A DNA stretch of 64,000 nt. Source: Escherichia phage 241Ecol014PP. The notes beneath the pieces are model-generated. The model did not search any database, was not told where the DNA came from, and worked only from the letters and a program-made list of their open reading frames with translations. Location: the sequence record OR062943.1. One strand, 5' to 3'. The position numbers were made by a program, and so were the translations under genes. Positions 1-64,000 of the stretch are shown here, piece by piece (within the stretch, counting starts at the first letter, position 1; the number at the start of each line of letters is the position of its first letter).

Positions 1-477
1 TGGTATGGTAGCATTTTTGCGGCCCTGTTTACATTCAGTAATGTATGTATGACCCTTGTTGTGTGGGCGTTTAGACGTCTAGACGGTTGGAAGTCTACAG
101 GTCAATATCTAATCTATTGGCTGCTAACTATATCCCACACAAATAGTAAGAAATATGATTGTTATATGCGTAAACTGTAACTCATGTTATCAATCCCTGT
201 ATGTATCGCCAGTGGTGCGCATAATGGGTATTATGTTAAATTGCCCGTAATGATAACTATTCTCACAATGATAGGTATTCTCATTCACCCCACAAGATAG
301 GTTGCAAATGTTGTGCCACTGTGTGAACGGCCTAGCCTATTAATTTGCCTCACTGCCTTGATATTTGAGAATTGTTATAAGAATGAGAAGTATTCCCATT
401 TCGTCCGCCTGGCAGCACTCCAGTCGCTACGGCTCATGACAAGGCAGAACTGGACCTGTTCAGATATTTCTGGCTGA

Positions 478-1036
478 CTCTTCAGGTCTGTGTGGGAAAA
501 GCCAACCTCTCCGGCGGGGCAGGGGGTCATGACGGGAAAATTGCAGGTCAATTAAAAAATTTACGTGGTGTATGAAGCGCTCTTCAGGTAAGGCATATAT
601 TATGGGATGAAACCCTCTTCAGGCAATGATATTTGTGGGTGTGATATTTGCTGGAAAGCCAGATATGACGGGACTCCCGGCGGGGCAGGGGTAGTACAGA
701 CAGGGAAAATATGAGGATGTAGTTGGGGAAATTGATCAGACAGGTAGAGTATGGAATATGTTACAAGTATGTTAAATATGGAGGTTGAATATCTGTAGGA
801 TTTGTGTGTAAAATCAAAGACTTAAGGGGTGTTGTGGTATTTTCTATAAATAATTCAAGTTTAATAGGCAATATTTGTCTCTATCCGCTTTGTGTGGTAA
901 ACAGATTCAGATTAGATTGGTTTACAAGTGTATACATAATATACAAATTAAAGATACAAGAAACCCCCCTCCCCCTTCGGCTACCATTCACCTTTTCCTC
1001 TGACTGGTACTTAAACACTTATTCAGACTCTTCAGG
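478..1036. repeat. Dispersed 9-bp repeat CTCTTCAGG, 4 copies (478-486, 580-588, 615-623, 1028-1036) in ORF-poor region
   Basis: Direct reading; no ORF longer than 86 aa in 1-1300. Confidence 0.5.
505..715. repeat. Two copies of composite element CCGGCGGGGCAGGGG (511-525, 677-690) with ATGACGGGA (526-536, 663-673) in rearranged order
   Basis: Direct reading of both copies. Confidence 0.5.
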
Positions 1037-1386
1037 TTATCACCCATATATCATATGGCAGTGACTGGTGTCCTCCGGCCCCTCTTTCGTCACCCGTCCG
1101 CTTCGCCATGCTAATGCCATAGCCAATGGTTCGGTTGTTCACCCTGTTCACTCAGGTGTATCTCCATACCCCTTCAAACCGAAGAGAACAGAAAACCCGA
1201 ATTACTCGGTAAAAGAAAAGAGAAGAACTTAATTTTATCAGGATAGGCAAGAATGTCAAGGCATGACTGCTCACTAAACAAGCAAACAGTCATGTGTGGG
1301 AGGTAAGTGATTGTGGTGGTAGGAAATTTAGTTGAAAGATGTGTTATAGGTGCTTCCAGCACTTTAGCCGGGCAGCTAATTGTGTG

Positions 1387-1602
1387 TCAGTCCAGCGGTT
1401 CATCCTCTACTTCACTGAAATCAATATTCATGGTCTCTTCCCAACCATCGATCTCAGCACAAGAGTGGAGTTCTTTAGGGTTTACTCCCAAAGCCTCAGC
1501 AACAGAGTCTATATTTAACACCTCTGGCAGGTATGATTCATCGAATTCAAGGTAAATCAGGCCACGAGTGTTGTCAGCCCCACCAAATATTTCTATCTTC
1601 AT
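1387..1602 (-). CDS. hypothetical small acidic protein
   Basis: ORF track; same strand as adjacent leftward gene block. Confidence 0.4.
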   Translation of the reverse strand: MKIEIFGGADNTRGLIYLEFDESYLPEVLNIDSVAEALGVNPKELHSCAEIDGWEETMNIDFSEVEDEPLD

Positions 1603-1723
1603 AAAATCTCCTCTGGGAATGAGAGTGTGAACAGGGTTTTATACGTTCCAATGCACAAGAATTATACACGTTTGCCTCTTCAGGCCATGCTTTAGCATGA
1701 GGAACCTGTGCGGGCTCGGTGCT

Positions 1724-2137
1724 TCATAGTCTACCACCTCTGAACTCTTCGTGCTCAGGCATAATAGAGAACCAGATATCTACGATGTCTCCCCACGTCA
1801 GGTCATCAGCCTCAGGATCTACCTGGAACGAAGATGGAGAATCTTCAGAATCGAAGTTTTCCTCTTTCACTGGCTCAGCCAAGGGACAGATGGTCACTCC
1901 TTTGGATGTCTCTTCAGATGCATGTGTGTTGATCATGTTCCACCCGTGAGTATTCCGGCAACAGCTGCTATGGACGTAATGATCATCAGGATCACCACCA
2001 AAACCTCTGACAATGTTTTCATTGTGTATCCCATATTCTCCAAATGATGTGTGGACACTATCACGGGAGCGGTAATGTGTCAACAGAAACGCCGCGAGGG
2101 TTTGGTTAAAATCCGAGCGTATGGTGATTTGGGTCAA
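1724..2137 (-). CDS. hypothetical protein
   Basis: ORF track; overlapping plus-strand ORFs judged spurious. Confidence 0.4.
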   Translation of the reverse strand: MTQITIRSDFNQTLAAFLLTHYRSRDSVHTSFGEYGIHNENIVRGFGGDPDDHYVHSSCCRNTHGWNMINTHASEETSKGVTICPLAEPVKEENFDSEDSPSSFQVDPEADDLTWGDIVDIWFSIMPEHEEFRGGRL

Positions 2138-2296
2138 AACGGACGTGCGTTCTCGCTACGCTCGAAAGAGAGATTTGTTTGTAGGAAGCTCTTAAACGCT
2201 CTGTAACGAGATTATTTGTCCAAGGTATGCAATCGTGCACCAGATAAAGAAAAGGACGCCACAGAGCGTCCTAGGTGTCTTAAATTTGATATTTTG

Positions 2297-2608
2297 CTAT
2301 ACCCATGAGGGCTTATCAAGGTTGGAGTAGCTGAAAGGTGTCAAAAGGTGACTGTCAAAATCCCTCAAACTATCCAAATCTTTCTCCTCGTCCTGACACC
2401 ATCTGTGCCTACATTTATTGTTGTAGTGCATAGAATGCATAGCGTTCTGCAATTTAACAGGCACAAGTGATTCAGGAGTAGATAGTATTGTTGGGTATGC
2501 CAGAACCACCTCAAACAGTGGAAACACATCGAAACTAAAGTCTACCTCTGCAGATGTTGATGGCATATAGGAGTATTTAGCCGCCTTTGTAGACATAGTC
2601 CACCTCAC
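2297..2608 (-). CDS. hypothetical protein
   Basis: ORF track; 4-nt overlap with next gene. Confidence 0.4.
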   Translation of the reverse strand: MRWTMSTKAAKYSYMPSTSAEVDFSFDVFPLFEVVLAYPTILSTPESLVPVKLQNAMHSMHYNNKCRHRWCQDEEKDLDSLRDFDSHLLTPFSYSNLDKPSWV

Positions 2609-2931
2609 ACAGGTTTGATAATACCTTTACCGAATAACTCTTCGTATCTAATCTTATCCGGATCCCACTCCTGGATAATTTCGAAGACAATGTCCAACCC
2701 TGGGATAATCACCTCTCCAGTGTCAAGTTTGGCAAGAACAAAACCAGAAGGCTGAATGGTTTCCCAGTTGCGACGATTGGAATAGAAGACCTCGAAAATA
2801 TCACCGACCTCGATCTGTTGATCAAGATGTTCAAGATTCTCTTTCATACGGACGCAGCGTATTTTTCGTGCAGGCCATAGACCGCCTGCATCACGTTCAT
2901 TCAATTCTTTTACAGTGATCGGCATACCCAT
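2605..2931 (-). CDS. hypothetical protein
   Basis: ORF track; tight packing. Confidence 0.45.
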   Translation of the reverse strand: MGMPITVKELNERDAGGLWPARKIRCVRMKENLEHLDQQIEVGDIFEVFYSNRRNWETIQPSGFVLAKLDTGEVIIPGLDIVFEIIQEWDPDKIRYEELFGKGIIKPV

Positions 2932-2987
2932 CTCAAATCTCCTTCATAGATAGTAAAAAAGAGGGGCCCAAGCCCCCCTCTTTGTCA

Positions 2988-3293
2988 TTATTCTACAGAG
3001 CGTTTGAACAGAATGTCTGCCTCAGACATGTGCTCAACCTCTTCTTCGATTTTAGCTCGACGTTTTTCAGCCTCATAGCGAATATCGAACTCGGTAGCCA
3101 CCAGAGATTTGATGAATTTAGGAGAATACAGATGATCCTGCTTCTCAACGAGAATGATATCTTTAATGGCATCTTTCAGATCTTTAATCTGAAGTTGGAG
3201 TTCCACCAGTTCTTCGATTGTTTTGCGAAGGCGATCACGCTCTGCAGTGTCAGAAGGAAGAGAGGTGAACAGTTCAACTTTAGATTTAGCCAT
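2988..3293 (-). CDS. hypothetical coiled-coil protein
   Basis: ORF track; charged heptad-like composition. Confidence 0.45.
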   Translation of the reverse strand: MAKSKVELFTSLPSDTAERDRLRKTIEELVELQLQIKDLKDAIKDIILVEKQDHLYSPKFIKSLVATEFDIRYEAEKRRAKIEEEVEHMSEADILFKRSVE

Positions 3294-3321
3294 AGTAGGA
3301 GTCTCCTTATGTTGTTTTAAA

Positions 3322-3639
3322 TTAACGTTCTACAAAAATACCGTTCAGTTCAATAACCAGGAATTTCTGGTCTTCACTATCGTCTCGTGCCAGCACCTCA
3401 CAGACGTATCGGTCATCTCCATCATCATCGCAGTCAAATACAAGACTGAGGACTTTATCATGATAAACCTTCGCCACTACCGCCTCGTAAGTATTGCCGA
3501 TTGTGAATCCAAGATAATCTCCGATGCATTTGACAACAACATGGTCGCCAGCATTCAAGTCAATCTTCGTCATTACTGCGCTCCTTGGGTAATAATACTG
3601 TATGTAAAACTTTAACCAGAGATGTGAATAACGCCCCAA
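3322..3639 (-). CDS. hypothetical protein
   Basis: ORF track. Confidence 0.45.
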   Translation of the reverse strand: MGRYSHLWLKFYIQYYYPRSAVMTKIDLNAGDHVVVKCIGDYLGFTIGNTYEAVVAKVYHDKVLSLVFDCDDDGDDRYVCEVLARDDSEDQKFLVIELNGIFVER

Positions 3640-3728
3640 AACACACTGATAGCGCTAAAACAGACAAGGCCATCATGAAAGCTTCAGTAAAATCAGTCAT
3701 TCCTCACCTCTTGTCAGTCACTATACTA

Positions 3729-3992
3729 TCATTTATCCTTTCCGTCAAGAACTTTTTTAAATCTTTCAGGGATATCGCCTGTTCTTAGATAGTTCATGAC
3801 CTCGCAAGGTTCCCACTTGAATTTCTTACAGAGCAGGGCGGCTGAGATTGTTTCATTGCGAAAAGAAAGGATATTAATATCCCACTCTGAGAACCCCAAC
3901 TTCCGAAGGGTAGCTATAGAAATCCTCACCGCAACCCAGCAGCAAAAACATGCAACAAACGCCGCTGCTACAACCCCCATCAGGATGTTCAT
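3729..3992 (-). CDS. small membrane protein (hydrophobic N-terminal segments)
   Basis: ORF track; MNILMGVVAAAFVACFCCWVAV hydrophobic stretch. Confidence 0.4.
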   Translation of the reverse strand: MNILMGVVAAAFVACFCCWVAVRISIATLRKLGFSEWDINILSFRNETISAALLCKKFKWEPCEVMNYLRTGDIPERFKKVLDGKDK

Positions 3993-4081
3993 ACAAGCAC
4001 CTTACTGAAATACAAGACACAGTGTTAAGGTTACTGACCAGCAAATAATTAACAGAACTGTTGCAACCTTGGCAAGATTTA

Positions 4082-4369
4082 TCATAGTGCCTCTAAGATT
4101 TCATATCCATCTGGTCGGAATACAAGCCACTCCGTGGCTCCGTTTGGTCGATACGCTTTATACAGAACAACCTGATCTCGGCACATGCACATAGCTACAT
4201 AGTTTTCATCCACACCTGCAGCCTGCATTGCAGCTTCTTCTCCGGCAACTGCTTTGCTTACAACCTCCTTGGTAGGCAGGTGTGCGATCAGCTCGTCACC
4301 ATCATTAATTCCAAAATGGCTGAGCTCCCCATTGGTATCTTTAATCTTAATCTTAACCAGATCTTTCAT
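4082..4369 (-). CDS. hypothetical protein
   Basis: ORF track; adjacent stop/start with next gene. Confidence 0.45.
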   Translation of the reverse strand: MKDLVKIKIKDTNGELSHFGINDGDELIAHLPTKEVVSKAVAGEEAAMQAAGVDENYVAMCMCRDQVVLYKAYRPNGATEWLVFRPDGYEILEAL

Positions 4370-4698
4370 TAGTTTTTCTCCAGGTTCAAAGGCCCTAAGA
4401 TTTCATATGCCAGATTAGAAGTTACCAGAGGATCTTCTGCATCTTTAGTATTATACCACCCGTGAATAACCAGAGTCCCACTTTGCTTCATGTCTAACTG
4501 GAACTGTTCTGCCGTTTCCTCATCCATCTCCAAGAGTTCCATAAGGTATTTGATGTTAGGAAGGTATGCAGCTGTTACAGTCCCCTCTACCAGACCTTCG
4601 GGCCAACCTACATCCGGATGACAAGCAGGAACCAGAGAGGTCAGCTTGATAGTGTATGCTTTTTCTGCACGAGCCTTCAGTAACGGGTCAATCTTCAT
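4369..4698 (-). CDS. hypothetical protein
   Basis: ORF track. Confidence 0.45.
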   Translation of the reverse strand: MKIDPLLKARAEKAYTIKLTSLVPACHPDVGWPEGLVEGTVTAAYLPNIKYLMELLEMDEETAEQFQLDMKQSGTLVIHGWYNTKDAEDPLVTSNLAYEILGPLNLEKN

Positions 4699-5048
4699 TA
4701 TTCGTCCTCCTCTTCGGTGCCTGCTTCCAGTAATAAGTTAAGAATATCTTCTGCACAAGGCTCATAGAACTCTTGGCCTTCATTATCGATGATTTTGTAG
4801 TCATCTCCACGAATAATCAGGGGATCACTCTCAAAATTATCGAGACCTTTAACAACGACAACACGATCGATTGCCATCATTGTAAGAACTTTATCGACAT
4901 TTTCCTCTGCTACACCATACTGCAGCAGAATGTCTTTGGTAGGAGGAACAGCATCCACCACAACTCCGTTGCCAAAACCTTCCGGAAGTTTAGCTAAAAT
5001 ATCTTCCGGAACCACATCCACATCAAAACCGGTAATTTCTACTTTCAT
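4698..5048 (-). CDS. hypothetical acidic protein
   Basis: ORF track. Confidence 0.45.
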   Translation of the reverse strand: MKVEITGFDVDVVPEDILAKLPEGFGNGVVVDAVPPTKDILLQYGVAEENVDKVLTMMAIDRVVVVKGLDNFESDPLIIRGDDYKIIDNEGQEFYEPCAEDILNLLLEAGTEEEDE

Positions 5049-5309
5049 TTACAGCACCTCTTCGTCAACTACTTCATAAAAATGGCCTGGGATTGCAATA
5101 GCGTTCTCACCTTCACCTACAAACACAGTTCCGTCAAGAATCAACATCATAAGAATTTCTGGAATATCCTCTTCCGGAACGTTGCCAAAACCTTTAATCA
5201 GCTCGTAGGTTGGAAGATTTACCTCTAAGATATCACCATCTTTAGAACGGAAATCAACACCGTCCTGAATCTCTGCCGTTTCAAGGTTTTTCAATTTAAT
5301 CTTCATCAA
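5049..5309 (-). CDS. hypothetical protein
   Basis: ORF track. Confidence 0.45.
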   Translation of the reverse strand: MMKIKLKNLETAEIQDGVDFRSKDGDILEVNLPTYELIKGFGNVPEEDIPEILMMLILDGTVFVGEGENAIAIPGHFYEVVDEEVL

Positions 5310-5385
5310 TCAGTCTCCTGTCTTGTTAAGATGAAGGTATTATTTCACACAGGGTTGGTGTTGTCAACACCTGTGTGCAAGAAAA

Positions 5386-5781
5386 TTACTGAAACAGTGC
5401 GGATAAATTACCTTCTGGTGGGAACTTATCTGCCAAAAACGGTGTTAACACAGTAGCCTTCTGAAGATCTGGGGTCCACTCGTTGTTCAGAACATCCCAG
5501 TAGTACGCAATATTGCTGTGTGGGTGCCGCATTACGAACTTTTTCCCTTCGTAGTCATCTGAAACCTCTACAGAAGAAATAACAACAGAATCTTCAAGGG
5601 TTTCTTCATAGAAAGATCCACCTTCAAATTTCCAACGAGATGCAAGAGCCCCTGCCTTGAACGCTGCAGATAACGGACTGTCGGCAAGAACATACATTTC
5701 TTGCACTCTGTCGCTGCGATCTTTGCTTCTTACGTTGTATACAGTATCTGAGCTATACTCAACACGGTATAGGCTTACCAT
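5386..5781 (-). CDS. hypothetical protein, paralog of 7593-8003
   Basis: Shared motif HPHSNIAYYWDVLNNEWTP vs HPDSRVKHYWNARTKTWTP. Confidence 0.5.
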   Translation of the reverse strand: MVSLYRVEYSSDTVYNVRSKDRSDRVQEMYVLADSPLSAAFKAGALASRWKFEGGSFYEETLEDSVVISSVEVSDDYEGKKFVMRHPHSNIAYYWDVLNNEWTPDLQKATVLTPFLADKFPPEGNLSALFQ

Positions 5782-6140
5782 TACCGCACCTCCTCAATAA
5801 CTTCCACATCTGAACCCACCACAAATGCAAAAGGACAGGTTTCATGAAAGACATCCGGATCGCCACCGAGCTTGCTAACAATTTCTCCACCACTAATAAA
5901 TACAAGCTCACCGATATTCATCAGGTTGCTGAAATAGTACCCATAATGATTAAAGAATGCAGCAGGGTCAGGTAGACTAGTAGCCTCAAGCACTACATCG
6001 GTTGAGGTTACTTTCTTATCATAACCTCTCGCCTTTTGAGATGCAAGATCTGCAGAATCCTCAGGAGACCGGAGATGCACAGGAATTGTTTCACCAATAA
6101 AGCGTACTTTCATATTATCACCCAACAACCATAGCTTCAA
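5781..6140 (-). CDS. hypothetical protein
   Basis: ORF track. Confidence 0.45.
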   Translation of the reverse strand: MKLWLLGDNMKVRFIGETIPVHLRSPEDSADLASQKARGYDKKVTSTDVVLEATSLPDPAAFFNHYGYYFSNLMNIGELVFISGGEIVSKLGGDPDVFHETCPFAFVVGSDVEVIEEVR

Positions 6141-6381
6141 AAGGAGTCATGAACGAATAAACGGCATCATCATCTGCTTCAGGGAATGCTCCCAAAGACT
6201 TCATGTCTGAGCCCTTGACAAATACAAGGTTTTGATCAAAAGCTTCTTGGGGGTCAATCCGATACATATTTCGTAGAATATCGCTTACCTCCTCATCAAG
6301 AGGTGAGTATGCTGTGCACGTTTTTCCGATCAAGCTTTGAGAATCAGGGTAGCCACCTGAAGTTTTAAAATAAACAATCAT
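6118..6381 (-). CDS. hypothetical protein
   Basis: ORF track. Confidence 0.4.
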   Translation of the reverse strand: MIVYFKTSGGYPDSQSLIGKTCTAYSPLDEEVSDILRNMYRIDPQEAFDQNLVFVKGSDMKSLGAFPEADDDAVYSFMTPFEAMVVG

Positions 6382-6472
6382 ATAGTATCACCTCTGGTAA
6401 GAGATTGGGATTCCTTTCCCATAAATAATTACAAATCTTCCTTAGCGAGGAAGTATGCTAATCCAAGCAGGA

Positions 6473-6742
6473 TTATTCCTCTACAATCTCATACACATCA
6501 GGAGTTACAATCAACTCTTCTCCGTTACCCGGTGCAACAAACACCACCAAACCTTCAGGTGTGTGCTTTTTAGCCATCTCGATAACATCTTCTCGCAGAG
6601 CTGGCTCCATCAGATCAAAACCTTCACCCAGGGCATCACGAACCACCTTCATATAGTCCACTGGTTGTGCTTCAACAATCATGCCTTCAACCAGTCCACA
6701 GTTTTTGTCTGCCAGCTCAGTTTTGAATAATTTAATTTTCAT
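6473..6742 (-). CDS. hypothetical protein
   Basis: ORF track. Confidence 0.45.
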   Translation of the reverse strand: MKIKLFKTELADKNCGLVEGMIVEAQPVDYMKVVRDALGEGFDLMEPALREDVIEMAKKHTPEGLVVFVAPGNGEELIVTPDVYEIVEE

Positions 6743-6879
6743 TTAGAGGTCTCCTCAATTATTTGATATTAATAGCCGTAACCTAACACATTAACTACAA
6801 CTGCGATTGCAAACATAATTTCAAAGCATGCAATCTCTACATTTGGGACTAATTTCTTAATCACGCCCATTGTAGCACC

Positions 6880-7197
6880 TCATTCTCCAAAGTCAATCTT
6901 TACTTTGCCTTTCCCCTTACCTTTCTTTCCACTACATTTAGCCAACTGACGTGCTGCAACATCTACCATACGGTCAGTTGCCTCGTAAGCATCACTGCCT
7001 TTAGCTTTGGCAATAACTTCTTTTCCAGAATTGTCAAAAATGAACGCCATAACTTCCTGGTGATCATTTTCAACTTTTACACTCACACGTGCATAGTTGG
7101 CAGAGGGGTGCAAACGCTCCAGCTTAGACATTTTGTGAGAAATGAAAGACACCATACCTTCAGTGATTTCTACGTTGCCAGTGATTTCAATTTGCAT
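6880..7197 (-). CDS. hpf: ribosome hibernation promoting factor / RaiA (S30EA) family homolog
   Basis: MQIEITGNVEITEG...KLE...VKVE...ARQLAK matches recalled E. coli HPF (MQLNITGNNVEITEA...ARQLTK); lysine/glycine-rich tail. Confidence 0.65.
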   Translation of the reverse strand: MQIEITGNVEITEGMVSFISHKMSKLERLHPSANYARVSVKVENDHQEVMAFIFDNSGKEVIAKAKGSDAYEATDRMVDVAARQLAKCSGKKGKGKGKVKIDFGE

Positions 7198-7249
7198 AAC
7201 GTGTTCCTTTTAAAGAAGAGAGAATAACAACCATCTCTCTTTGAAAACA

Positions 7250-7278
7250 ATAATACTATAGCTGAAGCGTTGTGTCAA
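7250..7278 (-). promoter_or_regulatory. sigma70-like promoter (minus strand): TTGACA-17-TATTAT upstream of hpf-like gene
   Basis: Reverse complement of 7250-7278 reads TTGACAcaacgcttcagctatagTATTAT. Confidence 0.45.
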
Positions 7279-7284
7279 CAGTTT

Positions 7285-7575
7285 TTACAGGTTGTTGTCA
7301 ATAGTATCTAAAATAGCTACAGCAAGATCTGCCATTTTTCGAACATACTCTGCAAACTCAACAGGATCCTTGATCAAAGAATTCACAGGGTCGTACCCTA
7401 GAGCGTTCAAAATGGCTGCAGCATCTACAACCTTCTCATCATTTGCGAAGATCTCTCCATCAAACTTGTAGGTCCATTTTGAGTCAATCTTGGCAGGGAA
7501 GGATTGGTCAACACTTGTTACACCATCGTCTTTAAACTCTCCTGCGTTATCAATATTCAGAACTAAATCCATCAT
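7285..7575 (-). CDS. hypothetical protein
   Basis: ORF track. Confidence 0.45.
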   Translation of the reverse strand: MMDLVLNIDNAGEFKDDGVTSVDQSFPAKIDSKWTYKFDGEIFANDEKVVDAAAILNALGYDPVNSLIKDPVEFAEYVRKMADLAVAILDTIDNNL

Positions 7576-7592
7576 AGTGGCACCTCACTGTT

Positions 7593-8003
7593 TCAGTTTA
7601 GCTTTTCTTCAACAACCCCATAACTTGGGGCAGAGTCAAGAGCTTTCTGGTTTAAAAGTGGTGTAGCAGAATCTGCAAACGGTGTCCAAGTTTTTGTTCT
7701 GGCATTCCAGTAATGCTTCACTCTAGAATCTGGGTGCACTATAACAAAAACTTTTTCACTTGTCAACACATTAATTTCTTCCACACCTTTGCTGATAATT
7801 TCTCCGTCATATCCTCCGGTCTGGTATCCTTCGTACCAGGTTCTTGCATAGGCATAGCCAGCCTGCCAGCATGCAGCCTCCTCCGAGGTGGAGACTACGT
7901 AGAAGTCTTTCTCAAATTCTGGGATACGCCCTTGCTTTACGCTCCAAGTTCCGCGAATTTTCATTGTAACTTTGAACAGTTTATTTTTCACAACGGTTAC
8001 CAA
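7593..8003 (-). CDS. hypothetical protein, paralog of 5386-5781
   Basis: Shared C-terminal motif with 5386-5781. Confidence 0.5.
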   Translation of the reverse strand: MVTVVKNKLFKVTMKIRGTWSVKQGRIPEFEKDFYVVSTSEEAACWQAGYAYARTWYEGYQTGGYDGEIISKGVEEINVLTSEKVFVIVHPDSRVKHYWNARTKTWTPFADSATPLLNQKALDSAPSYGVVEEKLN

Positions 8004-8258
8004 TCACAGCTCTACAATATCTGCATCTGACCCTGCCCCAAAGGCATAATAGGACTCTTCCCCGAAATAATATTCCGGTGCACCAGCAGCGATCAGGTCT
8101 GATCCCAAGATAAACACCACGTTGTGGCCTACATAACTGTGATGTTGCCGCACAGGATCATCCCACGGCAACCCTTCAAAGTATACCGCAGGAACGACCT
8201 TTCCATTCAGGAAGGATTGTCCCAAGTAGACGTTAGAATCAAGAATTTTAACCTTCAT
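8004..8258 (-). CDS. hypothetical protein, MKVK-LD / DLIAAGA family member 1
   Basis: MKVKILDSNVYLGQ...GSDLIAAGAPE. Confidence 0.5.
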   Translation of the reverse strand: MKVKILDSNVYLGQSFLNGKVVPAVYFEGLPWDDPVRQHHSYVGHNVVFILGSDLIAAGAPEYYFGEESYYAFGAGSDADIVEL

Positions 8259-8475
8259 GATCGTCCTCCACTATCTCTACATCCTCACCTAGGGCAAAGT
8301 TGTAGGTCCACTGACTGTCAAAGCATTCCTGAGATGCACCAGCGGCAATAAGATCTGCCCCTTTTATTTTTAAAAGGTCAGGGTAATATTCGTTAGGGAC
8401 AGCAGTAAACACTTTCCCTACTAAAGGCTCCTGACCAATATAGAAGCTTGAATCTAAAACTTTAACTTTCATCAA
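8248..8475 (-). CDS. hypothetical protein, MKVK-LD / DLIAAGA family member 2 (tandem duplicate)
   Basis: MMKVKVLDSSFYIGQ...GADLIAAGAS. Confidence 0.5.
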   Translation of the reverse strand: MMKVKVLDSSFYIGQEPLVGKVFTAVPNEYYPDLLKIKGADLIAAGASQECFDSQWTYNFALGEDVEIVEDDHEG

Positions 8476-8759
8476 CGGTCTCCATCAGGTGGTTGTGGGA
8501 CGTAAACACTGTTACGAATATCGTCCGCAGTATAGTAATAAGTGTCTCCAACCCTGTCTCGGGCTGCAATGTACTCTGCTATACCAATAAGTGCCATTGA
8601 TTTGGTGGCGTATCTTCCCAACTCGTTAGCTCCCCAGTAGAATTTAGACCAGTAGGGAATAAGACCGAACAAATATACCTTTTGACGAACTTCCCAGTAA
8701 GTGCCTTTTCCGACAAGTTTAAACTCTACTTCACTACTGTTAATCTTTTTCATTATCAA
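8472..8759 (-). CDS. hypothetical protein
   Basis: ORF track. Confidence 0.45.
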   Translation of the reverse strand: MIMKKINSSEVEFKLVGKGTYWEVRQKVYLFGLIPYWSKFYWGANELGRYATKSMALIGIAEYIAARDRVGDTYYYTADDIRNSVYVPQPPDGDR

Positions 8760-9052
8760 TCTCCCTCTACCGTGGTCGGATTGTCAGTAAGAAATTGAGC
8801 ATTGGCTGGAGGCACGCCTGACATTTTCCACACAACCATAAGTTTGTAACCAGGCACTCTATTAAGTGCAGATCGAGTAGAGTTTGTGCACGTATACTTT
8901 CGCTTTCCAAACCCGTTCTCCATCATAATCCAGTACCCAGTATCTTTGTCACCAGGTATCGGTAGACCACCTTCATCAACCCACTGAATGGACCACGGCA
9001 CGATGGCTACAGCTTTATATTTAAACTTTTTAAACCACTCAAAAAGTTTCAT
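8756..9052 (-). CDS. hypothetical protein
   Basis: ORF track. Confidence 0.45.
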   Translation of the reverse strand: MKLFEWFKKFKYKAVAIVPWSIQWVDEGGLPIPGDKDTGYWIMMENGFGKRKYTCTNSTRSALNRVPGYKLMVVWKMSGVPPANAQFLTDNPTTVEGD

Positions 9053-9147
9053 AATTCAGCCTCGCATAGACATAATCACTATAAACAGGCAAACAATGAA
9101 TCCGAATGCCACGCCACCCATAAACGTTAATATTGATGCAATCATAG

Positions 9148-9333
9148 TCAATCAGCCTCGCTTGGCAACTCTTCTACCTTAACATGCCGAAAAGTGTTAC
9201 CGTAATGGTTGATCCATGACATCAGCTCGCTTTCTTGCTCTTCCTCTGGGATGAACTCTCGAATGCTGACAAGTTTTAAGAAAACCCAATCACAATCTGC
9301 ACCCATTCTACCAGACAGGCAATAGTGCTTCAT
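9148..9333 (-). CDS. hypothetical small protein
   Basis: ORF track. Confidence 0.35.
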   Translation of the reverse strand: MKHYCLSGRMGADCDWVFLKLVSIREFIPEEEQESELMSWINHYGNTFRHVKVEELPSEAD

Positions 9334-9351
9334 AAAACCCTCCCACCTGGT

Positions 9352-9546
9352 TTAGAATATTGCTTCTTCCATTGCACCTGAGAGCAACAAAGAGGTGATC
9401 TGGCTAACATTCATCTCAGACTCTACTTCCTCCCCTTTGAAAGGTTCGCGGCAGAATAGGACTGTTTCAGGACTTTTACTTCGAACAATATAATACAAAT
9501 CATTCAATGTGTTGTAGTAATAAGTGTTAAAACGTAAGTTTTTCAT
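9352..9546 (-). CDS. hypothetical small protein
   Basis: ORF track. Confidence 0.35.
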   Translation of the reverse strand: MKNLRFNTYYYNTLNDLYYIVRSKSPETVLFCREPFKGEEVESEMNVSQITSLLLSGAMEEAIF

Positions 9547-9830
9547 TTTCTAGTCCTCTTCTTAGATTTTTGGGGAGAAACGCTTTCTGCAATACGAGAC
9601 AGACGTTCTTCTGAAGCCTTACCTACTCCAGGTTTTTTGAGTGGATTATCTTTATGACCACAATCCAACTGGATATTGGATACCTCTCCAACTTTGTAAG
9701 TCAATTCTAGCAAAAGGTTGTCGTCCTTGTCAAATGTTTTTACGATAAATTTTTTATCGTTCTCCTGAACTTCATATCTGGTACCTGCAGTATACAGCAT
9801 GGTGCCATCAGCATAGGATATCCAGATCAT
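9543..9830 (-). CDS. hypothetical protein with basic C-terminus
   Basis: ORF track. Confidence 0.4.
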   Translation of the reverse strand: MIWISYADGTMLYTAGTRYEVQENDKKFIVKTFDKDDNLLLELTYKVGEVSNIQLDCGHKDNPLKKPGVGKASEERLSRIAESVSPQKSKKRTRK

Positions 9831-10174
9831 TGAGCCTCCTTTTGCTGCAACAGCATTAACTCTTTGTTAGAGATCTTTACTGCTGTTTTTATTGTTCCAT
9901 CTTCACGAAACCACGACCAGAACTCTACAGTGTCACCACTATCAAGTAAAGCATGCCCATGGTAAAAATCTTTGTCCTTAGACAGTTTCTCATCTATATC
10001 TGCATCAACACATTCGTGATCCATAGCATTTTGCCTGAACGCATCGGTTATGCCAATGCACGCCTTGCTCTCAAGACTGGTATATCCGATATCTTTTAAT
10101 TCAGTTTCCCAAGTCCAGTACCCTATAAAAGCTAAAACAGCTACCCACAGTAATAACGTTTTAATCTTTGGCAT
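9827..10174 (-). CDS. hypothetical protein with N-terminal signal/TM segment
   Basis: MPKIKTLLLWVAVLAFIGYWTW hydrophobic N-terminus. Confidence 0.45.
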   Translation of the reverse strand: MPKIKTLLLWVAVLAFIGYWTWETELKDIGYTSLESKACIGITDAFRQNAMDHECVDADIDEKLSKDKDFYHGHALLDSGDTVEFWSWFREDGTIKTAVKISNKELMLLQQKEAQ

Positions 10175-10236
10175 TCTCTCTACCCCTTTCTTAGTTTATT
10201 TCACTATGGCACATCCTTTGTGCCATATCTCAACTA

Positions 10237-10707
10237 CTACTTAAATAGTAGTTCAAAATAGTGCAAAATTAACAGAAGTTGAACTACACCTAGTGCAACG
10301 GCAAGTATGTTAATCTTAGAATCGAAAAACTTCTTAACTTTTACTCTAAAAGGTTCCTTAATGTCCTTTACGATCCTATCTATAGATGACCTCATATCTC
10401 TGATTACCATCCTGAACATTAAAGACGGATGCTCCCCCATCTCTGTAACGGAATCGAAAACATACTCTCTTCGGTCATAAGGGCCGCCAGCTCTGCGTAT
10501 TAACCTCTCCACAGAGACCTCGAACGTCACACCTGTAACGTAATCATCTATAACAAGTCGTGACGGGTCTTTACCTTTACTATCAAGAGGTATCAAAGTT
10601 ATCTTTCCAGATTTTGTTAAAATTTCCCCTTTTTCAAGCAAGGTGTACCAATGCTCTCTGCCAAGACTGTTGAGGCACGTTTTTACATATTTAACAAACA
10701 TCGTCAC
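10237..10707 (-). CDS. hypothetical protein with C-terminal hydrophobic segment
   Basis: ORF track; ILAVALGVVQLLLILHYF tail. Confidence 0.45.
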   Translation of the reverse strand: MTMFVKYVKTCLNSLGREHWYTLLEKGEILTKSGKITLIPLDSKGKDPSRLVIDDYVTGVTFEVSVERLIRRAGGPYDRREYVFDSVTEMGEHPSLMFRMVIRDMRSSIDRIVKDIKEPFRVKVKKFFDSKINILAVALGVVQLLLILHYFELLFK

Positions 10708-10907
10708 CCCTCATCGCACGTCTGATATAACCACTCTATAAAATCTTGATACCATTCGCCCTCTGAGCGCTCCGTGGGCCAATAATCTTCACCCTCTCGT
10801 GCATTAAAATCTGAGTATTCAACTTTCCACTCCTTTACCAGCTCGTGGAGAAGGTTTTCAGCCTGCTCTAAAGATTTATTTTTTACCATTGCTGTCTCCT
10901 TTTTCAA
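10704..10907 (-). CDS. hypothetical small protein
   Basis: ORF track. Confidence 0.4.
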   Translation of the reverse strand: MKKETAMVKNKSLEQAENLLHELVKEWKVEYSDFNAREGEDYWPTERSEGEWYQDFIEWLYQTCDEG

Positions 10908-11108
10908 GATAGTTATACATCAGAACTGCACCACCTAAGATGGCTACCAGTAACAATACCCCAGATAGCATCTCAGTAAACATGGCTTGAAACACTGGAA
11001 GGCCTCCCTAAATTAACGCACCATTTTAAATACATGCTCTTTTCCCATAAAGGTGCCTGGCTAAGATCTGCGTAGAACGCAATCTCTTTAAGAAGAGTAT
11101 AAACAGTT

Positions 11109-11345
11109 TTAGGTGCGGTCTCCATCCCTACCCTCCTTTTTCTCCTTACGGATATTCTTGTAGTAATCAACCAGGCACATTATCACGATGAAGATAACAA
11201 CAGGCCAAAAAGGTGCAGCAGTGATGATGGTGATAAAATCATCAAACTTCACCCTTCGTCTGGACACGATGCATACACCTGTCAAGAATACCGCTGTTAT
11301 AACGGATATTACCAAGTAACCTATTAGCACAACATTTATACTCAT
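11109..11345 (-). CDS. small integral membrane protein (two hydrophobic helices)
   Basis: VVLIGYLVISVITAVFLTGVCIV and AAPFWPVVIFIVIMCLV segments. Confidence 0.4.
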   Translation of the reverse strand: MSINVVLIGYLVISVITAVFLTGVCIVSRRRVKFDDFITIITAAPFWPVVIFIVIMCLVDYYKNIRKEKKEGRDGDRT

Positions 11346-11375
11346 TAGCCCTCCCTTTGTAGGTTAAATTGTATA

Positions 11376-11909
11376 CTACAGATGGTTGCTTATGGTGTCA
11401 AGAAAATTGTCCCGTTCTTTCTTGGAGTTTTCACGGGTGTAGCTGAAAAACATGTCTAGAATAACCTTATTGATATACTCCAGCTCCTCTGTGTTCAGGT
11501 ACTTAGCAGGATCTACAATGACATCCCAAGTCTCATACAGACCGCACTCATGATACCCCCAACGCTGCTCAATTGTCAAGCTGAGCGGCAAATCTTTACC
11601 GTCACAAACAACCTTCCATCTACAAATGTTGGTATCTGGTCGTACCTGTGCACGGTACACCTGCACAAAATCCAATTTGAATTTGAGGTACTCGTCATAC
11701 AATTTAAGCACAAAGCTCTCGATTTGTGGAGACACTTTTGCAGCAAACTGTGCGTATTTGTACTTGCACTGGATGATCTTTCTGCGTTTTGCAGTTAAAT
11801 TTTTTGCCGCCAGTTGTTCTTCAGTGTATCTCCATCTACGATCAACAAACGCAACAGGGTCTTTGTCCCCATAGAGGTCTTCCCAGTTAATCAGAAGCAT
11901 ACTTGTCAC
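11376..11909 (-). CDS. hypothetical protein
   Basis: ORF track; overlapping plus ORFs judged spurious. Confidence 0.5.
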   Translation of the reverse strand: MTSMLLINWEDLYGDKDPVAFVDRRWRYTEEQLAAKNLTAKRRKIIQCKYKYAQFAAKVSPQIESFVLKLYDEYLKFKLDFVQVYRAQVRPDTNICRWKVVCDGKDLPLSLTIEQRWGYHECGLYETWDVIVDPAKYLNTEELEYINKVILDMFFSYTRENSKKERDNFLDTISNHL

Positions 11910-12139
11910 TCCTCCACAACTTCAAGGCCTTTGCCGCCTCGTTCTGGTAGATTACTTAAAGACAGGTAATACGTATAGTCAGAAGAGATCCTGCCAGACT
12001 CTGCACCTGCAGCTAATAAATCTTTTCCCTTAACCATGACAACATTATCGTTTGCAGATAGCCGTTTTGCTTCCACAATTTTACCAACACAGTCAACCAA
12101 GGAAGGGTACCCTAAATCTGTAAGAAATTTAACTTTCAT
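11906..12139 (-). CDS. hypothetical protein, MKVK-LD / DLIAAGA family member 3
   Basis: MKVKFLTDLGY...GKDLLAAGAES. Confidence 0.5.
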   Translation of the reverse strand: MKVKFLTDLGYPSLVDCVGKIVEAKRLSANDNVVMVKGKDLLAAGAESGRISSDYTYYLSLSNLPERGGKGLEVVEE

Positions 12140-12178
12140 GCTACCTCCTGCTTCTACCGTCCCTGGTAAGATAAATTA

Positions 12179-12577
12179 TTACTGAACAGAGCGCGGAGCT
12201 GGGAAGGATAACTCTTCTAAAGAGAAGATTTCATTTCCCACAATCCATGTTGCCGGATCATCTGGGTTGACTGGGTAGATAATCATCACCTCGTCCGTGT
12301 TACATACCCGCTTTTTACCTGTGGAGTTATCAGCAACCAGCATACGCGGTTCTTCAGAAATGCACAGGTAGCCTCCTCGGCCCACTGTTCCTTCCACAGG
12401 GTCTTGTCCTTTGATCACGATGATTATCTTTTCACCTGCGGCAATATTACCTTGCACACTTACCGTTTGACCAACCTTAGACGTACCAATCTGGGTTACT
12501 TCAAACATTACATCCCGAATTACTGTTGCATAATCGCCAGACACTTTCTTACCTTCTTTAGTGATCTCAATCTTCAT
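12179..12577 (-). CDS. hypothetical protein
   Basis: ORF track. Confidence 0.5.
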   Translation of the reverse strand: MKIEITKEGKKVSGDYATVIRDVMFEVTQIGTSKVGQTVSVQGNIAAGEKIIIVIKGQDPVEGTVGRGGYLCISEEPRMLVADNSTGKKRVCNTDEVMIIYPVNPDDPATWIVGNEIFSLEELSFPAPRSVQ

Positions 12578-12813
12578 ACACTAGGCTCCTTAAATGAATC
12601 TATGTAATCAATTAAATCCCAAGCATCCCTATGACCTGTCAGAGGGTATACTTCTCCAAGAGGGATCATAGCAATAAGCCTATCAAAAACCCAGTCTGGA
12701 CGCAACATTTTATGATGATATTCCCACTCACCTTCTACAGATTTTTTCTGAGTGATCAGAATCTCTGTGTAGTGTTTTGCCTGTCTTGAGTAAATTGAAA
12801 ACGACTTATACAT
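12574..12813 (-). CDS. hypothetical protein
   Basis: ORF track. Confidence 0.4.
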   Translation of the reverse strand: MYKSFSIYSRQAKHYTEILITQKKSVEGEWEYHHKMLRPDWVFDRLIAMIPLGEVYPLTGHRDAWDLIDYIDSFKEPSV

Positions 12814-12850
12814 AGATGACCCCCCCTCTTGTTGAAAACAAAATACACCA

Positions 12851-13165
12851 CTACCAAGTCACTGTCAAGTAGGCAACCGTGTTATTTTTCTCCGGAGAGA
12901 TGCCAACAACATCCACCTGCAGACCTCCTGCCCTCAAATCCCCAACGATGTGTGGGAAGTAGTCTGAGAGGTGTGATGGGAGATTTATCGAAAATCCGCA
13001 TCCCAGAAAGCCTGCTAACGCTTTATTTTGTATCTCCCCTACAATCGCATCATAGATAGAGTTAAGCTCGTCAGGAAGCGTTACAGGACGTTTTAGCGCT
13101 AACTGGTGTAATTTGTCCTTAGCACTCATTTTCATTTCAGGTCTACCTCTGGGGGTGCCAACCAC
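12851..13165 (-). CDS. hypothetical protein
   Basis: ORF track. Confidence 0.4.
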   Translation of the reverse strand: MVGTPRGRPEMKMSAKDKLHQLALKRPVTLPDELNSIYDAIVGEIQNKALAGFLGCGFSINLPSHLSDYFPHIVGDLRAGGLQVDVVGISPEKNNTVAYLTVTW

Positions 13166-13665
13166 ATAAATGGCGGCAAGTCTAAACGGTTTTTCTTATC
13201 CCACACAAAATATGCATATGCTTGCCCGTCAGTTCTACCATTTGATTGAAATGATGGACGCTTAGATATTGTGATCACCGTAGTAGGTGCATTATCAAGC
13301 CACCATTCAAATCTAGCTTTGCTTTCCAGAAAATTAAGACGCAAAAGCATAATAACTACGTCAGCATCTTTCAACGCCTTGTCTACAAACTCACGAGCCA
13401 GGCTGTATGGTGGGTTGGTGATAATACAGTCAACATGGTTGTATTCTGTATTCAGATAGTCAACACCTTCTTGTATTTCTCCCCATGCAGATCCTAACGG
13501 CATACGGGAGTAGAACACACCTGAGGCACTATTCCTGCAAGGCTCTAAGTAGGTCCAGTCTTCTGGGAACGGAATAAGGTCATACAGCCCTTCTGCACAC
13601 CACTCCGGTGTCACATACTCATCGTAGGCGTTACGTTGTTCATCAGGTTTTCTAGCACAAGTCAT
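13132..13665 (-). CDS. DNA N6-adenine methyltransferase
   Basis: Motif IV IITNPPYS in translation. Confidence 0.75.
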   Translation of the reverse strand: MTCARKPDEQRNAYDEYVTPEWCAEGLYDLIPFPEDWTYLEPCRNSASGVFYSRMPLGSAWGEIQEGVDYLNTEYNHVDCIITNPPYSLAREFVDKALKDADVVIMLLRLNFLESKARFEWWLDNAPTTVITISKRPSFQSNGRTDGQAYAYFVWDKKNRLDLPPFMWLAPPEVDLK

Positions 13666-13716
13666 GCAAATCTCCAGATCATAAAAGCCCTCCGAAGAGG
13701 GCTTTAGAATTAATGT

Positions 13717-14763
13717 TTAAGCTTCTTCGACAATTCCTGCACCCAGGATTTTTTCATTGAGCTCTTTTGCTGTTTTAATAATATTGTCCACCAGACGCTT
13801 GCGAGTCTTATCTTTCACCTTAACCTCTTCACCGCCGTTCAGAGTAGTCTTCAATTGAGACAGAATATCCTGAAGTTCAACGACAGAGAATCTCTGCAGA
13901 TCTTCTGAAGTAATCTCACTCAGGGCGATCCGGACGGTCTCGCCACTTTCCATCTGCAGATTCAGGAACACAGTGTGAACATCACCTTTCGAACCAACCG
14001 CTTTCGCAGATTCAACAGCATGGACTAACTCATCTAAAGAGGTGCACTGGTGAATCTCCGGAAGACCTGCTTCACCTAACACGCCTTCATCACCTTTTGC
14101 CAGAAGCTTTTTAGGTTTTTGTCCGTTCTGGATGCGTTGTATGTTGCCTTCATCCAGAATAATAGCTCCAGTACGTGCTGCCAGCTCTTCTCCGTCCAAC
14201 CACACTTCGCCACCAGCTGTGATGGATGCGATCTCATCTTCTGTCAGCACTCCACCGTAGTATTTTTCAATCAGGCGTTCAAAACGTTTTTTCCAATAAC
14301 TGACCTGAGTATTCATGTTCACACCGTTACCATAAGTGCCACCTTGATAGTAGTGGAACATAAATTCTGTATCCGGAGCCACAGTGCGTTCTTTGCAACC
14401 CAGCCATAAGATTGTTCCCGCAGAGCAGCACATCCCTTCAGCATGTGCAACAACGCTTGCCTGAGACTCGCGGAATGCCTGCAGATAAGCCATTGCAATG
14501 TGCACGCAACCCCCAGGGCTATTGATGATCACCCGAATGCTTTCTTCCGGCTGAGCCATACGGATCGTCTGCAGACGAGACATATGATCCTGCAGGTCCT
14601 CCAAATCGTCGATATAAAGAACGTGGTCAACAACAGGTGTTGGGTAGCTGTATGTTTCCATAATACCACCCGGCATACCAAACATTTTATTACTCATAGG
14701 TTCGAAACCGTTCTGTTTTTCTTTCATGCCGTGTACCATGGTGCTGCGAGGTGTTAAATTCAT
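13717..14763 (-). CDS. ClpP-like serine protease with ~150-aa C-terminal extension
   Basis: VIINSPGGCVHIAMAYL ... GMCCSAGTILW ... FMFHYY resembles ClpP INSPGG / AASMGA / MIHQP. Confidence 0.65.
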   Translation of the reverse strand: MNLTPRSTMVHGMKEKQNGFEPMSNKMFGMPGGIMETYSYPTPVVDHVLYIDDLEDLQDHMSRLQTIRMAQPEESIRVIINSPGGCVHIAMAYLQAFRESQASVVAHAEGMCCSAGTILWLGCKERTVAPDTEFMFHYYQGGTYGNGVNMNTQVSYWKKRFERLIEKYYGGVLTEDEIASITAGGEVWLDGEELAARTGAIILDEGNIQRIQNGQKPKKLLAKGDEGVLGEAGLPEIHQCTSLDELVHAVESAKAVGSKGDVHTVFLNLQMESGETVRIALSEITSEDLQRFSVVELQDILSQLKTTLNGGEEVKVKDKTRKRLVDNIIKTAKELNEKILGAGIVEEA

Positions 14764-14823
14764 GAGAAATCCTTAATATTGGAAGTTGAAAGCTATTTAT
14801 TTAAACCTGATTCACATTTACCT

Positions 14824-15135
14824 TTATTTAGCAATCACTATGGAATACTTACGATTGTCAGAAGCATCACAACTCAATGATTGCCAGTCTACCACATACC
14901 ACGTATCATTGTCAACAATTACTTTATCGCCTGTTCTGTAGCAAGTGCTGCTTTCAATAATTCGAGACTCGATAAAGAATCTGTGTCGGCGCTCACGTAG
15001 CAACGCTAAGTTAATTATATTACCACCGCTGTCCTTGGTCCACACATTCTTGGATCCTTTATTTGCCAAAATTGTCTCGCCGTTATAGACAAACAGGCAG
15101 TATATTTTATTCAGTTTTTCTTGTATTGTAGCCAT
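14824..15135 (-). CDS. hypothetical protein
   Basis: ORF track. Confidence 0.4.
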   Translation of the reverse strand: MATIQEKLNKIYCLFVYNGETILANKGSKNVWTKDSGGNIINLALLRERRHRFFIESRIIESSTCYRTGDKVIVDNDTWYVVDWQSLSCDASDNRKYSIVIAK

Positions 15136-15163
15136 ACTGTCCTTCTCTCTGTTTTGTCCGATA

Positions 15164-15192
15164 ATAATATCTAAAGCTTACCTATTTGTCAA
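15164..15192 (-). promoter_or_regulatory. sigma70-like promoter (minus strand): TTGACA-17-TATTAT
   Basis: Reverse complement reads TTGACAaataggtaagctttagaTATTAT. Confidence 0.4.
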
Positions 15193-15236
15193 CAACTGTT
15201 TTAGATATTTAAGGGTGGAATAACCACCCTTCTGTA

Positions 15237-16025
15237 TTACTCGGAAACAGGGGTCCAAATATGATTTGCACGATCCTCAATAAGATTGAGTGCGATCTGA
15301 CGACCCAACCCGGAACGAACTACATCGTCTGGACTATCAAAGCTGATCATTCCAACCTCAGGATCTGGATGACGAGTAAAGAAATCCGTCACCCATGCAA
15401 GGCCAGATTTACCAGGGATGTCACGTTGGCTATTATCACCCATAATTACAAGGGTGGCTTGATCAGAGATCCTTGTGATAATTGACAACATTTCTTCAGG
15501 GTTAGTTTGCTGTGCCTCATCAATCAGGACAAAGCATCGCTCATCGAAACTACGACCACGAATGCTTTCAACTTCACAAATCTCGATACGGCTGTTCTGA
15601 CCGTCTCCCAGCATTGCGGCAAAAGCACCTCTACCGACACGTTTGCAAATGGTGTCCATCATGCTGCGAAGGTAAGGCCAAAGCTTTTGCATTGACGTGC
15701 CAGGTTTGTATCCGCTTGATTTTCCGGTCGTGACGTATGGACGTGCAACAACAATCTTATCAATTTCATTCTTACGCAGAAGGTCACCTGCATAGGCAGA
15801 TGCCATGAATGTTTTACCAGACCCAAACACTCCGTTTACAATGATAATTTTACGCGACCCTAGGTAATCAAGATACTTTTGCTGCTTCTTGTTCATTGGA
15901 CGGAGAGTCGGAGCGGTGTGCTCTCGTTCGTCAGCAAATTTCTCAGCAGCTTTACGCAAACGATCAGATTTGCGAGCCTCTCTAGCTTCATCACGCATGC
16001 GTTTTGTTTCTTTAGCTCGACCCAT
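15237..16025 (-). CDS. phoH: PhoH-like ATPase
   Basis: Walker A GVFGSGKT and PhoH-like downstream blocks. Confidence 0.75.
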   Translation of the reverse strand: MGRAKETKRMRDEAREARKSDRLRKAAEKFADEREHTAPTLRPMNKKQQKYLDYLGSRKIIIVNGVFGSGKTFMASAYAGDLLRKNEIDKIVVARPYVTTGKSSGYKPGTSMQKLWPYLRSMMDTICKRVGRGAFAAMLGDGQNSRIEICEVESIRGRSFDERCFVLIDEAQQTNPEEMLSIITRISDQATLVIMGDNSQRDIPGKSGLAWVTDFFTRHPDPEVGMISFDSPDDVVRSGLGRQIALNLIEDRANHIWTPVSE

Positions 16026-16063
16026 GTTGGGACTCCTTTCAGATTGAGATGTGCCAAGTACTT

Positions 16064-16414
16064 TTACTGCAATAGTTTTTCAATAGCCGCTTCCATGCTG
16101 CTTGCAACAGCCTGAACTCGGATATTCATCTCTTCTTGGTGGATCAGCTCCTTAAGCTCTTTAATGGTAAATTCTTTAGAGAAACCTTCCACCATAATCT
16201 TGTGTAAGGCTTCTTGCGTGTCTACTTGCAAGAACTTTTCCAGTTTGTTGGCAGAGGCTTCTAAATCAGCCCGAATACGAGGGTCATCTGTGCGATTCAG
16301 CATTAGGTGTAAGCCATCAAGATTAGTGGAAATAGCGTCTGCATGTTGAGTAACTAACCGTGGCAAAATGAGATCTACAAACTTATTAGCCAAATCGATA
16401 CGTTCTTGTGTCAC
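16064..16414 (-). CDS. hypothetical helical protein
   Basis: ORF track. Confidence 0.45.
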   Translation of the reverse strand: MTQERIDLANKFVDLILPRLVTQHADAISTNLDGLHLMLNRTDDPRIRADLEASANKLEKFLQVDTQEALHKIMVEGFSKEFTIKELKELIHQEEMNIRVQAVASSMEAAIEKLLQ

Positions 16415-16555
16415 TGTTGCACCCCCTCTTCATCCTCATGATGTTTCTTTTCACGCTTGTGTTTTTTCTTAAGCTCAAGCGCAATCTCTTTCTTGTACGC
16501 CTTCTTCAAGGCTTTTTTAGCCATTTGGCACCTCCTCTGCTTTCATTTTACGATA

Positions 16556-16585
16556 ATTATACCTATCTAAACAAATCTTTGTCAA
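16556..16585 (-). promoter_or_regulatory. sigma70-like promoter (minus strand): TTGACA-18-TATAAT
   Basis: Reverse complement reads TTGACAaagatttgtttagataggTATAAT. Confidence 0.45.
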
Positions 16586-16588
16586 CAA

Positions 16589-17062
16589 CTAGTCTACCTG
16601 AACCCAACCGCCTGCTACTTTTTTAAACATTCTTTGGTTATCGCTACCTCGGAACGGTTTCTTGGTTGGTAAATCTTTTACATACTTACCGTCAATGATG
16701 ATATCAGCCAGTTTAAGAACATCACTAGAGATATGGTCAAATGTGAACCCAGTATATACAAGAATAGTTTTCTTGTCACCAAATTTTTCCTTAATTTTCT
16801 CCATCAGGCTAATAATATCTGGCTCATTATAGTATGCTAAGGGTTCTCCACCCAGCAGAGAGATACCGCACACAGACGGGTTATCTAAATCTGACAAGAT
16901 TTTTTGCAAGTCTTCTTCAGTGAACTCTCTCCCCTTATCTTTTGACCAAAATGCCTGATTAAAGCAACCAGGGCAAGCGTGTGGGCACCCAGATACCCAC
17001 AAGGCAGTTCTAATACCGGGCCCTTCGGTGTAAGATATTTCTGTGTATCCGACAATGTTCAT
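16589..17062 (-). CDS. nrdG: anaerobic ribonucleotide reductase activating protein (radical SAM)
   Basis: CPHACPGCFN radical-SAM cysteine cluster; adjacent to nrdD. Confidence 0.85.
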   Translation of the reverse strand: MNIVGYTEISYTEGPGIRTALWVSGCPHACPGCFNQAFWSKDKGREFTEEDLQKILSDLDNPSVCGISLLGGEPLAYYNEPDIISLMEKIKEKFGDKKTILVYTGFTFDHISSDVLKLADIIIDGKYVKDLPTKKPFRGSDNQRMFKKVAGGWVQVD

Positions 17063-17238
17063 AGATACTCCGCATCACATTTAGGGCAATGCCAAATAAA
17101 ATCATCAAGTGCCTTGCACCAACGAAGATTGCAACGACAACCACACTTGCAAATTTTATAAATACCTTTAGACATACTGTACCTCCTAGCTCACTGTGTG
17201 TCAATAATATGCCACATCCTTGTGGCTTTTGTCAAGTA

Positions 17239-18231
17239 TCAGCAACTACAACTTCCATGGTGCTTAACTCGCTCGATAACTTCCGCTTGCTTACCTTTAT
17301 TGTAAGGACGGGAGTTAGGACTGGAAAGGTATCCGGACACACGTCGAATTACACTGATCGTTCCCTCTTCATGGTTTCCACACTCTGGGCATACAAAGCC
17401 TTTAGCTGTTGCACTGAACTCACCAGAGAAACCACACTTGAGACATTTATCCACAGGTTGGTTAATACCAAAATACATAATGTGTTTATATCCGAAATCA
17501 ACAAGAGCTTCCAAAGCATCTAAGTTGTTTTTCAGATTTGGTGTCTCTATGTACCCAATGTTGCCACCAGAAGAGATCATGGCAAAACCTTCTTCATACT
17601 TCCACTTATCAAAAGGCGAACTATTGATCCATACTGGCTGATGGAAACTGTTGGTGAGGTATTCATGCTCATGCTTCAACACCTCCGGATATTCACGATC
17701 CAGGCAGGTTGCAGCTTTATAGCATAAACTCTCAGAAGGGGTGCCGTACAAGCTAAATGCTAGTCTACTTTCCCTCTTGTATCGCTCACAAGCATCTCTC
17801 ATGTGCTGAAGGATTCCAAGAGCTAAAGCCTTGTCACCCTCTCTGCCCAAAATCTGACAGGTTTCATACACACCAATATACCCAATACTGATGGAAGCGT
17901 ACCCGTCATAGAAGAGTTTATCAATACTCTCTTCAGGATCCAAGCGAGCAAGAGCTCCTTCACACCACATGATAGGGTTCTGCCCTGCCTTGGTGCCTTT
18001 CAGACGGTTAACCCTTACAAGGTGAGCTTCATATGCCAAATCCAAATACTCGTCAAGAACGGCAAAGAAATCAACACCTTCCGTCTTAGCTTTTGCCGCA
18101 ATCATTGGCAGGTTAAGGCTAACAACACCCAAGTTGAATCTGCCAAGGTATTTCTCCTCACCTGTTACAGGGTCGCTATATTTCGATAAGAAACTTCTAC
18201 ACATTATGTTCAGGGTGGTTCGCAAGTCCAC
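17239..18231 (-). CDS. nrdD: anaerobic ribonucleoside-triphosphate reductase, C-terminal exon (glycyl radical domain)
   Basis: RRVSGYL glycyl-radical-type motif; CxxC...CxxC Zn ribbon; 5' boundary approximate. Confidence 0.8.
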   Translation of the reverse strand: MDLRTTLNIMCRSFLSKYSDPVTGEEKYLGRFNLGVVSLNLPMIAAKAKTEGVDFFAVLDEYLDLAYEAHLVRVNRLKGTKAGQNPIMWCEGALARLDPEESIDKLFYDGYASISIGYIGVYETCQILGREGDKALALGILQHMRDACERYKRESRLAFSLYGTPSESLCYKAATCLDREYPEVLKHEHEYLTNSFHQPVWINSSPFDKWKYEEGFAMISSGGNIGYIETPNLKNNLDALEALVDFGYKHIMYFGINQPVDKCLKCGFSGEFSATAKGFVCPECGNHEEGTISVIRRVSGYLSSPNSRPYNKGKQAEVIERVKHHGSCSC

Positions 18232-18954
18232 CCCCGCACCTTTAAGTGCTGCTGCATGTTCCCATGCAGATCAGACTATATCTTCACACTTAGTGTGTCT
18301 ACCATTTCGAGTGTCATCGGCTTACACCCTACACCGCTACATTCATCACGGTTAGTCGTTAGGCATTTCGTAACAGAACTCGTAATCATAGTTATTAGGC
18401 GCACCACGTTTCAGGATAGCAGATATTCTTTTTCTATCTATTCCTAAAACATCAGCACAACATCTCAGACTTTTAAAGTGGAAAACCTCACCAGTTAATT
18501 TGTTGGTGGCTTTCACACCGTGGCATCTTGTGTAAAAAGCATAACAGTTGTTGTTGTATCCTTCTTGCGTATTGTCTGGGCAAGCTCCCCACTCAAGGTT
18601 GTATACACTGTTATCTTTCCTGTTGTCCCCTTTGTGCTTAACATAGGGTAAATTGTCTGGATTTGGTAAGAACGCTTCAGCAACAAGTCTGTGAACCCTT
18701 AGGCAAACAGTCTTTTTGTTCTTGCGTATCCTAACAAGACGGTAACCTGTGTTTATCTCTTCCCACGAATGAATAATTCTTTCATTTTCGTAGCGGGTGC
18801 AATAAACATTGCCCATCTCGTCAATTTCATAACCTTCAAAATCACGAATTTGTTTTCTCATTTCAGGACTCCTCTTGGTCAGGAGTTCTGTTACGTTTAG
18901 CACGGGATTGTCCGTTCTGGAGTTTCCCCGTTTAGGTAGATTTTACATGAGCAG
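18232..18954 (-). mobile_element. putative group I intron in nrdD carrying an HNH homing endonuclease ORF (boundaries approximate)
   Basis: On the nrdD sense strand: P-like AAACGGGGAAAC (rc of 18923-18934), Q-like AAUCCCGU (rc of 18902-18909), R-like AACGACUAACC (rc of 18350-18360), S-like GAUAUAGUCUG (rc of 18272-18282). Confidence 0.6.
18352..18861 (-). CDS. HNH homing endonuclease (intron-encoded)
   Basis: HRLVAEAFLPNP...KHKGDNRKDNSVYNLEW; start trimmed to ATG preceded by AGGAG (ORF track extends to 18903 from a GTG). Confidence 0.7.
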   Translation of the reverse strand: MRKQIRDFEGYEIDEMGNVYCTRYENERIIHSWEEINTGYRLVRIRKNKKTVCLRVHRLVAEAFLPNPDNLPYVKHKGDNRKDNSVYNLEWGACPDNTQEGYNNNCYAFYTRCHGVKATNKLTGEVFHFKSLRCCADVLGIDRKRISAILKRGAPNNYDYEFCYEMPND

Positions 18955-19245
18955 TTATAGTTTACCCATGCTCGTTACTTTGCCATCTGTCGAGCCTGTC
19001 ACTTTTCTATTTAGTGGTACAGATACGAAGTCAGGATAGATACGTTCTGCACAGCATTCCAGAGCTAATCGTTTCAAATCATAGTTAGGATCCTCAGGGT
19101 TCATGTTGACACCCTCTTCTAGGAAGAACAGCACTTTAGGGAACACAGGTGTGATACGTTCTTCACCAAGACCCATTTTGTGGACTTTCAAGTAGTTTTT
19201 GGTAATCATTCTACCAAAGACCGAGGTATCCAGTCCTAAACTCAA
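18955..19245 (-). CDS. nrdD: anaerobic ribonucleotide reductase, middle exon (ORF-defined limits)
   Basis: NrdD-like FPKV...PNYDL...LECCAERIYPD; flanked by two intron-like segments. Confidence 0.55.
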   Translation of the reverse strand: MSLGLDTSVFGRMITKNYLKVHKMGLGEERITPVFPKVLFFLEEGVNMNPEDPNYDLKRLALECCAERIYPDFVSVPLNRKVTGSTDGKVTSMGKL

Positions 19246-19517
19246 TGTGATAAAAGGGGTTTGCGGTCCCCACCCTTATGTTTCCACAAGGCCAGACTAT
19301 CTCTTGCCTGAAATCACACCGTGTGATTCTTAATCAGACCTCTGCGTTTCGGAATCTTCCATAATCCCTACACCAAAAGGTTAGTCGTTACAACCGCCTC
19401 ACTCCTTGTGAAGCTAGTCACGGGATTGGCATAGCTTTCGCCTTAGCGTTCCCCGTTAGCCAGCGATCAGCTGACCCCTCGTACTGAGGTTAGCAGAGTT
19501 TTAAAACGGCCAGTTTG
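19246..19517 (-). ncRNA. putative ORF-less group I intron in nrdD (boundaries approximate)
   Basis: Sense-strand P-like AACGGGGAAC (rc 19438-19447), Q-like AAUCCCGU (rc 19410-19417), R-like AACGACUAACC (rc 19369-19379), S-like AGAUAGUCUGG (rc 19292-19306); no ORF. Confidence 0.55.
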
Positions 19518-20381
19518 TTAACCGTTTACCGAGGTTAGTGTGTTGATCTGATAAAGCAACGTCTGCATGCTGTCAAACACGTCTTTATCTGTCATTTGCA
19601 TTGCAACAGTCTCAGCATCTGGCAACCAATGTTCCTGGCAAAATTTAAGGTTCTTCTCATAAGTCGCCTCAGCATACTGTGCCAGATAATGATCAATATG
19701 GCTCATAGTCTGACCCCCATATTGAGCACTAGCTACTGCACTAGAGATTTGGCTAAGGATTGTTGTTGCAACCCCTATTGACTTCGGCTTGCTGACATGG
19801 GCGTTACCAATGTTGAATCCGTTTTCCAACATATCTGGATAATTTACCAAACAACAGTTTGTTAACGGACTGATTAAGTAGTCAAGATCATGCACATGGA
19901 TGAAGCCTTTATTGTGCTCTTCTGAAACACGGTCTGGCAGGATCTGTGTTGATGCAAGGTGTTTGCTAAGAATACCTGCAAGCAGGTCGCGATGAGTGTG
20001 TACATGATTAGTAGGCTTATTTGCGTTTTCTTTTGTAAATTCATCACAAGTTCGATCCAAGAAGCCACTAATATCTGCAAGCAGTTTTCCACCTGCCTCT
20101 CTGTTATTATCTCTTGTCTGTCTATACTGGATGTATTCTCTGGCTGCACATTTTAAACCCATATCCATAAGAGCATCTTCAACAAGGATATGGATATTTT
20201 TTACAGAGATCGTGCACTGGTCGGTTGGCAGATTGTTAGCAACAACTTCATTAACCGCACAAGCGATCCGGTAAGCTTCTTCTTCAGTATGCCCAGACTC
20301 AAGTAAGGCGGACTCTGCCGCCTTGATCACCTTAATTCCGTTATAGAACTCTTCTCTACCGTCCCGTTTTACAACTTTCAC
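19518..20381 (-). CDS. nrdD: anaerobic ribonucleoside-triphosphate reductase, N-terminal exon
   Basis: N-terminal ATP-cone-like start MKVVKRDGREE; 3' boundary approximate. Confidence 0.8.
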   Translation of the reverse strand: MKVVKRDGREEFYNGIKVIKAAESALLESGHTEEEAYRIACAVNEVVANNLPTDQCTISVKNIHILVEDALMDMGLKCAAREYIQYRQTRDNNREAGGKLLADISGFLDRTCDEFTKENANKPTNHVHTHRDLLAGILSKHLASTQILPDRVSEEHNKGFIHVHDLDYLISPLTNCCLVNYPDMLENGFNIGNAHVSKPKSIGVATTILSQISSAVASAQYGGQTMSHIDHYLAQYAEATYEKNLKFCQEHWLPDAETVAMQMTDKDVFDSMQTLLYQINTLTSVNG

Positions 20382-20656
20382 TTTTTCTCTCCAAAACCAT
20401 TCTTAACAAAAGAGATGAAATCGTCGGCACCGCCTATATGGACACTGTCAAGATCGCTTTCTAAGAAGATCTGCGGCAACGTTCGGGGGACGATTGGACT
20501 ACACTTCTCAATAAGCTCTTCTTTTGTGTAGCCCTCGCCAAGTGTCTTATATACAAAAGGCAGACCTTTGCTGATTGCAAATTCTTTTGCTCTGACACAA
20601 TGTGGGCAGTTATCCTTACCGTAAATGATGATGAAAAAAGATTTTTCGCAGCTCAT
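20378..20656 (-). CDS. glutaredoxin-like protein
   Basis: CPHC active site (YGKDNCPHCVRAKEF). Confidence 0.75.
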   Translation of the reverse strand: MSCEKSFFIIIYGKDNCPHCVRAKEFAISKGLPFVYKTLGEGYTKEELIEKCSPIVPRTLPQIFLESDLDSVHIGGADDFISFVKNGFGEKK

Positions 20657-20659
20657 ATA

Positions 20660-21808
20660 TTAAAACTCCCAAATTTCTTCTTCAGCGTCGTTAACAGTTG
20701 TGTTGACGCGGTAGTCAGTGTTCGACATTTCTTGGTTCGCCGTCTGTTGCAATGAAGGTTTCATCCACACCTGCATAAACGGTAGCGGGTCCTTTGTTGG
20801 CGGCACAAAGTCTTTGTCGATGTCGTAGTAATCATAAATCGGTGAGCAGTTATAGTCAACCCATTCTTTAAGCAACGGTGAGTTAAGACCTATAATCGCT
20901 CTTCCTTCGCTGAAAATATAGTCACTCCAACCGTACTCTTTGGTTCGTACTTCATCAAGAATCTCTTTTAACTCCCCTTTTATCTCCAGGAAGCTTTTCT
21001 CCCATGCGGGATCGTTAAGCAAGATATCAATGATGGCAAAATCACCTTTCGAATGTAGCATTTCGTCAAGCATGATTTTTTGAACAAGCTGCGCCACCTG
21101 AACAAAAATACCCTGTTCAGCTACTGCGAAAGTGCATGCAAAACTTGCAATAAACTCAATACTTTCTAGAGCTAAAAGTGCAAAAAGCGCTCTAAGAATG
21201 CATTTCCGCACAATATCTTCTTCAACACTAGAAGGATCCAGGCGGTATTTTGCACCAATAACCTCAAGCTCTTGCATGTATTTGACAATAACGCCGGATC
21301 TGCTCAGAACGTTTTGGTTTTCCTGAATCTCTTCTATAATCTCACGGGCATTGGGGAGGCATTGTCTAACAATCTCTGAGTAAGTTAGTGCGTGAAGAAC
21401 TTCAATCTCTGACTGTTTCATCAATAGAGTGAAAAGCTCACTATTAGTGATGAATGGTGAAAAGAGGCAGATGATCGATCTTGCCGCAACGCTATCAGCC
21501 TCCCATTGCCACATCAAGGTCTGCACCATCACGTCATAAGTTGACTTTGAGCATGTTACAAAATCTGAAATAGATTGCGACAAATCCACTTCATCCTCTG
21601 CCCAATCTTGCTCTTTTTGTTTTTTGTATAGTTCAAACAGTTGTGGATATTTTTTGTTGATAGAGTCGTACATACCCATTTGCTGTCCCAGAAACAGCGG
21701 ATAGTCACCAGTTTTATGAGCGGTGTTCTCAGCATTAAATACAGCCATTATTCTACCTCTAAAATGGGGCCGAAGCCCCTTTAAAATTATAGTGCACAGC
21801 TTTCGCAA
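20660..21808 (-). CDS. nrdB: ribonucleotide reductase class Ia beta subunit
   Basis: Length and position next to nrdA; ferritin-like helical blocks. Confidence 0.85.
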   Translation of the reverse strand: MRKLCTIILKGLRPHFRGRIMAVFNAENTAHKTGDYPLFLGQQMGMYDSINKKYPQLFELYKKQKEQDWAEDEVDLSQSISDFVTCSKSTYDVMVQTLMWQWEADSVAARSIICLFSPFITNSELFTLLMKQSEIEVLHALTYSEIVRQCLPNAREIIEEIQENQNVLSRSGVIVKYMQELEVIGAKYRLDPSSVEEDIVRKCILRALFALLALESIEFIASFACTFAVAEQGIFVQVAQLVQKIMLDEMLHSKGDFAIIDILLNDPAWEKSFLEIKGELKEILDEVRTKEYGWSDYIFSEGRAIIGLNSPLLKEWVDYNCSPIYDYYDIDKDFVPPTKDPLPFMQVWMKPSLQQTANQEMSNTDYRVNTTVNDAEEEIWEF

Positions 21809-24102
21809 TACGGATCTTCAACTGAACTATCTGCAATCAAAGGATAGTTCTTTCTGGTTTCATCTTCAGCCTGTTTCTTGGCATGAAGTTCCTCTGCCAA
21901 GGAGTCACCAGCACCAACCCTAGAGTTTAAATAATACCATGTCTTCATCCCGAATTTAGTGGCACGGATAAGGTACCCTAGCTGCTCCTTCATTGAAATT
22001 TTACCATCTTTCAACTTGGTGTAGTCTATGTATAAATCCGCGCTGATTGCCTGACCTGTGAATTTTTGAATCACAGCATACATATCGATCATGTCGTTAG
22101 TATCAACGTCCCAAGCCGAGGTGTAATACTCTTTCAACTCATCATAGTCAGGAACGATAAACAGCACCTGCCCTTGTGGCGATTTTTTAAAGATAATGTG
22201 TTCACGGACAGGATAAACCCCGTTAGTGGTGTTTGTTGCCAGCGAAGAGCTTTCATTAGGCATATATGCTTCAAGAACGCTATTACGTAGCCCACCATTT
22301 TCAATGATTTCTTTACGTAACCCTTCCCAATCCTGTTTAAGAGAAGGATCTTTCACCACGCTATCGACCTCTTTGTTATAGGTGTCGATTGGTAACCAAC
22401 CTTCTGGATATTTTGTCTTATGCATCCACTCGCAGACACCACGCTCTTTTGCCAACCGTAAACTTGCCTTATGCAAGCTGTAGCTGTGAAGTTCTGCAAG
22501 ATCGTGAACAAGCTGTTTACTTTCAGGAGATCCGTAAGTAACCTTGTGGCTGGCAATAAAATGTGCAACATTGGTAAGGCCAACCCCGATGGATCTGCGT
22601 TTTTTAACAGTACTCTCCATATTTTCATACGGATATGTCATGATCTCCATAACATTGTCAATCATAAGCACCGTGTAGTATGCAACATCCTCATACTCCT
22701 CTGGGGTAACCCTTCCAGCTACAAGAGATGACAGGAAGCACAATGCAACCTCACCATCATCAACATCGTACTTGAAGATATTACGCATATCTGAATAGCC
22801 TTTTGTCGGGAGGGCTATTTCTGCACACAGGTTGCTTGAATAGATCACATCTTTAAAAGGTGTATGTCTATTCATCTCATCTGTCCAGTATACGTACAGC
22901 CTTCCCACCTCAGTACGCTGCGTGATCAGCTCAACAGCAAGATCTCTAGCCCGGATCCATGTTTTAGGAATACTGTCATCTTTAGCGATACGATCAACCT
23001 CTGCATCAAACTCCTCCATAGACATGGTGAAGATGCCCTCATGCAGTTGAGGCGCGTGCTTATAAGAAACAAGCATCCAATCTAAATTCTTAGCCACACG
23101 GTTGATAAACGACCTATTAATACCGATGGAGTAGTCCATGGTGTTGATTCTTTTTGAAGCAACAGTCATAGGGTTTCTCAAGCGGATTAGCTCATCAATC
23201 TGCGGGTCTAGTGCAAGGAATGATACTGTTGCAGAACCGCCACGTGATTGTTGTCTGTTCTCCTTAACCCCAGCGTCAATACCTCGATAATATGGAATCT
23301 TACCCATATGTTTAATAGTGTTACCACGAACACCATCGCCTGCAGATCTTGATGATAAATAGTAGCCGATACCTGCTTGGTTAACCGTCATTGTGTACGC
23401 AACTTCACGTGCCACACCAATAGATTTTGCTGTATCGTCAGCTTTTATTACACAACAAGATGCATACCCTGTCTTACCTGTGCGCAGCCCGTTTAAGTAC
23501 GGTGTCGGGGCATTGATCTTTAAGTCGGACAGATAAGTGTATAATTTTACAACATCGTTGATACGACGTTCTTTCGGCATATTCTTCATGACAGCCATTG
23601 CTATCCCCATAAACATCATCTGGGGAGATTCAAACAAGGTGTCTTTAAGAGTATCCTTGATCCCGTATTTGTCGCGAAACTGTTTAAGGACTGCATAACC
23701 ATAACCGAGATCTTTACTGTGGTCAATAACAGCGCCTAAAGTGTTTAGCTCGGTAAAGCTATAACCCATATCCTCCCAATACCCTTTCTCAACCATGTCA
23801 TTGTAAAATGATGGTAAGGAAGGGATCTTTGTAAACCCTCCAAAAGCCTCTTTATAAATCTGACCAATAAGAACACGACCAGCCATACGGGAATGTGCTT
23901 CGTCTTTACGGCTAACACAGGAGTCTATGATAGCTTGGTTAACTTCTTTGGTTGTACATCCATCATACAGTCGTTTGTATGCATCCAGTGCAATGTGTGA
24001 CCAATTGCCGTTACCGTCGTCACCGAAAATAGCTGCCTTATTTAAACGTTCTGGATCGAATGCCACTTCACATCCGTTGCTTTTAATTACCTTGGTGATC
24101 AA
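21787..24102 (-). CDS. nrdA: ribonucleotide reductase class Ia alpha subunit
   Basis: 771 aa; NLCAEIALPT active-site block; C-terminal Cys pair. Confidence 0.9.
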   Translation of the reverse strand: MITKVIKSNGCEVAFDPERLNKAAIFGDDGNGNWSHIALDAYKRLYDGCTTKEVNQAIIDSCVSRKDEAHSRMAGRVLIGQIYKEAFGGFTKIPSLPSFYNDMVEKGYWEDMGYSFTELNTLGAVIDHSKDLGYGYAVLKQFRDKYGIKDTLKDTLFESPQMMFMGIAMAVMKNMPKERRINDVVKLYTYLSDLKINAPTPYLNGLRTGKTGYASCCVIKADDTAKSIGVAREVAYTMTVNQAGIGYYLSSRSAGDGVRGNTIKHMGKIPYYRGIDAGVKENRQQSRGGSATVSFLALDPQIDELIRLRNPMTVASKRINTMDYSIGINRSFINRVAKNLDWMLVSYKHAPQLHEGIFTMSMEEFDAEVDRIAKDDSIPKTWIRARDLAVELITQRTEVGRLYVYWTDEMNRHTPFKDVIYSSNLCAEIALPTKGYSDMRNIFKYDVDDGEVALCFLSSLVAGRVTPEEYEDVAYYTVLMIDNVMEIMTYPYENMESTVKKRRSIGVGLTNVAHFIASHKVTYGSPESKQLVHDLAELHSYSLHKASLRLAKERGVCEWMHKTKYPEGWLPIDTYNKEVDSVVKDPSLKQDWEGLRKEIIENGGLRNSVLEAYMPNESSSLATNTTNGVYPVREHIIFKKSPQGQVLFIVPDYDELKEYYTSAWDVDTNDMIDMYAVIQKFTGQAISADLYIDYTKLKDGKISMKEQLGYLIRATKFGMKTWYYLNSRVGAGDSLAEELHAKKQAEDETRKNYPLIADSSVEDPYCESCAL

Positions 24103-24407
24103 TTTGCTTCCTCCACTTCATTAACGTATTTATCAAGGCAGGTATCAGTATCTTGCTGGATAAAAGTATCCTCTTCTACAGAGATATTTATAATTTTACC
24201 TGTATACTCGTCATAATAGACATCATCATACATTTTAATATCGTTTGTCAGGCCATTGAACCAAAGCCAACCAACATACTCTGCCCGACTTGCAAAACCA
24301 AGATCCTTCCACTTGGAGCTATGACTCATCTTCACCACCTTAGCTTTCAATACCGAATAATTTTTCCAGGCGATGCAGATCTTCAAAATTGAAAGGTTCA
24401 TCAACAA
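24099..24407 (-). CDS. hypothetical protein
   Basis: ORF track. Confidence 0.4.
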   Translation of the reverse strand: MLMNLSILKICIAWKNYSVLKAKVVKMSHSSKWKDLGFASRAEYVGWLWFNGLTNDIKMYDDVYYDEYTGKIINISVEEDTFIQQDTDTCLDKYVNEVEEAN

Positions 24408-24840
24408 TATGAATATCTTCAGCCTTTTCAGATTGTTTTGTATACTTTCTCACATTAACACGATCCTCTACTGGGATATCATACGGAAGATCTTGAACAA
24501 GCATTGCCTCACCGGGTGCTTTATCTACATCTAAAATATCTACACCGTTATACATTTGCGGGTATCTAAAGTCTGCACGCATGACACCAGCAAATACATC
24601 TGCCTTGCGATAATGTGTTGGCTTATTTTTGCATCGAACGTTTTTTCCACGAAGAACATCAATACTTTTTAAATCAAACCCTACGGCAAAGAGTGCAGCT
24701 CGGAGACCGTTTCGTGTGCGAACGTTAAACCCGGGAACGGTAGAGAGGAAATCCAAAGTAACTGAAATAAATGTCTTTTTAGGAATCATAACATTACTCA
24801 TATCTGTCTCCATTTCTGGCTCACTAACAAAGTGAGCCAT
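24340..24840 (-). CDS. hypothetical protein
   Basis: ORF track; start may be downstream of first Met. Confidence 0.45.
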   Translation of the reverse strand: MAHFVSEPEMETDMSNVMIPKKTFISVTLDFLSTVPGFNVRTRNGLRAALFAVGFDLKSIDVLRGKNVRCKNKPTHYRKADVFAGVMRADFRYPQMYNGVDILDVDKAPGEAMLVQDLPYDIPVEDRVNVRKYTKQSEKAEDIHIVDEPFNFEDLHRLEKLFGIES

Positions 24841-24841
24841 T

Positions 24842-24870
24842 ATTATAGATTATCTAATACTATTAGTCAA
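24842..24870 (-). promoter_or_regulatory. sigma70-like promoter (minus strand): TTGACT-17-TATAAT
   Basis: Reverse complement reads TTGACTaatagtattagataatcTATAAT. Confidence 0.45.
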
Positions 24871-24899
24871 CACAAAAATTACCTATCGCTGTGATAGGA

Positions 24900-25883
24900 T
24901 TAACCTTTCACGAAGTGGTTATTAAGCAGTTGTCTGTGCTGAACCCACCCACAAAAGTTGGCAGACCAGAATTTACCATCACGATCTTGATGGGTTACAC
25001 CTTCCTGCCAAGTACTGATGTCTTGTGTGATTTCACATGAAGACAGGTAGTAGTTTAAACGTTCCATTGCGTTATCGTGATCCATAGGTGTCGCCTGGTG
25101 CTCGTAAGGGCTTGCATGAATACGATCCCCACCAATCAATTTTTTAGCCACACTGTCTGCCTTTTCAAACGTGCTGTCAATATTTCGATAAGATACTTGT
25201 GCACAGCAACTAGCACTGATAGACAGAGCTTCTTTAGTATCGAGAATGCAGAGCTTTCCTTCTGTGTCACGTACAGCGTAGTTAAACTCTCCGTCCAAAT
25301 AAACGTGCTCTACATATGGGGTGTGCCATTGACCCGGTTTAAGGATCTCAGGTGTGCTATTCACAAGAGCTTCCCACATGCAATTAGCCAACATCTGAAT
25401 CGTAGGATCCGCATCGTGCCAGCAACGGAGGTGGAAAAAATTATTCCACTCGGTGCTTGTTACAACTGTTTTCATGCGTTGAAAAGGCTCCACTAAGCGG
25501 TTACATACTTGCTTATGGTAACCAGCAAGGGCGAACTTCTCTGCATGCCAAGCGGCGTTTTTTGCAGCTTCTTTCCAAAATTCTTCAGGAGTTAACTCCA
25601 TGTCAGTGTACTCTACACGGATCTTTTGATCGTGTTCTCCACCATCTTCCATCCCTCGCTTATTTGCACCGAAGCGAACTGGCATTGCCGGATTCTCCAC
25701 AATCTGTTGCAGCATCTTGCCGACAGGAACTGCACGGGAAGACATGGCGTTTCGGCTGAATACTCGATGCGTCATAAGCTCTGAGTGAATAATTCGAGGA
25801 TACTCTAGCTCAAAAGTGGTGATTCGCTTACCTTTCTCGGAAATGCTGTCAGCAATGATCTTTGCAGTGCACAGTTTTAGCAT
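24900..25883 (-). CDS. thyX: flavin-dependent thymidylate synthase
   Basis: ThyX-type signature HR-x7-S-x-R (THRVFSRNAMSSRA). Confidence 0.8.
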   Translation of the reverse strand: MLKLCTAKIIADSISEKGKRITTFELEYPRIIHSELMTHRVFSRNAMSSRAVPVGKMLQQIVENPAMPVRFGANKRGMEDGGEHDQKIRVEYTDMELTPEEFWKEAAKNAAWHAEKFALAGYHKQVCNRLVEPFQRMKTVVTSTEWNNFFHLRCWHDADPTIQMLANCMWEALVNSTPEILKPGQWHTPYVEHVYLDGEFNYAVRDTEGKLCILDTKEALSISASCCAQVSYRNIDSTFEKADSVAKKLIGGDRIHASPYEHQATPMDHDNAMERLNYYLSSCEITQDISTWQEGVTHQDRDGKFWSANFCGWVQHRQLLNNHFVKG

Positions 25884-26083
25884 TATTTAGCTCTCCTTGT
25901 TTTAATTTTGGAAATTTCGTCTGGGTTTATGTTGGCCTTAAATGCAAGGTATCTGTTGAACATATCGGAGCACATGTCTTGGGTGATCCTGGAGGCATAC
26001 ACCAGCTTACCTCCCAGATCATACACCTCTAGCCAGTCACCGTATCTGACTACAGGATCGCCACCTTTAGAACATCTGCCCAT
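25883..26083 (-). CDS. hypothetical small protein
   Basis: ORF track. Confidence 0.4.
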   Translation of the reverse strand: MGRCSKGGDPVVRYGDWLEVYDLGGKLVYASRITQDMCSDMFNRYLAFKANINPDEISKIKTRRAK

Positions 26084-26084
26084 T

Positions 26085-26678
26085 TCAAATACCTTCTAAA
26101 AACTTTCCTATTTTATACCAGCTATTAGCGGTATAGTCAACACTGACCTTTAACTCCTCAAATTGCTCATAAGGAGTATCTTTTAGGATTTTAATAACTT
26201 CAGGTCGTGAAGCGAATTGGTTCAGGTATTCATGCCTGTCGTCAATTATAACATCTACAGCCACATTTCCTTTGAAATGTGTGGCGTAGAAGCCGTGACC
26301 CTGGGTGTGATCGTCCAGATCCATAAAATCACTGGTCCAACGCTTTAAGAACCTTGATTTAGATGCAAGGTGACCTTTCTTGCATACTGAGATAAATGCA
26401 AGCTTGTGACCGCGAGCCACCAAATCTTTCATAACCTCAATAGCCCCCTCTTCAGGCTTAAGAAAGTCGTAGAGGAACGGGTCACTCCAGAAATCAAAAG
26501 GCCCTATGATGTTTTCTTTGGGGCGATCAGGCCAATACTTTGACAGATCGTAATACATTAACCCATTAGAAGGTTTAGTGACTGTCTTACTGGCTGGACC
26601 ATACAAACGCTCCAACCACTCCCACCATGCTGTTCCTGAATCTACCAGTGTCAAATCTACATCAATTCCGATTAACAT
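26085..26678 (-). CDS. HAD-family 5'(3')-deoxyribonucleotidase-like hydrolase
   Basis: DxDxT-type motif GIDVDLTLVD and downstream VIIDD. Confidence 0.55.
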   Translation of the reverse strand: MLIGIDVDLTLVDSGTAWWEWLERLYGPASKTVTKPSNGLMYYDLSKYWPDRPKENIIGPFDFWSDPFLYDFLKPEEGAIEVMKDLVARGHKLAFISVCKKGHLASKSRFLKRWTSDFMDLDDHTQGHGFYATHFKGNVAVDVIIDDRHEYLNQFASRPEVIKILKDTPYEQFEELKVSVDYTANSWYKIGKFLEGI

Positions 26679-27289
26679 TCTTCTTGGGCCTCTTTAGCAT
26701 CAATATACTTGCACACAATCTCCGATGCACACTCCCAAGGTGCACCTTCAGGGTTTACAACATCAAACTCAACCCCTTTTATTCCGTTCTTTTCCAGACT
26801 TAGATAGGTTCTGGAATCATTTCCCCAGTCATATCCGACACGGTGAATACGGAACAACAACAGATCTCCACCTGTGCTGTATGCGTACTCACTAAGGCAT
26901 GCCAGCTCCTCTTTGAATCCACCATCGGAGTAAACAACAACCCCTTTACCTTTAGGGAAATCTTTCTTCAAGGATGTGACTGCGGCCTTACCGAAAGCAT
27001 CTTCACCAAAGATAGGTTTAATCAGATTTTCACTACAATGGATCATCCATTCTCGCGGAGAAACATGCTTGCCGTCTATCATTAAGAAAGGGCAAGGCCC
27101 TTCTTTGTAGTGGCGGTCATAAAGTGCATTCCAGAGTTGAGGAGTTACACCAGCTGCCTTAATTGCCACACTGAAGAGCATCTCCTTAACCTCACGGTGG
27201 TGTGAGTTGGGAATAGCTTCCAACAAGAGATCTGCAATGTGATCCTTACCACTGCTAGGTGGGGCGTTAAGAACAATAATATCCATCAA
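26672..27289 (-). CDS. P-loop kinase, deoxynucleoside monophosphate kinase-like
   Basis: LNAPPSSGKDH resembles recalled T4 dNMP kinase P-loop. Confidence 0.45.
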   Translation of the reverse strand: MMDIIVLNAPPSSGKDHIADLLLEAIPNSHHREVKEMLFSVAIKAAGVTPQLWNALYDRHYKEGPCPFLMIDGKHVSPREWMIHCSENLIKPIFGEDAFGKAAVTSLKKDFPKGKGVVVYSDGGFKEELACLSEYAYSTGGDLLLFRIHRVGYDWGNDSRTYLSLEKNGIKGVEFDVVNPEGAPWECASEIVCKYIDAKEAQEEC

Positions 27290-27489
27290 AAACCTCCGTG
27301 GTATTCTTCAACTGCATCAATAATACTTTTACACTTATCTACCAGCTCGTTAGCCACTACAGCATCGTCTTCCCAAACAGCTTCCTCAATCTGATCAAGC
27401 AATGATCGCATCTTACCCATCATTTCTGGGATAAAGTTTTCTGAAAAGCTGTCTGGAATTGTTAACTTTAGTGTCATTGTGACCCCCAA
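27286..27489 (-). CDS. hypothetical small protein
   Basis: ORF track. Confidence 0.4.
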   Translation of the reverse strand: MGVTMTLKLTIPDSFSENFIPEMMGKMRSLLDQIEEAVWEDDAVVANELVDKCKSIIDAVEEYHGGF

Positions 27490-27504
27490 TCATACTATGC
27501 GTTA

Positions 27505-27963
27505 TTAGAAGTTTGTTTTTACACGTCCCTTTTCATCAACCTCGTTGTTGGCTAGAAGCGTTACAAAGTCTGTGAAACGGACATGAAGAACTCTTTTCTT
27601 ATCAAGGTATCCTAAAGCCACCCCTGAGAAATTTAGCATCAAAGGGGCTAAAGAAGCTCTGGCACTGAAATGCTGTTGCTCTACCCTTCCAACACCCTTA
27701 GTGTAGGATGGGTTAAGATTGTAAGTTCTGAATCCCAGTTTTGTTGGAGCTTTAGAATTAAAAACAACTTTATAGCGTTTCTTACTCAACTTATGCTCCA
27801 GGATAAGCATTCCCTTATCACCCTTGATGAGTTGAAAATCTGTAAAGTGCTCTTTTAAGACAAAAGGTAGTGCCAGCCCCATCGCCTGCCCCCTTTGTAC
27901 CGCTGTCTCACCAAAAGCTTTTGCATCAGCAAGTTCTTTGGTCAAGTCTACGCTTTTGATCAT
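27505..27963 (-). CDS. hypothetical protein
   Basis: ORF track. Confidence 0.45.
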   Translation of the reverse strand: MIKSVDLTKELADAKAFGETAVQRGQAMGLALPFVLKEHFTDFQLIKGDKGMLILEHKLSKKRYKVVFNSKAPTKLGFRTYNLNPSYTKGVGRVEQQHFSARASLAPLMLNFSGVALGYLDKKRVLHVRFTDFVTLLANNEVDEKGRVKTNF

Positions 27964-28774
27964 AACTAGTCTCCAAAATATATTGTAGTTCTTTCTTACC
28001 TATACTCTTCATTCCAGCAGTCTTACCTGCTTCTTCTTGAAAAGAAGAATAGCATTCAGCAAACACTCTGTCAACACCGTCAACTAAAGATTTTATGAAA
28101 TATGTCGATTCTTCAGATTTTGGGTCATCATCACCCAATACTTTTCCAGCATTATACCCAACACGTCTTACACAGAAGTCGTAGTCATCTGGAGTGCTAA
28201 AAGAAAATAACTTATTCTCCCCAATCTCTACAGGATCCCTATTGCACTCCTTTTTCTCCCAAATTTGGAAAACACATGGCACGTCATAAGGTTTGCCATT
28301 AAGTAGAAACGAGTTCTTAGGGCACCTTTCACTGTAGACAAGGTGCATCGACATGTCCAGTTTGTTTGCAAAAAATATTTTTTCAAATGTCCGTGGCAAG
28401 ATGAAGGCTATAGCCCCTCCAAGCTCTAGCAATGATGCACAATGGTTAAAGAATTTGCAAGCTAAAGATGAATTCTTGCCAAATGGTGGGTTACCTATGA
28501 AGACATCTGCCTTGGGATACACCTCCAAGAAGTTTGCCTGAATGCACGGTGTTGGTCCTTCAAATTCAGGATCTGGTACTAAATCGTACGACAGTATCTC
28601 TGAAAATAGTTTTGAAAAAGAACCCCTTCCAGCAGAAGGCTCAACGTATGCACAATTTCCATACTTATCTTTTACTTTACCAACAAGATATTCTGCATAC
28701 TCAGGGTTTGTGTAATATTTGTCGTTGGACTCTTTCTTGCTCAAAGTGCCTCCAAAAGGAAAAGGGAGGCGCAA
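27926..28774 (-). CDS. DNA N6-adenine methyltransferase (second copy, different family)
   Basis: Motif IV FIGNPPFG. Confidence 0.7.
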   Translation of the reverse strand: MRLPFPFGGTLSKKESNDKYYTNPEYAEYLVGKVKDKYGNCAYVEPSAGRGSFSKLFSEILSYDLVPDPEFEGPTPCIQANFLEVYPKADVFIGNPPFGKNSSLACKFFNHCASLLELGGAIAFILPRTFEKIFFANKLDMSMHLVYSERCPKNSFLLNGKPYDVPCVFQIWEKKECNRDPVEIGENKLFSFSTPDDYDFCVRRVGYNAGKVLGDDDPKSEESTYFIKSLVDGVDRVFAECYSSFQEEAGKTAGMKSIGKKELQYILETSYDQKRRLDQRTC

Positions 28775-28789
28775 GCCTCCCTATAATTG

Positions 28790-29779
28790 TTAGATTATCT
28801 GAATCAGGGTGTTTTTCATTTCTTCTCTGGTACGGATGTTGTTACGATCACGAACAACAGATCCACAACCTTCGCAGCGGTATGTTTTAAATGCACTCAA
28901 TTGAGTATACGATAAAGCTTCTTCCTCGTGAAGGTGTTCTCCACCACAGCGTGGGCAACGAACTTTTGGCTCCTCGTCCTGGTAGTACAATGACATGTTG
29001 GGGTGCTGCTTAGCAAACGGGCGAGCCAGCAAATACAGGCCTTCCAGAGATAGGATATCACCAACATTGTACTCCCGCATCTGTTTAAACGCCTCAAGAT
29101 CACCGTGAACACACTTGATCCACATTTCAAATGTGTGGTCAATCAGTTTCTGTCTGGCAAGTTGGAAGTATTTGCATGCATACTCCAAAGTGTTTGCATT
29201 CAAACGGAATGCCTTCTTGATCATTTTAAGGGTGTCAACCTCTTTGTATGGGCTTGTTGGCGGCAACCCGTGAAATGCAAATCGTTGGTTGGCCCACCCA
29301 CAGTCAAAACCTGAATTGTGGGCTACTGCGACATCACATTTATCCAGATAATACCACAAGTCCTGAATCAATTCGAGGTCATTGTGAATATCCTCATCCC
29401 ACATTTTGTAATCGGGAAGAGCGCAGTCAACCACACTAGGACTGTCTAACCACTTACCTGCGAAAGTTAGCATATAGGGCATAATTTCAATACCGCAGGT
29501 TTGAATGTTGGTCTTATAGTGCCCAAAGAACCAGCCGTTTGTTGGTGATGTCTCTGTATCATACACCCAAACTTTAGCACCTTTGTGTTCTTCAAGGAAG
29601 CGCTCCGTTGCCTCCCCTACAATCTCTGACATATTCTCTTGTGCACGTTTAAGCTGTAGTCGGATCCAGCTCTCACGTGACTCACGGCCTAAAAATTCAC
29701 GGGCAATTTGTCTATTAGTGTATCCCTGTTGCTTTAGTGTTAAAATTTGCTCAAGAGTTAACTTTGTCATCATCGTCAA
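28790..29779 (-). CDS. DEDD-type 3'-5' exonuclease with N-terminal HTH and C-terminal zinc finger
   Basis: VWVYDTETSP and VAVAHNSGFDCGW exo motifs; CPRCGG...CEGCG. Confidence 0.6.
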   Translation of the reverse strand: MTMMTKLTLEQILTLKQQGYTNRQIAREFLGRESRESWIRLQLKRAQENMSEIVGEATERFLEEHKGAKVWVYDTETSPTNGWFFGHYKTNIQTCGIEIMPYMLTFAGKWLDSPSVVDCALPDYKMWDEDIHNDLELIQDLWYYLDKCDVAVAHNSGFDCGWANQRFAFHGLPPTSPYKEVDTLKMIKKAFRLNANTLEYACKYFQLARQKLIDHTFEMWIKCVHGDLEAFKQMREYNVGDILSLEGLYLLARPFAKQHPNMSLYYQDEEPKVRCPRCGGEHLHEEEALSYTQLSAFKTYRCEGCGSVVRDRNNIRTREEMKNTLIQII

Positions 29780-29785
29780 GATTCC

Positions 29786-30007
29786 TTAGTAAAACTGAAG
29801 AATGTCTTTTAAAGCGAAGTCACGATATTCGCCCTTGTCTACATCAAAGGCACGCATCAACCACTGCTCTTCTTTATGATACTCTGTAGAGCCAAACCAT
29901 AAATTAGGCTCAGTAACGCAGCGATCTGCAACAACACCTTTCCAGTTACGGTATTTCATCCTGATCAGAACTGAATCGCAAGGATTGAATACCTTTTTCA
30001 TCCCCAT
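29786..30007 (-). CDS. hypothetical small protein
   Basis: ORF track. Confidence 0.4.
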   Translation of the reverse strand: MGMKKVFNPCDSVLIRMKYRNWKGVVADRCVTEPNLWFGSTEYHKEEQWLMRAFDVDKGEYRDFALKDILQFY

Positions 30008-30551
30008 AGAAATCTCTCTCCTCAGTTTTCTTTATAAACTCCTGCATGTAGAACTCAATAGCCTCATGCTTGGTGCACTCTGGATTAATGACAAGATTGA
30101 GATCTGATTCTGCTCGTGCAATGATCGTAGCTTTAGAGCATCTCCTCAAGAACTTTGTCATATCATCTCTGTAGTTTTTGTGGAGCGGGAAGTCGCTGTA
30201 GTCTTTCTCCAGATAGTCAGCCATCCGGCGCAACGCCTCTGATAAACTGCAATCTGTATACTCGTTACAGTATTTCATCCAGTATTTAAGCACATATCCC
30301 TCAAAGGTATTAGTACATTGGGACAAAACACCCCTGCAACGACCAGTCAGATGATCATGATCTAAACAAGGCTTACGAAGTGGCTCGCACAAGATCGGAT
30401 CAAGACCATCCTGCTCCTCTGACAATTCTTTTCGAAAGTTGGCTATGTCCTTAGAATCTTTTAGCCACCCGTTATGAACGGGAGCTTTGACAGCTTTCTT
30501 TCTTATTTTACGCTTTGCGATAATCCCTCCAGATGCGCCCTGCCTATCCAA
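29946..30551 (-). CDS. endonuclease VII-family nuclease (junction resolvase-like)
   Basis: CLDHDHLTGRCRGVLSQCTN matches Endo VII DHDH-TG-RG-LC-CN motif. Confidence 0.65.
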   Translation of the reverse strand: MDRQGASGGIIAKRKIRKKAVKAPVHNGWLKDSKDIANFRKELSEEQDGLDPILCEPLRKPCLDHDHLTGRCRGVLSQCTNTFEGYVLKYWMKYCNEYTDCSLSEALRRMADYLEKDYSDFPLHKNYRDDMTKFLRRCSKATIIARAESDLNLVINPECTKHEAIEFYMQEFIKKTEERDFYGDEKGIQSLRFSSDQDEIP

Positions 30552-31132
30552 TAAGCATCTGCGAGATCGGCCTTGCCTTGTACCAAATTGATCCCATCTA
30601 GGAACCCAGGTTCAGATACTTCGCAGGCCTTAACCATTAACTTTTTATCCATCGTAACAGGTTTCTTCACAGTATGCTCTTTACCTGTCTTTTTGTCAAG
30701 CTTTTTCTTCTCCTCAAAAGCAAGTTCTTCAGGAAGATGACTACGAGCAAACTTTTTGGCAGTTGTTGGTGTCACTGTGTGAACCTTAAACAGGCCGTCA
30801 TTTTCACAATCAGCTAAAGCATCCCAAAGCATAACTTCGAGACCGTAAAACAACCCAGCCAGTTCACGTGTGGCATCCCCGCGTGATCCAAAGGAAAGCC
30901 CTTCCATAACTACGGTGTCAACGTGGTGCGTGTGGATATAATATCTGACCTGTTTGCAGATCCAGTCAATACGCTCAGCAGCTGTTGCAAAAGAAACCGT
31001 CCCTGGTTTCTTCTCTTTTGCAGATGAGCTTTGAGTTCGTAGCACAACCTTATGAACAGGCTTTCCATCGTCCCATACAACGCAAGCTGTGTGTGTCAAC
31101 GACTGGTCTATGGATAATAGACGCTCTCTCAT
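30503..31132 (-). CDS. RuvC-like Holliday junction resolvase
   Basis: LSIDQS ... VMEGLSFG ... DLADAYWIGRA acidic triad pattern. Confidence 0.5.
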   Translation of the reverse strand: MRERLLSIDQSLTHTACVVWDDGKPVHKVVLRTQSSSAKEKKPGTVSFATAAERIDWICKQVRYYIHTHHVDTVVMEGLSFGSRGDATRELAGLFYGLEVMLWDALADCENDGLFKVHTVTPTTAKKFARSHLPEELAFEEKKKLDKKTGKEHTVKKPVTMDKKLMVKACEVSEPGFLDGINLVQGKADLADAYWIGRAHLEGLSQSVK

Positions 31133-31464
31133 GCTTCCTTATCCTCCTCTCCTTCATCAGGAGCATAAGCCTTATCTTTGAACAAGACGAGAGAGCAAAG
31201 CTTAACATCGGTTTCCACACTGGTGAACATGCATAACCGCTCGCCCTCAATCAGCTCACAATCCTCTTTTAAAACAGCAGACCATACACGGTCATCTGCG
31301 TAATCATCCGTGTACAGGATGTAGGAAATGGTGTCATCTTCATACAACCGCCACATACCTGTGGCAACAACGAATGTGTTTTTTGTTTTAAGTGTCCCTG
31401 TTGTATGATCATCCTCAAAAACAGCTTCCATAATTGCGTTATCTACAGCATTTTTAGTCATCAA
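31129..31464 (-). CDS. hypothetical protein
   Basis: ORF track. Confidence 0.45.
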   Translation of the reverse strand: MMTKNAVDNAIMEAVFEDDHTTGTLKTKNTFVVATGMWRLYEDDTISYILYTDDYADDRVWSAVLKEDCELIEGERLCMFTSVETDVKLCSLVLFKDKAYAPDEGEEDKEA

Positions 31465-32600
31465 ATTGCTCCAACATTTCTAAGAACGTTAACAAGTTTT
31501 GTTTGATCATTGAATGTTCGCTTCATATACAAACAGTCAAAAATTATACTCATCCATTGGCCTACGGAAATTCTGCGATCAATACCATTGAAGTCAGTAT
31601 ACTTAACAACACCTTTCGGGAACCACTTCTTGTACTGATCAATAATAGCCACCCACATCTCCTTTGGAGTGCTGCACTGAGACAGTAGGTAGAATGCTGA
31701 GGCATCCCCGAACTTACCCTTACCGATAAGTCCTTGATACGGCTTGATGTTGTCAGCAGAGTCACCACACAGCATTTGGTATCCGAAGAACAGCATTCCG
31801 TAACCACCAACCTCTCCATTAGGCTTCATGAAGATGTTCCCCATACCGTTATCGATCAGCATAGGGGTTTCTCTTACAAAATCTCCCTTATCGTTTCGCA
31901 TGGGATCGAACACAAGCCCCGGTAGTGTTCTTTGGTCCTTATCAATAGAGATAATAAACTTGTTGAACTTACCTGTTTTTTGGTAGTGGTTCCAACCTTC
32001 AAATTGTTGGATAGCTAACCAGTCGTCAGCCTCGATACCGTTGATCACTTGAGCATTATACTGCTTTTGGAGATACTGTCTTGCATCTCCAAGCAGCAGT
32101 GGTCGAAGAGTATTGTTACGGTTGGCTTTATATCTTTCCGGCATGGGAAGATCTAGTCTGAAATTACCTGTGCCTCCAAGTACCCCCACGCACCGATCTT
32201 CCGGAATACCGAGATAATTAAGGACTGCATTAGCTTTACACTTAATTGTGTGCAAGCAGTTCTCTACAGGATCAGGGGTTTGGATATCCAAGACATCGAA
32301 ATCTTCGCGTGTCCACGGAATAAACTCCTTGCCAGCCTTTTTACATGCAGCTTCACGGTTGGTATTCTCAGCTTTTAACCAACCACCAACGGTGTTCTTC
32401 TGCCGCCCCCAGAACTCTGTTCGTGTTTTAAACATCTTCTTACGTCCGGAGGCTTTGTGTGTTACCTCAATTGTCCTTTTTTCACAACTTGCTGCAGCTT
32501 GGTATGCAACCTGATCGAAGTCATAATAAACTATAGCGTCAGGTTCAAGAAGATCAGCCAGACAATCTATGGACTCAATAAGTGGATATTCTCTACTCAA
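31461..32600 (-). CDS. RNase H / flap endonuclease (5'-3' exonuclease family)
   Basis: IISIDKD and GDSADNIKPYQGLIGKGKFG resemble recalled T4 RNase H blocks. Confidence 0.55.
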   Translation of the reverse strand: MSREYPLIESIDCLADLLEPDAIVYYDFDQVAYQAAASCEKRTIEVTHKASGRKKMFKTRTEFWGRQKNTVGGWLKAENTNREAACKKAGKEFIPWTREDFDVLDIQTPDPVENCLHTIKCKANAVLNYLGIPEDRCVGVLGGTGNFRLDLPMPERYKANRNNTLRPLLLGDARQYLQKQYNAQVINGIEADDWLAIQQFEGWNHYQKTGKFNKFIISIDKDQRTLPGLVFDPMRNDKGDFVRETPMLIDNGMGNIFMKPNGEVGGYGMLFFGYQMLCGDSADNIKPYQGLIGKGKFGDASAFYLLSQCSTPKEMWVAIIDQYKKWFPKGVVKYTDFNGIDRRISVGQWMSIIFDCLYMKRTFNDQTKLVNVLRNVGAI

Positions 32601-32901
32601 AGACCCTCCTGTTAGTTACTCTGCAAGATGGTTGGATGCTGTAATGAAATGCATCATCACTTTCTGCAATAAGTGACTCAACATCCCAATACTTTTCAAA
32701 AAGGAACGGATTAGACCCCCAGTGGTGGGTTATTTTCATCAAGGAGTCTGGTATCAGATAGCCACAGATCTTAATTACATCGCCAGGTTGAATTGTGTTT
32801 TCATGAAGGTTGCTTGCCTTCTTCAGAATCATACCTTTGTGATTCTCATTTGCATACAACTGGACGATATCTTTATCTTCAACAATAAAAATTTTAAGCA
32901 T
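32593..32901 (-). CDS. hypothetical protein
   Basis: ORF track. Confidence 0.45.
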   Translation of the reverse strand: MLKIFIVEDKDIVQLYANENHKGMILKKASNLHENTIQPGDVIKICGYLIPDSLMKITHHWGSNPFLFEKYWDVESLIAESDDAFHYSIQPSCRVTNRRVFE

Positions 32902-32960
32902 ACCTAGTTCTCCTAGTTAATAAATAGTTAACTGATAATATCAGATCAGAGACTCATTTG

Positions 32961-33254
32961 TCAAGACTTTTTAGTCTTTCTTGGAGAGCTTTTTGTTGAT
33001 CTTTTTCTTTTGTGGTAAATTCCAAGTGCAGCATTTTCTTGGGCACACGTTTTAACGGTTTTTAGATCAGAGCTTTCAGCTTTAGGTAGATTAAGCTCCC
33101 ACCAACCCAACCAGTAAAGCTCTGATTCCGACAACTGCTCAGATTCAGACTTCCGATACAAGGCTTGCATACCTCTGATGATATCGTCCAGAGGTGTATC
33201 GAATACAAAAGCTGTCTTATCAAATTTCTCTTTTGCAGGTTTCTTAGCCATCAA
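32961..33254 (-). CDS. hypothetical basic protein
   Basis: ORF track. Confidence 0.4.
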   Translation of the reverse strand: MMAKKPAKEKFDKTAFVFDTPLDDIIRGMQALYRKSESEQLSESELYWLGWWELNLPKAESSDLKTVKTCAQENAALGIYHKRKRSTKSSPRKTKKS

Positions 33255-33708
33255 GGTAACCCTCTATCCACGAAAAGTCAGTCTTCCATTCTGGAACTTT
33301 ACTAAGCTCACGCCACTCTGCAAAGCAGTCTCGGTAATAGGCCTCTGCCATACCCTTGGTGATCTTATTCACCTTAGCCAACTGATTAACTGCTTGAGCA
33401 TACTTTCCACGGATATTTGCTAACCCAGGATGCACCGATGTGTGACAATCTGGGCACAACGCTATCAGTCCGACAAGCCGGATCACTCCCTCTTCGAAAG
33501 TGTAAAGTTCATGACACTCCACTGGATGTTTGCTGCCTTTACCTCCGCACACCTCACAAGTGTAGTTTGCTTCTCTGTAGCACTTCTTGCGGATCTTATC
33601 CCACTCACTCTTCTTCACAGCGTTCCGGAGGTTATTATACCAAGCTGTTTCTGGGATCAGTTGCACAATAAGCCTGCGTTCAGACTTCATTAAACGTCCG
33701 TCTTCCAC
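33244..33708 (-). CDS. HNH-like zinc-binding nuclease domain protein
   Basis: CEVCGG...HPVECHELY...ALCPDCHTSVH. Confidence 0.45.
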   Translation of the reverse strand: MEDGRLMKSERRLIVQLIPETAWYNNLRNAVKKSEWDKIRKKCYREANYTCEVCGGKGSKHPVECHELYTFEEGVIRLVGLIALCPDCHTSVHPGLANIRGKYAQAVNQLAKVNKITKGMAEAYYRDCFAEWRELSKVPEWKTDFSWIEGYLDG

Positions 33709-33717
33709 GTATTCTCC

Positions 33718-33924
33718 TCATTCAAAGAAATGGGTGCGAGGACAAGATCCCGCCTCGCCTTGTTTCACAAGCTCGTAGAGCTCACCTTGGCTTGTCTCAT
33801 AAAGGCAAATACGTTTACCATTGTCCCGATATACATCGACAAGATACGCTGTTTCACCTGCAAACACGACACCACAGGCCAGACATGCTGCCATGAACAA
33901 AATTGCCAACAGAAAATCTTTCAT
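33718..33924 (-). CDS. small secreted or lipoprotein-like protein
   Basis: N-terminal hydrophobic segment with Cys (LFMAACLACGVVFA). Confidence 0.4.
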   Translation of the reverse strand: MKDFLLAILFMAACLACGVVFAGETAYLVDVYRDNGKRICLYETSQGELYELVKQGEAGSCPRTHFFE

Positions 33925-33987
33925 GGTTAAACCCTCCTAAACATTTTATGAGGTAAAAATACCACGTCCGTGTGGTTATGTCAATGA

Positions 33988-34749
33988 TCAATCCTCAACA
34001 CAAGGTCTTGGATAGCCTCTGGATAACTTCCACTCAGTTAGTGACATTCCTCCGTAGAGACAGTTTACTTCCCAAGACTTTCTTGCACAAACTGCCTCCC
34101 ACCAGGGGTTTAGCCACTTCCTGTCGTTGAAGCACCTTAAGTTTCTTCCTTTGTTATCTCGTGCCCTCCAACAGGTATCTTTCTTAGACCAATCAATACC
34201 TGGCAGGATATTATTCTTGTGCGGGTTTGGAACTATCTTTAAAGCCTCTTCCGGGTTGGCTATTGACCATTCAACCCTAGACTTAGCCTCTTCGAAAGTG
34301 TCAAAATCTCCCAACCTAACATTTACCCTATTTATCCTTCTACTTGCCCTCCACTTACCCTCTCTTTTCAGCCATACCACACCAGTCACTGTAGAGGTGT
34401 TATTGCTTTGCACATTTTCCAAGGCTCTCTTACAGTAGTTATCCCAAGGCTTCAACATTTGAAGGTTTTCTATCTTGTCTACAGGCACTCCGTTAGTAGA
34501 ATTTTTCTTAGAGATAATATGATCAATATGCCAAGTATCTGTGACACATCCGTAAAACATGTCAAAAATTTCCCTATGTCTGCCACGTTTAACATTTGTC
34601 AGCTTATTGTACACTTGGAAATATCCAGTCTTTTTGTTGTAGTGTCCAGCCCTATTTCCATTCCTACTGCAGCCAGGTTTCCAAAAGATTAGATCACCAT
34701 CCTTGTACCAATAAGGGTAGTGATCATTAAAAAAGAAATGTATCGTCAT
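33988..34749 (-). CDS. free-standing HNH homing endonuclease with AP2-like DNA-binding domain
   Basis: HIDHIISKKNSTNG...NLQML and GVVWLKREGKWRASRRINRVNVRLGDFDTFEEA. Confidence 0.7.
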   Translation of the reverse strand: MTIHFFFNDHYPYWYKDGDLIFWKPGCSRNGNRAGHYNKKTGYFQVYNKLTNVKRGRHREIFDMFYGCVTDTWHIDHIISKKNSTNGVPVDKIENLQMLKPWDNYCKRALENVQSNNTSTVTGVVWLKREGKWRASRRINRVNVRLGDFDTFEEAKSRVEWSIANPEEALKIVPNPHKNNILPGIDWSKKDTCWRARDNKGRNLRCFNDRKWLNPWWEAVCARKSWEVNCLYGGMSLTEWKLSRGYPRPCVED

Positions 34750-34803
34750 ATCTCAACACACCTCTGGTGTAGCAAGGTAGGAGAGTGGCCTACCTTTTAA
34801 GCA

Positions 34804-35301
34804 TTAATCCAGAACAACACCTCCAAACTCTACAAATTTCTTAAGCAACTTGTCAATGGTTTTTGGATTTTGGTCGTACTGGTTGTAGGGGAACGAAGCC
34901 CAAATATTTGAGGTCTTACGTATAGCAGATTTAATATGACCGTTATCTATATCTTCAAGTGCTTTACGTTCCCTGATCAACTGGATCGCCCACTTATCCT
35001 GACTGTCTGGTCCAAAATCCGGCAACTTAAGCTGTTTTTTGTAGTGTTCCCAGTATTTGACAAGAAATTGATATTTACCGCAGGCTGTAGTTCTTTGCCC
35101 TTTTGAGTTAAACACTTTACCAGGGCGACCGTTTGCAAAAGGGTGCGTAGAAAAATCTGTAAAGATTTCAGGTTTTCCGTCCATCCCGTATGCTACAACA
35201 TCGTATCCTCCACATTTGGTGGCAGGGTGGGTTGTTGTTCCCTCTGCCCAGCCAATAAGATCCAAGAAAGCTTTTCGTTGAACATTTTTATCAAGTTTCA
35301 T
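34804..35301 (-). CDS. endolysin, lambda R-type lytic transglycosylase
   Basis: QRKAFLD...GYDV...FTD...HP...YQ...SNIWAS...GG blocks align with recalled lambda R. Confidence 0.85.
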   Translation of the reverse strand: MKLDKNVQRKAFLDLIGWAEGTTTHPATKCGGYDVVAYGMDGKPEIFTDFSTHPFANGRPGKVFNSKGQRTTACGKYQFLVKYWEHYKKQLKLPDFGPDSQDKWAIQLIRERKALEDIDNGHIKSAIRKTSNIWASFPYNQYDQNPKTIDKLLKKFVEFGGVVLD

Positions 35302-35425
35302 TTTTCATACTCTCCAGTTTACTCATAACTAACCCGATCAACAACACTGCGTGGTGTGGTTATGTAGGTGCCAATTGAAAAACCATCATTCAATTGGCTA
35401 CCGTTACCTACTAGACCACCCTACA

Positions 35426-36709
35426 TCATTCCAGAACCTCCCAAGTATCTGGGTTAACATTTCGGACGCAGATACCGACAGGGAATTGGTAGTTGTTGTC
35501 TTCTGTCCTTGCTTGATATTTGAAGGTGACAAACTTGCCGATCATTTCCTGCATCCTGTCATAGCTACGCTCCTCGTGCGTGCCTTTCATCTTCATTTTA
35601 ACAACAACACCCTCCTTGTCAACACAGATAAGAACACCTTCATCATTCTTATCTTTCTCAACGTCAATAACTTTCACCTCTGCGTCGTTGAACTTTTTCC
35701 ATTTCAATGCTTCAGATGTTCGCTGACCATACTCATACTTACCACAGAAGTTACGCATAATGGTACCTTCATATCCTTCAGACATAAATATACCAACAGA
35801 CTCTTCGCACCGATCAACTGTATATGCAAGCTCTGCATCAACAACCTTAATATGATCAAGCATCAAAGAAGAAATAGCACCATTTGCCTCCATAAGATCC
35901 TTACAGCGCCCAGACTCTGTTTCAGGATCCCACCACACCTTATCGCTAGGGATATCGAAAATATGATACTCTAAGTCGTAGCTGCAGTACCCTCCGTAAC
36001 GCAAATCATCACGAACAGGCTCAACATCAACAGGAATGTCCATCTTATTGAAGTTTTTGTATGTTGCTAAACCTGCCTTAATCGCAGCCTGACGGCGTTT
36101 TTTATCTGCCTCATAGTCTTTATCGATCTCGGCCTGAATCTCTTCCTGTGTGCGCCACCGTTTAGCAAGAGACACTATTTTCTGCAAAGGAAGACCATGA
36201 ATGTATAGTTCCCCATCAAGTTGTTTAATCCCAGTGGTAGAATGGAAAGAACGAAGTTGCTCTAAAAGCTTTCCTTGAATAGGGTAGGACTTATTACCAC
36301 GGGAAATAAATTTAGGCTCACCATTTTGGAAAACAACAAGCAGACGAAGGCCATCTAACTTACGCAAGATCCAGCAAGGTAATTTAAGTGCCTTGCCACG
36401 CTTCAGGTAGTCATGCACCAGCATGGGTAAAAGGTCAACACCCTGCTCGCAATCTTCCATGTTTTCAACATACCCCAGACGGACTTGTTTTTCCCACTTA
36501 CTGATCGCTTCCAGCTCGGCCTGTTGCTCAGCTGTAGTTTCATTGGTACGACCCACGTTCTTAGGTGTGCAGATCGTCTCTTTGTATTGCAGTTTACCAT
36601 CAAGCTTGCCAAACTCTACGATAACCTTATCACCATCCGTGAATACTTTCCACTGTTGGTAGCTGCCATCTTTGTTCAGTGCGTACAGTGTTGTTTTGAT
36701 TTGATGCAT
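35426..36709 (-). CDS. ATP-dependent DNA ligase
   Basis: Adenylation motif I KLDGLR within WILRKLDGLRLLVV. Confidence 0.7.
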   Translation of the reverse strand: MHQIKTTLYALNKDGSYQQWKVFTDGDKVIVEFGKLDGKLQYKETICTPKNVGRTNETTAEQQAELEAISKWEKQVRLGYVENMEDCEQGVDLLPMLVHDYLKRGKALKLPCWILRKLDGLRLLVVFQNGEPKFISRGNKSYPIQGKLLEQLRSFHSTTGIKQLDGELYIHGLPLQKIVSLAKRWRTQEEIQAEIDKDYEADKKRRQAAIKAGLATYKNFNKMDIPVDVEPVRDDLRYGGYCSYDLEYHIFDIPSDKVWWDPETESGRCKDLMEANGAISSLMLDHIKVVDAELAYTVDRCEESVGIFMSEGYEGTIMRNFCGKYEYGQRTSEALKWKKFNDAEVKVIDVEKDKNDEGVLICVDKEGVVVKMKMKGTHEERSYDRMQEMIGKFVTFKYQARTEDNNYQFPVGICVRNVNPDTWEVLE

Positions 36710-36978
36710 TACTCTACCTCTTCCTTAAAAATTTTAAACATCTCTTCTTTACTCATTACCAACCAGTCCCCCATAAAATCAACAAGCCAATCACCCTGGT
36801 ACAAGACTAGGTTACCAAACGGCTCTACAAGCTCACACATACGACGAAGATCTCTGGTCCGAACAGGTGACGATGTAAACACACCTGTATCAATCCACCG
36901 TTGCAGATCAGATACTGATGAAGAGCTTCCGTCAAACTGGTGTGCTTCTACAGGTTTAGCAAGATTAAATAACGGCAT
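36709..36978 (-). CDS. hypothetical protein
   Basis: ORF track. Confidence 0.4.
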   Translation of the reverse strand: MPLFNLAKPVEAHQFDGSSSSVSDLQRWIDTGVFTSSPVRTRDLRRMCELVEPFGNLVLYQGDWLVDFMGDWLVMSKEEMFKIFKEEVE

Positions 36979-37303
36979 TGCAGTCCTCCTTATCTAATAG
37001 GTCTTTTATCGGGTAAACAAGCAGGTGTGGATCGTAATAATTTATAGTTTTATTCTGCCACACTATGAACTTAATTACAACTAAATTTACCACATCTTTA
37101 TCTCCATGTAGTCCAACACACAGATTTGTCCATATTTTGTGGTTGAATACTTTGCTGTCGATGTAGATTTTAGTGTCAAACTTATCCTCTATCCTGCCTA
37201 TGAGTTTAACCAACTCTTTCATCTGATCCCCAAACACAGCATCGTTTTCAAGATCTCTAGAGTGCTTGTACATAACTATCTGCCTCACTTGCATACTTTC
37301 CAC
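36965..37303 (-). CDS. hypothetical protein
   Basis: ORF track. Confidence 0.45.
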   Translation of the reverse strand: MESMQVRQIVMYKHSRDLENDAVFGDQMKELVKLIGRIEDKFDTKIYIDSKVFNHKIWTNLCVGLHGDKDVVNLVVIKFIVWQNKTINYYDPHLLVYPIKDLLDKEDCNAVI

Positions 37304-37336
37304 AACAAGTAAAGCCGGGTAATCCCGGCTATGTTG

Positions 37337-38050
37337 TTAAATATACTCTGTTACATCCTTGAAGCTAGAAGGCTTCATGATCTTACCTTTACTGTCAAGA
37401 AATATGATAACTTTATTACCGTTGTAGAATTCTTCCTTAGCAACAAAACCTTCATATCTACCATCAAAGCGTCGCTCAAGATCTTTAATCTCCAACTCGA
37501 TGAGTTGTTCAGCAGGCATATCTGCACTGGCACCGTGTGAATACCGTAGATGGTTGACCCGTGCAAACTTGCTGTCATTAGATTTGAGAACCTTACGCAT
37601 CATCCCGCACACATCGCCGCGAAGCTGGAACAGCAAAGCTGTTGACAACTCTGCTAAGCGGTAAGCGGATGCTCTTTGCTTAGAGGTGTTTTTCGCAGCG
37701 ATCAGTGTATCATAGAACTCACCGATCTTGAACTTAAGACCTCGCGGATTATCAAACAGGTTTGACCACTTTTCGTGATTATCATTAACAAGATAAGCGG
37801 CATAACTTGTGACAACGTGAAGATCGCAGGCCTCTTTTAGCAGGTGATCTCCACCATCACCTTTCTCCAGCTCTTCCAAAACTTCATTGAACTCTTCCTC
37901 AATGAAGCTAAGCTGTAATTCGAATGGTGTGTATGATTTTTTCACTTTAGCTGCCACACGGTTCCAGTTTTCCACCCAGTTGGCAGACCAAAAGTAGTTT
38001 TCAGGCTGAGACAGTTTTTCCAGGTTGTCGATCAGTTTAGTATTCAGCAT
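37337..38050 (-). CDS. MazG-like nucleotide pyrophosphohydrolase (tentative)
   Basis: Acidic helix EEEFNEVLEELEKGDGGDHLLKEACDL resembles MazG EExxE...D. Confidence 0.4.
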   Translation of the reverse strand: MLNTKLIDNLEKLSQPENYFWSANWVENWNRVAAKVKKSYTPFELQLSFIEEEFNEVLEELEKGDGGDHLLKEACDLHVVTSYAAYLVNDNHEKWSNLFDNPRGLKFKIGEFYDTLIAAKNTSKQRASAYRLAELSTALLFQLRGDVCGMMRKVLKSNDSKFARVNHLRYSHGASADMPAEQLIELEIKDLERRFDGRYEGFVAKEEFYNGNKVIIFLDSKGKIMKPSSFKDVTEYI

Positions 38051-38063
38051 TAAAGGTCTCCTT

Positions 38064-38825
38064 TTAAAGTTCCATAAAGTTTTCTACGGTCTCAATGAAT
38101 GTTTTATCAGAGAAAGCGTCAACCGCCCCGTTAAACCAAACTGGGATGCCGCGATCCTCATACTGGTAAATATCACTACGTGAAATTCCATTCTCCTCTA
38201 GATGCTGTGAGTCGTATTTGTTAACGATCAGCAGTTTGGTTCCCTTATTGCAGGCAGGGAATAGTTCCCAGTTAAAATTGATAACTGTGTTGGAACAACC
38301 TACAAGGATAACCATATCATTGCTCGTGAGAGAAGTCAACAGGTCATACATGTCTGTATACTTCGGAGCTACTTCTCCGAAGAACACCACATTAGGCTTA
38401 ACCCAGATATACTTTCCTGGATCTACCTCAGAGTATCCAATGTCCTTAATGACGTTACTTCCTTCATCGTCCTCATAGACTATTTCTGGCAAATACCCGT
38501 GGACATGTAGAATATCTTCATGTTTTACACCAGCACGCTCCAGCAAATCATCTACATTGGTGGTAAGATTGATCACACGGCCAGGCCAGCGGGAATACCA
38601 CTCAGCGATCCGGAGATGCGCAAGGTTAGGATCAACACTGCCCAGAGCTACACGGCGTGCATTGTAAAAGTCATGCACCTTATAGTAGTTCTTGGCAAAG
38701 GTGTGGATGTTGCACACCTCATCGATGCTGAAATTCTCCCACATTGCAGTGCTACCAGATCGGAAAGTGGGAATACCAGATTCAGCGCTCAAACCAGCAC
38801 CGGAGATAATAATCAGTCGTCGCAT
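38064..38825 (-). CDS. Sir2-family NAD-dependent protein
   Basis: GAGLSAESGIPTFR and HVHGYL match sirtuin GAGISAESGI-TFR and H-HG blocks; no Zn-ribbon Cys seen. Confidence 0.7.
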   Translation of the reverse strand: MRRLIIISGAGLSAESGIPTFRSGSTAMWENFSIDEVCNIHTFAKNYYKVHDFYNARRVALGSVDPNLAHLRIAEWYSRWPGRVINLTTNVDDLLERAGVKHEDILHVHGYLPEIVYEDDEGSNVIKDIGYSEVDPGKYIWVKPNVVFFGEVAPKYTDMYDLLTSLTSNDMVILVGCSNTVINFNWELFPACNKGTKLLIVNKYDSQHLEENGISRSDIYQYEDRGIPVWFNGAVDAFSDKTFIETVENFMEL

Positions 38826-38833
38826 AAGTGTCC

Positions 38834-39214
38834 TCAGTAGATGTTTTGTTTAATCTCTATTCCAAACTTTTTAAACGAGTCAGCTGCAAGCATGAATTTA
38901 CGAGCCGCTGATGGATTAGAAGTGTGCACGAAAATCTTCACGTTGTCAACTACAGGAGGCTTACCAAATACAAATTTTTCCTCTAACATGCAGAAACAGT
39001 CGTACCCTTCTAAGACTTCTCCTAAATCGCTGTCAAAATGCCACTCAGAAACGCGCCTGTAGAGCTTTCTATTATCGTTAATAAAATCCATGAACTCAGA
39101 AGAGTTCTTCAGCCAAAGAGCATTTTGGATTCCGTAATTTGACGGATCTCTCAAGTCATCCAGCCACACAATCAACTTCTTCATTGCATATAGTCCTCGT
39201 TGTGAAAATAGCAA
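38834..39214 (-). CDS. hypothetical protein in RNA-repair neighbourhood
   Basis: ORF track; real start may be internal Met (MKKLIVWLDD). Confidence 0.45.
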   Translation of the reverse strand: MLFSQRGLYAMKKLIVWLDDLRDPSNYGIQNALWLKNSSEFMDFINDNRKLYRRVSEWHFDSDLGEVLEGYDCFCMLEEKFVFGKPPVVDNVKIFVHTSNPSAARKFMLAADSFKKFGIEIKQNIY

Positions 39215-40116
39215 TCAAGTATCTCACGGCGTTCCTGCTCCAGGAGGCAGTTCCACACATCTTCTGTGTAATTGCTACGAATGAAGTTTACCATGCCGTA
39301 AAACTCTTCGTCAATACGTTTAAAGATATCATCATCCCAAATCTTCCAAGCTTTACCCCTCATTACGGCCTTCCGTGCCAAATAGTATGGAGACTTGATC
39401 TTCAGCTGCAGGTCATAAGGGTAGTAAGGCTTACGGATCATATACCCTTCGCCCCTTGTTTCTGCGGCTAATTCTTTTGCATAGCTGAACGGGATTTCAC
39501 GCACAGTGAGAGGACGTTTTGCACCAAGGTATTTGGCAATCCCATCTAAAGCTGCTTCTGGTAGCATTATTCCAGAATCATTATATCTGCAACCTATCAA
39601 ATATGCGCCATGGTCTTCTTGAACAATATGCGGATCTGAAGGGTGACAAATTTCAAACATGAATGTCATGTTTTCATTGCCCATAACCTTCTTGATAAGA
39701 TCTAAATTACCACATTGCTCTTGGATGGTTTCCTTTGCAAGGTTACAATATGGAGAATCAAGAGACCCGGTTGTTGAGAACAATAGGTCACCTTTATGAG
39801 ATGATACCACACCAAGGAATCCGTTCTTTTTCTCTACCGCAGTCACAAGCTTATTGTCAGGCAGGTTGGTGGAGTTTTCTCCCAAGTTAAACACTTTTGT
39901 GAAGGGCCATGCCACAACATTTCCTTCATTACCTACAACAATGCCTCGGCACTCCAGTAAACGAGGGGACAAATACCATAAATTGTTGTAAAATACTTTT
40001 CTAGCATATTTATAGATCTTTAACCCCAGATCTGGGTAATACCTACTGGTTACAAGACCTTTGTCAACTAGGTCGTCTGCATTAAAATACTTCATCATAC
40101 GTTCCTCATTTGTCAT
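39181..40116 (-). CDS. nucleotidyltransferase, RNA ligase-like (KxNG lysine motif)
   Basis: VEKKNGFLGVVS motif I-like; divergent from polynucleotide kinase gene. Confidence 0.5.
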   Translation of the reverse strand: MTNEERMMKYFNADDLVDKGLVTSRYYPDLGLKIYKYARKVFYNNLWYLSPRLLECRGIVVGNEGNVVAWPFTKVFNLGENSTNLPDNKLVTAVEKKNGFLGVVSSHKGDLLFSTTGSLDSPYCNLAKETIQEQCGNLDLIKKVMGNENMTFMFEICHPSDPHIVQEDHGAYLIGCRYNDSGIMLPEAALDGIAKYLGAKRPLTVREIPFSYAKELAAETRGEGYMIRKPYYPYDLQLKIKSPYYLARKAVMRGKAWKIWDDDIFKRIDEEFYGMVNFIRSNYTEDVWNCLLEQERREILDCYFHNEDYMQ

Positions 40117-40159
40117 TTTGTCAGTCTATCCTGCCACACAAATAACCTAGTGTCAACAC

Positions 40160-40188
40160 TTGAAATTAACAAAACAGTTAGGTATACT
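40160..40188 (+). promoter_or_regulatory. sigma70-like promoter TTGAAA-17-TATACT upstream of pnk
   Basis: Direct reading in divergent intergenic region. Confidence 0.4.
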
Positions 40189-40216
40189 ATCGTTGAAATT
40201 AAAACGGAGGGTCACT

Positions 40217-40627
40217 ATGTCTAAAATGCTATATATCGTGCGTGGTCTACCAGGGTCTGGCAAATCAACACTGGCAAATGCGCTATCTTTAGAGGGTCTG
40301 TATCCACATTTTGAGAACGACATGTTCTGGTATGACGATGACGGCAATTACAACTGGGATGCAAGTAAAGTAACACTCGCAGCGAAATGGTGCAAAGATA
40401 ACGTAGAAGATATGATGCGTATGGGATACGACCGTATCGTGGTAAGTAATACGTTTACAAAAGAAAAACATGTGCAGGAATATGTTGACATGGCAATCAG
40501 TCATGGGTATAGTTATACCGTGATCGTGGTTGAAAACCGCCACGGTAATAAAAGCATTCATGATGTTCCAGACAAGGTTGTGGATCGTATGGAACGCCAG
40601 CTTAAAAACTGCATTAAACTTAAATGA
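40217..40627 (+). CDS. pnk: polynucleotide 5'-kinase (P-loop)
   Basis: LYIVRGLPGSGKSTLA Walker A; start trimmed to ATG after GGAGGG. Confidence 0.7.
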   Translation: MSKMLYIVRGLPGSGKSTLANALSLEGLYPHFENDMFWYDDDGNYNWDASKVTLAAKWCKDNVEDMMRMGYDRIVVSNTFTKEKHVQEYVDMAISHGYSYTVIVVENRHGNKSIHDVPDKVVDRMERQLKNCIKLK

Positions 40628-40634
40628 GGAATGT

Positions 40635-41189
40635 ATGAAATACTTTGTAACAAGCGACACACACTTTCTCCACCAGCGGGTCATGGAGTTTGATTCATGT
40701 CAAAAACACAGATCTCAGTATGATCACAATCTTGACAGTATGAATGCGGGAATCATCGCCGAATGGAACTCTGTTGTGTCACCTGCAGACACTGTGTTCC
40801 ACTTGGGAGATATTGCGTGCACTAATGATAAGAATATCAACAACTTACTTCCAGATATTCTAAATATGTTGAACGGACATATTATTCTTGTTCGTGGCAA
40901 CCATGACACAAGGACGACTGTCAGAATTATGAAAGAGTTCGGTCATGAGGTTGTAGATTATTACGAGCTTCGCCACAACAAGAATTTGATCTGTATGAGC
41001 CATTACCAGTTTGCAAAGTGGAACAGAAAGCCTCACGGATCAGTCCAACTGTTCGGTCATGCTCACGGAACCACACAACAGTTGTTTGGCAGACAGTTTG
41101 ATGTCGGTTGGGATGTGTGGGGGAGACTCTTACCATTAGAAGAGGCATACCGTATTGCAATGAGTTTTGCTATTGACAGCGGGGAGTAA
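40635..41189 (+). CDS. calcineurin-like metallophosphoesterase
   Basis: SDTHF, GDI, GNHD metallophosphatase motifs; start trimmed to ATG after GAGGAA. Confidence 0.7.
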   Translation: MKYFVTSDTHFLHQRVMEFDSCQKHRSQYDHNLDSMNAGIIAEWNSVVSPADTVFHLGDIACTNDKNINNLLPDILNMLNGHIILVRGNHDTRTTVRIMKEFGHEVVDYYELRHNKNLICMSHYQFAKWNRKPHGSVQLFGHAHGTTQQLFGRQFDVGWDVWGRLLPLEEAYRIAMSFAIDSGE

Positions 41190-41236
41190 TCCCTGCTATT
41201 TTAAAGAAAATTGCCACACAAGGAGAATCAGGAGAT

Positions 41237-41587
41237 ATGAAAGATGGGGATAAGCTGCTATATCTTAAAGTCCCCCTTGAAATACTATCTATGTCAAAAG
41301 TTTTGAATGACACAACTGGGGAGGTTGTTGTTCTTGACTTGTATGACAAGATCGTATACTGCTACCTGCACAACTGGTATAAGCTTGGAGGAAGTTCACG
41401 CTTCACACCCAGCACAAGGAAAATTGCAGCAGATGTTGGAATAAAGAAAACAAAAGCAGCAGCGTGCGTTAAAACTTTAGAATGTGCGGGAGTGGTTGAA
41501 ATATCCACACAAGGGAGAGGTAAAAGATGCACATTTTCCAAAGTTTTGCCACCAGAAGAAGTTATTCGAATGTCAACAACTGGTTAG
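41237..41587 (+). CDS. putative DNA-binding (HTH) protein, candidate origin/iteron-binding protein
   Basis: Small basic ORF immediately upstream of iteron array. Confidence 0.45.
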   Translation: MKDGDKLLYLKVPLEILSMSKVLNDTTGEVVVLDLYDKIVYCYLHNWYKLGGSSRFTPSTRKIAADVGIKKTKAAACVKTLECAGVVEISTQGRGKRCTFSKVLPPEEVIRMSTTG

Positions 41588-41661
41588 ACCAGTAAAAACT
41601 TAAATATCTGTACTATAAGGATTCGTATGTTTTATGTTCGCTCTGGAACAGAGGTTAGTAA

Positions 41662-41745
41662 CTGTCCGTGATACGGACACTACTGTCCGTCACGCGGACA
41701 CATCTGTCCGTAATACGGACACTAACTGTCCGTGATACGGACACA
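41662..41745. repeat. Four tandem palindromic iterons TGTCCGT-NNNN-ACGGACA at 21-22 bp spacing (cores 41663-41679, 41684-41700, 41705-41721, 41727-41743)
   Basis: Direct reading; each unit is an inverted repeat. Confidence 0.85.
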
Positions 41746-41880
41746 TAAAGAATATAACTAAAATAACTAAATAATAAAAAACAAAAGATCTAGTACTTAT
41801 GGTACTAAGTACATATACTTAACTTATGTAGAATATATTAGATCCTAAGTACTATGTTTTAAATTTATTACTTACTATGG
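41746..41880. promoter_or_regulatory. AT-rich tract with AGTACTTA/TAAGTACT inverted repeats; candidate DNA-unwinding element
   Basis: Direct reading; sits between iterons and GC-rich island. Confidence 0.5.
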
Positions 41881-42140
41881 GTAGTGTCGGCCCTTCATTG
41901 GCACTCGCCTACGAGGGGCGAGATGCCGGGCCTCCCTGGTGCACACAATAACAGAAGTGCATACATGCAGGTCTGTTAACATGTGTGGGAGCGAAGCGAT
42001 AGCGCAGGCCAAAGTCCGAGCACTGATGTGGACCACCGACGAAAGCTTGCCAGCGCCGGAAGGAGTCGGTTGAGAGTCTCCCGCGCGAGCTTGGATGAAG
42101 TTTATGTGTGGAAACGGACAAGAAGGCCCCTAAATCGCTC
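41881..42140. ncRNA. GC-rich non-coding island with multiple stem-loops; candidate structured RNA or origin-associated element
   Basis: Local GC far above flanks; hairpin CTCGCC-tacgag-GGCGAG at 41905-41922; AAGCTTGC (42044-51) / GCGAGCTT (42086-93) long-range complement. Confidence 0.35.
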
Positions 42141-42247
42141 CACAGCTATATAAACTATATCAGGTAAGGCAATCGCACCAGTTTGATAGAAAAGCTCGTT
42201 ACAAAGCGATACAGTGAGTTTTTCTATAACTTGAAGAGGAGGCAGCT

Positions 42248-42826
42248 ATGAGTCCACGCAAAGATGACCGTGAAAAGATTGCAAAACGTTATCAGAATGA
42301 AGAACAGATGGAGAAAACTTTCAAGTGGAAGCCAGGTTTCCAGCGTAATCATTCTAACGCTCGTGATCGTAAGCATCCGGATAAGTGGTTAACACCGCCA
42401 AATGATGGCATTCAGGTTGGTGATGAGAAGGAGCTGTCACCAGGAAAAGATGGCAACTACATTCGCACTAAGGAAGCAGGTCCAAAGGATGACAGCTATC
42501 TTGTAGATAAGGTTCTTGACGGTATTGATGCAGGTGTTGACACTATGCGAAACCTTTTTCTTGGTTGGTATCGTACAGGGTTTTTCGACATCAAGGCTAT
42601 TCGTCGTGTTTGTGATATTAAAAAGTCTGCCTATGATGATGACTCTCTACATCGCACTCTGAGACAATACTCAGAGAGATACGGTCATCCAGTTATCACT
42701 CTTGACGATATTAACGAAGTGATGTATCATGCAGAGGTTGTTGCAGGTAGATTCGGTGATGCATATCTCGGTATTCTTTCTGCAAAAGATGAGGTAATGT
42801 TAAATAAAATTTACTATGAACGCTGA
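42248..42826 (+). CDS. hypothetical protein
   Basis: ORF track; RBS GAGGAGG upstream. Confidence 0.5.
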   Translation: MSPRKDDREKIAKRYQNEEQMEKTFKWKPGFQRNHSNARDRKHPDKWLTPPNDGIQVGDEKELSPGKDGNYIRTKEAGPKDDSYLVDKVLDGIDAGVDTMRNLFLGWYRTGFFDIKAIRRVCDIKKSAYDDDSLHRTLRQYSERYGHPVITLDDINEVMYHAEVVAGRFGDAYLGILSAKDEVMLNKIYYER

Positions 42827-42836
42827 GGAGCGCTTA

Positions 42837-43025
42837 ATGAACAATCCGGTAGCAAAGAACTGTAATAAGTTCAACAAGTCTGCAATTCACACTGACAGGA
42901 AAAAGAGCTGGTCTCCTGACATTGACGAGGAGCTTGAGAGTTACTTTGAAGACCTGGTCACTAATGCAGATGAGGTTGCGATTAAAGAATACGCAGACAG
43001 GAAGGATAAGGCCGGAATCTGTTGA
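42837..43025 (+). CDS. hypothetical small protein
   Basis: Start trimmed to ATG after GAGGAG. Confidence 0.4.
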   Translation: MNNPVAKNCNKFNKSAIHTDRKKSWSPDIDEELESYFEDLVTNADEVAIKEYADRKDKAGIC

Positions 43026-43101
43026 CAAAAATAGTGTTACCTGATAAGATCTGCAATATGATGTGATACAATTTTAACTTACGAGGTCTACAGGTAATGC
43101 T

Positions 43102-43344
43102 ATGTTTAAGGTTAAGCTCGTTTTTCGTTCCATGAATGAGGATTATTTAGAAGATGAAGGTGAATTTCGTGCACTGGATGATGCAATAGATTTTGCCAAC
43201 GACTTAGCTTGTATGAATACAGGTTATGGGCTATGCTGTTGGGATGGTGGTGTTCAGATCGGTGATAGCAAGATCTTCTACTTCTACCCTGAGCCTGATA
43301 ACAAACAAATTAAGTATGTTTTATTTATTTGTGCTTTACAATGA
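43102..43344 (+). CDS. hypothetical small protein
   Basis: ORF track. Confidence 0.4.
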   Translation: MFKVKLVFRSMNEDYLEDEGEFRALDDAIDFANDLACMNTGYGLCCWDGGVQIGDSKIFYFYPEPDNKQIKYVLFICALQ

Positions 43345-43633
43345 GGTTGTTTTCGTGTATCATGATGAATATCCAATTTAAAGATGAATTTGATGGCTTT
43401 ATCTCCGGATGCTTTGAAACAGGGTTCGGAGAAGACTGAGTTCCCCTTAGAGGGCTTGATAGTGCACCACACTTAAAATGGTAGGGGCAGCCAGCACATG
43501 ACGATGTGACCCCAGCCAACCTGTAACAAGGTCGAGCCGAAGCGCGGGTAATAGGCCTCTGGTAACCCACTTGTTGGGTCTTGCTGGTCCAGGACGCTGG
43601 ACAAGTCGCAGGGAATACCACCCTGCGGCGAAC

Positions 43634-43662
43634 TTGACAATCAGTATTTGCTATGATAAAAT
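43634..43662 (+). promoter_or_regulatory. sigma70-like promoter TTGACA-17-TAAAAT (TGn extended -10), followed by palindrome TATCACGTGATA (43668-43679)
   Basis: Direct reading. Confidence 0.55.
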
Positions 43663-43690
43663 CCACCTATCACGTGATAATGGAGGAAAC

Positions 43691-44029
43691 ATGGCGGATA
43701 CAACTAAAAAGCGTCGCCGTAGAGGCAGACCTCTGAAAGAGGAGTCCAACGCCATTCAGCTAGAGAAGAACATCCTTGATATGAAGGAATCTTTTATAGC
43801 GATGGTTCCAGAAGCTCACAAAGTTTTAAGAGAGCTGATGTTGGACCCGAAAACCAAACAAAATATTCGTCAAAGCATTGCAGAGTATGTTCTTGATAAG
43901 GCAGACCGAATGCAGGAAGAATATGATGAGATGTTTGGTGAAGAGGAAGAGGTGGTAGTAGAAGAGGCTGAAAAACCAGCACCTTTTATGCCATTTACTA
44001 CAGAAATACAGCCTGTTAGCAATAGCTAA
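43691..44029 (+). CDS. small DNA-binding protein; possible terminase small subunit (tentative)
   Basis: Basic N-terminus KKRRRRGRPLK; start trimmed to ATG after GGAGGAAAC. Confidence 0.4.
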   Translation: MADTTKKRRRRGRPLKEESNAIQLEKNILDMKESFIAMVPEAHKVLRELMLDPKTKQNIRQSIAEYVLDKADRMQEEYDEMFGEEEEVVVEEAEKPAPFMPFTTEIQPVSNS

Positions 44030-44038
44030 AATATTTTC

Positions 44039-44067
44039 TTGACAAACTTTGCTTAACAGTGTAATAT
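44039..44067 (+). promoter_or_regulatory. sigma70-like promoter TTGACA-17-TAATAT upstream of tRNA cluster
   Basis: Direct reading. Confidence 0.5.
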
Positions 44068-44125
44068 TGTAAACATGGTCTCCCACCTTTTCTGGCGGCT
44101 AAGGTGTAAAAGAAAGCCACCCAGT

Positions 44126-44200
44126 GCCCTGTTAGCTTAGTGGATAAAGCAGCGGCCTTCTAAGCCGTTGACACTGGTTCGAGTCCAGTACGGGGTGCCA
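44126..44200 (+). tRNA. tRNA-Arg (anticodon TCT), CCA encoded
   Basis: Manual cloverleaf: acceptor GCCCTGT/ACGGGGT (two G-U), D GCTT/AAGC, anticodon loop CTTCTAA. Confidence 0.75.
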
Positions 44201-44330
44201 AGTTCTTTTTAATGTAGCTTACTTTAGCAGAGTAAATCTTCGGCAAGTGGCGGTAACCACTTTACCGATACCTCATAGTTAGTGGTGAGAACACTAGCTA
44301 TTTTAAAAAGAATTTAAATATTAGTATTTA

Positions 44331-44418
44331 GGTGAGTTAATTCCGTAGGGGTAGCGGGGCAGACTGTAAATCTGTTATCATTGCGATTCGGGTGGTTCGA
44401 CTCCATCACTCACCACCA
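44331..44418 (+). tRNA. tRNA-Tyr (anticodon GTA), class II, CCA encoded
   Basis: Acceptor GGTGAGT/ACTCACC; anticodon arm GCAGA-CTGTAAA-TCTGT as in recalled E. coli tRNA-Tyr. Confidence 0.8.
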
Positions 44419-44532
44419 AATTTATATTTTTAAATGCATAAATCATACAGATAATGGCATTGATATTTATCGTCGTTTATACTAGTCACTAACTGCTCGA
44501 AAATCAGTGTCATTATCAGTATTGTTTATAAA

Positions 44533-44623
44533 AGAGGGTAGGGAGCAATGGTGCTCAAGCGGTCTTGAAAACCGTCCCGTTGAGGATGACTCGATGATGG
44601 TTCGATTCCATTATCCTCTGCCA
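44533..44623 (+). tRNA. tRNA-Ser (anticodon TGA), class II, CCA encoded
   Basis: Acceptor AGAGGGT/ATCCTCT; anticodon loop CTTGAAA; long variable arm. Confidence 0.7.
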
Positions 44624-44721
44624 TATTGTTGACCTTGTAATTAAGCGAAAGCCGGAAGCAGAACCGGATTATCAAATGTTACAGTCGTCATCGCCGACTA
44701 GCAACATGGTCAACATACTGA

Positions 44722-44820
44722 GCTAGGTAAGCCCTTTGGCAAGGGCGAGGATTTTTAATCCTGAAAATAGACGAGGTAGTCGTTGAATACATAGGTGGTT
44801 CGATTCCACCGCCTAGCACC
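44722..44820 (+). tRNA. atypical ~97-nt tRNA-like element; anticodon unassigned (possibly TTT)
   Basis: Perfect acceptor GCTAGGT/GCCTAGC and T-arm GGTGG-TTCGATT-CCACC, but 65 nt between acceptor and T-arm. Confidence 0.4.
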
Positions 44821-44825
44821 TTTTT

Positions 44826-44901
44826 GCTGATGTAGCACAATTGGTAGTGCAATTGATTTGTAATCAATAGGTTGCAGGTTCAAGTCCTGCCATCAGCACC
44901 A
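44826..44901 (+). tRNA. tRNA-Thr (anticodon TGT), CCA encoded
   Basis: Full canonical 76-nt cloverleaf; anticodon loop TTTGTAA. Confidence 0.85.
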
Positions 44902-44902
44902 T

Positions 44903-44977
44903 GGCCCTGTAGCTGGAAGGTTCAAGCAAGCGACTCATAATCGCCAGACGGTGGTTCAATTCCACCCAGGGCCACCA
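44903..44977 (+). tRNA. tRNA-Met or tRNA-Ile2 (anticodon CAT), elongator type, CCA encoded
   Basis: Acceptor GGCCCTG/CAGGGCC paired at 1-72; anticodon loop CTCATAA. Confidence 0.8.
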
Positions 44978-44988
44978 AATAATAAATA

Positions 44989-45411
44989 CTCCGCGTAGCT
45001 CAGCTTGGTAGAGATAATCAAAGATGCACAAATGCAGTCGTTGTGGGGAAGAAGATCCATGTAAATTTTATGGTCATAAAAAGACTATATGTGGGAAATG
45101 TCACAATGAGTACACCATGAATCTTGGGAGGCAGAAACGACAGTATGCTGTAGACAAGTTAGGCGGTAAATGTATCAATTGTGGGTTCGATAAATGGATT
45201 GTTTCTTTAGATATTCACCATTTAGACCCTAAAATTAAAGACTCTAAATTTGCTCAAATGAGAGGTTGGAGTCTGCAAAGAATTGATAATGAAATTAAAA
45301 ACTGTGTATTACTTTGTAGAAATTGTCATGCTGCCGTACATGCAGGACTTTTAGAACTACCATAACTTTGGGATCAGGAGGTCGAGTGTTCGAATCACTC
45401 CGTGGAGACCA
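44989..45411 (+). tRNA. class II tRNA gene interrupted in the anticodon loop by an HNH endonuclease ORF (halves 44989-45027 and 45363-45411; anticodon GCT/Ser if loop is AUGC+UAA)
   Basis: 5' half CTCCGCG-TA-GCTCAGCTTGGTAGAG..CAAAG; 3' half CTTTG-GGATCAGGAGGTC-GAGTGTTCGAATCACTC-CGTGGAG-A-CCA; acceptor 7/7, anticodon stem 5/5. Confidence 0.5.
45024..45365 (+). CDS. HNH endonuclease located inside the split tRNA gene
   Basis: CINCG...LDIHHLDP...N...LLCRNCHAAVH; ATG at 45024 directly after anticodon-stem strand, TAA at 45363-45365 directly before its complement. Confidence 0.75.
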   Translation: MHKCSRCGEEDPCKFYGHKKTICGKCHNEYTMNLGRQKRQYAVDKLGGKCINCGFDKWIVSLDIHHLDPKIKDSKFAQMRGWSLQRIDNEIKNCVLLCRNCHAAVHAGLLELP

Positions 45412-45457
45412 CTTTCAGTTATACTTTAAACATATACAAACAAAAGGAACCTTTAAA

Positions 45458-45727
45458 ATGTATACACTTAAAATTGTAGAGCGTGTAAATCCAACCCATA
45501 CCGTAGATTTTCGTGACGATTTCAATCCTCTGGCTGTAAATCTTCGAGAGTCATATCATGAACTCAGCTGCGATGCAGTGGTGGTCTTTTTTGAAGACAA
45601 CTCTGAAGGGGCGGTAGCTTGTGTTGTTGATAGTGAGCAGAAGTTTTATATTTACAGAGATGTAGATGCATACTTGATGAATGAAAATGCAGTTACTGTT
45701 AGAATCATCCACCGAGTGCCTCGATAA
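45458..45727 (+). CDS. hypothetical protein
   Basis: Start trimmed to ATG after AAAAGGAAC; ORF track start at 45323 overlaps tRNA half. Confidence 0.45.
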   Translation: MYTLKIVERVNPTHTVDFRDDFNPLAVNLRESYHELSCDAVVVFFEDNSEGAVACVVDSEQKFYIYRDVDAYLMNENAVTVRIIHRVPR

Positions 45728-45783
45728 GTATTAGTCTCCTTTTAGTTAGTTTCGATCTATTTAGGTTACTCAATTTTAACCCG

Positions 45784-45816
45784 CCCCGTTAGCTGTATAG
45801 CTGCGGGGTTTTTTTC
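45784..45816 (+). terminator. rho-independent terminator (CCCCG...CGGGG stem, T7 run)
   Basis: Direct reading. Confidence 0.65.
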
Positions 45817-45833
45817 GTTTCTGGAGCCTTAAA

Positions 45834-46232
45834 ATGATTTCAGTTTTAACATGGCTGAGCAGGTATAGAGGGATCATAAAAGGTTTAGTTTTTGCAGCTG
45901 CGATAGGTACAGCTTATCTTGGGGCCGTGTATTGGTTTAACTCTAAGCTTAATGATGCCTACCAAGAAGGTGTGTCAGCAACAGAGTTAAAGTGGGAACG
46001 GATCCTTGATCAGCAACAAAAGCAGGCCGACAAAATTAAAATGGGCCACGCAGAGGAGGTTAAAAACCTTGAAAAATCCCTTTCTGACCTGCAGGATAAA
46101 TTAAATATGGCTGAGAAGGCAGGTAAAGAAAAGCAGATTATTTACCTCCAATCACCTGAGGGTAAGAAGTCAACACTCCCTGATCAGCTTATAGATATTT
46201 ATAATGAGAGTATTAATCAGGAGGGTCGATGA
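45834..46232 (+). CDS. i-spanin-like protein (N-terminal TM, coiled coil)
   Basis: GLVFAAAIGTAYLGAVYWF TM then charged coiled-coil region. Confidence 0.55.
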   Translation: MISVLTWLSRYRGIIKGLVFAAAIGTAYLGAVYWFNSKLNDAYQEGVSATELKWERILDQQQKQADKIKMGHAEEVKNLEKSLSDLQDKLNMAEKAGKEKQIIYLQSPEGKKSTLPDQLIDIYNESINQEGR

Positions 46233-46516
46233 GAGTTGCTGCACTGTTTATTGTGTGCTTGTTATTGTGTGGGTGTGCAACCAGCGTTGAGAGAGAATAC
46301 AAGATTGACCCTCCAGATGTAGGAAGGTTGATTGTTAAACCCCCGGAAGGTGCCATGAAACCACCTGCTAAAGCTATACCTTTAAAGAAAGGTGCGCCAG
46401 ATGCGGTGAATTCTGGCATTATGAGGGATAATAATCTGTCTTGTAGCAATGATAGAGCTAAATTGATCATTTTGCAAGACTATATTAGAACACTGTTTCC
46501 AAAGGAGAGAGGTTAA
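46229..46516 (+). CDS. o-spanin-like outer-membrane lipoprotein (proline-rich)
   Basis: Signal peptide with LLCGC lipobox-like Cys; KPPEGAMKPPAKAIP. Confidence 0.55.
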   Translation: MRVAALFIVCLLLCGCATSVEREYKIDPPDVGRLIVKPPEGAMKPPAKAIPLKKGAPDAVNSGIMRDNNLSCSNDRAKLIILQDYIRTLFPKERG

Positions 46517-46944
46517 TGTCTAAGATTTACGGACCGTGTTCTGAAAAGCAGAAGATGATCCTAGAAAACGATGCAGATATTTTGGTAATCGGCGGTGCCG
46601 CAGGGTCTGGCAAGTCGTTCCTCTTGCAGTTGATGCCACTTAAAATTATTGATGACCCCCACAGCTCTGTGGTTATGTTCCGAAGAACAACCCCACAGTT
46701 GGAAGGTGAGGGTGGACTATGGCCTAAAGCAGTAGCTATTTATAGTGATCTGCCTGAAAACATTAAGCCAAAGTTCAGAGAGAAGGATCATAAGTTCATT
46801 TTCCCACGATTTGATCCGAGAACTGGCAAGTGGGATAGAAGCAAAAAGGGAGCTGTTGTAAAATACTGCCACATGGAGTATGTACAAGATAAGCTTAACC
46901 ATCAAGGGCTTGAGTACACCATGGTTTGCTTCGATGAGGGTTAA
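46516..46944 (+). CDS. terL: terminase large subunit, exon 1 (ATPase: Walker A and B)
   Basis: Walker A GGAAGSGKS; ends right after Walker B VCFDEG. Confidence 0.8.
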   Translation: MSKIYGPCSEKQKMILENDADILVIGGAAGSGKSFLLQLMPLKIIDDPHSSVVMFRRTTPQLEGEGGLWPKAVAIYSDLPENIKPKFREKDHKFIFPRFDPRTGKWDRSKKGAVVKYCHMEYVQDKLNHQGLEYTMVCFDEG

Positions 46945-47857
46945 TTTGTAGCTCTCGTAAAACCTCCCTAATTGCGGGGAAATCTTTATTATTGACACCA
47001 CCAACCTGTCATGGTAACATGATAGAGGCTTCGAAGAGAGATCGAAGGTATGGTAACAGTGTGTTAATTTAGATAATCCGCAGCGAAGCGTCCGAGAGGA
47101 TGAACGTTCAACGACTAGTCGAAAGACGTAGAATCAAGCGATTCGAAACGGGAGGGTGAATGTGTAATACTAAAAAATGTATGGATTGCCAAAGAGTTCT
47201 ACCTATTGATGATTTCTTTTTATCATCTAAGAGCAAGGATGGATACTCAGGTACATGCAAGGAATGCTATATGTACTACAGGAAGGGTGGATCTCGTAAA
47301 AACAAAAATATGGTTAAGAGAGATGACGCAGCATTGTTTATTCAAGACTTGCTGGAGAAAGGTGAACTTTTTGAATGCAAATCTTGTCATGAAAGTATGC
47401 TAGCTGATAGTTTTTACACAAAACGTGACTATGGTAAAGTATATCTGGTTACGAACAGGTGTAAGATGTGTGAAAAGTTTTATCAGATTGAGAAGAAATT
47501 TCACATAACAAAAGATGAATACTATCGTCTACTCTCAGATCAAGATCATAAGTGTGCCATTTGTAGAATATCCCTTGATGAGTATAGGACGCAAGGGTAC
47601 AGAGATTTCTTTTGTGTTGATCATGACCATAAAACTGGTGCTGTAAGAGGGTTGCTTTGTGATAAATGCAACAGAGCTTTAGGTTTCTTCCAAGAAGATG
47701 AGGAAACTATTCTTAGAGCGGCAGAGTATTTACACATTCATAAGATATAGTCTGGTCTGCATGGAGACATGCAGCTGCCTGAAAATGGCGGGGCAAGACT
47801 AGCGACCTTGCCCGAACATAAACGACACAATTCGAATGGGAGCAGATAGACTATCTG
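46945..47857 (+). mobile_element. putative group I intron in terL carrying an Endo VII-family endonuclease ORF (boundaries approximate)
   Basis: P AATTGCGGGGAAA (46970-46982), Q AATCCGCAGC (47066-47075), R GTTCAACGACTAGTC (47106-47120); internal TTGACA-17-TAACAT (46992-47020). Confidence 0.65.
47160..47750 (+). CDS. Endonuclease VII-family homing endonuclease (intron ORF)
   Basis: CVDHDHKTGAVRGLLCDKCNRALG; N-terminal Cys-rich zinc-finger-like repeats. Confidence 0.7.
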   Translation: MCNTKKCMDCQRVLPIDDFFLSSKSKDGYSGTCKECYMYYRKGGSRKNKNMVKRDDAALFIQDLLEKGELFECKSCHESMLADSFYTKRDYGKVYLVTNRCKMCEKFYQIEKKFHITKDEYYRLLSDQDHKCAICRISLDEYRTQGYRDFFCVDHDHKTGAVRGLLCDKCNRALGFFQEDEETILRAAEYLHIHKI

Positions 47858-48946
47858 ATGTCTCGTCTGCGATCTCAGTCAAAGTATCCATCAAGAATGG
47901 TTATCAGCTGTAACCCCGATTCAGAACACATGCTTGCCAAACTGGTTAGATGGTGGTTGGACGATGAAGGGTATCCAGATCCGGAGAAATGCGGTAAGAA
48001 AAGATATTTTATCCGACGCGACGGTGAATTTATCTGGGGAGACTCTAAAGAAGAGTTGATAGAGAAATACACCACGGTTAACGGACTGGGTGTGGAGATC
48101 AAGCCGAGACCGTTGTCATTCTCGTTTATAGGCGCAACAATATTCGATAATCCTGTCTGCTTAAGAGACAACCCAGAATACCTTGCTTTCCTTGAAGGTC
48201 TGCCGGAACTGGAAAAAGCTCAGCTTCTTCATGGTAACTGGTTTGCAAAGCCTGAGGGTGCAAACTATTTTCAAAGATCTTTCCTTCGTGATGCCGATAG
48301 AGTACCCCTTGGATCAGTATCTTGTAGGGCATGGGATAAGGCAGGAACCGAGAGAACTTCCGGTAATAAATTTCCTGACTTTACCGCCAGTGTTAAGGTA
48401 AGTAAAGATAGCGACGGCTTTTATTACCTGTCCGGTGATTATTGTCCTGAGAACGTGGATGACGGGAGGTATTCCACAGGTCTGGAAGGTAAGTTCTGTA
48501 AAAAGGCTGGTGAACGAGATGTGATCATCAGGAAACAGGCGCAGTTTGATGGTGACGATTGTATAATCGTATTCTCTGTGGACCCAGGTCAGGCAGGTAA
48601 GAGTGAGTTCTTAACCTCCTCCAGATCCTTACTCGCCGAAGGGTTTAGGGTTGAAGAAGACCCAATGCCTTCCAACAAATCTAAACTGACAAGATTCTCA
48701 CCTTTTGCCAATCTTGCCCAACAAGGAATGGTGAGGATTGTAAAATCCAGTTTCCATCCTGATACTCTGGAAGCATTTCTGACTGAACTTGAAAAATTCA
48801 ACGGGGAAAGATCAACATTTAACAGAAAAGACGACTGGGCCGACTGTGTAGCTTCTGCGATTAATTTCCTGGAGAAAGAGGAGGTAGCACTTCCTTGTGT
48901 GATTCCATCAATCTCATCACCTTCTATGTTCAAGCGTTTTATCTAA
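47858..48946 (+). CDS. terL: terminase large subunit, exon 2 (nuclease domain)
   Basis: VISCNP coupling-motif-like block and C-terminal DDWADCVA; 5' boundary approximate. Confidence 0.8.
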   Translation: MSRLRSQSKYPSRMVISCNPDSEHMLAKLVRWWLDDEGYPDPEKCGKKRYFIRRDGEFIWGDSKEELIEKYTTVNGLGVEIKPRPLSFSFIGATIFDNPVCLRDNPEYLAFLEGLPELEKAQLLHGNWFAKPEGANYFQRSFLRDADRVPLGSVSCRAWDKAGTERTSGNKFPDFTASVKVSKDSDGFYYLSGDYCPENVDDGRYSTGLEGKFCKKAGERDVIIRKQAQFDGDDCIIVFSVDPGQAGKSEFLTSSRSLLAEGFRVEEDPMPSNKSKLTRFSPFANLAQQGMVRIVKSSFHPDTLEAFLTELEKFNGERSTFNRKDDWADCVASAINFLEKEEVALPCVIPSISSPSMFKRFI

Positions 48947-48995
48947 GTGTTGCCAATCTTAATTAGATGTGGTAGAATAGAGTAATCGGAGATAC

Positions 48996-49024
48996 TAGCC
49001 CTCTAACACGAGGGCTATTTTGTT
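48996..49024 (+). terminator. rho-independent terminator (TAGCCCTC/GAGGGCTA stem, T run)
   Basis: Direct reading. Confidence 0.65.
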
Positions 49025-49048
49025 ATACTGTTTTGAGGGGTAAAGCTT

Positions 49049-50605
49049 GTGTCCAAAAAGAACCGCAGGAAACACAACGCCACAGCCAAAACTGTGAATA
49101 AATCTGGGAACGCAGGCGCACCAACTCATAATGTTCGTATGAGTGAGATCGGTTCTGGCGCACTTTCCCAAATTATGGCAGAATCGCAATCTATGATGGT
49201 TGAGGAATTGCGTTGGCCTCAGCTGATTGCCACAGTGGAGACTATGAAATGTGATTCCACAGTTGCTACTGCCTTAGATACAAAGTATGTTTTCATCACG
49301 AAAGCATTCAATGATTTTAAGATCCTTTATAATGTTAAAAGTGAAGACTCTAAGAAAGCTGCCGAGCTTATAGAGTATTCTTTGCGTAATTTGGCAAACC
49401 AACAAACCCTTCGGGATATTGCAAGAAGCGCAGCTACCTTTAACGAGTATGGTTTTTCACTGTTTGAGAAAGTATACCGCAGGGAGAAAGAAGGTAAATA
49501 TGCCGGGATGCTTCTTATTGATAAAATTGCATTCCGACCTCAGGCCAGTTTGTCCAGATCAGAGCCGTTTGTCTTTGACAAGAATAGTAGAACACTGACA
49601 GGTATTTATCAGTCACCTAATGCATTTCTAAACACTCAGAATGCACGCTGGGCTGGACCTCTTGCTGCAATGCCTTCAAAAGGCTTTAATGAGCCTGAAA
49701 TTTTCATCCCTGCTAAAAAGCTTATGCTCATGACCCTGTCAGGAACAGAATCTAACCCTGCAGGTGTGTCACCGATGATAGGTTGCTACAGATCTTTCCG
49801 TGAGAAAGTTCTGATTGAAAACCTTGAGGTTGTTGGCTGTTCCAAAGACCTTGGTGGTGTGCTTGAGCTGAAAATTCCTTCCAATATTTTGAACAAGGCC
49901 AGCATTGACCCGAATTCAATGGAAGGGAGAATGGTTGCAGACCTTATGCTTGACGCAGCAAACGCCCATAGTGGTGAGCAAAGTTTCTTTATACTTCCGT
50001 CTGATAGAGATAAGTCTGGTAAAGAGCTTTACTCCATGACCCTGAAGGGGGTTGACGGTATGGGTAAGCAGTATTCCACTAAAGATTTGATTGATGCCCG
50101 TAAGAAGGCGATTCTTGACCGTTTCGGTGCTGGCTTTATTAACCTCGGTAACGATAACGTCGGATCTTTCTCTCTGTCTGAGTCAAAACAGTCTATCCAT
50201 GGTCATTTTGTTCAGCGTGATATAGATATTATCACTGAGGCCTTCAATAAAGATCTTATCCCACAGCTTCTGGCATTGAATGGTATCATCCTTGAAGATG
50301 ATGATATGCCTAAACTGAAACCTGGTCTGATCGAAGAAGTGGACATGGAGAGCTTCTCCAAGTTTGTCCAGAGGATCGGTGCTGTAGGTTACTTGCCAAA
50401 AACTCCTGCAGTAATTAATAAGATTCTTGAAGTAGGCGGGTTTGATGAAAGATTTGACGAGGACATGGATCAGGAAGAGCTGATGAAGCTCTTGGGCCAG
50501 GACATTAGTAGGGCTGGTGATGGAATGGCTGCAGGATCCACTGGCAACGGCACTTCTAAGATGTCATCGACCAGAGATAATTCCATATCCAACATGGAAA
50601 ATTAA
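49049..50605 (+). CDS. portal protein (putative; GTG start)
   Basis: 518-aa ORF immediately after terL; RBS GAGGGG. Confidence 0.55.
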   Translation: MSKKNRRKHNATAKTVNKSGNAGAPTHNVRMSEIGSGALSQIMAESQSMMVEELRWPQLIATVETMKCDSTVATALDTKYVFITKAFNDFKILYNVKSEDSKKAAELIEYSLRNLANQQTLRDIARSAATFNEYGFSLFEKVYRREKEGKYAGMLLIDKIAFRPQASLSRSEPFVFDKNSRTLTGIYQSPNAFLNTQNARWAGPLAAMPSKGFNEPEIFIPAKKLMLMTLSGTESNPAGVSPMIGCYRSFREKVLIENLEVVGCSKDLGGVLELKIPSNILNKASIDPNSMEGRMVADLMLDAANAHSGEQSFFILPSDRDKSGKELYSMTLKGVDGMGKQYSTKDLIDARKKAILDRFGAGFINLGNDNVGSFSLSESKQSIHGHFVQRDIDIITEAFNKDLIPQLLALNGIILEDDDMPKLKPGLIEEVDMESFSKFVQRIGAVGYLPKTPAVINKILEVGGFDERFDEDMDQEELMKLLGQDISRAGDGMAAGSTGNGTSKMSSTRDNSISNMEN

Positions 50606-50624
50606 AAATTATCAACACAGGGGG

Positions 50625-50653
50625 TTGCAAAACCTCCTTTGGCGTGATAAAAT
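50625..50653 (+). promoter_or_regulatory. late-type promoter TTGCAA-17-TAAAAT (TGn)
   Basis: Direct reading. Confidence 0.45.
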
Positions 50654-50672
50654 AATCCACATGGGGAATAAG

Positions 50673-51092
50673 ATGCCACAGGAAGAAATGATTTCCTACG
50701 AAATCATCTACGAACCTGACACTAAAGATGCTCACGGTGAGTGGATGAGTAAAGACACCATCAAAAAGGCTAAAGATAACTGGGACGCAGCATACGCCGC
50801 AGGCCTAGTTTCTGAAAACCTTTTTCACTTGACCTCTACAGATGCTTTCACTATTGAAAAGACGTGGATTCAAGAAGAGTTTGATGTTGTAGTAATTGGC
50901 ACTGAGCAGGTCATCAAGGCTGGCTCTTGGGTTGCTAAAGTTAAATACAATAATCCTGAATTATGGGAAGCTAAGAAGGCTGGCATTGTTGGTGGCCTAA
51001 GCATTCAGGCAACAGGTAATGTTGATGAAGAGACTGGTGAAATTACCAACGTAAACTTCGGGATCAGTGTTGTAGAAGAGGGCAATGAATAA
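50673..51092 (+). CDS. head morphogenesis protein (function unknown)
   Basis: Start trimmed to ATG after GGGGAA; position between portal and scaffold. Confidence 0.45.
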   Translation: MPQEEMISYEIIYEPDTKDAHGEWMSKDTIKKAKDNWDAAYAAGLVSENLFHLTSTDAFTIEKTWIQEEFDVVVIGTEQVIKAGSWVAKVKYNNPELWEAKKAGIVGGLSIQATGNVDEETGEITNVNFGISVVEEGNE

Positions 51093-52069
51093 TGTCTGAA
51101 AAAACGATTACTATTAAAGAGAAGGGGATTGCCCTGTGCCATAAGGCGCAAGGCTATAGCGCTAACAACAGACCTGTATCTCTTTTGATGAAGAGTGATC
51201 TTAAGCCTGAGCAGTTAACAGACGATATTGTTAAGGCACTTCGCCAAGTTACTGTGGAGCTTAGTTTTGAAGAATACCTGCGTCGTTTCTTCGATATGTG
51301 GTATGATGATGCTAAAGCACTTGCACACATGCTCGGTTTTGAGATTGAAGAGGAGGCTTGGGCTAAAGAGCATCCTGATTGGGAATGGGCGCAAGCTGAC
51401 GCAGAGTCTTGTATTGCATGGCTGGAAGAGCGTTGTGATAACGTGACCATTCATAAAGCTGCAAAAGAAGGTAAACAGCTTAGCGTGGTAGATCAGTACA
51501 GCCTGTTAAAAACACAACAGATTTTTGAACAAGTAACCGCTGATCTCTTCGATAAAGAAGGGAACCTGATCAAGGCGGTACAGGAACCCGCTGAGGTGGA
51601 TAAAACTGCCGAGGTGGATGATGTTGCAAAATCCGCAAATACCGAGGAGAATCCGGTGGACGTAACCAAAACTAAAGAGTATCTGGATCTGCTGAAGCAA
51701 GTAGAAGAGCTGAAAGCAACCCAGAGTAAAGCTGAAGAAATCATCAAGGCCCAGGTTGAAGTTGAAAAAGCTAAAATGCTGACTAAGGCTCAAGCTTTAA
51801 GCTTTGTTGGTGAAGAAGATCATGCAACCCTGGTTGACTTCATGCTGGAAAAAGCTAACGAACCTATCGTAGCTATGCTGGAGAAAGCTCAAGCAAAAAT
51901 TGAAGAGCTGGAAGCAGAGGTGCATAAAACCAAAGAAGAGTTTGCCACCACTGAACATGGTAATGATGGCGAACCTGTTGTGGATGATATTGCGAAATCC
52001 GCAGAAGAAATTCTTGCTGAAAACGTTGCAAAAGCACTTGCTCGTGCACGTGCAGAATCTGCCAAATAA
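51092..52069 (+). CDS. scaffolding protein (putative)
   Basis: E/K/A-rich coiled-coil composition; immediately upstream of decoration and capsid genes. Confidence 0.55.
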   Translation: MSEKTITIKEKGIALCHKAQGYSANNRPVSLLMKSDLKPEQLTDDIVKALRQVTVELSFEEYLRRFFDMWYDDAKALAHMLGFEIEEEAWAKEHPDWEWAQADAESCIAWLEERCDNVTIHKAAKEGKQLSVVDQYSLLKTQQIFEQVTADLFDKEGNLIKAVQEPAEVDKTAEVDDVAKSANTEENPVDVTKTKEYLDLLKQVEELKATQSKAEEIIKAQVEVEKAKMLTKAQALSFVGEEDHATLVDFMLEKANEPIVAMLEKAQAKIEELEAEVHKTKEEFATTEHGNDGEPVVDDIAKSAEEILAENVAKALARARAESAK

Positions 52070-52089
52070 GACATTAACGGGGGAAATAA

Positions 52090-52479
52090 ATGATTACCGC
52101 TCAATATTCTGATATCGTGCTCGGCAAAGTTGATTCTAGCGATGCTGGCTACAATTTTAAAGAGATGGAAATTACACTGACAGAGCACCATCATGCTGGT
52201 ACTGTTGTAACAAAAACTGGCACTATCGCTAACGATGATGGCTCAGACGTTTATGGTGTTCTTGTAGACCGAGCTCTGGTAAAAGATGCAGGAAAAGTTC
52301 ATCTCGCTGAGCCTCTGCAAACAGGTCAGAAATATAAACTGGTTGTTGCAGTTCACGGTGTTACCTTTGCAAAAGATAAGCTGCTAGGGTCTAACGGTGA
52401 AGCAGCTAAGCAGGCTGTTCTTGAAAAGCTGGAAGCTCTGGGTAACAAAGTTCACGTCCAGACTCTTGGTGAAGAGTAA
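52090..52479 (+). CDS. head decoration protein (putative)
   Basis: 129-aa ORF immediately upstream of major capsid gene. Confidence 0.45.
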   Translation: MITAQYSDIVLGKVDSSDAGYNFKEMEITLTEHHHAGTVVTKTGTIANDDGSDVYGVLVDRALVKDAGKVHLAEPLQTGQKYKLVVAVHGVTFAKDKLLGSNGEAAKQAVLEKLEALGNKVHVQTLGEE

Positions 52480-52527
52480 GCCCTAAATTGTTCGGGAAAA
52501 TATTTAAGTTTTACTTTGGAGAAATAA

Positions 52528-53535
52528 ATGATTACTCGTAAAGATGAATTTGGCATTGTTGATTTAGGTGCTACTCTGGACCTTGTTCCGCGTCAATTCC
52601 GACTGATTACTGGTATGGATCTGTTCGAAACCCGTCTCGGAACCTCAACAATTGCTCAGATTGAGCGTGTTGATGAAGTTGTAACCGACATTCCGGCACG
52701 CCGTCGTGGTGGTGAGCGTAACTACGTTGGTAGTGAACGTGCTCAGGTTAAAAACCTGAACATCCCGTTCTTCCCTCTGGACAAAGGCATCACCGCAGCA
52801 GATGTTCAGAACTTCCGTCGTTACTTCACCCCTGATGCTCCGAAAACTGTTCAGGACGTAGTAACCCGCGTTGTTCGCCGTATCCGTGTTTCTCATGAAG
52901 CACTGCGTGAGAAAGCGCTGTTCCAGGCTATTCTGGGTAAATCCTATGCACCTGGTGACACAACCTGTCAGTATGACTACTACACTCTGTGGGGTGTGTC
53001 TCAGAAGTCTGTTGAGATTGACCCTGCAAAAGCAGATCAGGATCCGATGGAGGTTCTGGAAGAAGCTCGTCTGCACATCGCGCTGCAAGCTGGCGATAAC
53101 GCAGCTGGCTATCGTATTGTAGCCCTGTGCTCACCAGAGTTCTTCAGTGCTATTACCCATCACCCTCTGGTAGAACTGGCATACACCTATTACGGCTCTG
53201 CTCAGGAACCTCTGCGTCGCCGTCTGGGTGCTGGCGGTCAAGACAGCGTATACCGTGTGTTTGAGCATAAAGGTATCACCTTTATCGAAGATATCTCTGG
53301 CAATATTCCTAAGAAAGAAGCTCGCATTCTGCCGATGGGTATTGATCAGATGTTCCAGCTGCACTTTGCTCCGGCAGACGATGTTAACGAAGCAAACACT
53401 CCAGCACAGGAACTGTACATGTGGTATAAACACTCTGCATACCTGCGTGAAGAGAAGATTGAATCTGAAACTTCCATGCTGGCAGTTAACACCCGCCCAG
53501 AGCTGGTTGTTAAAGTAACTCTGAAAAGTGAATAA
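52528..53535 (+). CDS. major capsid protein (putative)
   Basis: Codon usage visibly shifted toward CTG/CGT/GGT; strong RBS GGAGAAA; terminator follows. Confidence 0.7.
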   Translation: MITRKDEFGIVDLGATLDLVPRQFRLITGMDLFETRLGTSTIAQIERVDEVVTDIPARRRGGERNYVGSERAQVKNLNIPFFPLDKGITAADVQNFRRYFTPDAPKTVQDVVTRVVRRIRVSHEALREKALFQAILGKSYAPGDTTCQYDYYTLWGVSQKSVEIDPAKADQDPMEVLEEARLHIALQAGDNAAGYRIVALCSPEFFSAITHHPLVELAYTYYGSAQEPLRRRLGAGGQDSVYRVFEHKGITFIEDISGNIPKKEARILPMGIDQMFQLHFAPADDVNEANTPAQELYMWYKHSAYLREEKIESETSMLAVNTRPELVVKVTLKSE

Positions 53536-53559
53536 TCACTAAGGTGATTCATCCCATAT

Positions 53560-53591
53560 GGGGAGGGGGTTCTCCCCTCCCCTTTTTATTT
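53560..53591 (+). terminator. rho-independent terminator (GGGGAGGGGG-TTCT-CCCCTCCCC, T run)
   Basis: Direct reading. Confidence 0.7.
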
Positions 53592-53615
53592 ATTAGGGTT
53601 TACCAGGAGTGTCCC

Positions 53616-54461
53616 GTGAAGAGAGCTGTATATCCAGTTGAGTATGATCCTCTATTAAGAGTTTTCAACAATCAGTTAAGTTTTTATCAATTTTTAGCAC
53701 AATATAATCCAGAAATCAATGTTGGTTTATCAGCCCTGCTGCCACCAACAGAATTCGTTATCGGCAGTGTTCACTATCCATGTAGAACGATTGTAGACTT
53801 CTTCGAGAAGATTGCAAAACATACAGGCCTGCCAATTGATACTGGTATTTCAACTATCCGTATGGGTGTTATTCTTCTGTTCTTCACAGAGAACCTTGAT
53901 GAAAGCACTTTAACACTGCAAAGCGGGGATGTCAATATCACACTCACCCCGTCAGTGTTTAAAGAGGTAGATGCGGCTTTCCAAGTTTCCGTGGCAGAGG
54001 GCCATCTATGGGACCCTGTAGGGATGCCTAAAAAAGTGACCATAAACGATGAGCAATGCAGCATTGTTTATGAAGAAGATACCCAAACTTTCACCATTGA
54101 GTGGCCTAAGAAACGTTCTCAGGTTGTAAATCTTGGACTGGTCTCTACGATAGCTCCACCGCCTGAACCAGAGCCGGAGCCGCCTGTAGGTCCTACTGAA
54201 CCTGGTGGTGGTGAAGAATCCCAAGGCCCGACTGTACCTGAGGAAGGCACTGAGCAGGATCCTGAACAGGCACAAGAATCAAGATCTTCTCGTAGTGATG
54301 TTGATGCCATACTACAGCAGGCCGCAGCTCTTAACAACGAAGATGACAAAAGTGGTTCAAAAGATGCACTCCAAACCTTCGCCAAAGAGTACGGTGTTAC
54401 CTTAAGTAAGGCAAAAACTTTCCAAAATATGATGAAAGATTTTGAGGCTGCACTGGCATAA
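53616..54461 (+). CDS. structural protein with Pro/Glu-rich linker (GTG start)
   Basis: Start trimmed to GTG after AGGAG; PPPEPEPEPPVGPTEPGGGEE linker. Confidence 0.45.
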   Translation: MKRAVYPVEYDPLLRVFNNQLSFYQFLAQYNPEINVGLSALLPPTEFVIGSVHYPCRTIVDFFEKIAKHTGLPIDTGISTIRMGVILLFFTENLDESTLTLQSGDVNITLTPSVFKEVDAAFQVSVAEGHLWDPVGMPKKVTINDEQCSIVYEEDTQTFTIEWPKKRSQVVNLGLVSTIAPPPEPEPEPPVGPTEPGGGEESQGPTVPEEGTEQDPEQAQESRSSRSDVDAILQQAAALNNEDDKSGSKDALQTFAKEYGVTLSKAKTFQNMMKDFEAALA

Positions 54462-54470
54462 TTTTGTTAA

Positions 54471-54505
54471 GGCCCCTTCCAAATCAGGAATGGGGCTTTA
54501 TTTTT
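54471..54505 (+). terminator. rho-independent terminator (GCCCC...GGGGC, T run)
   Basis: Direct reading. Confidence 0.55.
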
Positions 54506-54520
54506 ACGAGGTATTTTCAA

Positions 54521-55141
54521 ATGGCATGGTATGAAGATGAAGAGATTATCCCGTCCCCGCCTAACCATGATGGTGTAGTTGATACCCCAGAAGAACCACC
54601 AAAAGAAGATCCTATACCTCCGGAACCTGATCCAGACCAACCTCTTATTAATATTATGAGGTTGTTGCTTGGCAATGTTGATGAGGAAACCCTCCCTGAC
54701 GAGGTAATTAAAACATTCCTTGACATGGAGAAGCTGAAACTAAATTATCCGGCAGACCCTGATAAGCTACCTCTACTTAAGTACAATGTGCTTGTGCAGC
54801 TTGTGCGGTGGCTGATGATGCAGGAAGTGTCCAGCGGTAATGCAAGTATAACTTCCCGTCTGGAAAAAATAGGTGATGAGACCATAGAGATTCGTGGTGG
54901 ATCTGCCTACGCCCAATGGAAAGATTTCCTTGATTGGCTGCTGGCACACCCTGACTATGTAGATTCTGAACTGGATGCTTACAGCAGAATGATTATCATT
55001 GGTGGTGTTCGTGTAGACGAAGGAATTCGGGTTAAATTTAATGAAAACAGCAACGGACCGTTTGATGTCCAGGGGATTACACCTATCAGTGGTCTAAATA
55101 ACCAACCTCCTCGCCACCCAAGACGCAAACGCAGTTTTTAA
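54521..55141 (+). CDS. head-tail connector/adaptor candidate
   Basis: Start trimmed to ATG downstream of terminator. Confidence 0.45.
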   Translation: MAWYEDEEIIPSPPNHDGVVDTPEEPPKEDPIPPEPDPDQPLINIMRLLLGNVDEETLPDEVIKTFLDMEKLKLNYPADPDKLPLLKYNVLVQLVRWLMMQEVSSGNASITSRLEKIGDETIEIRGGSAYAQWKDFLDWLLAHPDYVDSELDAYSRMIIIGGVRVDEGIRVKFNENSNGPFDVQGITPISGLNNQPPRHPRRKRSF

Positions 55142-55147
55142 AAATTG

Positions 55148-55176
55148 TTGCTTTTGATGTATCTTTGTGGTAAAAT
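55148..55176 (+). promoter_or_regulatory. late-type promoter TTGCTT-17-TAAAAT (TGGTAAAATACA)
   Basis: Direct reading; same TGGTAAAATACA block as at 58689. Confidence 0.4.
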
Positions 55177-55194
55177 ACATTAGTGAGGGATATA

Positions 55195-55659
55195 ATGCTA
55201 AAGGTTAAATGTCAAACAAGGTTCAACCTAAAGCGCTTAGATCGCTTCTACAAAGACCTTGTGAGACTTGAAAGTAAAACAATAACCTACGGCTTTTATG
55301 ACGAACCTCACTCGTCAGGCTTAAATATGGCAACATTGGCAGCCATTCACAACTTCGGTTGGAACGGGCTGCCTGTTCGCAATTTCATGGAGACAGCCTT
55401 TGCATTTCATAGTACTCAACTGCAGACCTTGACAGAAAAATTGTTGAGAGCTATGGCCAGAGGATCAAGTGCAGAGGCCATTCTTAAGCAGATGGGGGAC
55501 ACAGGGGCCAAAGCTATCCAGTTTGTTATTGAGGCTGGACAGTTTAGTAATCCTACTGTCAGTGAGCAGTGGGCACAAGAGAAAGGCTTCAACGAGGCTA
55601 TGCGGCATTACGATGTGCTGCTTGAATCTGCAACCTTTAAAATTGGACAGCAAAAATAA
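55195..55659 (+). CDS. virion morphogenesis protein (unknown)
   Basis: Start trimmed to ATG after GAGGGA. Confidence 0.45.
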   Translation: MLKVKCQTRFNLKRLDRFYKDLVRLESKTITYGFYDEPHSSGLNMATLAAIHNFGWNGLPVRNFMETAFAFHSTQLQTLTEKLLRAMARGSSAEAILKQMGDTGAKAIQFVIEAGQFSNPTVSEQWAQEKGFNEAMRHYDVLLESATFKIGQQK

Positions 55660-55668
55660 GGGGGTTGA

Positions 55669-56094
55669 GTGGCAGCAGGTTATAAGCTGATAGGAAAGAA
55701 CAGACTAATACCTCGTAAAACATTCAAAGGTCGCCACAGAGTGTATAACAAAACAGTTGGTGGCCCTTTTGCCAACGAGGGGTTAGAACTTGAGTATGAA
55801 GAGTTTGATGTCTTAGAGTGTGTTGTGCAGCCGTTGACAGGAAGGGCAGCTAAAGATTACTCCTCTCAAATAAACCCTGAAGGTGACAGACAGTACGAGG
55901 CTTTTACAGTTTACTCCTCAACCAAGTTGTATAGTCCGGATGAAGGAACATATGCAATGGCTGATCAAATTCAACTTCCTGACATCCGTGGTGACTTGAA
56001 ATGGTTTACCGTTTTAAAATGCGATGCATATGTTACCTCTGGTGGTGGGAGATATAGATTTTTTGTGGTAGAAGAGCCTGAAGGAGAAGACTGA
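55669..56094 (+). CDS. virion morphogenesis protein (unknown; GTG start)
   Basis: ORF track; RBS AAGGGGG. Confidence 0.45.
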   Translation: MAAGYKLIGKNRLIPRKTFKGRHRVYNKTVGGPFANEGLELEYEEFDVLECVVQPLTGRAAKDYSSQINPEGDRQYEAFTVYSSTKLYSPDEGTYAMADQIQLPDIRGDLKWFTVLKCDAYVTSGGGRYRFFVVEEPEGED

Positions 56095-56645
56095 TGGAAG
56101 CTTTCGAAAAAGTTTTTTCTGATCTTGAAACAACCATTGCTAAGCTCGTCAAGGTTGCCACAGGAAGAACTGTAGTTCTGGCAGAAAGCTCTACCATACC
56201 GAAGCCGGAAGGTGAGTTTGTACTTTTACAAACCTTGGCGATCAATCCCACCACTTGGGAAGATAATGAGTTTCAAGATGCGGAGGGTAATGCTTGTGTC
56301 ACCCACAGTTACACTGTTACCTATCTGCTAACAGCTTATCGTGGCAGGGCATATGCTGCACTTAGCAGAGTATTGCAAGCAATAAACCTTCCAATGTTTT
56401 ATGACAAGTATTTCCCTCTGGGATCGTGCTTTGCCTACTCTAACAATTCAACAATCTCACCTCAAAGAGTGCCGTTGAATAAGCAGACGTATGAAAATAG
56501 AGCCACTGTGATGCTGACATTTAACGTAAGGTTTGTTGAAACAGACATTGGGGCTTTTGAGGATCTTCAGGGAATTAAGGCTGAAATAACCACACACTTC
56601 CCTTCACCCAATTCTGGTAAAGCGGTTACAGACAGTGGTCAGTAA
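56094..56645 (+). CDS. virion morphogenesis protein (unknown)
   Basis: ORF track; ATGA overlap with previous gene. Confidence 0.45.
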   Translation: MEAFEKVFSDLETTIAKLVKVATGRTVVLAESSTIPKPEGEFVLLQTLAINPTTWEDNEFQDAEGNACVTHSYTVTYLLTAYRGRAYAALSRVLQAINLPMFYDKYFPLGSCFAYSNNSTISPQRVPLNKQTYENRATVMLTFNVRFVETDIGAFEDLQGIKAEITTHFPSPNSGKAVTDSGQ

Positions 56646-56659
56646 TCGTTATAATTGTG

Positions 56660-56676
56660 TAGTGTAATGATTACAC
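56660..56676. promoter_or_regulatory. 17-bp palindrome AGTGTAATGATTACACT upstream of putative sheath gene
   Basis: Direct reading. Confidence 0.35.
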
Positions 56677-56717
56677 TGCGTGTTTGATATCCGTGCACAG
56701 ATATTAAGAGGAAACAA

Positions 56718-58094
56718 ATGCCATATTTAGATAAAGTGGTAGATGTTACAGTTAACCTCGGAACCCAGCCTATTGACACTGTAGGTTTCGAAACTCCCCT
56801 GTTCATCGCTATCCACAACAACTTTACTGAGCGAGCTCGCGTATATGCAGAGCTGGATCAGATGGTGGAAGATGGTTTCGCACAAGGCTCTGCAGCGTAT
56901 GAGTTTGCAGCAAAAGCTTTTGGTGGTGTATTCCCTCCACAATACGTTATGATCGGCAGACAGGCCAAAGAAAAGACCACTGTAGATTTTAAAGGTATTG
57001 CTGCCGCAGCTGATACTGATGTCGTAATGACTATTGCAAAAGGTAGCTACAATACCTCTTTGATAGTCCCTATCTCTGGTGGAACAGCTGCAACTCAGAT
57101 TGCAGAATCAATGAAGACTAAAATCGAAGCAGATGATAACTTGGACGATATCACTGTAGAGGCTGCTGATGGTGTTATCACCATCACTGGTGACTGTACT
57201 GTTGGTTACCATACTGGTAACTATACAATCAAAAATATCGCCAATGCTGAAAAACCTTCTACAGTAGTTGATAAGATCAATGCTGAGCGTGACAATTGGT
57301 ACTTCCTGTGCCATGAAGACCACACCGACATTGAAGCATGTGCTAAGTGGGCTCAGGCTAACTACAAGCTGCATGTCTACTCTACTGCAGAAGATGTGAC
57401 TGGTAAAGATAATAACATCGCCACCAAACTGAAAGCTGCACAATATGACAGTGTCGGCATGTACGATCCTCGCGCAGATAAGGACTTCCCGGAGGGTGGT
57501 ATCATAGGTGCTATGGCATCCAACGATCCGTCTTACGGCGACAGCTTGCACTTAAAACAGATGCCAGGTGTGATTGCACCGTCTCTGACTTTAACTCAGC
57601 GTATGGCTATTTGGGAAAACCACGTTAACTTCTACAGAATGATTAACGGTGTTGGCGCTTTCTGGGAAGGTAAGTGTGCTTCAGGTCAGTATGCAGACGC
57701 TATTCGTTTTGCACACTGGATCAAGTTCAGATCTGAAGAATCTATGTTTGGGTACATGCATCGTCGCTCCAACATGGGTTTAAGCATGAAGATGTCTGAT
57801 GATGATCTTCCGGTTATCAAGTCTGTCCTGATGAACAACCCAATCAACACTGGCATTAAGAATGGTGCGATCCTGACAGGTTTTGACGAAGACAACAATG
57901 TGTTCTACGACCCGATCATCACAGTTCCTAAACGTGCAGAGATTCCAACCAATCAGTTGGCTGCTCGTGTTCTGGAAGGTGTGAAAGTAGAACTGGTGTA
58001 TAACAACGCCCTGCACTTCGTTCGTATCCGGATCAACGTCCTTCTGGACAAAGTTGGTTCTAAATCCACCAATGCTGTTGCAATGACTGAATAA
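56718..58094 (+). CDS. tail sheath protein (putative)
   Basis: 458-aa ORF followed by 157-aa tube-like ORF, chaperone and tape measure. Confidence 0.5.
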   Translation: MPYLDKVVDVTVNLGTQPIDTVGFETPLFIAIHNNFTERARVYAELDQMVEDGFAQGSAAYEFAAKAFGGVFPPQYVMIGRQAKEKTTVDFKGIAAAADTDVVMTIAKGSYNTSLIVPISGGTAATQIAESMKTKIEADDNLDDITVEAADGVITITGDCTVGYHTGNYTIKNIANAEKPSTVVDKINAERDNWYFLCHEDHTDIEACAKWAQANYKLHVYSTAEDVTGKDNNIATKLKAAQYDSVGMYDPRADKDFPEGGIIGAMASNDPSYGDSLHLKQMPGVIAPSLTLTQRMAIWENHVNFYRMINGVGAFWEGKCASGQYADAIRFAHWIKFRSEESMFGYMHRRSNMGLSMKMSDDDLPVIKSVLMNNPINTGIKNGAILTGFDEDNNVFYDPIITVPKRAEIPTNQLAARVLEGVKVELVYNNALHFVRIRINVLLDKVGSKSTNAVAMTE

Positions 58095-58104
58095 GGAAGA
58101 CTAG

Positions 58105-58578
58105 ATGGAAACTCAAATTTTAACTCCTTATGCTTATGATCCTAAAAAGGTCAAACTGTATCTGATGCAGCAGCGTGTCACTGGCTTCGCTGCTGACACC
58201 AAGATCGTTGTTTCAAGAAACGAAGACAACATCTACCCTCACGTTGGTGTGGATGGCGAAATGTCTGCTGCCCTGTCTCGTAACCAATCTGGTGTTATGA
58301 CTGTATCTTTGCAGAACACTTCTGTATGGAACGCTTACCTTTCTGACTGGCAGAAACAGGCATCGATTACTGGCCTGGTATTCTTCCCGGTTCTGCTGGA
58401 AGGTAGCCAGGGCCCTGGTATTTCCACAATTGGTTGGATCCAGAAACAGCCTGACCTGACTTACGGAACCGAAGTAGGTCAGCTGGACTGGGATATCGGT
58501 ATTCTGGATGCATGGCTCAACCGTGATAACATCACTGGTGCTCTTACTGGCCTCGCAGGTCTTGCAGGTATTATCTAA
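58105..58578 (+). CDS. tail tube protein (putative)
   Basis: Size and position. Confidence 0.5.
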   Translation: METQILTPYAYDPKKVKLYLMQQRVTGFAADTKIVVSRNEDNIYPHVGVDGEMSAALSRNQSGVMTVSLQNTSVWNAYLSDWQKQASITGLVFFPVLLEGSQGPGISTIGWIQKQPDLTYGTEVGQLDWDIGILDAWLNRDNITGALTGLAGLAGII

Positions 58579-58596
58579 GGGCACACTTTAGCATAA

Positions 58597-58627
58597 GCCT
58601 CACCTTCGGGTGGGGCTTTTTGCTTTT
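58597..58627 (+). terminator. rho-independent terminator (GCCTCACC-TTCG-GGTGGGGC, T run)
   Basis: Direct reading. Confidence 0.65.
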
Positions 58628-58668
58628 ATGGTTTTGACACACGTTCTTGAATTGCTTGAAAGGTTAAA

Positions 58669-58697
58669 TTGACAATGCACCATAATCATGGTAAAAT
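58669..58697 (+). promoter_or_regulatory. late-type promoter TTGACA-17-TAAAAT (TGGTAAAATACA)
   Basis: Direct reading. Confidence 0.5.
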
Positions 58698-58740
58698 ACA
58701 CAAATATGGTGCACAACATGACTAATAAGGATGCTATAAA

Positions 58741-59214
58741 ATGGCTATAAACTTTAGACCTACAACAGAGATTGATTTAGCAGGGCACAACTTTGTGATC
58801 ACCCACTGGGGACCGATGAAAGCAATGAAGAACATGCCTAAAATCGGTAAGATTGTGGCTGTCCCGCTAGGTGCTATCGGTGGATCTATTATCTCAGGCG
58901 GTCAGAACATGGCAGAGGTTCTTCCTACTGCTCTGGCTTACCTGTTCCAAGAACTTGATGATAACTCTATCGAAGAGTTATTTAAAATTTTGTTCGAAGA
59001 TATTACCGTAGATGGTGTGGATAAGCTTAACCCGGATGTTGTGTTTGCAGGGCATCTGCTGGAGATGATTAAGCTGGCAGGTAAGGTTCTGGAGGTTAAC
59101 TACGGCTGTTTTTTCACACAAGACGGTTTAGGAAGCCTTCTGGAGATGTTACAGCAGATGGGTATGATTCAGCAGGTGAACAACCTGGATCAGACTCCGG
59201 AAGAGCAGGAATAA
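58741..59214 (+). CDS. tail assembly chaperone (zero-frame product)
   Basis: Immediately upstream of tape measure gene; contains slippery heptamer T_TTT_TTC at 59109-59115. Confidence 0.65.
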   Translation: MAINFRPTTEIDLAGHNFVITHWGPMKAMKNMPKIGKIVAVPLGAIGGSIISGGQNMAEVLPTALAYLFQELDDNSIEELFKILFEDITVDGVDKLNPDVVFAGHLLEMIKLAGKVLEVNYGCFFTQDGLGSLLEMLQQMGMIQQVNNLDQTPEEQE

Positions 59215-59474
59215 GCAAGGTTGTTGTGAGGGCCAGTGAGTGGGCAGCCAAGAACAGTTCACTCAACTGGTTCGACTTTCTTTGGTGCAGGGTGCTCAAG
59301 AATTTCAAAGGGGAAAATTTTGAATCGCTAAATCTTGCAGATATGGCGTATTTCCTGAAGCTCTGTGAGTATCTTGATATCGAAGAATTCCTAGATACCG
59401 TCCAAAACAGGGAAATGGAGCGGGAGCAGAAGGCTGCCGCAGCTGCTGCGAAAGCTAAGCGCAGGAGAGGATAA
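59115..59474 (+). CDS. -1 frame extension of tail assembly chaperone (frameshift product 58741..59114 + 59115..59474)
   Basis: -1 frame is closed by TAA at 59097-59099 and open from 59100 to 59474. Confidence 0.55.
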   Translation, partial: HTRRFRKPSGDVTADGYDSAGEQPGSDSGRAGISKVVVRASEWAAKNSSLNWFDFLWCRVLKNFKGENFESLNLADMAYFLKLCEYLDIEEFLDTVQNREMEREQKAAAAAAKAKRRRG

Positions 59475-59478
59475 TCTA

Positions 59479-59517
59479 AGGGCCGGATTCCTTTTCTGGG
59501 ATCTGGCCCTTTTTATT
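59479..59517 (+). terminator. terminator-like hairpin (AGGGCC...GGCCCT, T run)
   Basis: Direct reading. Confidence 0.45.
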
Positions 59518-59528
59518 ATGAGGAAACC

Positions 59529-61865
59529 ATGGCTACAAACAAAATAGTTGCCACAACAGTCAACAAGATTGGCTTTGAGATAGAGAACTCCTCCTACAAA
59601 AAAGCTGTAGAGAAAATTCGCAGTATTGGGAGGGAGTTCAGGAAACTTGGCGAGGATTTTAACTCAGCCAACCCCATGAGTAGATGGCAGGCGGTAGCTG
59701 TTAAAACCCAGCAGACAATGCAGCGGGTTGCCAGACAGCAATCTCAGGCAAATGCTAAACTGCACAGAGAGAGCGTAGCACAGGCCAAGAAAGAGGCTGC
59801 AGTAAGGGCTGCAATAGAACGTAGGGAGAATGCGAGACGTAAACAAGCTGTAGGTAATCTTACCGCTAAAAATCCAGAAATGGCTAGGATGCGTAAGTTC
59901 TACCAGCAGCAAGCTAAAGAGGCCAAAAAGGCTGCCAAATCTGCACCAGTGTCTTACGGCGGTTATAAGCCACCTAAGGCAAGAGTTCTGGCTAATACTA
60001 AAGCTTTCAAATATATCCCCGGTAACCCTAATATGGGTGGTGTGGCTTCCGACCCTAATCTTGTGAAAGCTCAGACAGCTGCTATGAATCGTTATCATAG
60101 ACAGCTAAGAAGGGACGGTAAAGCTGGTATGGATAATAGGCTTATGTCGGATCGTGAGGCAAGAAGAACCCACCTCTACAACTCCGCGATAAGACTTTCT
60201 GCCAAGTATGGTGCCGGATTCCGTGGAAGCTTGCCAGGATACTCAGAGTTAGAGTCCAGGTTTGCTCGCGGGGAGATGAAAAAGTCAACCTTTAACGCCC
60301 ACCTGTCAGCGCTGCAGTCTGGATTTAAAAGTGCCACCAGCCAAACGCTTACACTAGGCGATGCCATGAGAGACTTACGTAGATCTGTTATTAATGCAAC
60401 AGCTGCGTATACAGCTTTTTCTGGATTTGCTGCGGTTAACAGATCCGGTCACATGATGGAGGGGGCAAGTGCTGCTCTTACTGCTGTTACTGGAGATCCA
60501 AACAAAGCCAACAGTGAGGTTGCGTTTGTCCAGCAAGAGGCTATGCGTCTTGGTTTTGATCTCAAATCTGGTCTTCAAGGTTACGCCCAAATGTCGGTAA
60601 ACGCCAAAAACCAGATGACAAACCAGGAAGTGCATGAGCTGTTTTCTGCATACTCCCAGTATGCTGCTGCTTATGGTGCCGATGAGGTAAAATACCAGCG
60701 CGGTATTATGGCAATCCAACAGATGCTCGGGAAGGGACAAGTAATGTCCGAAGAGCTGAAGCAACAACTTGCTGAAGCATTGCCTGGTGCATATGAACCT
60801 TTTATCAAGGCCACCAAAGAGGCTTTTGGTCTTTCTGAACTCTCCATGGATCAGTTCATGGACATGATGAAGAAAGGTGAGGTTAAAACAGCCAAGATCA
60901 TGAAGTATGTGGCTAAGTACATGAACGAGGCATCTGCAGCTGGTTATGAAAGAATGCAGAAGTCTAACGTGCTGGCAGAAAACAGACTGAAAACCTTCAT
61001 CGAACTGACTCGTCAGAAACTGTTCACCCGTTGGTCTGACGAACTAACAGAGTTCTATTATACACTAATCCGCACTGGTGAGACTCTGCAATTTGTGTGG
61101 GATGCCTCTGGTGATTTTGTTAGCGGGTTTGTGAGAGGCCTTAACTGGGTAGTTGGTGAACTAAACAATACTATAGTTAAGATCCGCATGTTTTTCCTTG
61201 AATGGGGGATTAAATGGGGATTCATAACAGCTAAGACGAAGGAATATTCTGAAGAGCTTCATGACACCTTTAGCTATGCTAAATGGGCAGGGTTTGCTGC
61301 TGCCATCATGCTGGTCGTCAACGCCCTAACAAAAGGTTTTGTCATGGCATCTATGCTTGTAAAAACCTTTAAATTCCTTAATTCTCTAAGAGGTGCAGCT
61401 GGAGCAGCAGGTGCAGCTACTGCAGAAGGATCTGGTGGTGGTGGCGCGGCAGGAAAAGGTGGAGGTGGCCTCAAGACACCTGGTGGTAAAGTTGGTCTGC
61501 TTGGCAAGCTGGGCATTATCGGTACAATATTAAGCGCCGGGGAATTATTTAATGACCGTTTCAACCCACTGAGTGAAAGAAATCAGCAACTGGATACTAT
61601 CAGCGATATGATTCGCAAAGATATCATATCGGGAGGTAACGGGTTTGTTAATCCTTTGGACACCTTACCGGGCGGGACTCTTCCGTTGCCGGGTGGCCCT
61701 GGTTTTGCTTCTCAATTAAGAACTATGGAAATGCTACCTTTAGAGATCAGTGATGGGAAAATCACGATTTCAATAGATGAGGGTGAGTTTAACAAAATAT
61801 TTGATGCAAAACTTGAGTGGGAGAACAATAAAGATATCAACTTCATGTCTACCGACCTTTGGTAA
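59529..61865 (+). CDS. tail tape measure protein
   Basis: 778 aa; coiled-coil N-terminus; Gly-rich GAAGAAGAATAEGSGGGGAAGKGGGG; follows chaperone. Confidence 0.8.
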   Translation: MATNKIVATTVNKIGFEIENSSYKKAVEKIRSIGREFRKLGEDFNSANPMSRWQAVAVKTQQTMQRVARQQSQANAKLHRESVAQAKKEAAVRAAIERRENARRKQAVGNLTAKNPEMARMRKFYQQQAKEAKKAAKSAPVSYGGYKPPKARVLANTKAFKYIPGNPNMGGVASDPNLVKAQTAAMNRYHRQLRRDGKAGMDNRLMSDREARRTHLYNSAIRLSAKYGAGFRGSLPGYSELESRFARGEMKKSTFNAHLSALQSGFKSATSQTLTLGDAMRDLRRSVINATAAYTAFSGFAAVNRSGHMMEGASAALTAVTGDPNKANSEVAFVQQEAMRLGFDLKSGLQGYAQMSVNAKNQMTNQEVHELFSAYSQYAAAYGADEVKYQRGIMAIQQMLGKGQVMSEELKQQLAEALPGAYEPFIKATKEAFGLSELSMDQFMDMMKKGEVKTAKIMKYVAKYMNEASAAGYERMQKSNVLAENRLKTFIELTRQKLFTRWSDELTEFYYTLIRTGETLQFVWDASGDFVSGFVRGLNWVVGELNNTIVKIRMFFLEWGIKWGFITAKTKEYSEELHDTFSYAKWAGFAAAIMLVVNALTKGFVMASMLVKTFKFLNSLRGAAGAAGAATAEGSGGGGAAGKGGGGLKTPGGKVGLLGKLGIIGTILSAGELFNDRFNPLSERNQQLDTISDMIRKDIISGGNGFVNPLDTLPGGTLPLPGGPGFASQLRTMEMLPLEISDGKITISIDEGEFNKIFDAKLEWENNKDINFMSTDLW

Positions 61866-61876
61866 TAAACTGTGCA

Positions 61877-61901
61877 GGGGGGCTCCGGCCCCCTTTATTT
61901 T
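61877..61901 (+). terminator. rho-independent terminator (GGGGGC-TCCG-GCCCCC, T run)
   Basis: Direct reading. Confidence 0.7.
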
Positions 61902-61970
61902 ATCGGTGTTGTAAAAACGGCTATTTTATGATACAATATCTAGATGGTATCGGAGTGTCCTGGAGAGGTT

Positions 61971-62855
61971 ATGCCAAGCAATATAGTTGATGAAAAAGAC
62001 CTGTACAAGCCTCAAGAGGTTAAATCTCCAAAGGCTGAAAAGGCAGAGCAGCAAACTGAAAGCGATGTAAAGTACACTATGTTTGTCAGCGGTCTTAACT
62101 ATGGCGGTCGCAATACGGAGATGAAGGGTAAAAACTTTACTAACGATCTTGCCATTATCTTCGATCAGGTTGAGAATTACTCTTTCAAACATTCTGTTGA
62201 TAAGACTGGGTTTGCGGTGGAAGATAAATCTACCCTGTCAGACCACGCTGTAATTAAAGATGGTGTATTTTCTTTTACTGGTAGGGTAAATACATCCCCA
62301 CACATAATTTATGAGCAAAACTACATTGATAGGAATACTGACTCTAAAAACCCTGCAGCATCTATGCGACCAGGCGCTGCATTGGAGGCTTTGACTGAGA
62401 TTATCAATAAGCGACAGTTGGTTTCTTTGGTTACCGAGGAGAGACTTCTTGAGAACTACATCATAACCAGTCTTTCTGCCAACAAGTCTGTTGGTGAAGG
62501 CGCTGCAATGGTGTTTGATGTAGAGCTTACAGAGTTCCGCACATTCTACTTGAATAAGGTTGTTAATGCAACTGTATACAGCAATCCTAAGAAAGTAGGC
62601 AAAACCCAGCAAAAAGGTGCTGTCAACGACTGTAAGAATGGCAGTAACGTGGGTAACAAGAGGGACACAGGAGCATTCGCAGACACTGCATCCACAAACG
62701 CTGCAGAGGAGTGGCAGCCATACAAATCTATGATGTGGACAGATGAAAACGGTGTTACCCAATCGGCTGCGGATTGGTATTATCAGGAATATGGAAGACC
62801 TTCTACCATAGTCCCCTCTGAGCAGGGAAACTACAACAAAGTTAACGGGAAATAA
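61971..62855 (+). CDS. tail/baseplate protein (unknown)
   Basis: Start trimmed to ATG after GGAGAGG. Confidence 0.5.
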   Translation: MPSNIVDEKDLYKPQEVKSPKAEKAEQQTESDVKYTMFVSGLNYGGRNTEMKGKNFTNDLAIIFDQVENYSFKHSVDKTGFAVEDKSTLSDHAVIKDGVFSFTGRVNTSPHIIYEQNYIDRNTDSKNPAASMRPGAALEALTEIINKRQLVSLVTEERLLENYIITSLSANKSVGEGAAMVFDVELTEFRTFYLNKVVNATVYSNPKKVGKTQQKGAVNDCKNGSNVGNKRDTGAFADTASTNAAEEWQPYKSMMWTDENGVTQSAADWYYQEYGRPSTIVPSEQGNYNKVNGK

Positions 62856-62867
62856 GGAGAGCGTATA

Positions 62868-63248
62868 ATGGAGCTTAAAGATTGGTGCATAATCACCTTT
62901 GTGTGGGACATTGACGGCTTTCCTGATCAAACCATGCGTGTTGTTTTAGACAATGAAACGTATGAAATGCGTATGCAATGGAATGAGAGGGATGAGTCCT
63001 GGTGGTTATCTCTTGGTCCAGTAGGTGACAGCCCTTTAGTAACCAGAAAAGTAACAGCTTGTCAAGATATTTTAGACGGACTGCATTACCGAGATGATTT
63101 ACCGAAAGGTAGACTGATGGCGCTGTCGTTTAAAGACGATCAATATTGGGGCAGGGTTGGAAGATATAACCTTGGGGCGAGATCTGAGCTACAACTTGTA
63201 TACGGCACCCCGGTTGATCTTTACAAGGAACAGCAAGGGTTAGAATAA
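62868..63248 (+). CDS. tail/baseplate protein (unknown)
   Basis: ORF track; RBS AAGGAGA. Confidence 0.5.
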   Translation: MELKDWCIITFVWDIDGFPDQTMRVVLDNETYEMRMQWNERDESWWLSLGPVGDSPLVTRKVTACQDILDGLHYRDDLPKGRLMALSFKDDQYWGRVGRYNLGARSELQLVYGTPVDLYKEQQGLE

Positions 63249-64000
63249 TGGCAGAGTACAGACGTAGAACATGGCGATTATTGTTTGGTCGTCCTGTAGA
63301 ACATGGCGGTAAATCAAAAACCAATATCCCAAAATCTGTTGAAAAGAAAGGGGAGAGTGATTCCGGAGTTTATGAAGTTAGCTCGGACACTGGTGCTGCC
63401 AATATAGAGTTTGACATACAAAAGGACAATACCAAAGAGCCAAACAAAGGTTATGTGACAGTTTACAACCTGTCTGACGATACAGTTAACTATCTGGATA
63501 TGCATCAGGCTGATGCCCTTGCAGTTATGTTTGAAGCTGGCTATGATAATGAGAACCAGTTAATATTCTCCGGAACTGTGGAGTTTGTTGAAGACAGATG
63601 GGAAGGTCCGACCAGAAAAACTAAGTTCATCTTCGGGGATGGCACTGAGAACATCATTAAGTGCCAAAGCACCAGATCTTATCAGAAAGGCACACCTCTG
63701 AACTCTGTGCTTAATGACCTGCTGAAGGATATGAACTTGCCAAAAGGTAGGGTTGTTGGTTTTGGAAACCAGACTTTGCAATACTCTATGGCTTTCTCTG
63801 GAAACACTGCAGAGAACCTCCGCAGGTTTGCAAGGCTGACCAACTCCACATTTAGCGTTCAGGATGGGGCTTTGTATTGGACTAAGGTTGGAAAAAGGTT
63901 CAAAGACTCTGTGTTTGAAATAAGTGCAGAGTCTGGGATGCACGGATCTCCCACCCCTAAAAACCCAGAACCTGCTAAAAAACGAAAAGCTAAAGCTGCT
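63248..64000 (+). CDS. tail/baseplate protein, 5' partial (runs off window end)
   Basis: ATG at 63248 overlaps upstream stop (TAATG); frame read by hand to 64000 without stop; absent from ORF track. Confidence 0.5.
   Translation, partial: MAEYRRRTWRLLFGRPVEHGGKSKTNIPKSVEKKGESDSGVYEVSSDTGAANIEFDIQKDNTKEPNKGYVTVYNLSDDTVNYLDMHQADALAVMFEAGYDNENQLIFSGTVEFVEDRWEGPTRKTKFIFGDGTENIIKCQSTRSYQKGTPLNSVLNDLLKDMNLPKGRVVGFGNQTLQYSMAFSGNTAENLRRFARLTNSTFSVQDGALYWTKVGKRFKDSVFEISAESGMHGSPTPKNPEPAKKRKAKAA

Follow-up and report, generated by a model that had tools for sequence, protein, structure and literature searches.

Two GC-rich islands of Escherichia phage 241Ecol014PP (OR062943.1), found in the 64,000-nt stretch analysed here (hereafter the window), are conserved, non-coding and carry covarying structure, and the first of them (island 1) is homologous to arrays of small Escherichia coli plasmids and keeps a constant place beside the repeats accompanying a winged-helix (wHTH) gene. 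The reading that we prefer, held with a little less than even confidence, is that both islands represent new RNA modules, structured and of + strand sense, with island 1 as the helper phage's copy of an array that adjoins an origin and is recognised through an invariant loop. Action as RNA rather than DNA, the + strand, processing and a common binding factor are what we infer. Phages of the rV5 type have wide use against E. coli in therapy and biocontrol; to our knowledge neither their replication origin nor their early regulation and non-coding RNAs have been charted, and a literature search for an rV5 transcriptome or a mapped origin gave nothing relevant. Both islands are candidates, concrete and open to test, for new RNAs or origin signals of phages.

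Genomic setting and coding status of the GC-rich islands

Overall, 119 phage records of Vequintavirus (rV5-like E. coli myoviruses) matched the region 41600-43700 at 90-99% identity. Island 1 alone matched 118 records at 88-99%, all matches in that search falling within Vequintavirus; both islands were kept in about 118 Vequintavirus genomes, and island 1 also in the divergent vequintavirus L014. Their conservation was similar to that of the adjoining genes and not higher, which counts against a special RNA role. More distant relatives were few (one in a viral-contig collection, none in species-representative genomes), and the covariation reported below therefore rests on shallow divergence.

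The islands belong to a rightward early region that runs from RNA-repair genes to the tRNA cluster (Table 1). On the + strand, genes for a P-loop kinase-like protein, a phosphoesterase and the 116-aa wHTH protein are followed by four dyad repeats, an AT-rich stretch, island 1, orf192, orf69, orf80, a mini-ORF, island 2, orf112 and the tRNA cluster from 44126, and the genes and promoters flanking the islands are all on this strand. No intrinsic + strand terminator was called in 41200-44200, where the sole prediction was on the minus strand within a tRNA.

Table 1. Features of the island region, with positions in the window.
Feature	Position	Strand	Description
wHTH protein, 116 aa	41237-41587	+	Upstream of island 1; phrog_12838 'replication initiation protein', weak HTH_36
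Four dyad-symmetric repeats TGTCCGTnnnACGGACA	41659-41744		Spaced 21-22 bp
AT-rich stretch	41746-41882		Between dyad repeats and island 1
Island 1	41884-42141	+	Multi-hairpin non-coding element of ~258 nt; GC peak, 8-phage alignment
5' hairpin of island 1	41899-41928	+	GGCACTCGCC...GGCGAGaTGCC, nested in GGCCC/GGGCC
TGTGTGGG motif	41982-41989	+	8/10 bases of rrn boxC decamer; unit-boundary motif of plasmid arrays
Core hairpin	42035-42070	+	Stem ACCGAC/GTCGGT; stem arms 42035-42040 and 42065-42070
Core loop	42041-42064	+	24 nt, GAAAGCTTGCCAGCGCCG(G/T)AAGGA, invariant but for G/T
Hairpin CCGCGCGAGCUU / AAGUUUAUGUGUGG	42081-42111	+	G.U-rich; CCGCGCG pairs with UGUGUGG
Promoter-like site	43335-43363	+	TTTACA-17-TATCAT, just 5' of island 2; invariant in 8 phages
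Island 2	43436-43636	+	Multi-hairpin non-coding element of ~200 nt; GC peak
Hairpin GTCCAG-GACG-CTGGAC	43587-43602	+	GCUCAG/CUGAGC in L014, GUCUAG/CUAGGC in FV3
Strong promoter-like site	43634-43662	+	TTGACA-17-TAAAAT, abuts 3' end of island 2

The first-pass annotation had described the islands as GC-rich, structured and non-coding within an AT-rich genome. Indeed, no GC peak elsewhere in the 64 kb is as high as theirs, with maxima of 0.587 (41865-42157) and 0.607 (43410-43660) against a mean of 0.430 (sd 0.043; 150-nt windows), and the genome, at 43% GC, is only moderately AT-rich. A further peak at 54088-54330, considered as a third island, proved to be coding sequence. Both hairpins that had been quoted are present (CTCGCC-TACGAGG-GGCGAG at 41905-41923 in island 1, GCAGGG-AATACCA-CCCTGC at 43608-43626 in island 2), and the long-range complementary blocks reappear as long-range pairings in the consensus folds. 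The promoter noted behind island 2 is the best sigma-70 match in the region (11/12, with a TG extension). The only ORFs had been placed on the opposite strand; they occur on both strands, and none is conserved. One island-overlapping ORF is counted as a gene in the rV5 annotation (ORF78). As 1-nt indels in rV5, Aya, FV3 and L014 disrupt every frame through both islands, these are non-coding, and their ORFs had no protein-family matches.

The suggested Rfam scan (Rfam 15, 4227 models) gave only tRNAs in the window at the gathering score, and both islands were without a family match at the gathering threshold and at E <= 1. The one sub-threshold match at E <= 1, rli43 (24.5 bits against a gathering score of 100), lay mostly inside the AT-rich stretch and is spurious. 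Neither ARAGORN nor the Rfam tRNA model placed a tRNA or tmRNA within the islands, and all tRNA calls fell at 44126-44977. Among these, an Rfam tRNA at 44331-44415 (39 bits, long extra arm) was absent from the ARAGORN calls, and ARAGORN called an unusual tRNA (44722-44820) whose anticodon has four bases and which is annotated inconsistently in other records ('OTHER' or Lys).

Several observations concern the neighbourhood of island 1. The 5' untranslated region of orf192 (42142-42247) is near-invariant even in the divergent phage and contains a hairpin (AUAGAAAA...UUUUUCUAU) just 5' of the ribosome-binding site. Island 1 and orf192 do not obligatorily go together, since a 50%-identical homologue of orf192 in another phage has a 60-nt upstream gap without an island. 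Eighteen GenBank 'Campylobacter phage' records (MG0656xx) are 97-98% identical to this E. coli phage region, and their host labels therefore look doubtful. The PLSDB entry CP057073.1 is listed as an E. coli 'plasmid', but it matches island 1 at 99.3% identity and its length of 137.5 kb is that of a Vequintavirus genome; it is probably a complete phage genome rather than a plasmid.

Consensus structures and covariation

Folding energies of the single sequences were only modestly below those of shuffled ones (z = -2.4 for island 1 and -1.3 for island 2, + strand), so that the evidence for structure beyond chance rests on comparison between genomes. This comparison among related phages, which the first-pass annotation had proposed as a check, was positive for both islands. 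In the alignment of eight phages, the consensus fold of island 1 had 71 pairs with 97.9% of sequence-by-pair cells paired, against 34-46% when the 3' partners were slid, and its covariation score was reached by 0/500 shuffles. The + strand fold was more stable than that of the minus strand (-78.2 vs -73.3 kcal/mol), with a better covariation term (-0.9 vs +0.38) and about half as many broken pairs.

Four elements of island 1 are well supported: the 5' hairpin, a long-range helix (41882-41892 / 42014-42025), the core hairpin and the G.U-rich hairpin at 42081-42111. The 5' hairpin is common to two plasmids (L003, L026), with two double changes from G:C to U:A and 100% pairing, and one pair of the long-range helix varies between U:A, C:G and U.G. 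In the hairpin at 42081-42111, pair 210-236 is G.U in six sequences and G:C in two, and pair 217-227 is U.G in four, C:G in three and U:A in one; being rich in G.U pairs, this hairpin would form on the + strand only. One pair of the core stem reads A:U in the majority of phages, with G.U in two of them and G:C in the plasmids described below. Two candidates were dropped: the outermost 3' helix of island 1 (UGUGGA:UCCACA) was predicted and then broken by new variants, and an apparent likeness of the core loop to domain IV of SRP RNA found no match with the Rfam SRP models.

Island 2 was 97% identical among eight phages. Its consensus fold comprised 56 pairs in nine helices, with 99.7% of sequence-by-pair cells paired, against 35-43% when the 3' partners were moved by 1-3 columns; four pairs showed double changes, and 0/500 shuffles reached the observed values. 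The hairpin at 43587-43602 changes on both sides, and its FV3 version, containing a U.G wobble, pairs on the + strand only; ACCCA/TGGGT to TCCCA/TGGGA is a further compensatory example. Eight pairs vary on one side only, of which seven stay paired everywhere by exchange of Watson-Crick and G.U pairs on the + strand; the eighth fails to pair in a single sequence. Folded in reverse, island 2 is nearly as stable (-68.1 vs -69.6 kcal/mol), with a weaker covariation term and six broken pairs against one on the + strand.

The two islands are unrelated to each other and not equivalent, and only island 1 has relatives outside the genus. Island 2 lies between two promoter-like sites, about 490 nt upstream of the tRNA genes, and had no detectable relatives in E. 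coli genomes or in the 13.5 kb plasmids. A resemblance seen by eye to a plasmid segment (GGTAGGGGC...ACCCC...TTGACAAT) gave a local alignment no better than shuffled sequence.

A modular hairpin array shared with small E. coli plasmids

Unannotated DNA of circular, non-mobilizable E. coli plasmids of 13.2-13.7 kb is about 86% identical to parts of island 1, with phage-plasmid local alignment scores of 82-86 against a shuffled maximum of 31. These plasmids, of about 13.5 kb, carry a modular hairpin array of which island 1 is a shortened form. The array region of the plasmids, compared in about 20 copies, spans roughly 2.3 kb of non-coding DNA. From the left, it consists of iteron arrays of several families, a short AT-rich box and two hairpins, followed by variable units, between one and four in number, that begin with TGTGTGG(G) and comprise one to three short hairpins each, then by a core hairpin between conserved flanks (AATGTGGA ... 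GAGTCTCCCGCGCG) and by the sigma-70 promoters of the main operon. Two core types were found within the same flanks, type A with the 24-nt loop of the phage and type B with another hairpin. Two more contigs of the same size class with the core came from metagenome assemblies.

Array units were gained, lost and exchanged among otherwise near-identical plasmids, and homologous units differed by compensatory changes (e.g. GTGCC/GGCAC vs GTGCT/AGCAC). In the type A stem, three of the six pairs are changed on both sides between phage and plasmid (ACCGAC/GTCGGT vs GCTGCC/GGCAGC), and the 24-nt loop is unchanged save for one G/T polymorphism within the phages. The covariation score of the core hairpin was reached by 1/500 shuffles; most of the double changes in this stem and in the 5' hairpin lie on the single phage-to-plasmid branch and so represent few independent events. 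Of 16 plasmid arrays, 14 folded to a lower energy on the + strand, and folding z-scores were similar on both strands in phage islands and plasmid arrays alike. At E <= 1, Rfam gave no match in four complete plasmid elements.

One record, NZ_CP043822.1 (39,610 bp; L004), carries three copies of the array region at about three times the unit length, and looks like a head-to-tail trimer of a 13.2 kb element.

Satellite-like features of the plasmids and the phage genome end

The plasmid family comprises circular, non-mobilizable elements of about 13.2-14.3 kb (L003-L005, L011-L013, L015-L029, L033 and L035; e.g. NZ_CP020521.1, 13,689 bp), of which no description was found in the literature searched. 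Their genes specify a major capsid protein of the HK97 type, Dit-like and tape measure proteins, and an HTH_36 protein of about 300 aa that is weakly similar to O-like replication initiators, and none of their ORFs is big enough for a terminase large subunit or a portal. Homologues in the phage window were found for the Dit protein (50% identity, 62034-62657), a 152-aa protein (44%, 55201-55623) and the tape measure protein (25%). The capsid family contained only 18 clusters, all from E. coli contigs of 13.2-14.3 kb.

A 25-nt block at window positions 359-383 (TTGATATTTGAGAATTGTTATAAGA) is 92-96% identical in a non-coding region of most of these plasmids. In the vequintavirus Gotham, packaging starts at a fixed point and the terminal repeats measure 459 bp (PMC7471380); the block lies inside the terminal repeat, 27-50 bp from the genome end (positions 27-50 of Gotham, MT682716). 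It is a likely candidate for a terminase or packaging signal common to phage and plasmids. In the window, this end corresponds to about position 409, at a distance of 41 kb from island 1. A role of island 1 itself as packaging (pac) site was rejected on account of this distance, the shared end-proximal sequence being the other, 25-nt block.

Since they have their own capsid, Dit and tape measure genes, lack an ORF of terminase or portal size and share the end-proximal block, the plasmids are probably satellites of Vequintavirus. If so, they would be plasmid-borne satellites of a virulent myovirus, and the shared non-coding element would give a direct handle on helper-satellite coupling.

The genome-end region itself (window 1 to about 800) is non-coding and unannotated in most records, with a GC peak at 376-557 and repeats CTCTTCAGG (three copies), TCCGGCGGGGCAGGGG (two) and ATGACGGGA (two).

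Exchange of the wHTH gene and its repeats beside the array

The phage wHTH protein shares 26-27% identity with a 143-aa protein of L014 and with the N-terminal domain of the plasmid initiator-like proteins; it is a distant relative, in the same family as the DNA-binding domain of those plasmid proteins. The 116-aa protein is restricted to the genus. The dyad repeats downstream of its gene occur as four clustered copies among five matches, against 0.1 expected by chance. In L014 the protein, the repeats and the AT-rich stretch are all different, with repeats GATACATATTTGCATCAGAT (L014 2249-2375) accompanying the 143-aa wHTH protein, and homology to the phage resumes exactly at the 5' edge of island 1. 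Three kinds of protein-plus-repeat cassette, those of the phage, of L014 and of the plasmids, thereby adjoin the same array. From this arrangement, the wHTH gene and its repeats look like an exchangeable cassette of binding protein and site, possibly a replication origin.

Strand and nature of the conserved elements

The first-pass annotation had left a choice between structured RNA and protein-binding DNA. The conserved non-coding character and the maintenance of the hairpins by compensatory changes bear out its premise in part. The + strand, which is that of the flanking genes, is favoured by the modelled consensus folds and by the G.U intermediates. Covariation exceeded the shuffle and slide controls in both islands, the 5' hairpin and the core stem, some wobble intermediates pair on this strand only, and no terminator was predicted between the flanking + strand genes and promoters. 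Against a + strand RNA stand the z-scores and tetraloop counts, which fail to separate the strands, the minus-strand terminator-like hairpins of the plasmids, and the lack of a predicted promoter directly 5' of island 1. GNRA or UNCG loops were not enriched in predicted loops of either strand, triloops being common; stable tetraloops (GNRA, UUCG), first taken as evidence of RNA, amounted to two or three hand-picked cases, and none occurred in the predicted folds.

Under the preferred reading as RNA modules, both islands would be functional as + strand RNA on transcripts covering the region. The hairpins of island 1 would act as scaffolds and its 24-nt loop as the recognition site of a factor common to phage and satellite, encoded by either the host or the helper, while the counterpart array would adjoin the iteron origin of the ~13.5 kb satellite-like plasmids. 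The G.U-rich helices with boxC-like UGUGUGG(G) would be akin to the pre-rRNA leader-trailer helix at the RNase III site, so the modules may be processed from longer transcripts. Island 2 would be a separate, phage-only RNA of the same general kind, placed between two promoters.

Island 1 and the plasmid arrays might instead be the DNA part of a replication origin, an explanation that we consider unlikely but the main rival of the RNA reading. A wHTH initiator bound to the repeats would open the AT-rich stretch, and hairpins formed in the single-stranded DNA would serve as priming or helicase-loading signal, the invariant loop being the target of a primase or loader that serves phage and satellite alike; because that primase or loader is shared, initiator-plus-repeat cassettes could be swapped while the array stays. 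RSF1010 offers the model, with iterons, an AT-rich stretch and ssi hairpins, and ssi hairpins next to iteron origins (e.g. RSF1010 oriV, the G-site of plasmid R1) are likewise orientation-dependent and found in replicons able to use one replisome. By sequence, the hairpins of island 1 similarly adjoin putative wHTH-family binding repeats and an AT-rich stretch; unlike known ssi sites, island 1 is much longer, modular, G.U-rich and in a sense-transcribed region. The order of wHTH gene, cognate repeats, AT-rich stretch and array recurs in three independent cassette types (the phage, the variant L014, and the plasmids with several iteron families), and the PHROG and Pfam labels point to replication initiators, although the plasmid initiators have a C-terminal part that is missing from the phage wHTH protein. 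In cumulative GC skew, the lowest point of the window falls at 40175, some 1.5 kb upstream, but it is confounded because it coincides with a switch in gene orientation. Short perfect hairpins with 3-nt loops are common, as this explanation would have it, and DNA hairpins tolerate G.T wobbles too; a DNA helix with the five G.T pairs of 42081-42111 would nevertheless be weak. Island 2 has no adjoining repeats, and the variable number of units in the plasmids is unexpected for a priming site.

A non-coding RNA from the minus strand is decidedly unlikely. In the plasmids, a divergent promoter would drive a leftward array transcript ending at two tandem terminators before the iterons, and island 1 would be its phage counterpart. 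Two minus-strand terminator-like hairpins with T-runs do stand exactly at the left edge of the plasmid arrays, with a weak minus-strand promoter to their right; z-scores on the minus strand are as good as on the plus strand, and a minus-strand promoter-like site (43680-43653) faces island 2. In the phage, however, neither a minus-strand terminator nor a minus-strand promoter was predicted around island 1, consensus folding of the minus strand leaves more pairs broken and gives a poorer covariation term, and the G.U pairs and intermediates turn into C.A mismatches. That the islands are palindromic operators of double-stranded DNA for dimeric proteins, or a functionless GC-rich relic of phage-satellite exchange, appears slightly less likely still. 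Short, perfect palindromes make up many of the units, phages and plasmids clearly recombine at a hotspot in this region, and its conservation is no higher than that of the adjoining genes. Yet the stems vary by compensatory pairs while the loops are fixed, the opposite of what a half-site-reading protein would leave; operators cannot account for long-range helices with wobble switches; and the islands are kept in all ~118 genomes and in the divergent phage.

Comparison with known RNAs and boxC-like motifs

The islands resemble several known structured RNAs in part. The T4 species 1 and 2 (rnaC, rnaD) are stable RNAs of unknown function encoded with the phage tRNA cluster. Compared by description only, these are likewise GC-rich, structured and non-coding in a lower-GC genome, on the same strand just 5' of the tRNA cluster; island 1, in contrast, is 2 kb from the tRNAs and common to plasmids. 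The P4 CI RNA and P1 C4 RNA (Rfam C4) are, in a similar manner, a structured control-region RNA of a satellite and its phage counterpart, but differ in architecture, and neither the phage nor the four plasmid elements gave an Rfam match at E <= 1.

The boxC decamer of the rrn leader (UCUGUGUGGG) is one side of the leader-trailer helix, whose Watson-Crick and wobble pairs are interchangeable and which overlaps the RNase III site (PMC10250234). Its core is identical to TGTGTGGG, which occurred 13 times on both strands of the window (10 on the + strand) against 2.1 expected, a count reached by 0/100 shuffles. TGTGTGG had 28 copies on both strands. Many copies of the two motifs lie in coding sequence, and no extended consensus was seen. 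Island 1 has a boxC-like CAUGUGUGGG with 8/10 bases, and a second UGUGUGG that pairs with CCGCGCG. The exact decamer was found in sense orientation in 7 of 11 plasmid arrays, as well as in the plasmid capsid-operon leader and at window positions 487-496, just inside the phage genome end.

Concerning boxA, strict boxA-like sites were found in 3 of 11 plasmid elements, and only L020 and the near-identical L022 had the exact rrn boxA core (TGCTCTTTA). Some plasmid arrays open with the boxA core followed by CAATCTGTGTGGG, a stretch of 13 nt identical to the rrnH leader (p ~0.005 against shuffles). In island 1, the antitermination boxA (UGCUCUUUA or CGCUCUUA) was not significant against the rrn leader (p = 0.34), and the boxA-boxC likeness was rejected for the island itself, as it holds only for some plasmid arrays. 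The arrays resemble the pre-rRNA leader in a recurrent UGUGUGGG or full decamer and in predicted helices with interchanging Watson-Crick and wobble pairs. They differ from it in the boxA-boxC spacing (about 5 nt or overlapping in the plasmids, 18-19 nt in rrn) and, for island 1, in the incomplete boxC and the boxA result; no promoter was predicted upstream of island 1 or of the boxA/boxC-like plasmid arrays. The boxC motif supports a role at the RNA level on the sense strand, and not membership of the antitermination family.

It is conceivable, if unlikely, that island 1 and the plasmid arrays belong to a hitherto unknown kind of RNA, made of modular hairpin cassettes bounded by boxC-like motifs and produced with host transcription and processing machinery of the rRNA type, through which a satellite could mimic, compete with or sense its virulent helper. 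A lytic phage would then be linked at the RNA level to an extrachromosomal satellite with a capsid and tail of its own making, and the gain, loss and exchange of cassettes would reflect an arms race.

The leader of the plasmid capsid operon (L005 2560-3069) begins with a consensus promoter (TTGACA-17-TATAAT), followed by about 480 nt of structured leader. This leader includes a CCACACAG...CTGTGTGG hairpin and a terminator-like hairpin 5' of the capsid genes, a predicted arrangement that suggests control of the capsid operon by antitermination.

Follow-up and report, generated by a model that had tools for sequence, protein, structure and literature searches.

An endonuclease ORF lying between the two parts of a tRNA gene raises the question of whether such a gene can still give rise to a tRNA or has simply been broken. 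The locus considered here occupies positions 44,989–45,411, on the plus strand, of a 64,000-nucleotide stretch of Escherichia phage 241Ecol014PP (sequence record OR062943.1), which is referred to below as the window. The original prediction described a tRNA-Ser gene split exactly at the anticodon loop by a complete HNH ORF and left three options: an unusual intron, a split tRNA assembled in trans, or a tRNA gene inactivated by endonuclease insertion. It also proposed a comparison with related phages lacking the insertion, and this comparison, made with rV5-like phages (Vequintavirus), settles the question: what they carry at the site is an intact 77-nt tRNA-Pro gene, not the joined tRNA-Ser.

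In the phages Pr121LW, FFH2, ECML-10, JEP1, and ime, a 77-nt tRNA-Pro(TGG) gene is found at exactly this site, with tRNA-Met on its upstream side and the same ORF following it. The annotation of ECML-10 gives this gene a Cove score of 81.1, and rV5 has been reported to encode tRNA-Pro (PMC3606486). The intact allele is composed of the acceptor strand CTCCGCG, TA, the D stem GCTC, the D loop AGCTTGGTA, the D-stem 3′ strand GAGC, a G, the anticodon arm CCTGA-TTTGGGA-TCAGG, the V loop AGGTC, the T arm GAGTG-TTCGAAT-CACTC, the acceptor strand CGTGGAG, and A followed by CCA. It occurs, at 95% identity or more, in approximately 100 phage records, versus 13 for the insert. Judged by their identity to both ends of the intact tRNA-Pro in these approximately 100 records, the tRNA remnants in the window are far beyond chance.

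Compared with the intact allele, the gene in the window keeps nt 1–24 (44989–45013) and nt 32–76 (45367–45411) and lacks seven nucleotides, CGCCTGA (nt 25–31), with which the D stem has lost its last base and the anticodon stem its 5′ strand, nt 26 between them being lost as well. The junction GGTAGAG-CGCCTGA-TTTGGGA of the intact gene has become GGTAGAG-353 nt-TTTGGGA, the 353-nt insert (45014–45366) consisting of a 10-nt leader, the HNH ORF, and one C. The 5′ remnant of tRNA-Pro(UGG), which runs from the acceptor strand through TA, GCTC, and the D loop to the GAG of the D-stem 3′ strand, agrees base for base with the first 25 positions of the intact gene in Pr121LW and FFH2. The 3′ remnant likewise shows no difference from the final 45 bases of the intact allele and contains the loop TTTGGGA, TCAGG, the V loop, the whole T arm, the acceptor strand, and A73-CCA, with the ACCA terminus at 45411.

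The two tRNA pieces and the ORF are therefore genuine, but the anatomy assigned to them in the original prediction is incorrect. The intact allele places the true anticodon loop, TTTGGGA, whole at 45367–45373 in the 3′ piece (anticodon TGG at 45369–45371), so the gene is not split exactly at this loop; nor do loop nucleotides supply the start and stop codons, as had been supposed. What had been taken for a class II variable-arm hairpin is TCAGG (45374–45378), the orphaned 3′ strand of the anticodon stem, together with AGGTC, a normal V loop of 5 nt. The gene was originally a tRNA-Pro(UGG), and the tRNA-Ser(GCU) expected on removal of 45028–45362 arose from a forced cloverleaf. Both strings of the proposed anticodon stem, CAAAG (45019–45023) and CTTTG (45366–45370), are indeed present, but the pairing is one between the insert leader, in which the first lies, and bases of the loop. 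The acceptor pairing CTCCGCG/CGTGGAG held up fully (7/7 with one G-U), and the T arm and CCA are present too.

The leader, ATAATCAAAG (45014–45023), is non-tRNA sequence without a counterpart in the intact alleles, and any ribosome-binding site in it is weak at best. The complete HNH ORF (45024–45365) was confirmed to run from ATG to TAA and to encode 113 aa. The single C at 45366, between the stop codon and the anticodon loop, occupies the place of tRNA nt 31, which is A in the resident intact allele. The junction TAR-C-TTTGGGA is common to the window and to one homologous locus, L018, where C31 would pair with G39; we infer that this C was brought in from an earlier host tRNA-Pro. Upstream of the tRNA array, a consensus scan found a sigma-70-like promoter, TTGACA-17-TAATAT (44039–44067), by consensus match alone, and ECML-10 has an annotated promoter at an equal distance (59 nt) from tRNA-Arg. 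The candidate promoter probably drives a transcript carrying the tRNAs and the HNH ORF.

The evidence is best read as an insertion at the border of the D arm and the anticodon stem of a tRNA-Pro(UGG) gene in an rV5-like phage, with replacement of nt 25–31, which would have produced a two-piece tRNA-Pro pseudogene flanking a selfish gene. It is probable that tRNA-Pro(UGG) was invaded by a free-standing HNH homing endonuclease gene (HEG), specialized on tRNA-Pro genes, which left a broken pseudogene, with no intron and no working split tRNA; of the three options left by the original prediction, the intact alleles and the lost seven nucleotides support the inactivated gene. No second tRNA-Pro was found within the window or in the complete insert-bearing navn genome (six tRNA calls).

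Among otherwise collinear close relatives, the insert is present or absent at one locus; C7, which carries it, is classified in the species of FFH2, which does not. Insert-bearing genomes differ from one another at 1–2 of the 353 insert positions (0.3–0.6%), and their flanks of approximately 2 kb differ by 1.8–4.8%. This suggests that the insert is younger than its genomic background, though uneven regional SNP density makes the comparison supportive rather than decisive. No clear co-conversion tract was recognized, in that no flank SNP was consistently linked to the insert among five genomes with it and five without.

The protein encoded by the insert is annotated as a "hypothetical protein" in 13 GenBank records and is 100% identical across 13 Vequintavirus records. 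It matches the Pfam HNH family PF01844 with 23.8 bits (4.9e-5), above the cut-off of 21.4, and PHROG 2255, "HNH endonuclease", at 5.1e-27. An N-terminal Cys4 zinc ribbon is followed by a Cys4 HNH core, and in a 30-sequence family alignment that includes the window protein, H65, H66, H102, H106, and all eight cysteines are invariant. Many family members of ~160–175 aa have an N-terminal helix-turn-helix domain that is missing from the 113-aa window protein, and its site specificity is therefore uncertain. A sequence search for relatives of solved structure gave none that were informative. T5-like phages contain distant homologues adjoining tRNA genes, with 30–44% identity over part of the window protein.

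Homologues of this protein were compared at 101 loci. At 72 of them, the 3′ end of the ORF overlaps or abuts an intact tRNA-Pro, typically by 15 nt and with the stop codon in the D loop; at 15 loci, the ORF is inside a split tRNA, and at another five, tRNA-Pro is just upstream of it. The HNH family is shown to be tightly tied to tRNA-Pro genes, and it is a strong candidate for an endonuclease lineage targeting one tRNA species. Around the overlapping "canonical" loci, no paired tRNA remnants were found within 1.2-kb flanks, though upstream of the ORF in L023, L100, and L093 there are orphan 5′ fragments. The 15 split loci represent nine distinct arrangements, and the split architecture recurs in unrelated metagenomic contigs. 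The 5′ junctions of these arrangements fall at ~nt 21–28, one of them near nt 26, and the 3′ junctions at nt 31–33 or further 3′. The acceptor sequence is different in each arrangement and pairs 7/7 in each, T arms are intact in all nine, and the encoded CCA is kept in many. The anticodon loop is absent from L019, L106, and L110, and acceptor and T-arm pairing is perfect even in the absence of the anticodon arm, which L110 and L019 have lost. This perfect pairing can be explained by recent insertion, by flank renewal at each homing event, or by selection on an acceptor/T-arm structure. The window protein groups with those of L018, L106, and L019, all of which are split loci.

Leaders of the homologous split loci vary in length and sequence. 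A closing helix conserved across the split loci was sought and none was found: CAAAG/CTTTG does not form in the predicted fold, and L018, L106, L019, and L110 do not maintain it.

The course of events may be pictured as follows. The enzyme would cut or nick the DNA of the tRNA-Pro gene at ~nt 20–32, a site deduced only from the position of the gene, and repair from a HEG-bearing copy, for which the conserved tRNA blocks would serve as short arms of homology, would then introduce the HEG. Such an insertion would also remove the enzyme's own target site. Most family members appear to dodge the cost by carrying tRNA-Pro sequence along: either the end of the ORF falls within ~15 nt of the start of an intact tRNA-Pro, or the cassette includes an intact tRNA of its own. 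The window's clade (the window, L018, L106, and L019) seems to have no such cost-avoiding tRNA-Pro sequence. The tRNA-Pro must presumably be dispensable enough for insert-bearing phages to be isolated in the laboratory; the cost of the HEG may simply be paid because the phage tRNA is dispensable.

The alternative that survives best, although it is unlikely, is that the remnants are kept for a role at the RNA level. The HNH message would be enclosed in a natural "tRNA scaffold" made up of the acceptor stem, the T arm, and contacts between the D loop and the T loop; RNase P and 3′-end enzymes could trim the message from the tRNA-operon transcript, and the paired ends, or a helix between the leader and the anticodon loop, could stabilize the mRNA or throttle its translation. 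The minimum-free-energy fold of 44989–45411 does retain the 7-bp acceptor stem and the T arm (z = −2.0), and all nine split arrangements combine 7/7 acceptor pairing with intact T arms, whether or not the anticodon arm is lost. For SegB, mobE, and I-TevI-III, transcript processing and hairpins hiding the ribosome-binding site have been documented as controls on HEG expression (PMC2330249; PMC2988022). Moreover, complementarity to the tRNA-Pro anticodon loop is seen in the leader of the window (TCAAAG) and in that of L019 (CCCAAAGG). However, the L019 motif has no loop left to pair with, and the CAAAG/CTTTG helix of the window is missing from the predicted fold and has no counterpart in L018, L106, and L110. 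The remnants in the window are identical to the resident intact allele, so their good condition requires no selection; the insert appears young, and flank renewal at each homing event would explain the perfect pairing equally well. If true, this alternative would provide a natural counterpart of the engineered "tRNA scaffold", with the stability or translation of the endonuclease message set by structure. A reading at the level of the family, set beside this one and likewise unlikely, is of a lineage specialized on one tRNA species in which most members would mend their own damage by encoding the 5′ part of the tRNA in the 3′ end of the ORF; the window would be the unrepaired form.

The view that the insert is an intron, of group I or some unknown kind, spliced out to give a functional tRNA-Ser(GCU) or tRNA-Met(CAU), now looks highly improbable, and it is already contradicted by the comparison with relatives. 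It draws on ARAGORN, which with its intron option calls a tRNA over 44989–45411. The joined Ser(GCU) and Met(CAU) versions both pass, at up to 110% of the default threshold, which is also the level of the neighbouring tRNA-Met, and the 5-bp CAAAG/CTTTG complementarity brackets the ORF. Since ARAGORN accepts both joins alike, this test does not discriminate, and a spliced tRNA is rejected here on the strength of the comparison and of the junctions, not of a failed tRNA scan. Put together, the two pieces fall short of the uninterrupted allele, because CGCCTGA is contained in neither; with these seven nucleotides missing, no excision restores tRNA-Pro. In the proposed product, the D arm is mispaired, the D and anticodon stems are separated by two nucleotides where there should be one, the acceptor has tRNA-Pro features, and the "anticodon stem" is built from tRNA-Pro loop bases. 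Homologous split loci give other identities or none.

Nor does the insert look like a ribozyme. The absence of a convincing group I core, remarked on in the original prediction, was borne out by Rfam searches of the whole window at gathering thresholds and of 44900–45500 at E ≤ 10, neither of which matched a group I or group II intron (Intron_gpI included). Both at gathering thresholds and at E ≤ 10, there was no match to any RNA family over the insert or either tRNA piece, and the tRNA covariance model RF00005 matched the neighbouring tRNAs and, even at this threshold, nothing over the unjoined 44989–45411. With 342 of the 353 nt of the insert taken up by the ORF, a ribozyme core could not fit in as well. 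At its 3′ end, the 5′ piece has GAG and the insert TAAC, rather than the U and the terminal G expected at group I boundaries. Bacterial group I introns near the tRNA anticodon loop, some with an endonuclease ORF, are known from cyanobacterial tRNA-Leu/fMet, Azoarcus tRNA-Ile, and Patescibacteria (PMC13011429; PMC13168695). Such introns contain a ribozyme core, their exon junctions are precise, and the mature tRNA is restored. The window resembles them in the place of the interruption, but it has no core, has lost seven nucleotides, and offers nothing restorable.

Equally hard to credit is the idea that the halves act, without covalent joining, as a split tRNA-Pro held together by the acceptor stem. 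Its model is Nanoarchaeum equitans, an archaeon whose split tRNAs are cut after nt 37 into complete halves that carry complementary extensions and are joined with the help of the archaeal splicing endonuclease. The window likewise has separate tRNA pieces with complementary acceptor strands, and its 3′ piece contains an intact anticodon loop, T arm, and CCA. The extensions and the splicing endonuclease of N. equitans do not apply to it: there are no complementary leader/trailer sequences and no bulge-helix-bulge motif, and we know of no archaeal splicing endonuclease in bacteria. The halves lack nt 25–31 and so fall short of the uninterrupted allele. With the 5′ strand of the anticodon stem missing and the five bases 5′ of the loop, ATAAC, unable to pair with TCAGG, no anticodon stem-loop with a 5-bp stem around the 7-nt loop can form. 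A replacement strand was looked for in the insert, and neither end fits the [CT][CT]TG[AG] needed to pair with TCAGG; a CTTGG inside the insert is not contiguous with the loop. L019, L106, and L110 have lost even the anticodon loop. Finally, an assembly artefact or chance juxtaposition, in favour of which nothing was found, is extremely unlikely, given that 13 independently deposited phage records have the identical insert and junctions and that the architecture is repeated in unrelated metagenomic contigs.

The proposed insertion of a HEG into tRNA-Pro has partial parallels among known systems. Phage tRNA clusters include HEGs in T4 (SegB) and in T5 (F-TflI/II/IV), and tRNA-gene sequence is what SegB recognizes (PMC2330249). 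Like the HNH gene of the window, SegB is an endonuclease gene of the selfish kind, lies among the tRNA genes of a phage, and is missing from close relatives; it spreads with neighbouring tRNA genes, and tRNA processing of the transcript it shares with them is believed to keep its expression low (PMC2330249). However, SegB is a GIY-YIG enzyme encoded between tRNA genes, whereas the HNH gene of the window lies within one, and the target of SegB is a T-loop motif of many tRNAs, with proven activity, whereas the window family appears to be linked to Pro-UGG alone. F-TflI/II/IV of T5 are, like the window protein, HNH enzymes encoded among phage tRNA genes; in the accounts that cite them (Akulenko et al. 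2004), they are intergenic ORFs and are not said to disrupt a tRNA gene, in contrast to the ORF in the window. The gene mobE of Aeromonas phage Aeh1 (Friedrich et al. 2007, in PMC2988022) is a free-standing HNH gene that, as in the window, splits a host gene without an intron; there, the "genes-in-pieces" ribonucleotide reductase keeps its function through reassembly of two polypeptides. The window differs in that an RNA gene is split and is minus an essential helix strand, with no visible route back to function. A literature search of incomplete coverage, where absence is weak evidence, returned no description of a HEG inside the body of a phage tRNA gene, nor of a link to tRNA-Pro.

For the original claim, this outcome is deflationary, as it yields neither a new intron class nor a bacterial split tRNA, and the locus is best regarded as a tRNA-Pro knocked out by a selfish nuclease gene. 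It provides a clear example of an intron-free HEG within an RNA gene. The family displays three layouts (breaking the tRNA gene, overlapping a rebuilt gene, and carrying a spare tRNA) and bears on the shuffling of tRNA arrays between phages. A practical consequence concerns annotation, since tRNA finders with intron options will wrongly report introns in tRNAs at such loci and give these tRNAs an arbitrary identity: on the homologous split loci, ARAGORN with this option returned Lys, Ser(aga), Asn, Leu, or no call.

The feature at 44989–45411 starts directly 3′ of tRNA-Met and consists of a 25-nt 5′ tRNA-like piece (44989–45013), an ORF of 113 codons (45024–45365), and a 45-nt 3′ tRNA-like piece with ACCA at its end (45367–45411). 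The ORF encodes an HNH endonuclease, which scores above threshold with Pfam PF01844 and at 5e-27 with PHROG 2255. In the ORF-less sister phages Pr121LW, FFH2, ECML-10, JEP1, and ime, the same position is occupied by an ordinary 77-nt tRNA-Pro(TGG), and tRNA-Pro has been reported as encoded by rV5 itself (PMC3606486). The intact allele reads CTCCGCG TA GCTC AGCTTGGTA GAGC G CCTGA TTTGGGA TCAGG AGGTC GAGTG TTCGAAT CACTC CGTGGAG A CCA. Its nt 1–24 and 32–76 are unchanged in the window, while CGCCTGA (nt 25–31), that is, the last D-stem base, nt 26, and the entire 5′ strand of the anticodon stem, is missing from both pieces and has 353 nt in its place (45014–45366; 423 − 77 = 346 = 353 − 7). Since nt 32–76 are kept, the anticodon loop TTTGGGA is intact at 45367–45373, with the anticodon TGG at 45369–45371. 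Thus, the original prediction of a tRNA gene split by a complete HNH ORF stands as far as the tRNA pieces and the ORF are concerned, but the split is not at the anticodon loop, and comparison with insertion-free relatives goes against the predicted cloverleaf. Its “anticodon stem” takes CAAAG from the insert leader and pairs it with the single C plus U32–G35 of the true loop, its “variable-arm hairpin” is made up of the normal 5-nt V loop and the 3′ strand of the true anticodon stem, now left without a partner, and its D arm requires a mismatch and two linker nucleotides.

Among the options originally considered, those preferred, an intron or a working split tRNA, are not supported, whereas the third, a tRNA gene inactivated by endonuclease insertion, is supported by the sister-phage alleles and the junctions. 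Judged by the complete genome of insert-bearing navn, isolated on E. coli K-12, in which no tRNA-Pro was found, such phages lack this tRNA. The window source is an rV5-like myovirus, with 44100–46300 being 96–98% identical to Vequintavirus genomes. Distribution of the insert is patchy: a protein 100% identical to that of the window is encoded in 13 Vequintavirus records (navn, YP-6, VB-EcoM-WM, and ten labelled “Campylobacter phage” yet classified as Vequintavirus), the intact allele occurs at 95% identity or more in about 100 records, and C7, with the insert, belongs to the same species as the species type FFH2, without it. The insert is also young, differing among insert-bearing genomes at 1–2 of 353 positions against 1.8–4.8% in the ~2-kb flanks. 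None of the SNPs in the flanks showed a consistent association with the insert, so no co-conversion tract is visible. The only remnant change among five insert-bearing genomes compared is a substitution in phage A135 (locus L014) at the equivalent of window 45378, the last G of TCAGG in the orphaned anticodon-stem strand.

The main interest of the feature lies in a family-wide link of this endonuclease lineage to tRNA-Pro genes. A search of 5.8 billion proteins revealed a large family, and an alignment of 30 members shows no variation at the catalytic histidines or at any of the eight cysteines; many members are 160–175 aa long and bear an N-terminal helix-turn-helix domain, which the 113-aa window protein lacks. 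Homologue-bearing loci from phage records, public assemblies, and IMG/VR contigs (101 in total) were classified by script. The 3′ end of the ORF overlaps or abuts an intact tRNA-Pro in 72 of them (all TGG except one CGG), the ORF lies within a split tRNA in 15, and an intact tRNA-Pro is found just upstream of it in 5; eight loci show other arrangements, and in one the ORF runs off the contig end. When overlapping, the two genes typically share 15 nt, and the ORF terminates within the D loop (e.g., CGGAGTA TC GCC TAA CTTGG... in L030). Orphan 5′ tRNA fragments were seen upstream of the ORF in the overlap loci L023, L100, and L093.

The 15 split loci represent nine distinct arrangements: the window, L018 (85% identity), L106 (79%), L019 (77%), L107–109 (71%), L110 (69%), L062/63 (58%), L094 (55%), and L101 (50%). 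The acceptor sequence is different in each (e.g., CACTGCA/TGTGGTG, CAGGGTG/TATCCTG, CGGAACT/AGTTCCG, CTTCGTT/AACGAAG, CTGGTAT/ATACCAG). The 5′ junctions fall at about nt 21–28, and the 3′ junctions at nt 31–33 in the window, L018, and L107 but further 3′ in the others, with the anticodon loop lost in L019 and L106 and the entire anticodon arm in L110. In L107–109, a broken tRNA-Pro (860–1410 in L107; CTCTCCA.../...TGGAGAG ACCA) contains a cassette in which the HNH gene follows a different, intact tRNA-Pro(TGG); the element seems to supply a substitute for the gene that it destroys. The L062/63 cassette, inside a split tRNA at 892–1600 (GGGGAAT.../...ATTCTCC), comprises an intact tRNA-Ala(TGC), a terminator-like hairpin, and the HNH gene (a 162-aa family member). 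Neighbour-joining places the window in one group with L018, L106, and L019; all of these loci are split, and none has a spare tRNA.

In all nine arrangements, acceptor pairing is perfect (7/7) and the T arm intact, even where the anticodon arm is gone, and the predicted fold of 44989–45411 retains both elements, as might be expected if the endonuclease message used the remnant as a tRNA-like handle for its processing or stability. Such a role is nevertheless improbable: the window remnants match the resident allele exactly, and with an insert this young their state can be explained without selection; the CAAAG/CTTTG helix is neither present in the predicted fold nor conserved. The tRNA-Pro anticodon loop has its reverse complement in leaders 5′ of the HNH start codon, namely TCAAAG (window 45018–45023) and CCCAAAGG (L019 1217–1224), in L019 although the loop itself is lost; rather than forming a functional helix, this complementary stretch may have been left behind by repair at the palindromic anticodon stem-loop.

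A working split tRNA fares worse, because ATAAC, the sequence immediately 5′ of the loop, is not complementary to TCAGG and no anticodon stem is possible in cis; the feature fails every tested defining feature of archaeal split tRNAs. The Ser(GCU) tRNA expected on insert removal does not correspond to the uninterrupted allele, and the identity of a joined product is arbitrary, since ARAGORN takes Ser(GCU) and Met(CAU) joins alike, both up to 110% of the default threshold. Rfam gave no tRNA match over the two pieces. In ARAGORN, the intact tRNA-Pro passes at 120% of default, the bare remnants fail at default and give only an unassigned call at 80%, and the intron option returns Lys, Ser(aga), Asn, Leu, or no call on homologous split loci. 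ARAGORN alone would leave the spliced-tRNA idea standing; comparative and junction evidence refutes it. An intron is dismissed because removal of the insert does not restore the uninterrupted allele (7 nt are gone), the ORF occupies 342 of its 353 nt, its boundaries are wrong (G not U before it, C not G at its end), every tested defining feature of group I introns fails, and Rfam detects neither a group I nor a group II intron in the window (for group I, anywhere in the 64 kb at gathering thresholds) or in 44900–45500 at E ≤ 10.

Insertion of the endonuclease gene most probably proceeded as follows. The enzyme would cut or nick tRNA-Pro gene DNA near the border between the D arm and the anticodon stem, and in a mixed infection repair from a genome bearing the homing endonuclease gene would copy that gene in, with the conserved tRNA blocks TAGCTCAGNNTGGTAGAG, TTTGGGA, and the T loop acting as short homology arms. 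Insertion would destroy the presumed target and so protect the carrier. Differing small junction deletions among clade members suggest imprecise repair on entering a new phage lineage, and the single C at 45366, matching C31 of L018 (which would pair with G39), suggests carry-over from an earlier host. Most family members would avoid tRNA-Pro loss via an overlapping or carried intact copy; the window’s clade does not. T4-like phages (Tequatrovirus, ~240 records) have a tRNA-Pro ~90% identical to the rV5 type over nt 1–62, so the presumed target is shared across unrelated coliphage groups.

Among the closest known systems is T4 SegB, a GIY-YIG homing endonuclease in a tRNA cluster, which recognises tRNA-gene sequence and drags neighbouring tRNA genes (PMC2330249). 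In the overlap layout, RNase P, by cleaving at the 5′ end of the tRNA, would cut off the final HNH codons, the same kind of expression damping as proposed for SegB (PMC2330249). Other comparison systems are T5 F-TflI/II/IV, HNH enzymes in the tRNA region, and Aeh1 mobE, a free-standing HNH gene that, as cited in PMC2988022, splits nrdA into “genes in pieces”. Three things set the window insert apart from these: its position within the body of a tRNA gene, its link to a single tRNA species, and the non-functional state in which it leaves the gene.

The nrdD and terL introns with group I motifs mentioned in the original prediction gave no Rfam group I intron match at gathering thresholds; these interruptions may be introns or bare endonuclease insertions. 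According to PMC3606486, rV5 terL is divided into three parts and accompanied by an endonuclease. A few kb from their tRNA array, rV5-like phages encode a “putative RNA ligase and tail attachment protein” (45139–46056 in the navn record), but it is present with or without the insert and hence is not evidence for tRNA rejoining. Downstream of a predicted sigma-70-like promoter (44039–44067, consensus match), ARAGORN places Arg-TCT, Ser-TGA, an odd 99-nt tRNA-like gene, Thr-TGT, and Met-CAT in an array from 44126 to 44977; tRNA-Tyr-GTA (44331–44415, + strand; Rfam, 39 bits; identity from relatives) is missed by ARAGORN at default and detected at 90%. The spacing from tRNA-Arg to tRNA-Tyr (44201–44415, + strand) is ~127 nt longer in the window and Pr121LW than in navn and FFH2, and no database record spans both this segment and the HNH insert (best coverage 94%). 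The 99-nt gene (44722–44820, + strand) falls below the threshold of the Rfam tRNA model, and ARAGORN reads it as “???” with a 4-base anticodon or as Gln with a 5-nt “intron”. It has a 7-bp acceptor stem, a good T arm, a ~30-nt extra arm, and an irregular anticodon arm, carries the annotation “tRNA-OTHER” in navn and ime, and is conserved among relatives.

Follow-up and report, generated by a model that had tools for sequence, protein, structure and literature searches.

A group I intron with an Endo VII-family endonuclease gene in the large terminase gene of an rV5-like Vequintavirus

Introduction

Group I introns in the large terminase gene (terL) have been described in several phages. The rV5 paper contains a section headed 'Introns in terminase' and cites a terL group I intron in Lactobacillus delbrueckii phage LL-H (Mikkonen & Alatossava 1995, cited in Kropinski et al. 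2013, PMC3606486), and in the Certrevirus CB7, a Pectobacterium phage, splicing of an HNH-carrying terL intron was shown by RT-PCR (PMC7344957). The terL gene of rV5 is joined from three segments in its RefSeq record (NC_011041), and BASEL GenBank records likewise join terL and name the intron ORF a putative homing endonuclease. The ortholog of this ORF in Escherichia phage 2 JES-2013 is listed as an intron-encoded homing endonuclease with the Endo VII motif (DHHRN), and the 'endonuclease clade' of that family explicitly contains the JES-2013 protein (Fang et al. 2018, PMC6083498). Several GenBank records, on the other hand, list two separate 'terminase' CDSs and a 'recombination endonuclease VII' at this locus.

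Here we analyse a 64,000-nt stretch of phage DNA (the window), which belongs to an rV5-like Vequintavirus with ~98.7% identity to deposited genomes. The terL intron in the window and its endonuclease are real, but they are already described and annotated for rV5 and relatives. We find that positions 46942-47824 very probably constitute a mobile, self-splicing IA-type group I intron, located one codon past the Walker B Asp-Glu of terL.

Results

Exon joining restores the terL reading frame

The locus consists of three segments:

46516..46941, + strand: terL exon 1, 142 codons from ATG 46516 (ORF list), matching Pfam Terminase_6N profile positions 2-104
46942..47824, + strand: group I intron, 883 nt (Rfam RF00028), with boundaries set by the intron-less allele
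47825..48946, + strand: terL exon 2, 373 codons plus stop, encoding the remainder of the ATPase domain followed by the RNase H-like nuclease domain

Exon 1 encodes the Walker A motif GGAAGSGKS and the Walker B motif with the catalytic Glu (MVCFDE-G), and it ends with ...MVCFDEG at 46941. The first intron codon is an in-frame UAA (TAA 46942-46944) and the intron closes with G47824, after which exon 2 opens at 47825 with ACA CAA TTC (TQF), 33 nt before ATG 47858. The GC content is 39% in the intron versus 44% in the exons.

Translation across the predicted junction (46941 joined to 47825) yields 515 aa. Terminase_6N matches this protein once, with 72.3 bits over residues 25-294 and across the junction, whereas the unjoined exon products give two weak half-matches of 25.7 and 28.1 bits; Terminase_6C matches residues 394-489 (27.9 bits). 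Judged by these profiles, the predicted spliced product is a large terminase of the Terminase_6 type, with an N-terminal Walker A/B ATPase and a C-terminal RNase H-like nuclease. We assign Walker B from the Pfam alignment together with the hhhhDE pattern; a PDB sequence search with spliced TerL, aimed at anchoring Walker B, found no meaningful match to a solved structure.

The exact junction is given by a naturally intron-less sister phage. In EmilHeitz, terL is one continuous CDS of 1548 nt, which equals the summed length of the two exons; its initial 426 nt correspond in length to exon 1. This CDS aligns collinearly with the product predicted from splicing at 100% amino acid identity, in a single tblastn piece over the junction. 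At the DNA level, 32 substitutions in 1548 nt separate the two, none of which changes the predicted junction peptide ...VCFDEGTQFEWEQ...; the predicted ligated-exon RNA junction reads GATGAGGGT-ACACAATTC. Only the boundaries 46942/47824 satisfy the U·G and terminal-G rules and also reproduce the intron-less allele. The first-pass annotation had placed the split after Walker B, and the restored frame of the EmilHeitz gene bears this out. Its gap of ~910 bp is a true interruption but measures 883 nt, the larger figure having run to the first downstream ATG (47858). Similarly, the second exon does hold the nuclease domain assigned to it, but it also encodes the second half of the ATPase, Terminase_6N extending to residue 294. 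Because the intron begins with an in-frame stop codon, terminase production depends on splicing, as had been proposed. That phages with the intron are viable isolates implies that it is spliced.

A complete group I core with an ORF in P8

The Rfam Intron_gpI model matches the window copy with 48.6 bits (E 4.4e-11) at all 253 model positions, and the ORF-less JohannBauhin allele with 84.3 bits (E 6.9e-21). The window copy lies 1.4 bits below the curated RF00028 gathering threshold of 50 bits because a 563-nt ORF insertion sits in P8. Consequently, scanning the entire window at default Rfam settings returned four tRNAs only, and the intron surfaces only in E-value mode on a sub-region. By score, we count the window copy as a group I intron through the ORF-less JohannBauhin copy of the same intron. 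The elements of the core are as follows:

46934..46958, + strand: P1 helix, AUGAGGGUUA / UAGCUCUCGU, 10/10 pairs (covariance-model alignment; fold -10.5 kcal/mol)
46963..46968, + strand: P3 5' strand CCUCCC, 6/6 pairs with 47150-47155
46970-46982, + strand: P element AATTGCGGGGAAA, containing the P4 5' strand
46972..46978, + strand: P4 5' strand, pairing with 47077-47083; covariance-model consensus AAUUGCGGgAAA
46982..47074, + strand: P5 and its three-way extension, with P5a (46991-46998/47061-47068), P5b hairpin (47006-47025) and P5c hairpin (47029-47047), from folding
47075-47084, + strand: Q element AATCCGCAGC, containing the P4 3' strand
47077..47083, + strand: P4 3' strand (fold and pairing check)
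47089..47102, + strand: P6 hairpin CGUCC GAGA GGAUG (pairing check)
47106-47120, + strand: R element GTTCAACGACTAGTC, with the P7 5' strand GACUA (47113-47117), 5/5 pairs with 47748-47752; covariance-model consensus GUUCAaAGACUA
47118..47144, + strand: hairpins P7.1 (GUC GAAA GAC, 47118-47127) and P7.2 (GAAUC AAGC GAUUC, 47131-47144), from fold and pairing
47150..47155, + strand: P3 3' strand GGGAGG, also the endonuclease Shine-Dalgarno, 4 nt before AUG
47158..47167, + strand: P8 5' strand GAAUGUGUAA, 10/10 pairs with 47730-47739, holding AUG 47160-47162
47730..47739, + strand: P8 3' strand UUACACAUUC, also coding for the endonuclease C-terminus
47742-47753, + strand: S element AAGATATAGTCT, comprising J8/7 and the P7 3' strand UAGUC (47748-47752); covariance-model consensus AAGAUAUAGUC
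47757..47813, + strand: hairpins P9 (47757-47774), P9.1 (47776-47790) and P9.2 (47791-47813), from fold and pairing

The covariance model recognises a complete P1-P9 core, as expected from the first-pass annotation, whose P, Q and R elements are all located in the window; the S element had not been listed there. The Intron_gpI match is far beyond chance (E 4.4e-11). P1, P3, P4, P5-P5c, P6, P7, P7.1, P7.2, P8, P9, P9.1 and P9.2 all show full complementarity. The 10-bp P1 carries the wobble pair U46941·G46951 at the 5' splice site, with the internal guide at 46947-46956. A possible P10, between UGU 46947-46949 and ACA of exon 2, amounts to a weak helix of 3 bp that includes a single bulged base.

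Comparison of six alleles reveals that pairing is kept in eight of nine helix substitutions. These include a two-sided compensatory change in P5b (C47010-G47021 to U-A in rV5 and Gotham), and pairing is likewise preserved by G47008·U47023 to G-C in DrSchubert and by two P5a changes in JohannBauhin. In P6, G47090·U of the window corresponds to A-U in each of the five other alleles of the comparison, and in P8 the variant A47732 to G of HdK5 remains paired as U·G. In ORF-less alleles, P8 is replaced wholesale by an unrelated short hairpin at the same place.

P7.1 and P7.2 hairpins between P7 and P3 are a hallmark of subgroup IA, in which IA2 introns also have a P2. In the covariance-model alignment P2 is deleted, and ~4 nt separate P1 from P3. 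By these predicted helices the window intron is of IA type (P7.1/P7.2 present, P2 absent) without finer subgroup, and it departs from the textbook td-like IA2 form. Its predicted structure has the group I features throughout: the U·G pair in P1, the terminal G, the P3-P8 and P4-P6 core, P7 and the P, Q, R and S elements.

The intron-borne endonuclease

P8 accommodates a gene:

47160..47750, + strand: putative homing endonuclease gene within the P8 loop, 196 aa, containing ...CVDHDHKTGAVRGLLCDKCN... (Pfam PF02945)

Pfam Endonuclease_7 (PF02945) matches the 196-aa product with 76.1 bits (E 2e-21; cut-off 23.6), PHROG 'endonuclease VII' families match it with a best value of 3.5e-33, and its PDB matches are Hpy99I (1.6e-5, the best) and T4 Endo VII (5.8e-4). 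Two CxxC...CxxC zinc-ribbon modules at the N-terminus precede a C-terminal Endo VII / DHHRN ββα-Me nuclease domain. The DHHRN residues (D154, H155, H157, R163 and N171) and the zinc ligands (C132, C135, C167 and C170) are all present, as taken from an alignment with T4 Endo VII in which a 5-residue gap was placed by eye. The Endo VII-family identity first read from the motif is upheld by the Pfam match and by this complete set of catalytic and zinc-binding residues. The gene overlaps the ribozyme at both ends, with its ribosome-binding site in P3, its start codon in P8 and its stop UAG (47748-47750) in P7.

Allele states among relatives

Among phages ~98% identical, 29 records carry the intron with the ORF and ~23 carry an ORF-less intron, while 51 further records have an intron-less terL. 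The ORF is 196 aa long in the window, DrSchubert and HdK5; in Gotham the endonuclease is frameshifted, leaving 64 aa from the original start. Presence and absence of the intron occur even within one species, Gotham having it and Murica lacking it, which argues for recent movement.

Exon differences between the allele types cluster at the insertion site. At three synonymous sites beside the insertion, all 51 intron-less alleles read GGC|ACG CAG versus GGT|ACA CAA in the six intron-bearing alleles examined, and no intron-less terL flanked by exon sequence of the intron-bearing type turned up in 50,697 phage records. Together with the coexistence of intron-bearing, ORF-less and empty alleles, this clustering lends indirect support to a homing role of the endonuclease.

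A second position in terL is vacant in the window:

48141..48142, + strand: empty site of the second terL intron (979 nt, HNH gene; present in rV5 and HdK5), from sequence comparison with rV5 and HdK5

In HdK5, this second intron gives weak Intron_gpI matches and contains an HNH_3 ORF.

A promoter-like site within P5a/P5b

Upstream of the endonuclease gene lies a further candidate element:

46992..47020, + strand: σ70-like promoter-like site TTGACA-17-TAACAT, inside P5a/P5b, 10/12 matches with extended -10 TG

The intron had been credited with its own promoter-like sequence. The sequence is indeed present, and a PhagePromoter prediction in the Gotham record is the same site, but it is only weakly unusual, and the promoter stays putative. 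Our estimate, only slightly on the favourable side of even, is that the site is a chance match in P5a/P5b and that the endonuclease is translated from the terL pre-mRNA or the excised intron. When the 218 nt ahead of the ORF are shuffled, about 3% of the resulting sequences hold an equal or better site (chance ~0.03), the region shows no clear excess of sites with at least 9/12 matches (10 seen versus 6.6 ± 2.3 expected), and RNA pairing constrains both hexamers. Moreover, the hexamers persist in the ORF-less intron of rV5, where nothing needs expressing. Against a chance origin, T4 intron ORFs have their own promoters, the site is the best σ70-like match within 3.4 kb and has the extended -10 TG, and a transcript from ~47027 would be without the 5' strands of P3 and P4, freeing the ribosome-binding site. 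The rV5 authors also report σ70-type promoters throughout the genome along with a late motif, TggTAaAAtA, which resembles TGGTAACATG here (PMC3606486). In ORF-less JohannBauhin the -35 reads TTAATA and the site is lost; we rejected this loss as a sign that the promoter serves the endonuclease, since ORF-less rV5 retains TTGACA-17-TAACAT.

Discussion

Proposed mechanism and alternatives

We propose that the 5' exon end AUGAGGGU of the terL pre-mRNA would pair with the internal guide to form P1, whereupon an external guanosine, bound in P7, would attack after U46941 in the U·G pair. The freed exon 1 would then attack after the terminal G47824, joining ...GAU GAG GGU to ACA CAA UUC... and allowing synthesis of the 515-aa TerL; unspliced RNA would give the 142-aa fragment only, since UAA is the first intron codon. 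The endonuclease presumably cuts intron-less terL in mixed infections, and repair would copy in the intron along with flanking exon markers. Folding of the ribozyme (P3, P8) would hide the Shine-Dalgarno and AUG of the endonuclease, which may be translated from RNA that is unable to form the core. In this scheme splicing in vivo, the specificity of the endonuclease and homing are our reading of the sequence.

It is hardly credible, in our assessment, that the insertion is dead or non-splicing, for example a free-standing endonuclease cassette, and that terminase assembles from two polypeptides translated independently. Certain phage genes interrupted by homing endonuclease genes do work in this way, the exon 1 reading ends in its own stop codon, ATG 47858 opens a 362-aa ORF over most of exon 2, and the GenBank records with two 'terminase' CDSs follow this layout. 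However, no Shine-Dalgarno lies at a usable distance ahead of ATG 47858, and a start there would lose eleven conserved codons (TQFEWEQIDYL), though these fall within the Terminase_6N match and are found in intron-less terL. The ribozyme core is, moreover, complete and covarying, and viable phages such as rV5 and JohannBauhin precisely retain an ORF-less intron that has no endonuclease to maintain it. That the intron splices while its endonuclease is no longer an active homing enzyme, being instead a decaying passenger or serving another role (maturase, phage competition), is less far-fetched but still unlikely. The ORF-less and frameshifted (Gotham) alleles of close relatives would fit a cycle of invasion, fixation and decay, and the three synonymous differences in every intron-less allele found could mean that the empty sites are resistant. 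The ORF of the window is nevertheless full length, a length kept in DrSchubert and HdK5, with the five DHHRN residues and four zinc cysteines intact and a strong GGAGG ribosome-binding site, and the Gotham/Murica polymorphism points to recent movement.

Several of these observations may be connected within the preferred reading of a mobile, self-splicing intron. Tentatively, the endonuclease gene and its own P8 stem may form a separate mobile cassette that invaded an ORF-less terL intron; its expression would be mutually exclusive with ribozyme folding, through the P3/P8/P7 overlaps and possibly a P5a/P5b promoter giving a P3/P4-deficient transcript, and the three synonymous differences would mark either resistant empty sites or obligatory co-conversion. 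We regard this combination as possible, with the odds against it. If true, the combination would amount to a variation on T4 td/I-TevI regulation and not to a new principle.

The practical value of these results lies in annotation, given that automatic pipelines split terL and that the default Rfam threshold misses the ORF-containing intron. The window adds one more selfish intron lodged at the catalytic motif of an essential phage gene. With intron-less, ORF-less, ORF-containing and frameshifted alleles coexisting in one genus, Vequintavirus terL offers a convenient natural setting in which to study how an Endo VII-motif endonuclease goes through its homing cycle, although it opens no new question.

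Comparison with known systems

The window copy differs in no way of kind from Vequintavirus terL intron 1. The insertion site, after GAT GAG GGT, is the same in rV5, DrSchubert, JohannBauhin and JES2013 (NC_011041, MZ501060, MZ501083 and KC690136), and the ribozyme cores differ by 2-5 substitutions per ~300 nt. The 196-aa Endo VII-type ORF is common to the window, DrSchubert, JES2013 and HdK5, and JES-2013 is 98.3% identical to the window across the terL/intron region. In rV5, by contrast, intron 1 is ORF-less (319 nt) with a different P8 hairpin, and a second, HNH-carrying intron is present that the window lacks.

The T4 td intron is likewise of group I and interrupts an essential phage gene; it begins with UAA after ...GGGU and has P7.1 and P7.2. 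Its 3' end (P9-P9.2 and the terminal G) is ~82% identical to the last ~80 nt of the window intron. We rejected a td-like identity of the entire core, as only these 3' ~80 nt align to T4 td: the P4-P6 half cannot be aligned with td (group IA2) by blastn, and P2 is absent from the window intron. The P4-P6 half is instead similar to introns found in Vibrio phages and in phages of Gram-positive bacteria. The td intron has its ORF, for the GIY-YIG enzyme I-TevI, in the P6 loop, whereas in the window intron an ORF for an Endo VII-motif enzyme occupies P8. In td/I-TevI, RNA structure sequesters the start region of the ORF, as is predicted for the window intron.

The endonuclease shares with F-CphI and the DHHRN family the C-terminal D-H-H-R-N motif with four zinc cysteines (PMC6083498), and its best PDB match, Hpy99I, is a member of the same 'endonuclease clade'. 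F-CphI is free-standing, beside the psbA intron of cyanophage S-PM2, whereas the window enzyme is intron-encoded and known from sequence. A homologous Certrevirus terL intron in phiTE was considered and rejected, the blastn match lying in the ribonucleotide reductase gene. Finally, LL-H and CB7, different phages likened to the window by host gene alone, also carry group I introns in the large-terminase gene; the endonuclease of the CB7 terL intron is of the HNH type, in contrast to the Endo VII-motif enzyme of the window.

Splice boundaries of the terminase gene

Our analysis of the terminase large subunit gene (terL) confirms that it is interrupted and supports the reading of the interruption as a group I intron with an Endo VII-type endonuclease, with small coordinate corrections. 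In group I introns, the U of a U·G pair precedes the 5′ splice site and the last intron base is a G; these rules and the reading frame together place the intron as follows.

46516-46941, terL exon 1, ending ...MVCFDEG, with TAA directly after
46942-47824, group I intron, 883 nt

The split after VCFDEG is where the first-pass annotation had put it. Joining 46941 to 47825 gives a 515-aa protein (...MVCFDEG/TQFEWEQIDYLMSRL...), and natural controls confirm the predicted boundaries at the sequence level. The uninterrupted terL of the sister phage EmilHeitz is 1548 nt long, the exact sum of the exon 1 and exon 2 lengths; spliced terL differs from it at 32 of 1548 nucleotide positions with zero indels, and the 110 residues centred on the predicted junction match it with 100% identity in one tblastn piece. 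Similarly, spliced TerL yields a single Terminase_6N match spanning the junction (residues 25-294, 72.3 bits), while the unjoined halves reach just 25.7 and 28.1 bits. The interruption is therefore 883 nt rather than the ~910 bp first estimated. The ATG presumed to open exon 2 lies 33 nt past its actual start, and the exon, described earlier as the nuclease-domain exon, also codes for the second half of the ATPase domain.

Ribozyme core and helices

The conserved core elements P, Q and R were found where they had been reported, and an S element, AAGATATAGTCT, not listed in the first-pass annotation, lies at 47742-47753. A group I covariance-model scan in E-value mode aligned Intron_gpI (RF00028) end to end over 46932-47774 (48.6 bits, E 4.4e-11), with the whole endonuclease ORF inserted into the P8 loop; at Rfam default thresholds, the intron is unreported in the terL region. 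The anatomy of the window intron includes no P2.

46970-46982, element P
47075-47084, element Q
47106-47120, element R
46934-46943 / 46949-46958, P1, 10 bp, U46941·G46951 at the splice site
46963-46968 / 47150-47155, P3
46972-46978 / 47077-47083, P4
46982-47074, P5 with three-way extension (P5a, P5b, P5c)
47089-47102, P6
47113-47117 / 47748-47752, P7
47118-47144, P7.1 and P7.2, a feature of subgroup IA
47158-47167 / 47730-47739, P8
47757-47813, P9, P9.1 and P9.2
47824, terminal G

Exon 2 ACA could also pair with UGU 46947-46949 as a 3-bp P10.

Comparison of six alleles (window, DrSchubert, HdK5, Gotham, JohannBauhin and rV5) supports the proposed helices. C47010-G47021 becomes U-A in rV5 and Gotham, and G47008·U47023 becomes G-C in DrSchubert; two P5a changes in JohannBauhin keep pairing, G47090·U of the window is A-U in the other five alleles, and C47813-to-U and A47732-to-G give G·U in P9.2 and U·G in P8, respectively. 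The sole pair-breaking change is at 47051 in Gotham. In the ORF-less alleles, a wholly different self-complementary hairpin (AUAAGCG-GUUGUUGU-CGCUUAU) replaces the ORF-bearing P8, and one such allele scores 84.3 bits against RF00028.

Endonuclease and promoter-like site

47160-47750, endonuclease ORF, 196 aa (Pfam Endonuclease_7, 76.1 bits, E 2e-21)
46992-47020, TTGACA-17-TAACAT, best σ70-like match in 3.4 kb

The 196-aa ORF bears the Endo VII motif originally ascribed to it. Its ββα-Me domain comprises residues 110-192, with the catalytic residues D154, H155, H157, R163 and N171 and the zinc ligands C132, C135, C167 and C170 all present. The best solved relative is the restriction enzyme Hpy99I (E 1.6e-5, residues 59-192); T4 Endo VII matches with E 5.8e-4. 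The N-terminal 110 residues contain two CxxC...CxxC modules matching zinc-ribbon PHROGs; this region plausibly recognises the DNA.

Gene and ribozyme are interleaved: the GGAGG ribosome-binding site of the gene doubles as the P3 3′ strand, its AUG lies within the P8 5′ strand, its last codons form the P8 3′ strand and J8/7, and its UAG falls within the P7 3′ strand. Because of this interleaving, a correctly folded ribozyme would hide the translation start, and ribosomes translating the ORF would unfold the ribozyme core.

The promoter-like sequence attributed to the intron is present, and the PhagePromoter prediction in the Gotham record is the same site; from sequence, it makes a weak candidate for an intron-internal promoter. 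When the 218 nt before the ORF are shuffled, a site of equal or better quality arises in ~3% of cases; both hexamers sit in the P5a/P5b helices, and the site is kept in the ORF-less intron of rV5 and mutated in that of JohannBauhin. σ70-type promoters across the rV5 genome and a late motif, TggTAaAAtA, have been described (PMC3606486); TGGTAACATG in the window resembles the latter.

Distribution of alleles

The full intron with ORF occurs in 29 phage records, the 319-nt ORF-less intron in ~23 further records and an uninterrupted junction in 51 more. Insertion-site flanks read GGC/ACG CAG in 51/51 intron-less phage records and two IMG/VR contigs, and GGT/ACA CAA in 6/6 intron-bearing alleles examined (window 46939-46941 and 47825-47830); no empty site with intron-type flanks was found among the 50,697 phage records. 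The U·G pair requires the U at -1; the remaining two silent changes may reflect co-conversion of donor markers or differences in the target site.

A second terL intron (979 nt) is present in rV5 and HdK5 (HdK5 locus L003, 2340-3321) within ...SFIGAT/IFDNP..., at the exon 2 position equivalent to 48141/48142, which is empty in the window. It carries a 228-231-aa HNH_3/HTH ORF and gives weak Intron_gpI matches (24-35 bits). In Gotham (MT682716), the A-run that immediately follows the endonuclease start codon has lost one base; the resulting frameshift shortens the product of the original ATG to 64 aa and exemplifies the decay of a homing endonuclease gene in this genus. The allele picture is the familiar cycle of homing-element invasion, spread and decay.

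Genome setting

Over the 2.6 kb around the intron, many rV5-like coliphages (genus Vequintavirus) share 98-98.7% identity with the window, among them DrSchubert, JES2013, O157 typing phages 4 and 14 and several records that carry the name 'Campylobacter phage'. We note that ~18 GenBank MG0656xx records so named (host Campylobacter jejuni) show 98-99% identity to E. coli rV5-like phages across the terL region; the labels appear wrong, or coliphage may have contaminated the samples. Locally, the genes run in the order tRNA cluster, i-spanin, o-spanin, terL, portal.

44126-44974, + strand, four tRNA genes (Rfam 39-79.5 bits), preceding the spanin-terL block, an arrangement shared with rV5
45024-45365, + strand, HNH endonuclease ORF, 113 aa (Pfam HNH 23.8 bits), in segment 45014-45366
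48950-49017, between terL and portal, containing σ70-like TTGCCA-17-TAGAAT (10/12 matches), overlapping the region just before the terminator-like hairpin
48996-49017, intrinsic-terminator-like hairpin, likewise annotated as terminator in the rV5, HdK5 and Gotham records

The HNH segment, directly 3′ of the tRNA cluster, is an exact 353-nt insertion relative to rV5, where its flanks are contiguous.

Relation to known systems

The terL intron with an Endo VII-type ORF is an already known feature. Kropinski et al. 2013 include a section 'Introns in terminase' on rV5 terL and acknowledge D. Shub for having defined the intron (PMC3606486), and in the rV5 RefSeq record terL is a join of three segments. 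For the BASEL phages, intron boundaries were annotated by Maffei et al. 2021; in the DrSchubert record terL is joined in the same way, and a CDS at the matching position is labelled 'putative homing endonuclease'. The DHHRN (Endo VII-motif) family of homing endonucleases was defined by Fang et al. 2018, who list the JES-2013 protein as intron-encoded (PMC6083498); Escherichia phage 2 JES-2013 is rV5-like, with 98.3% identity to the window across the terL region. Literature searches found no splicing or cleavage experiment on the window's terL intron; in the related Certrevirus CB7, terL intron splicing was shown by RT-PCR (PMC7344957). The locus serves as an annotation reminder and as a tidy natural allele series in which to study this uncharacterised homing endonuclease of the Endo VII-motif type.

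Over its last ~80 nt, the intron shares ~82% identity with the T4 td intron 3′ end, and its P6-P7.1 part is similar to introns from Bacillus, Staphylococcus and Vibrio phages. The antagonism between ribozyme folding and translation suggested here would follow the same logic as that known for T4 td/I-TevI.
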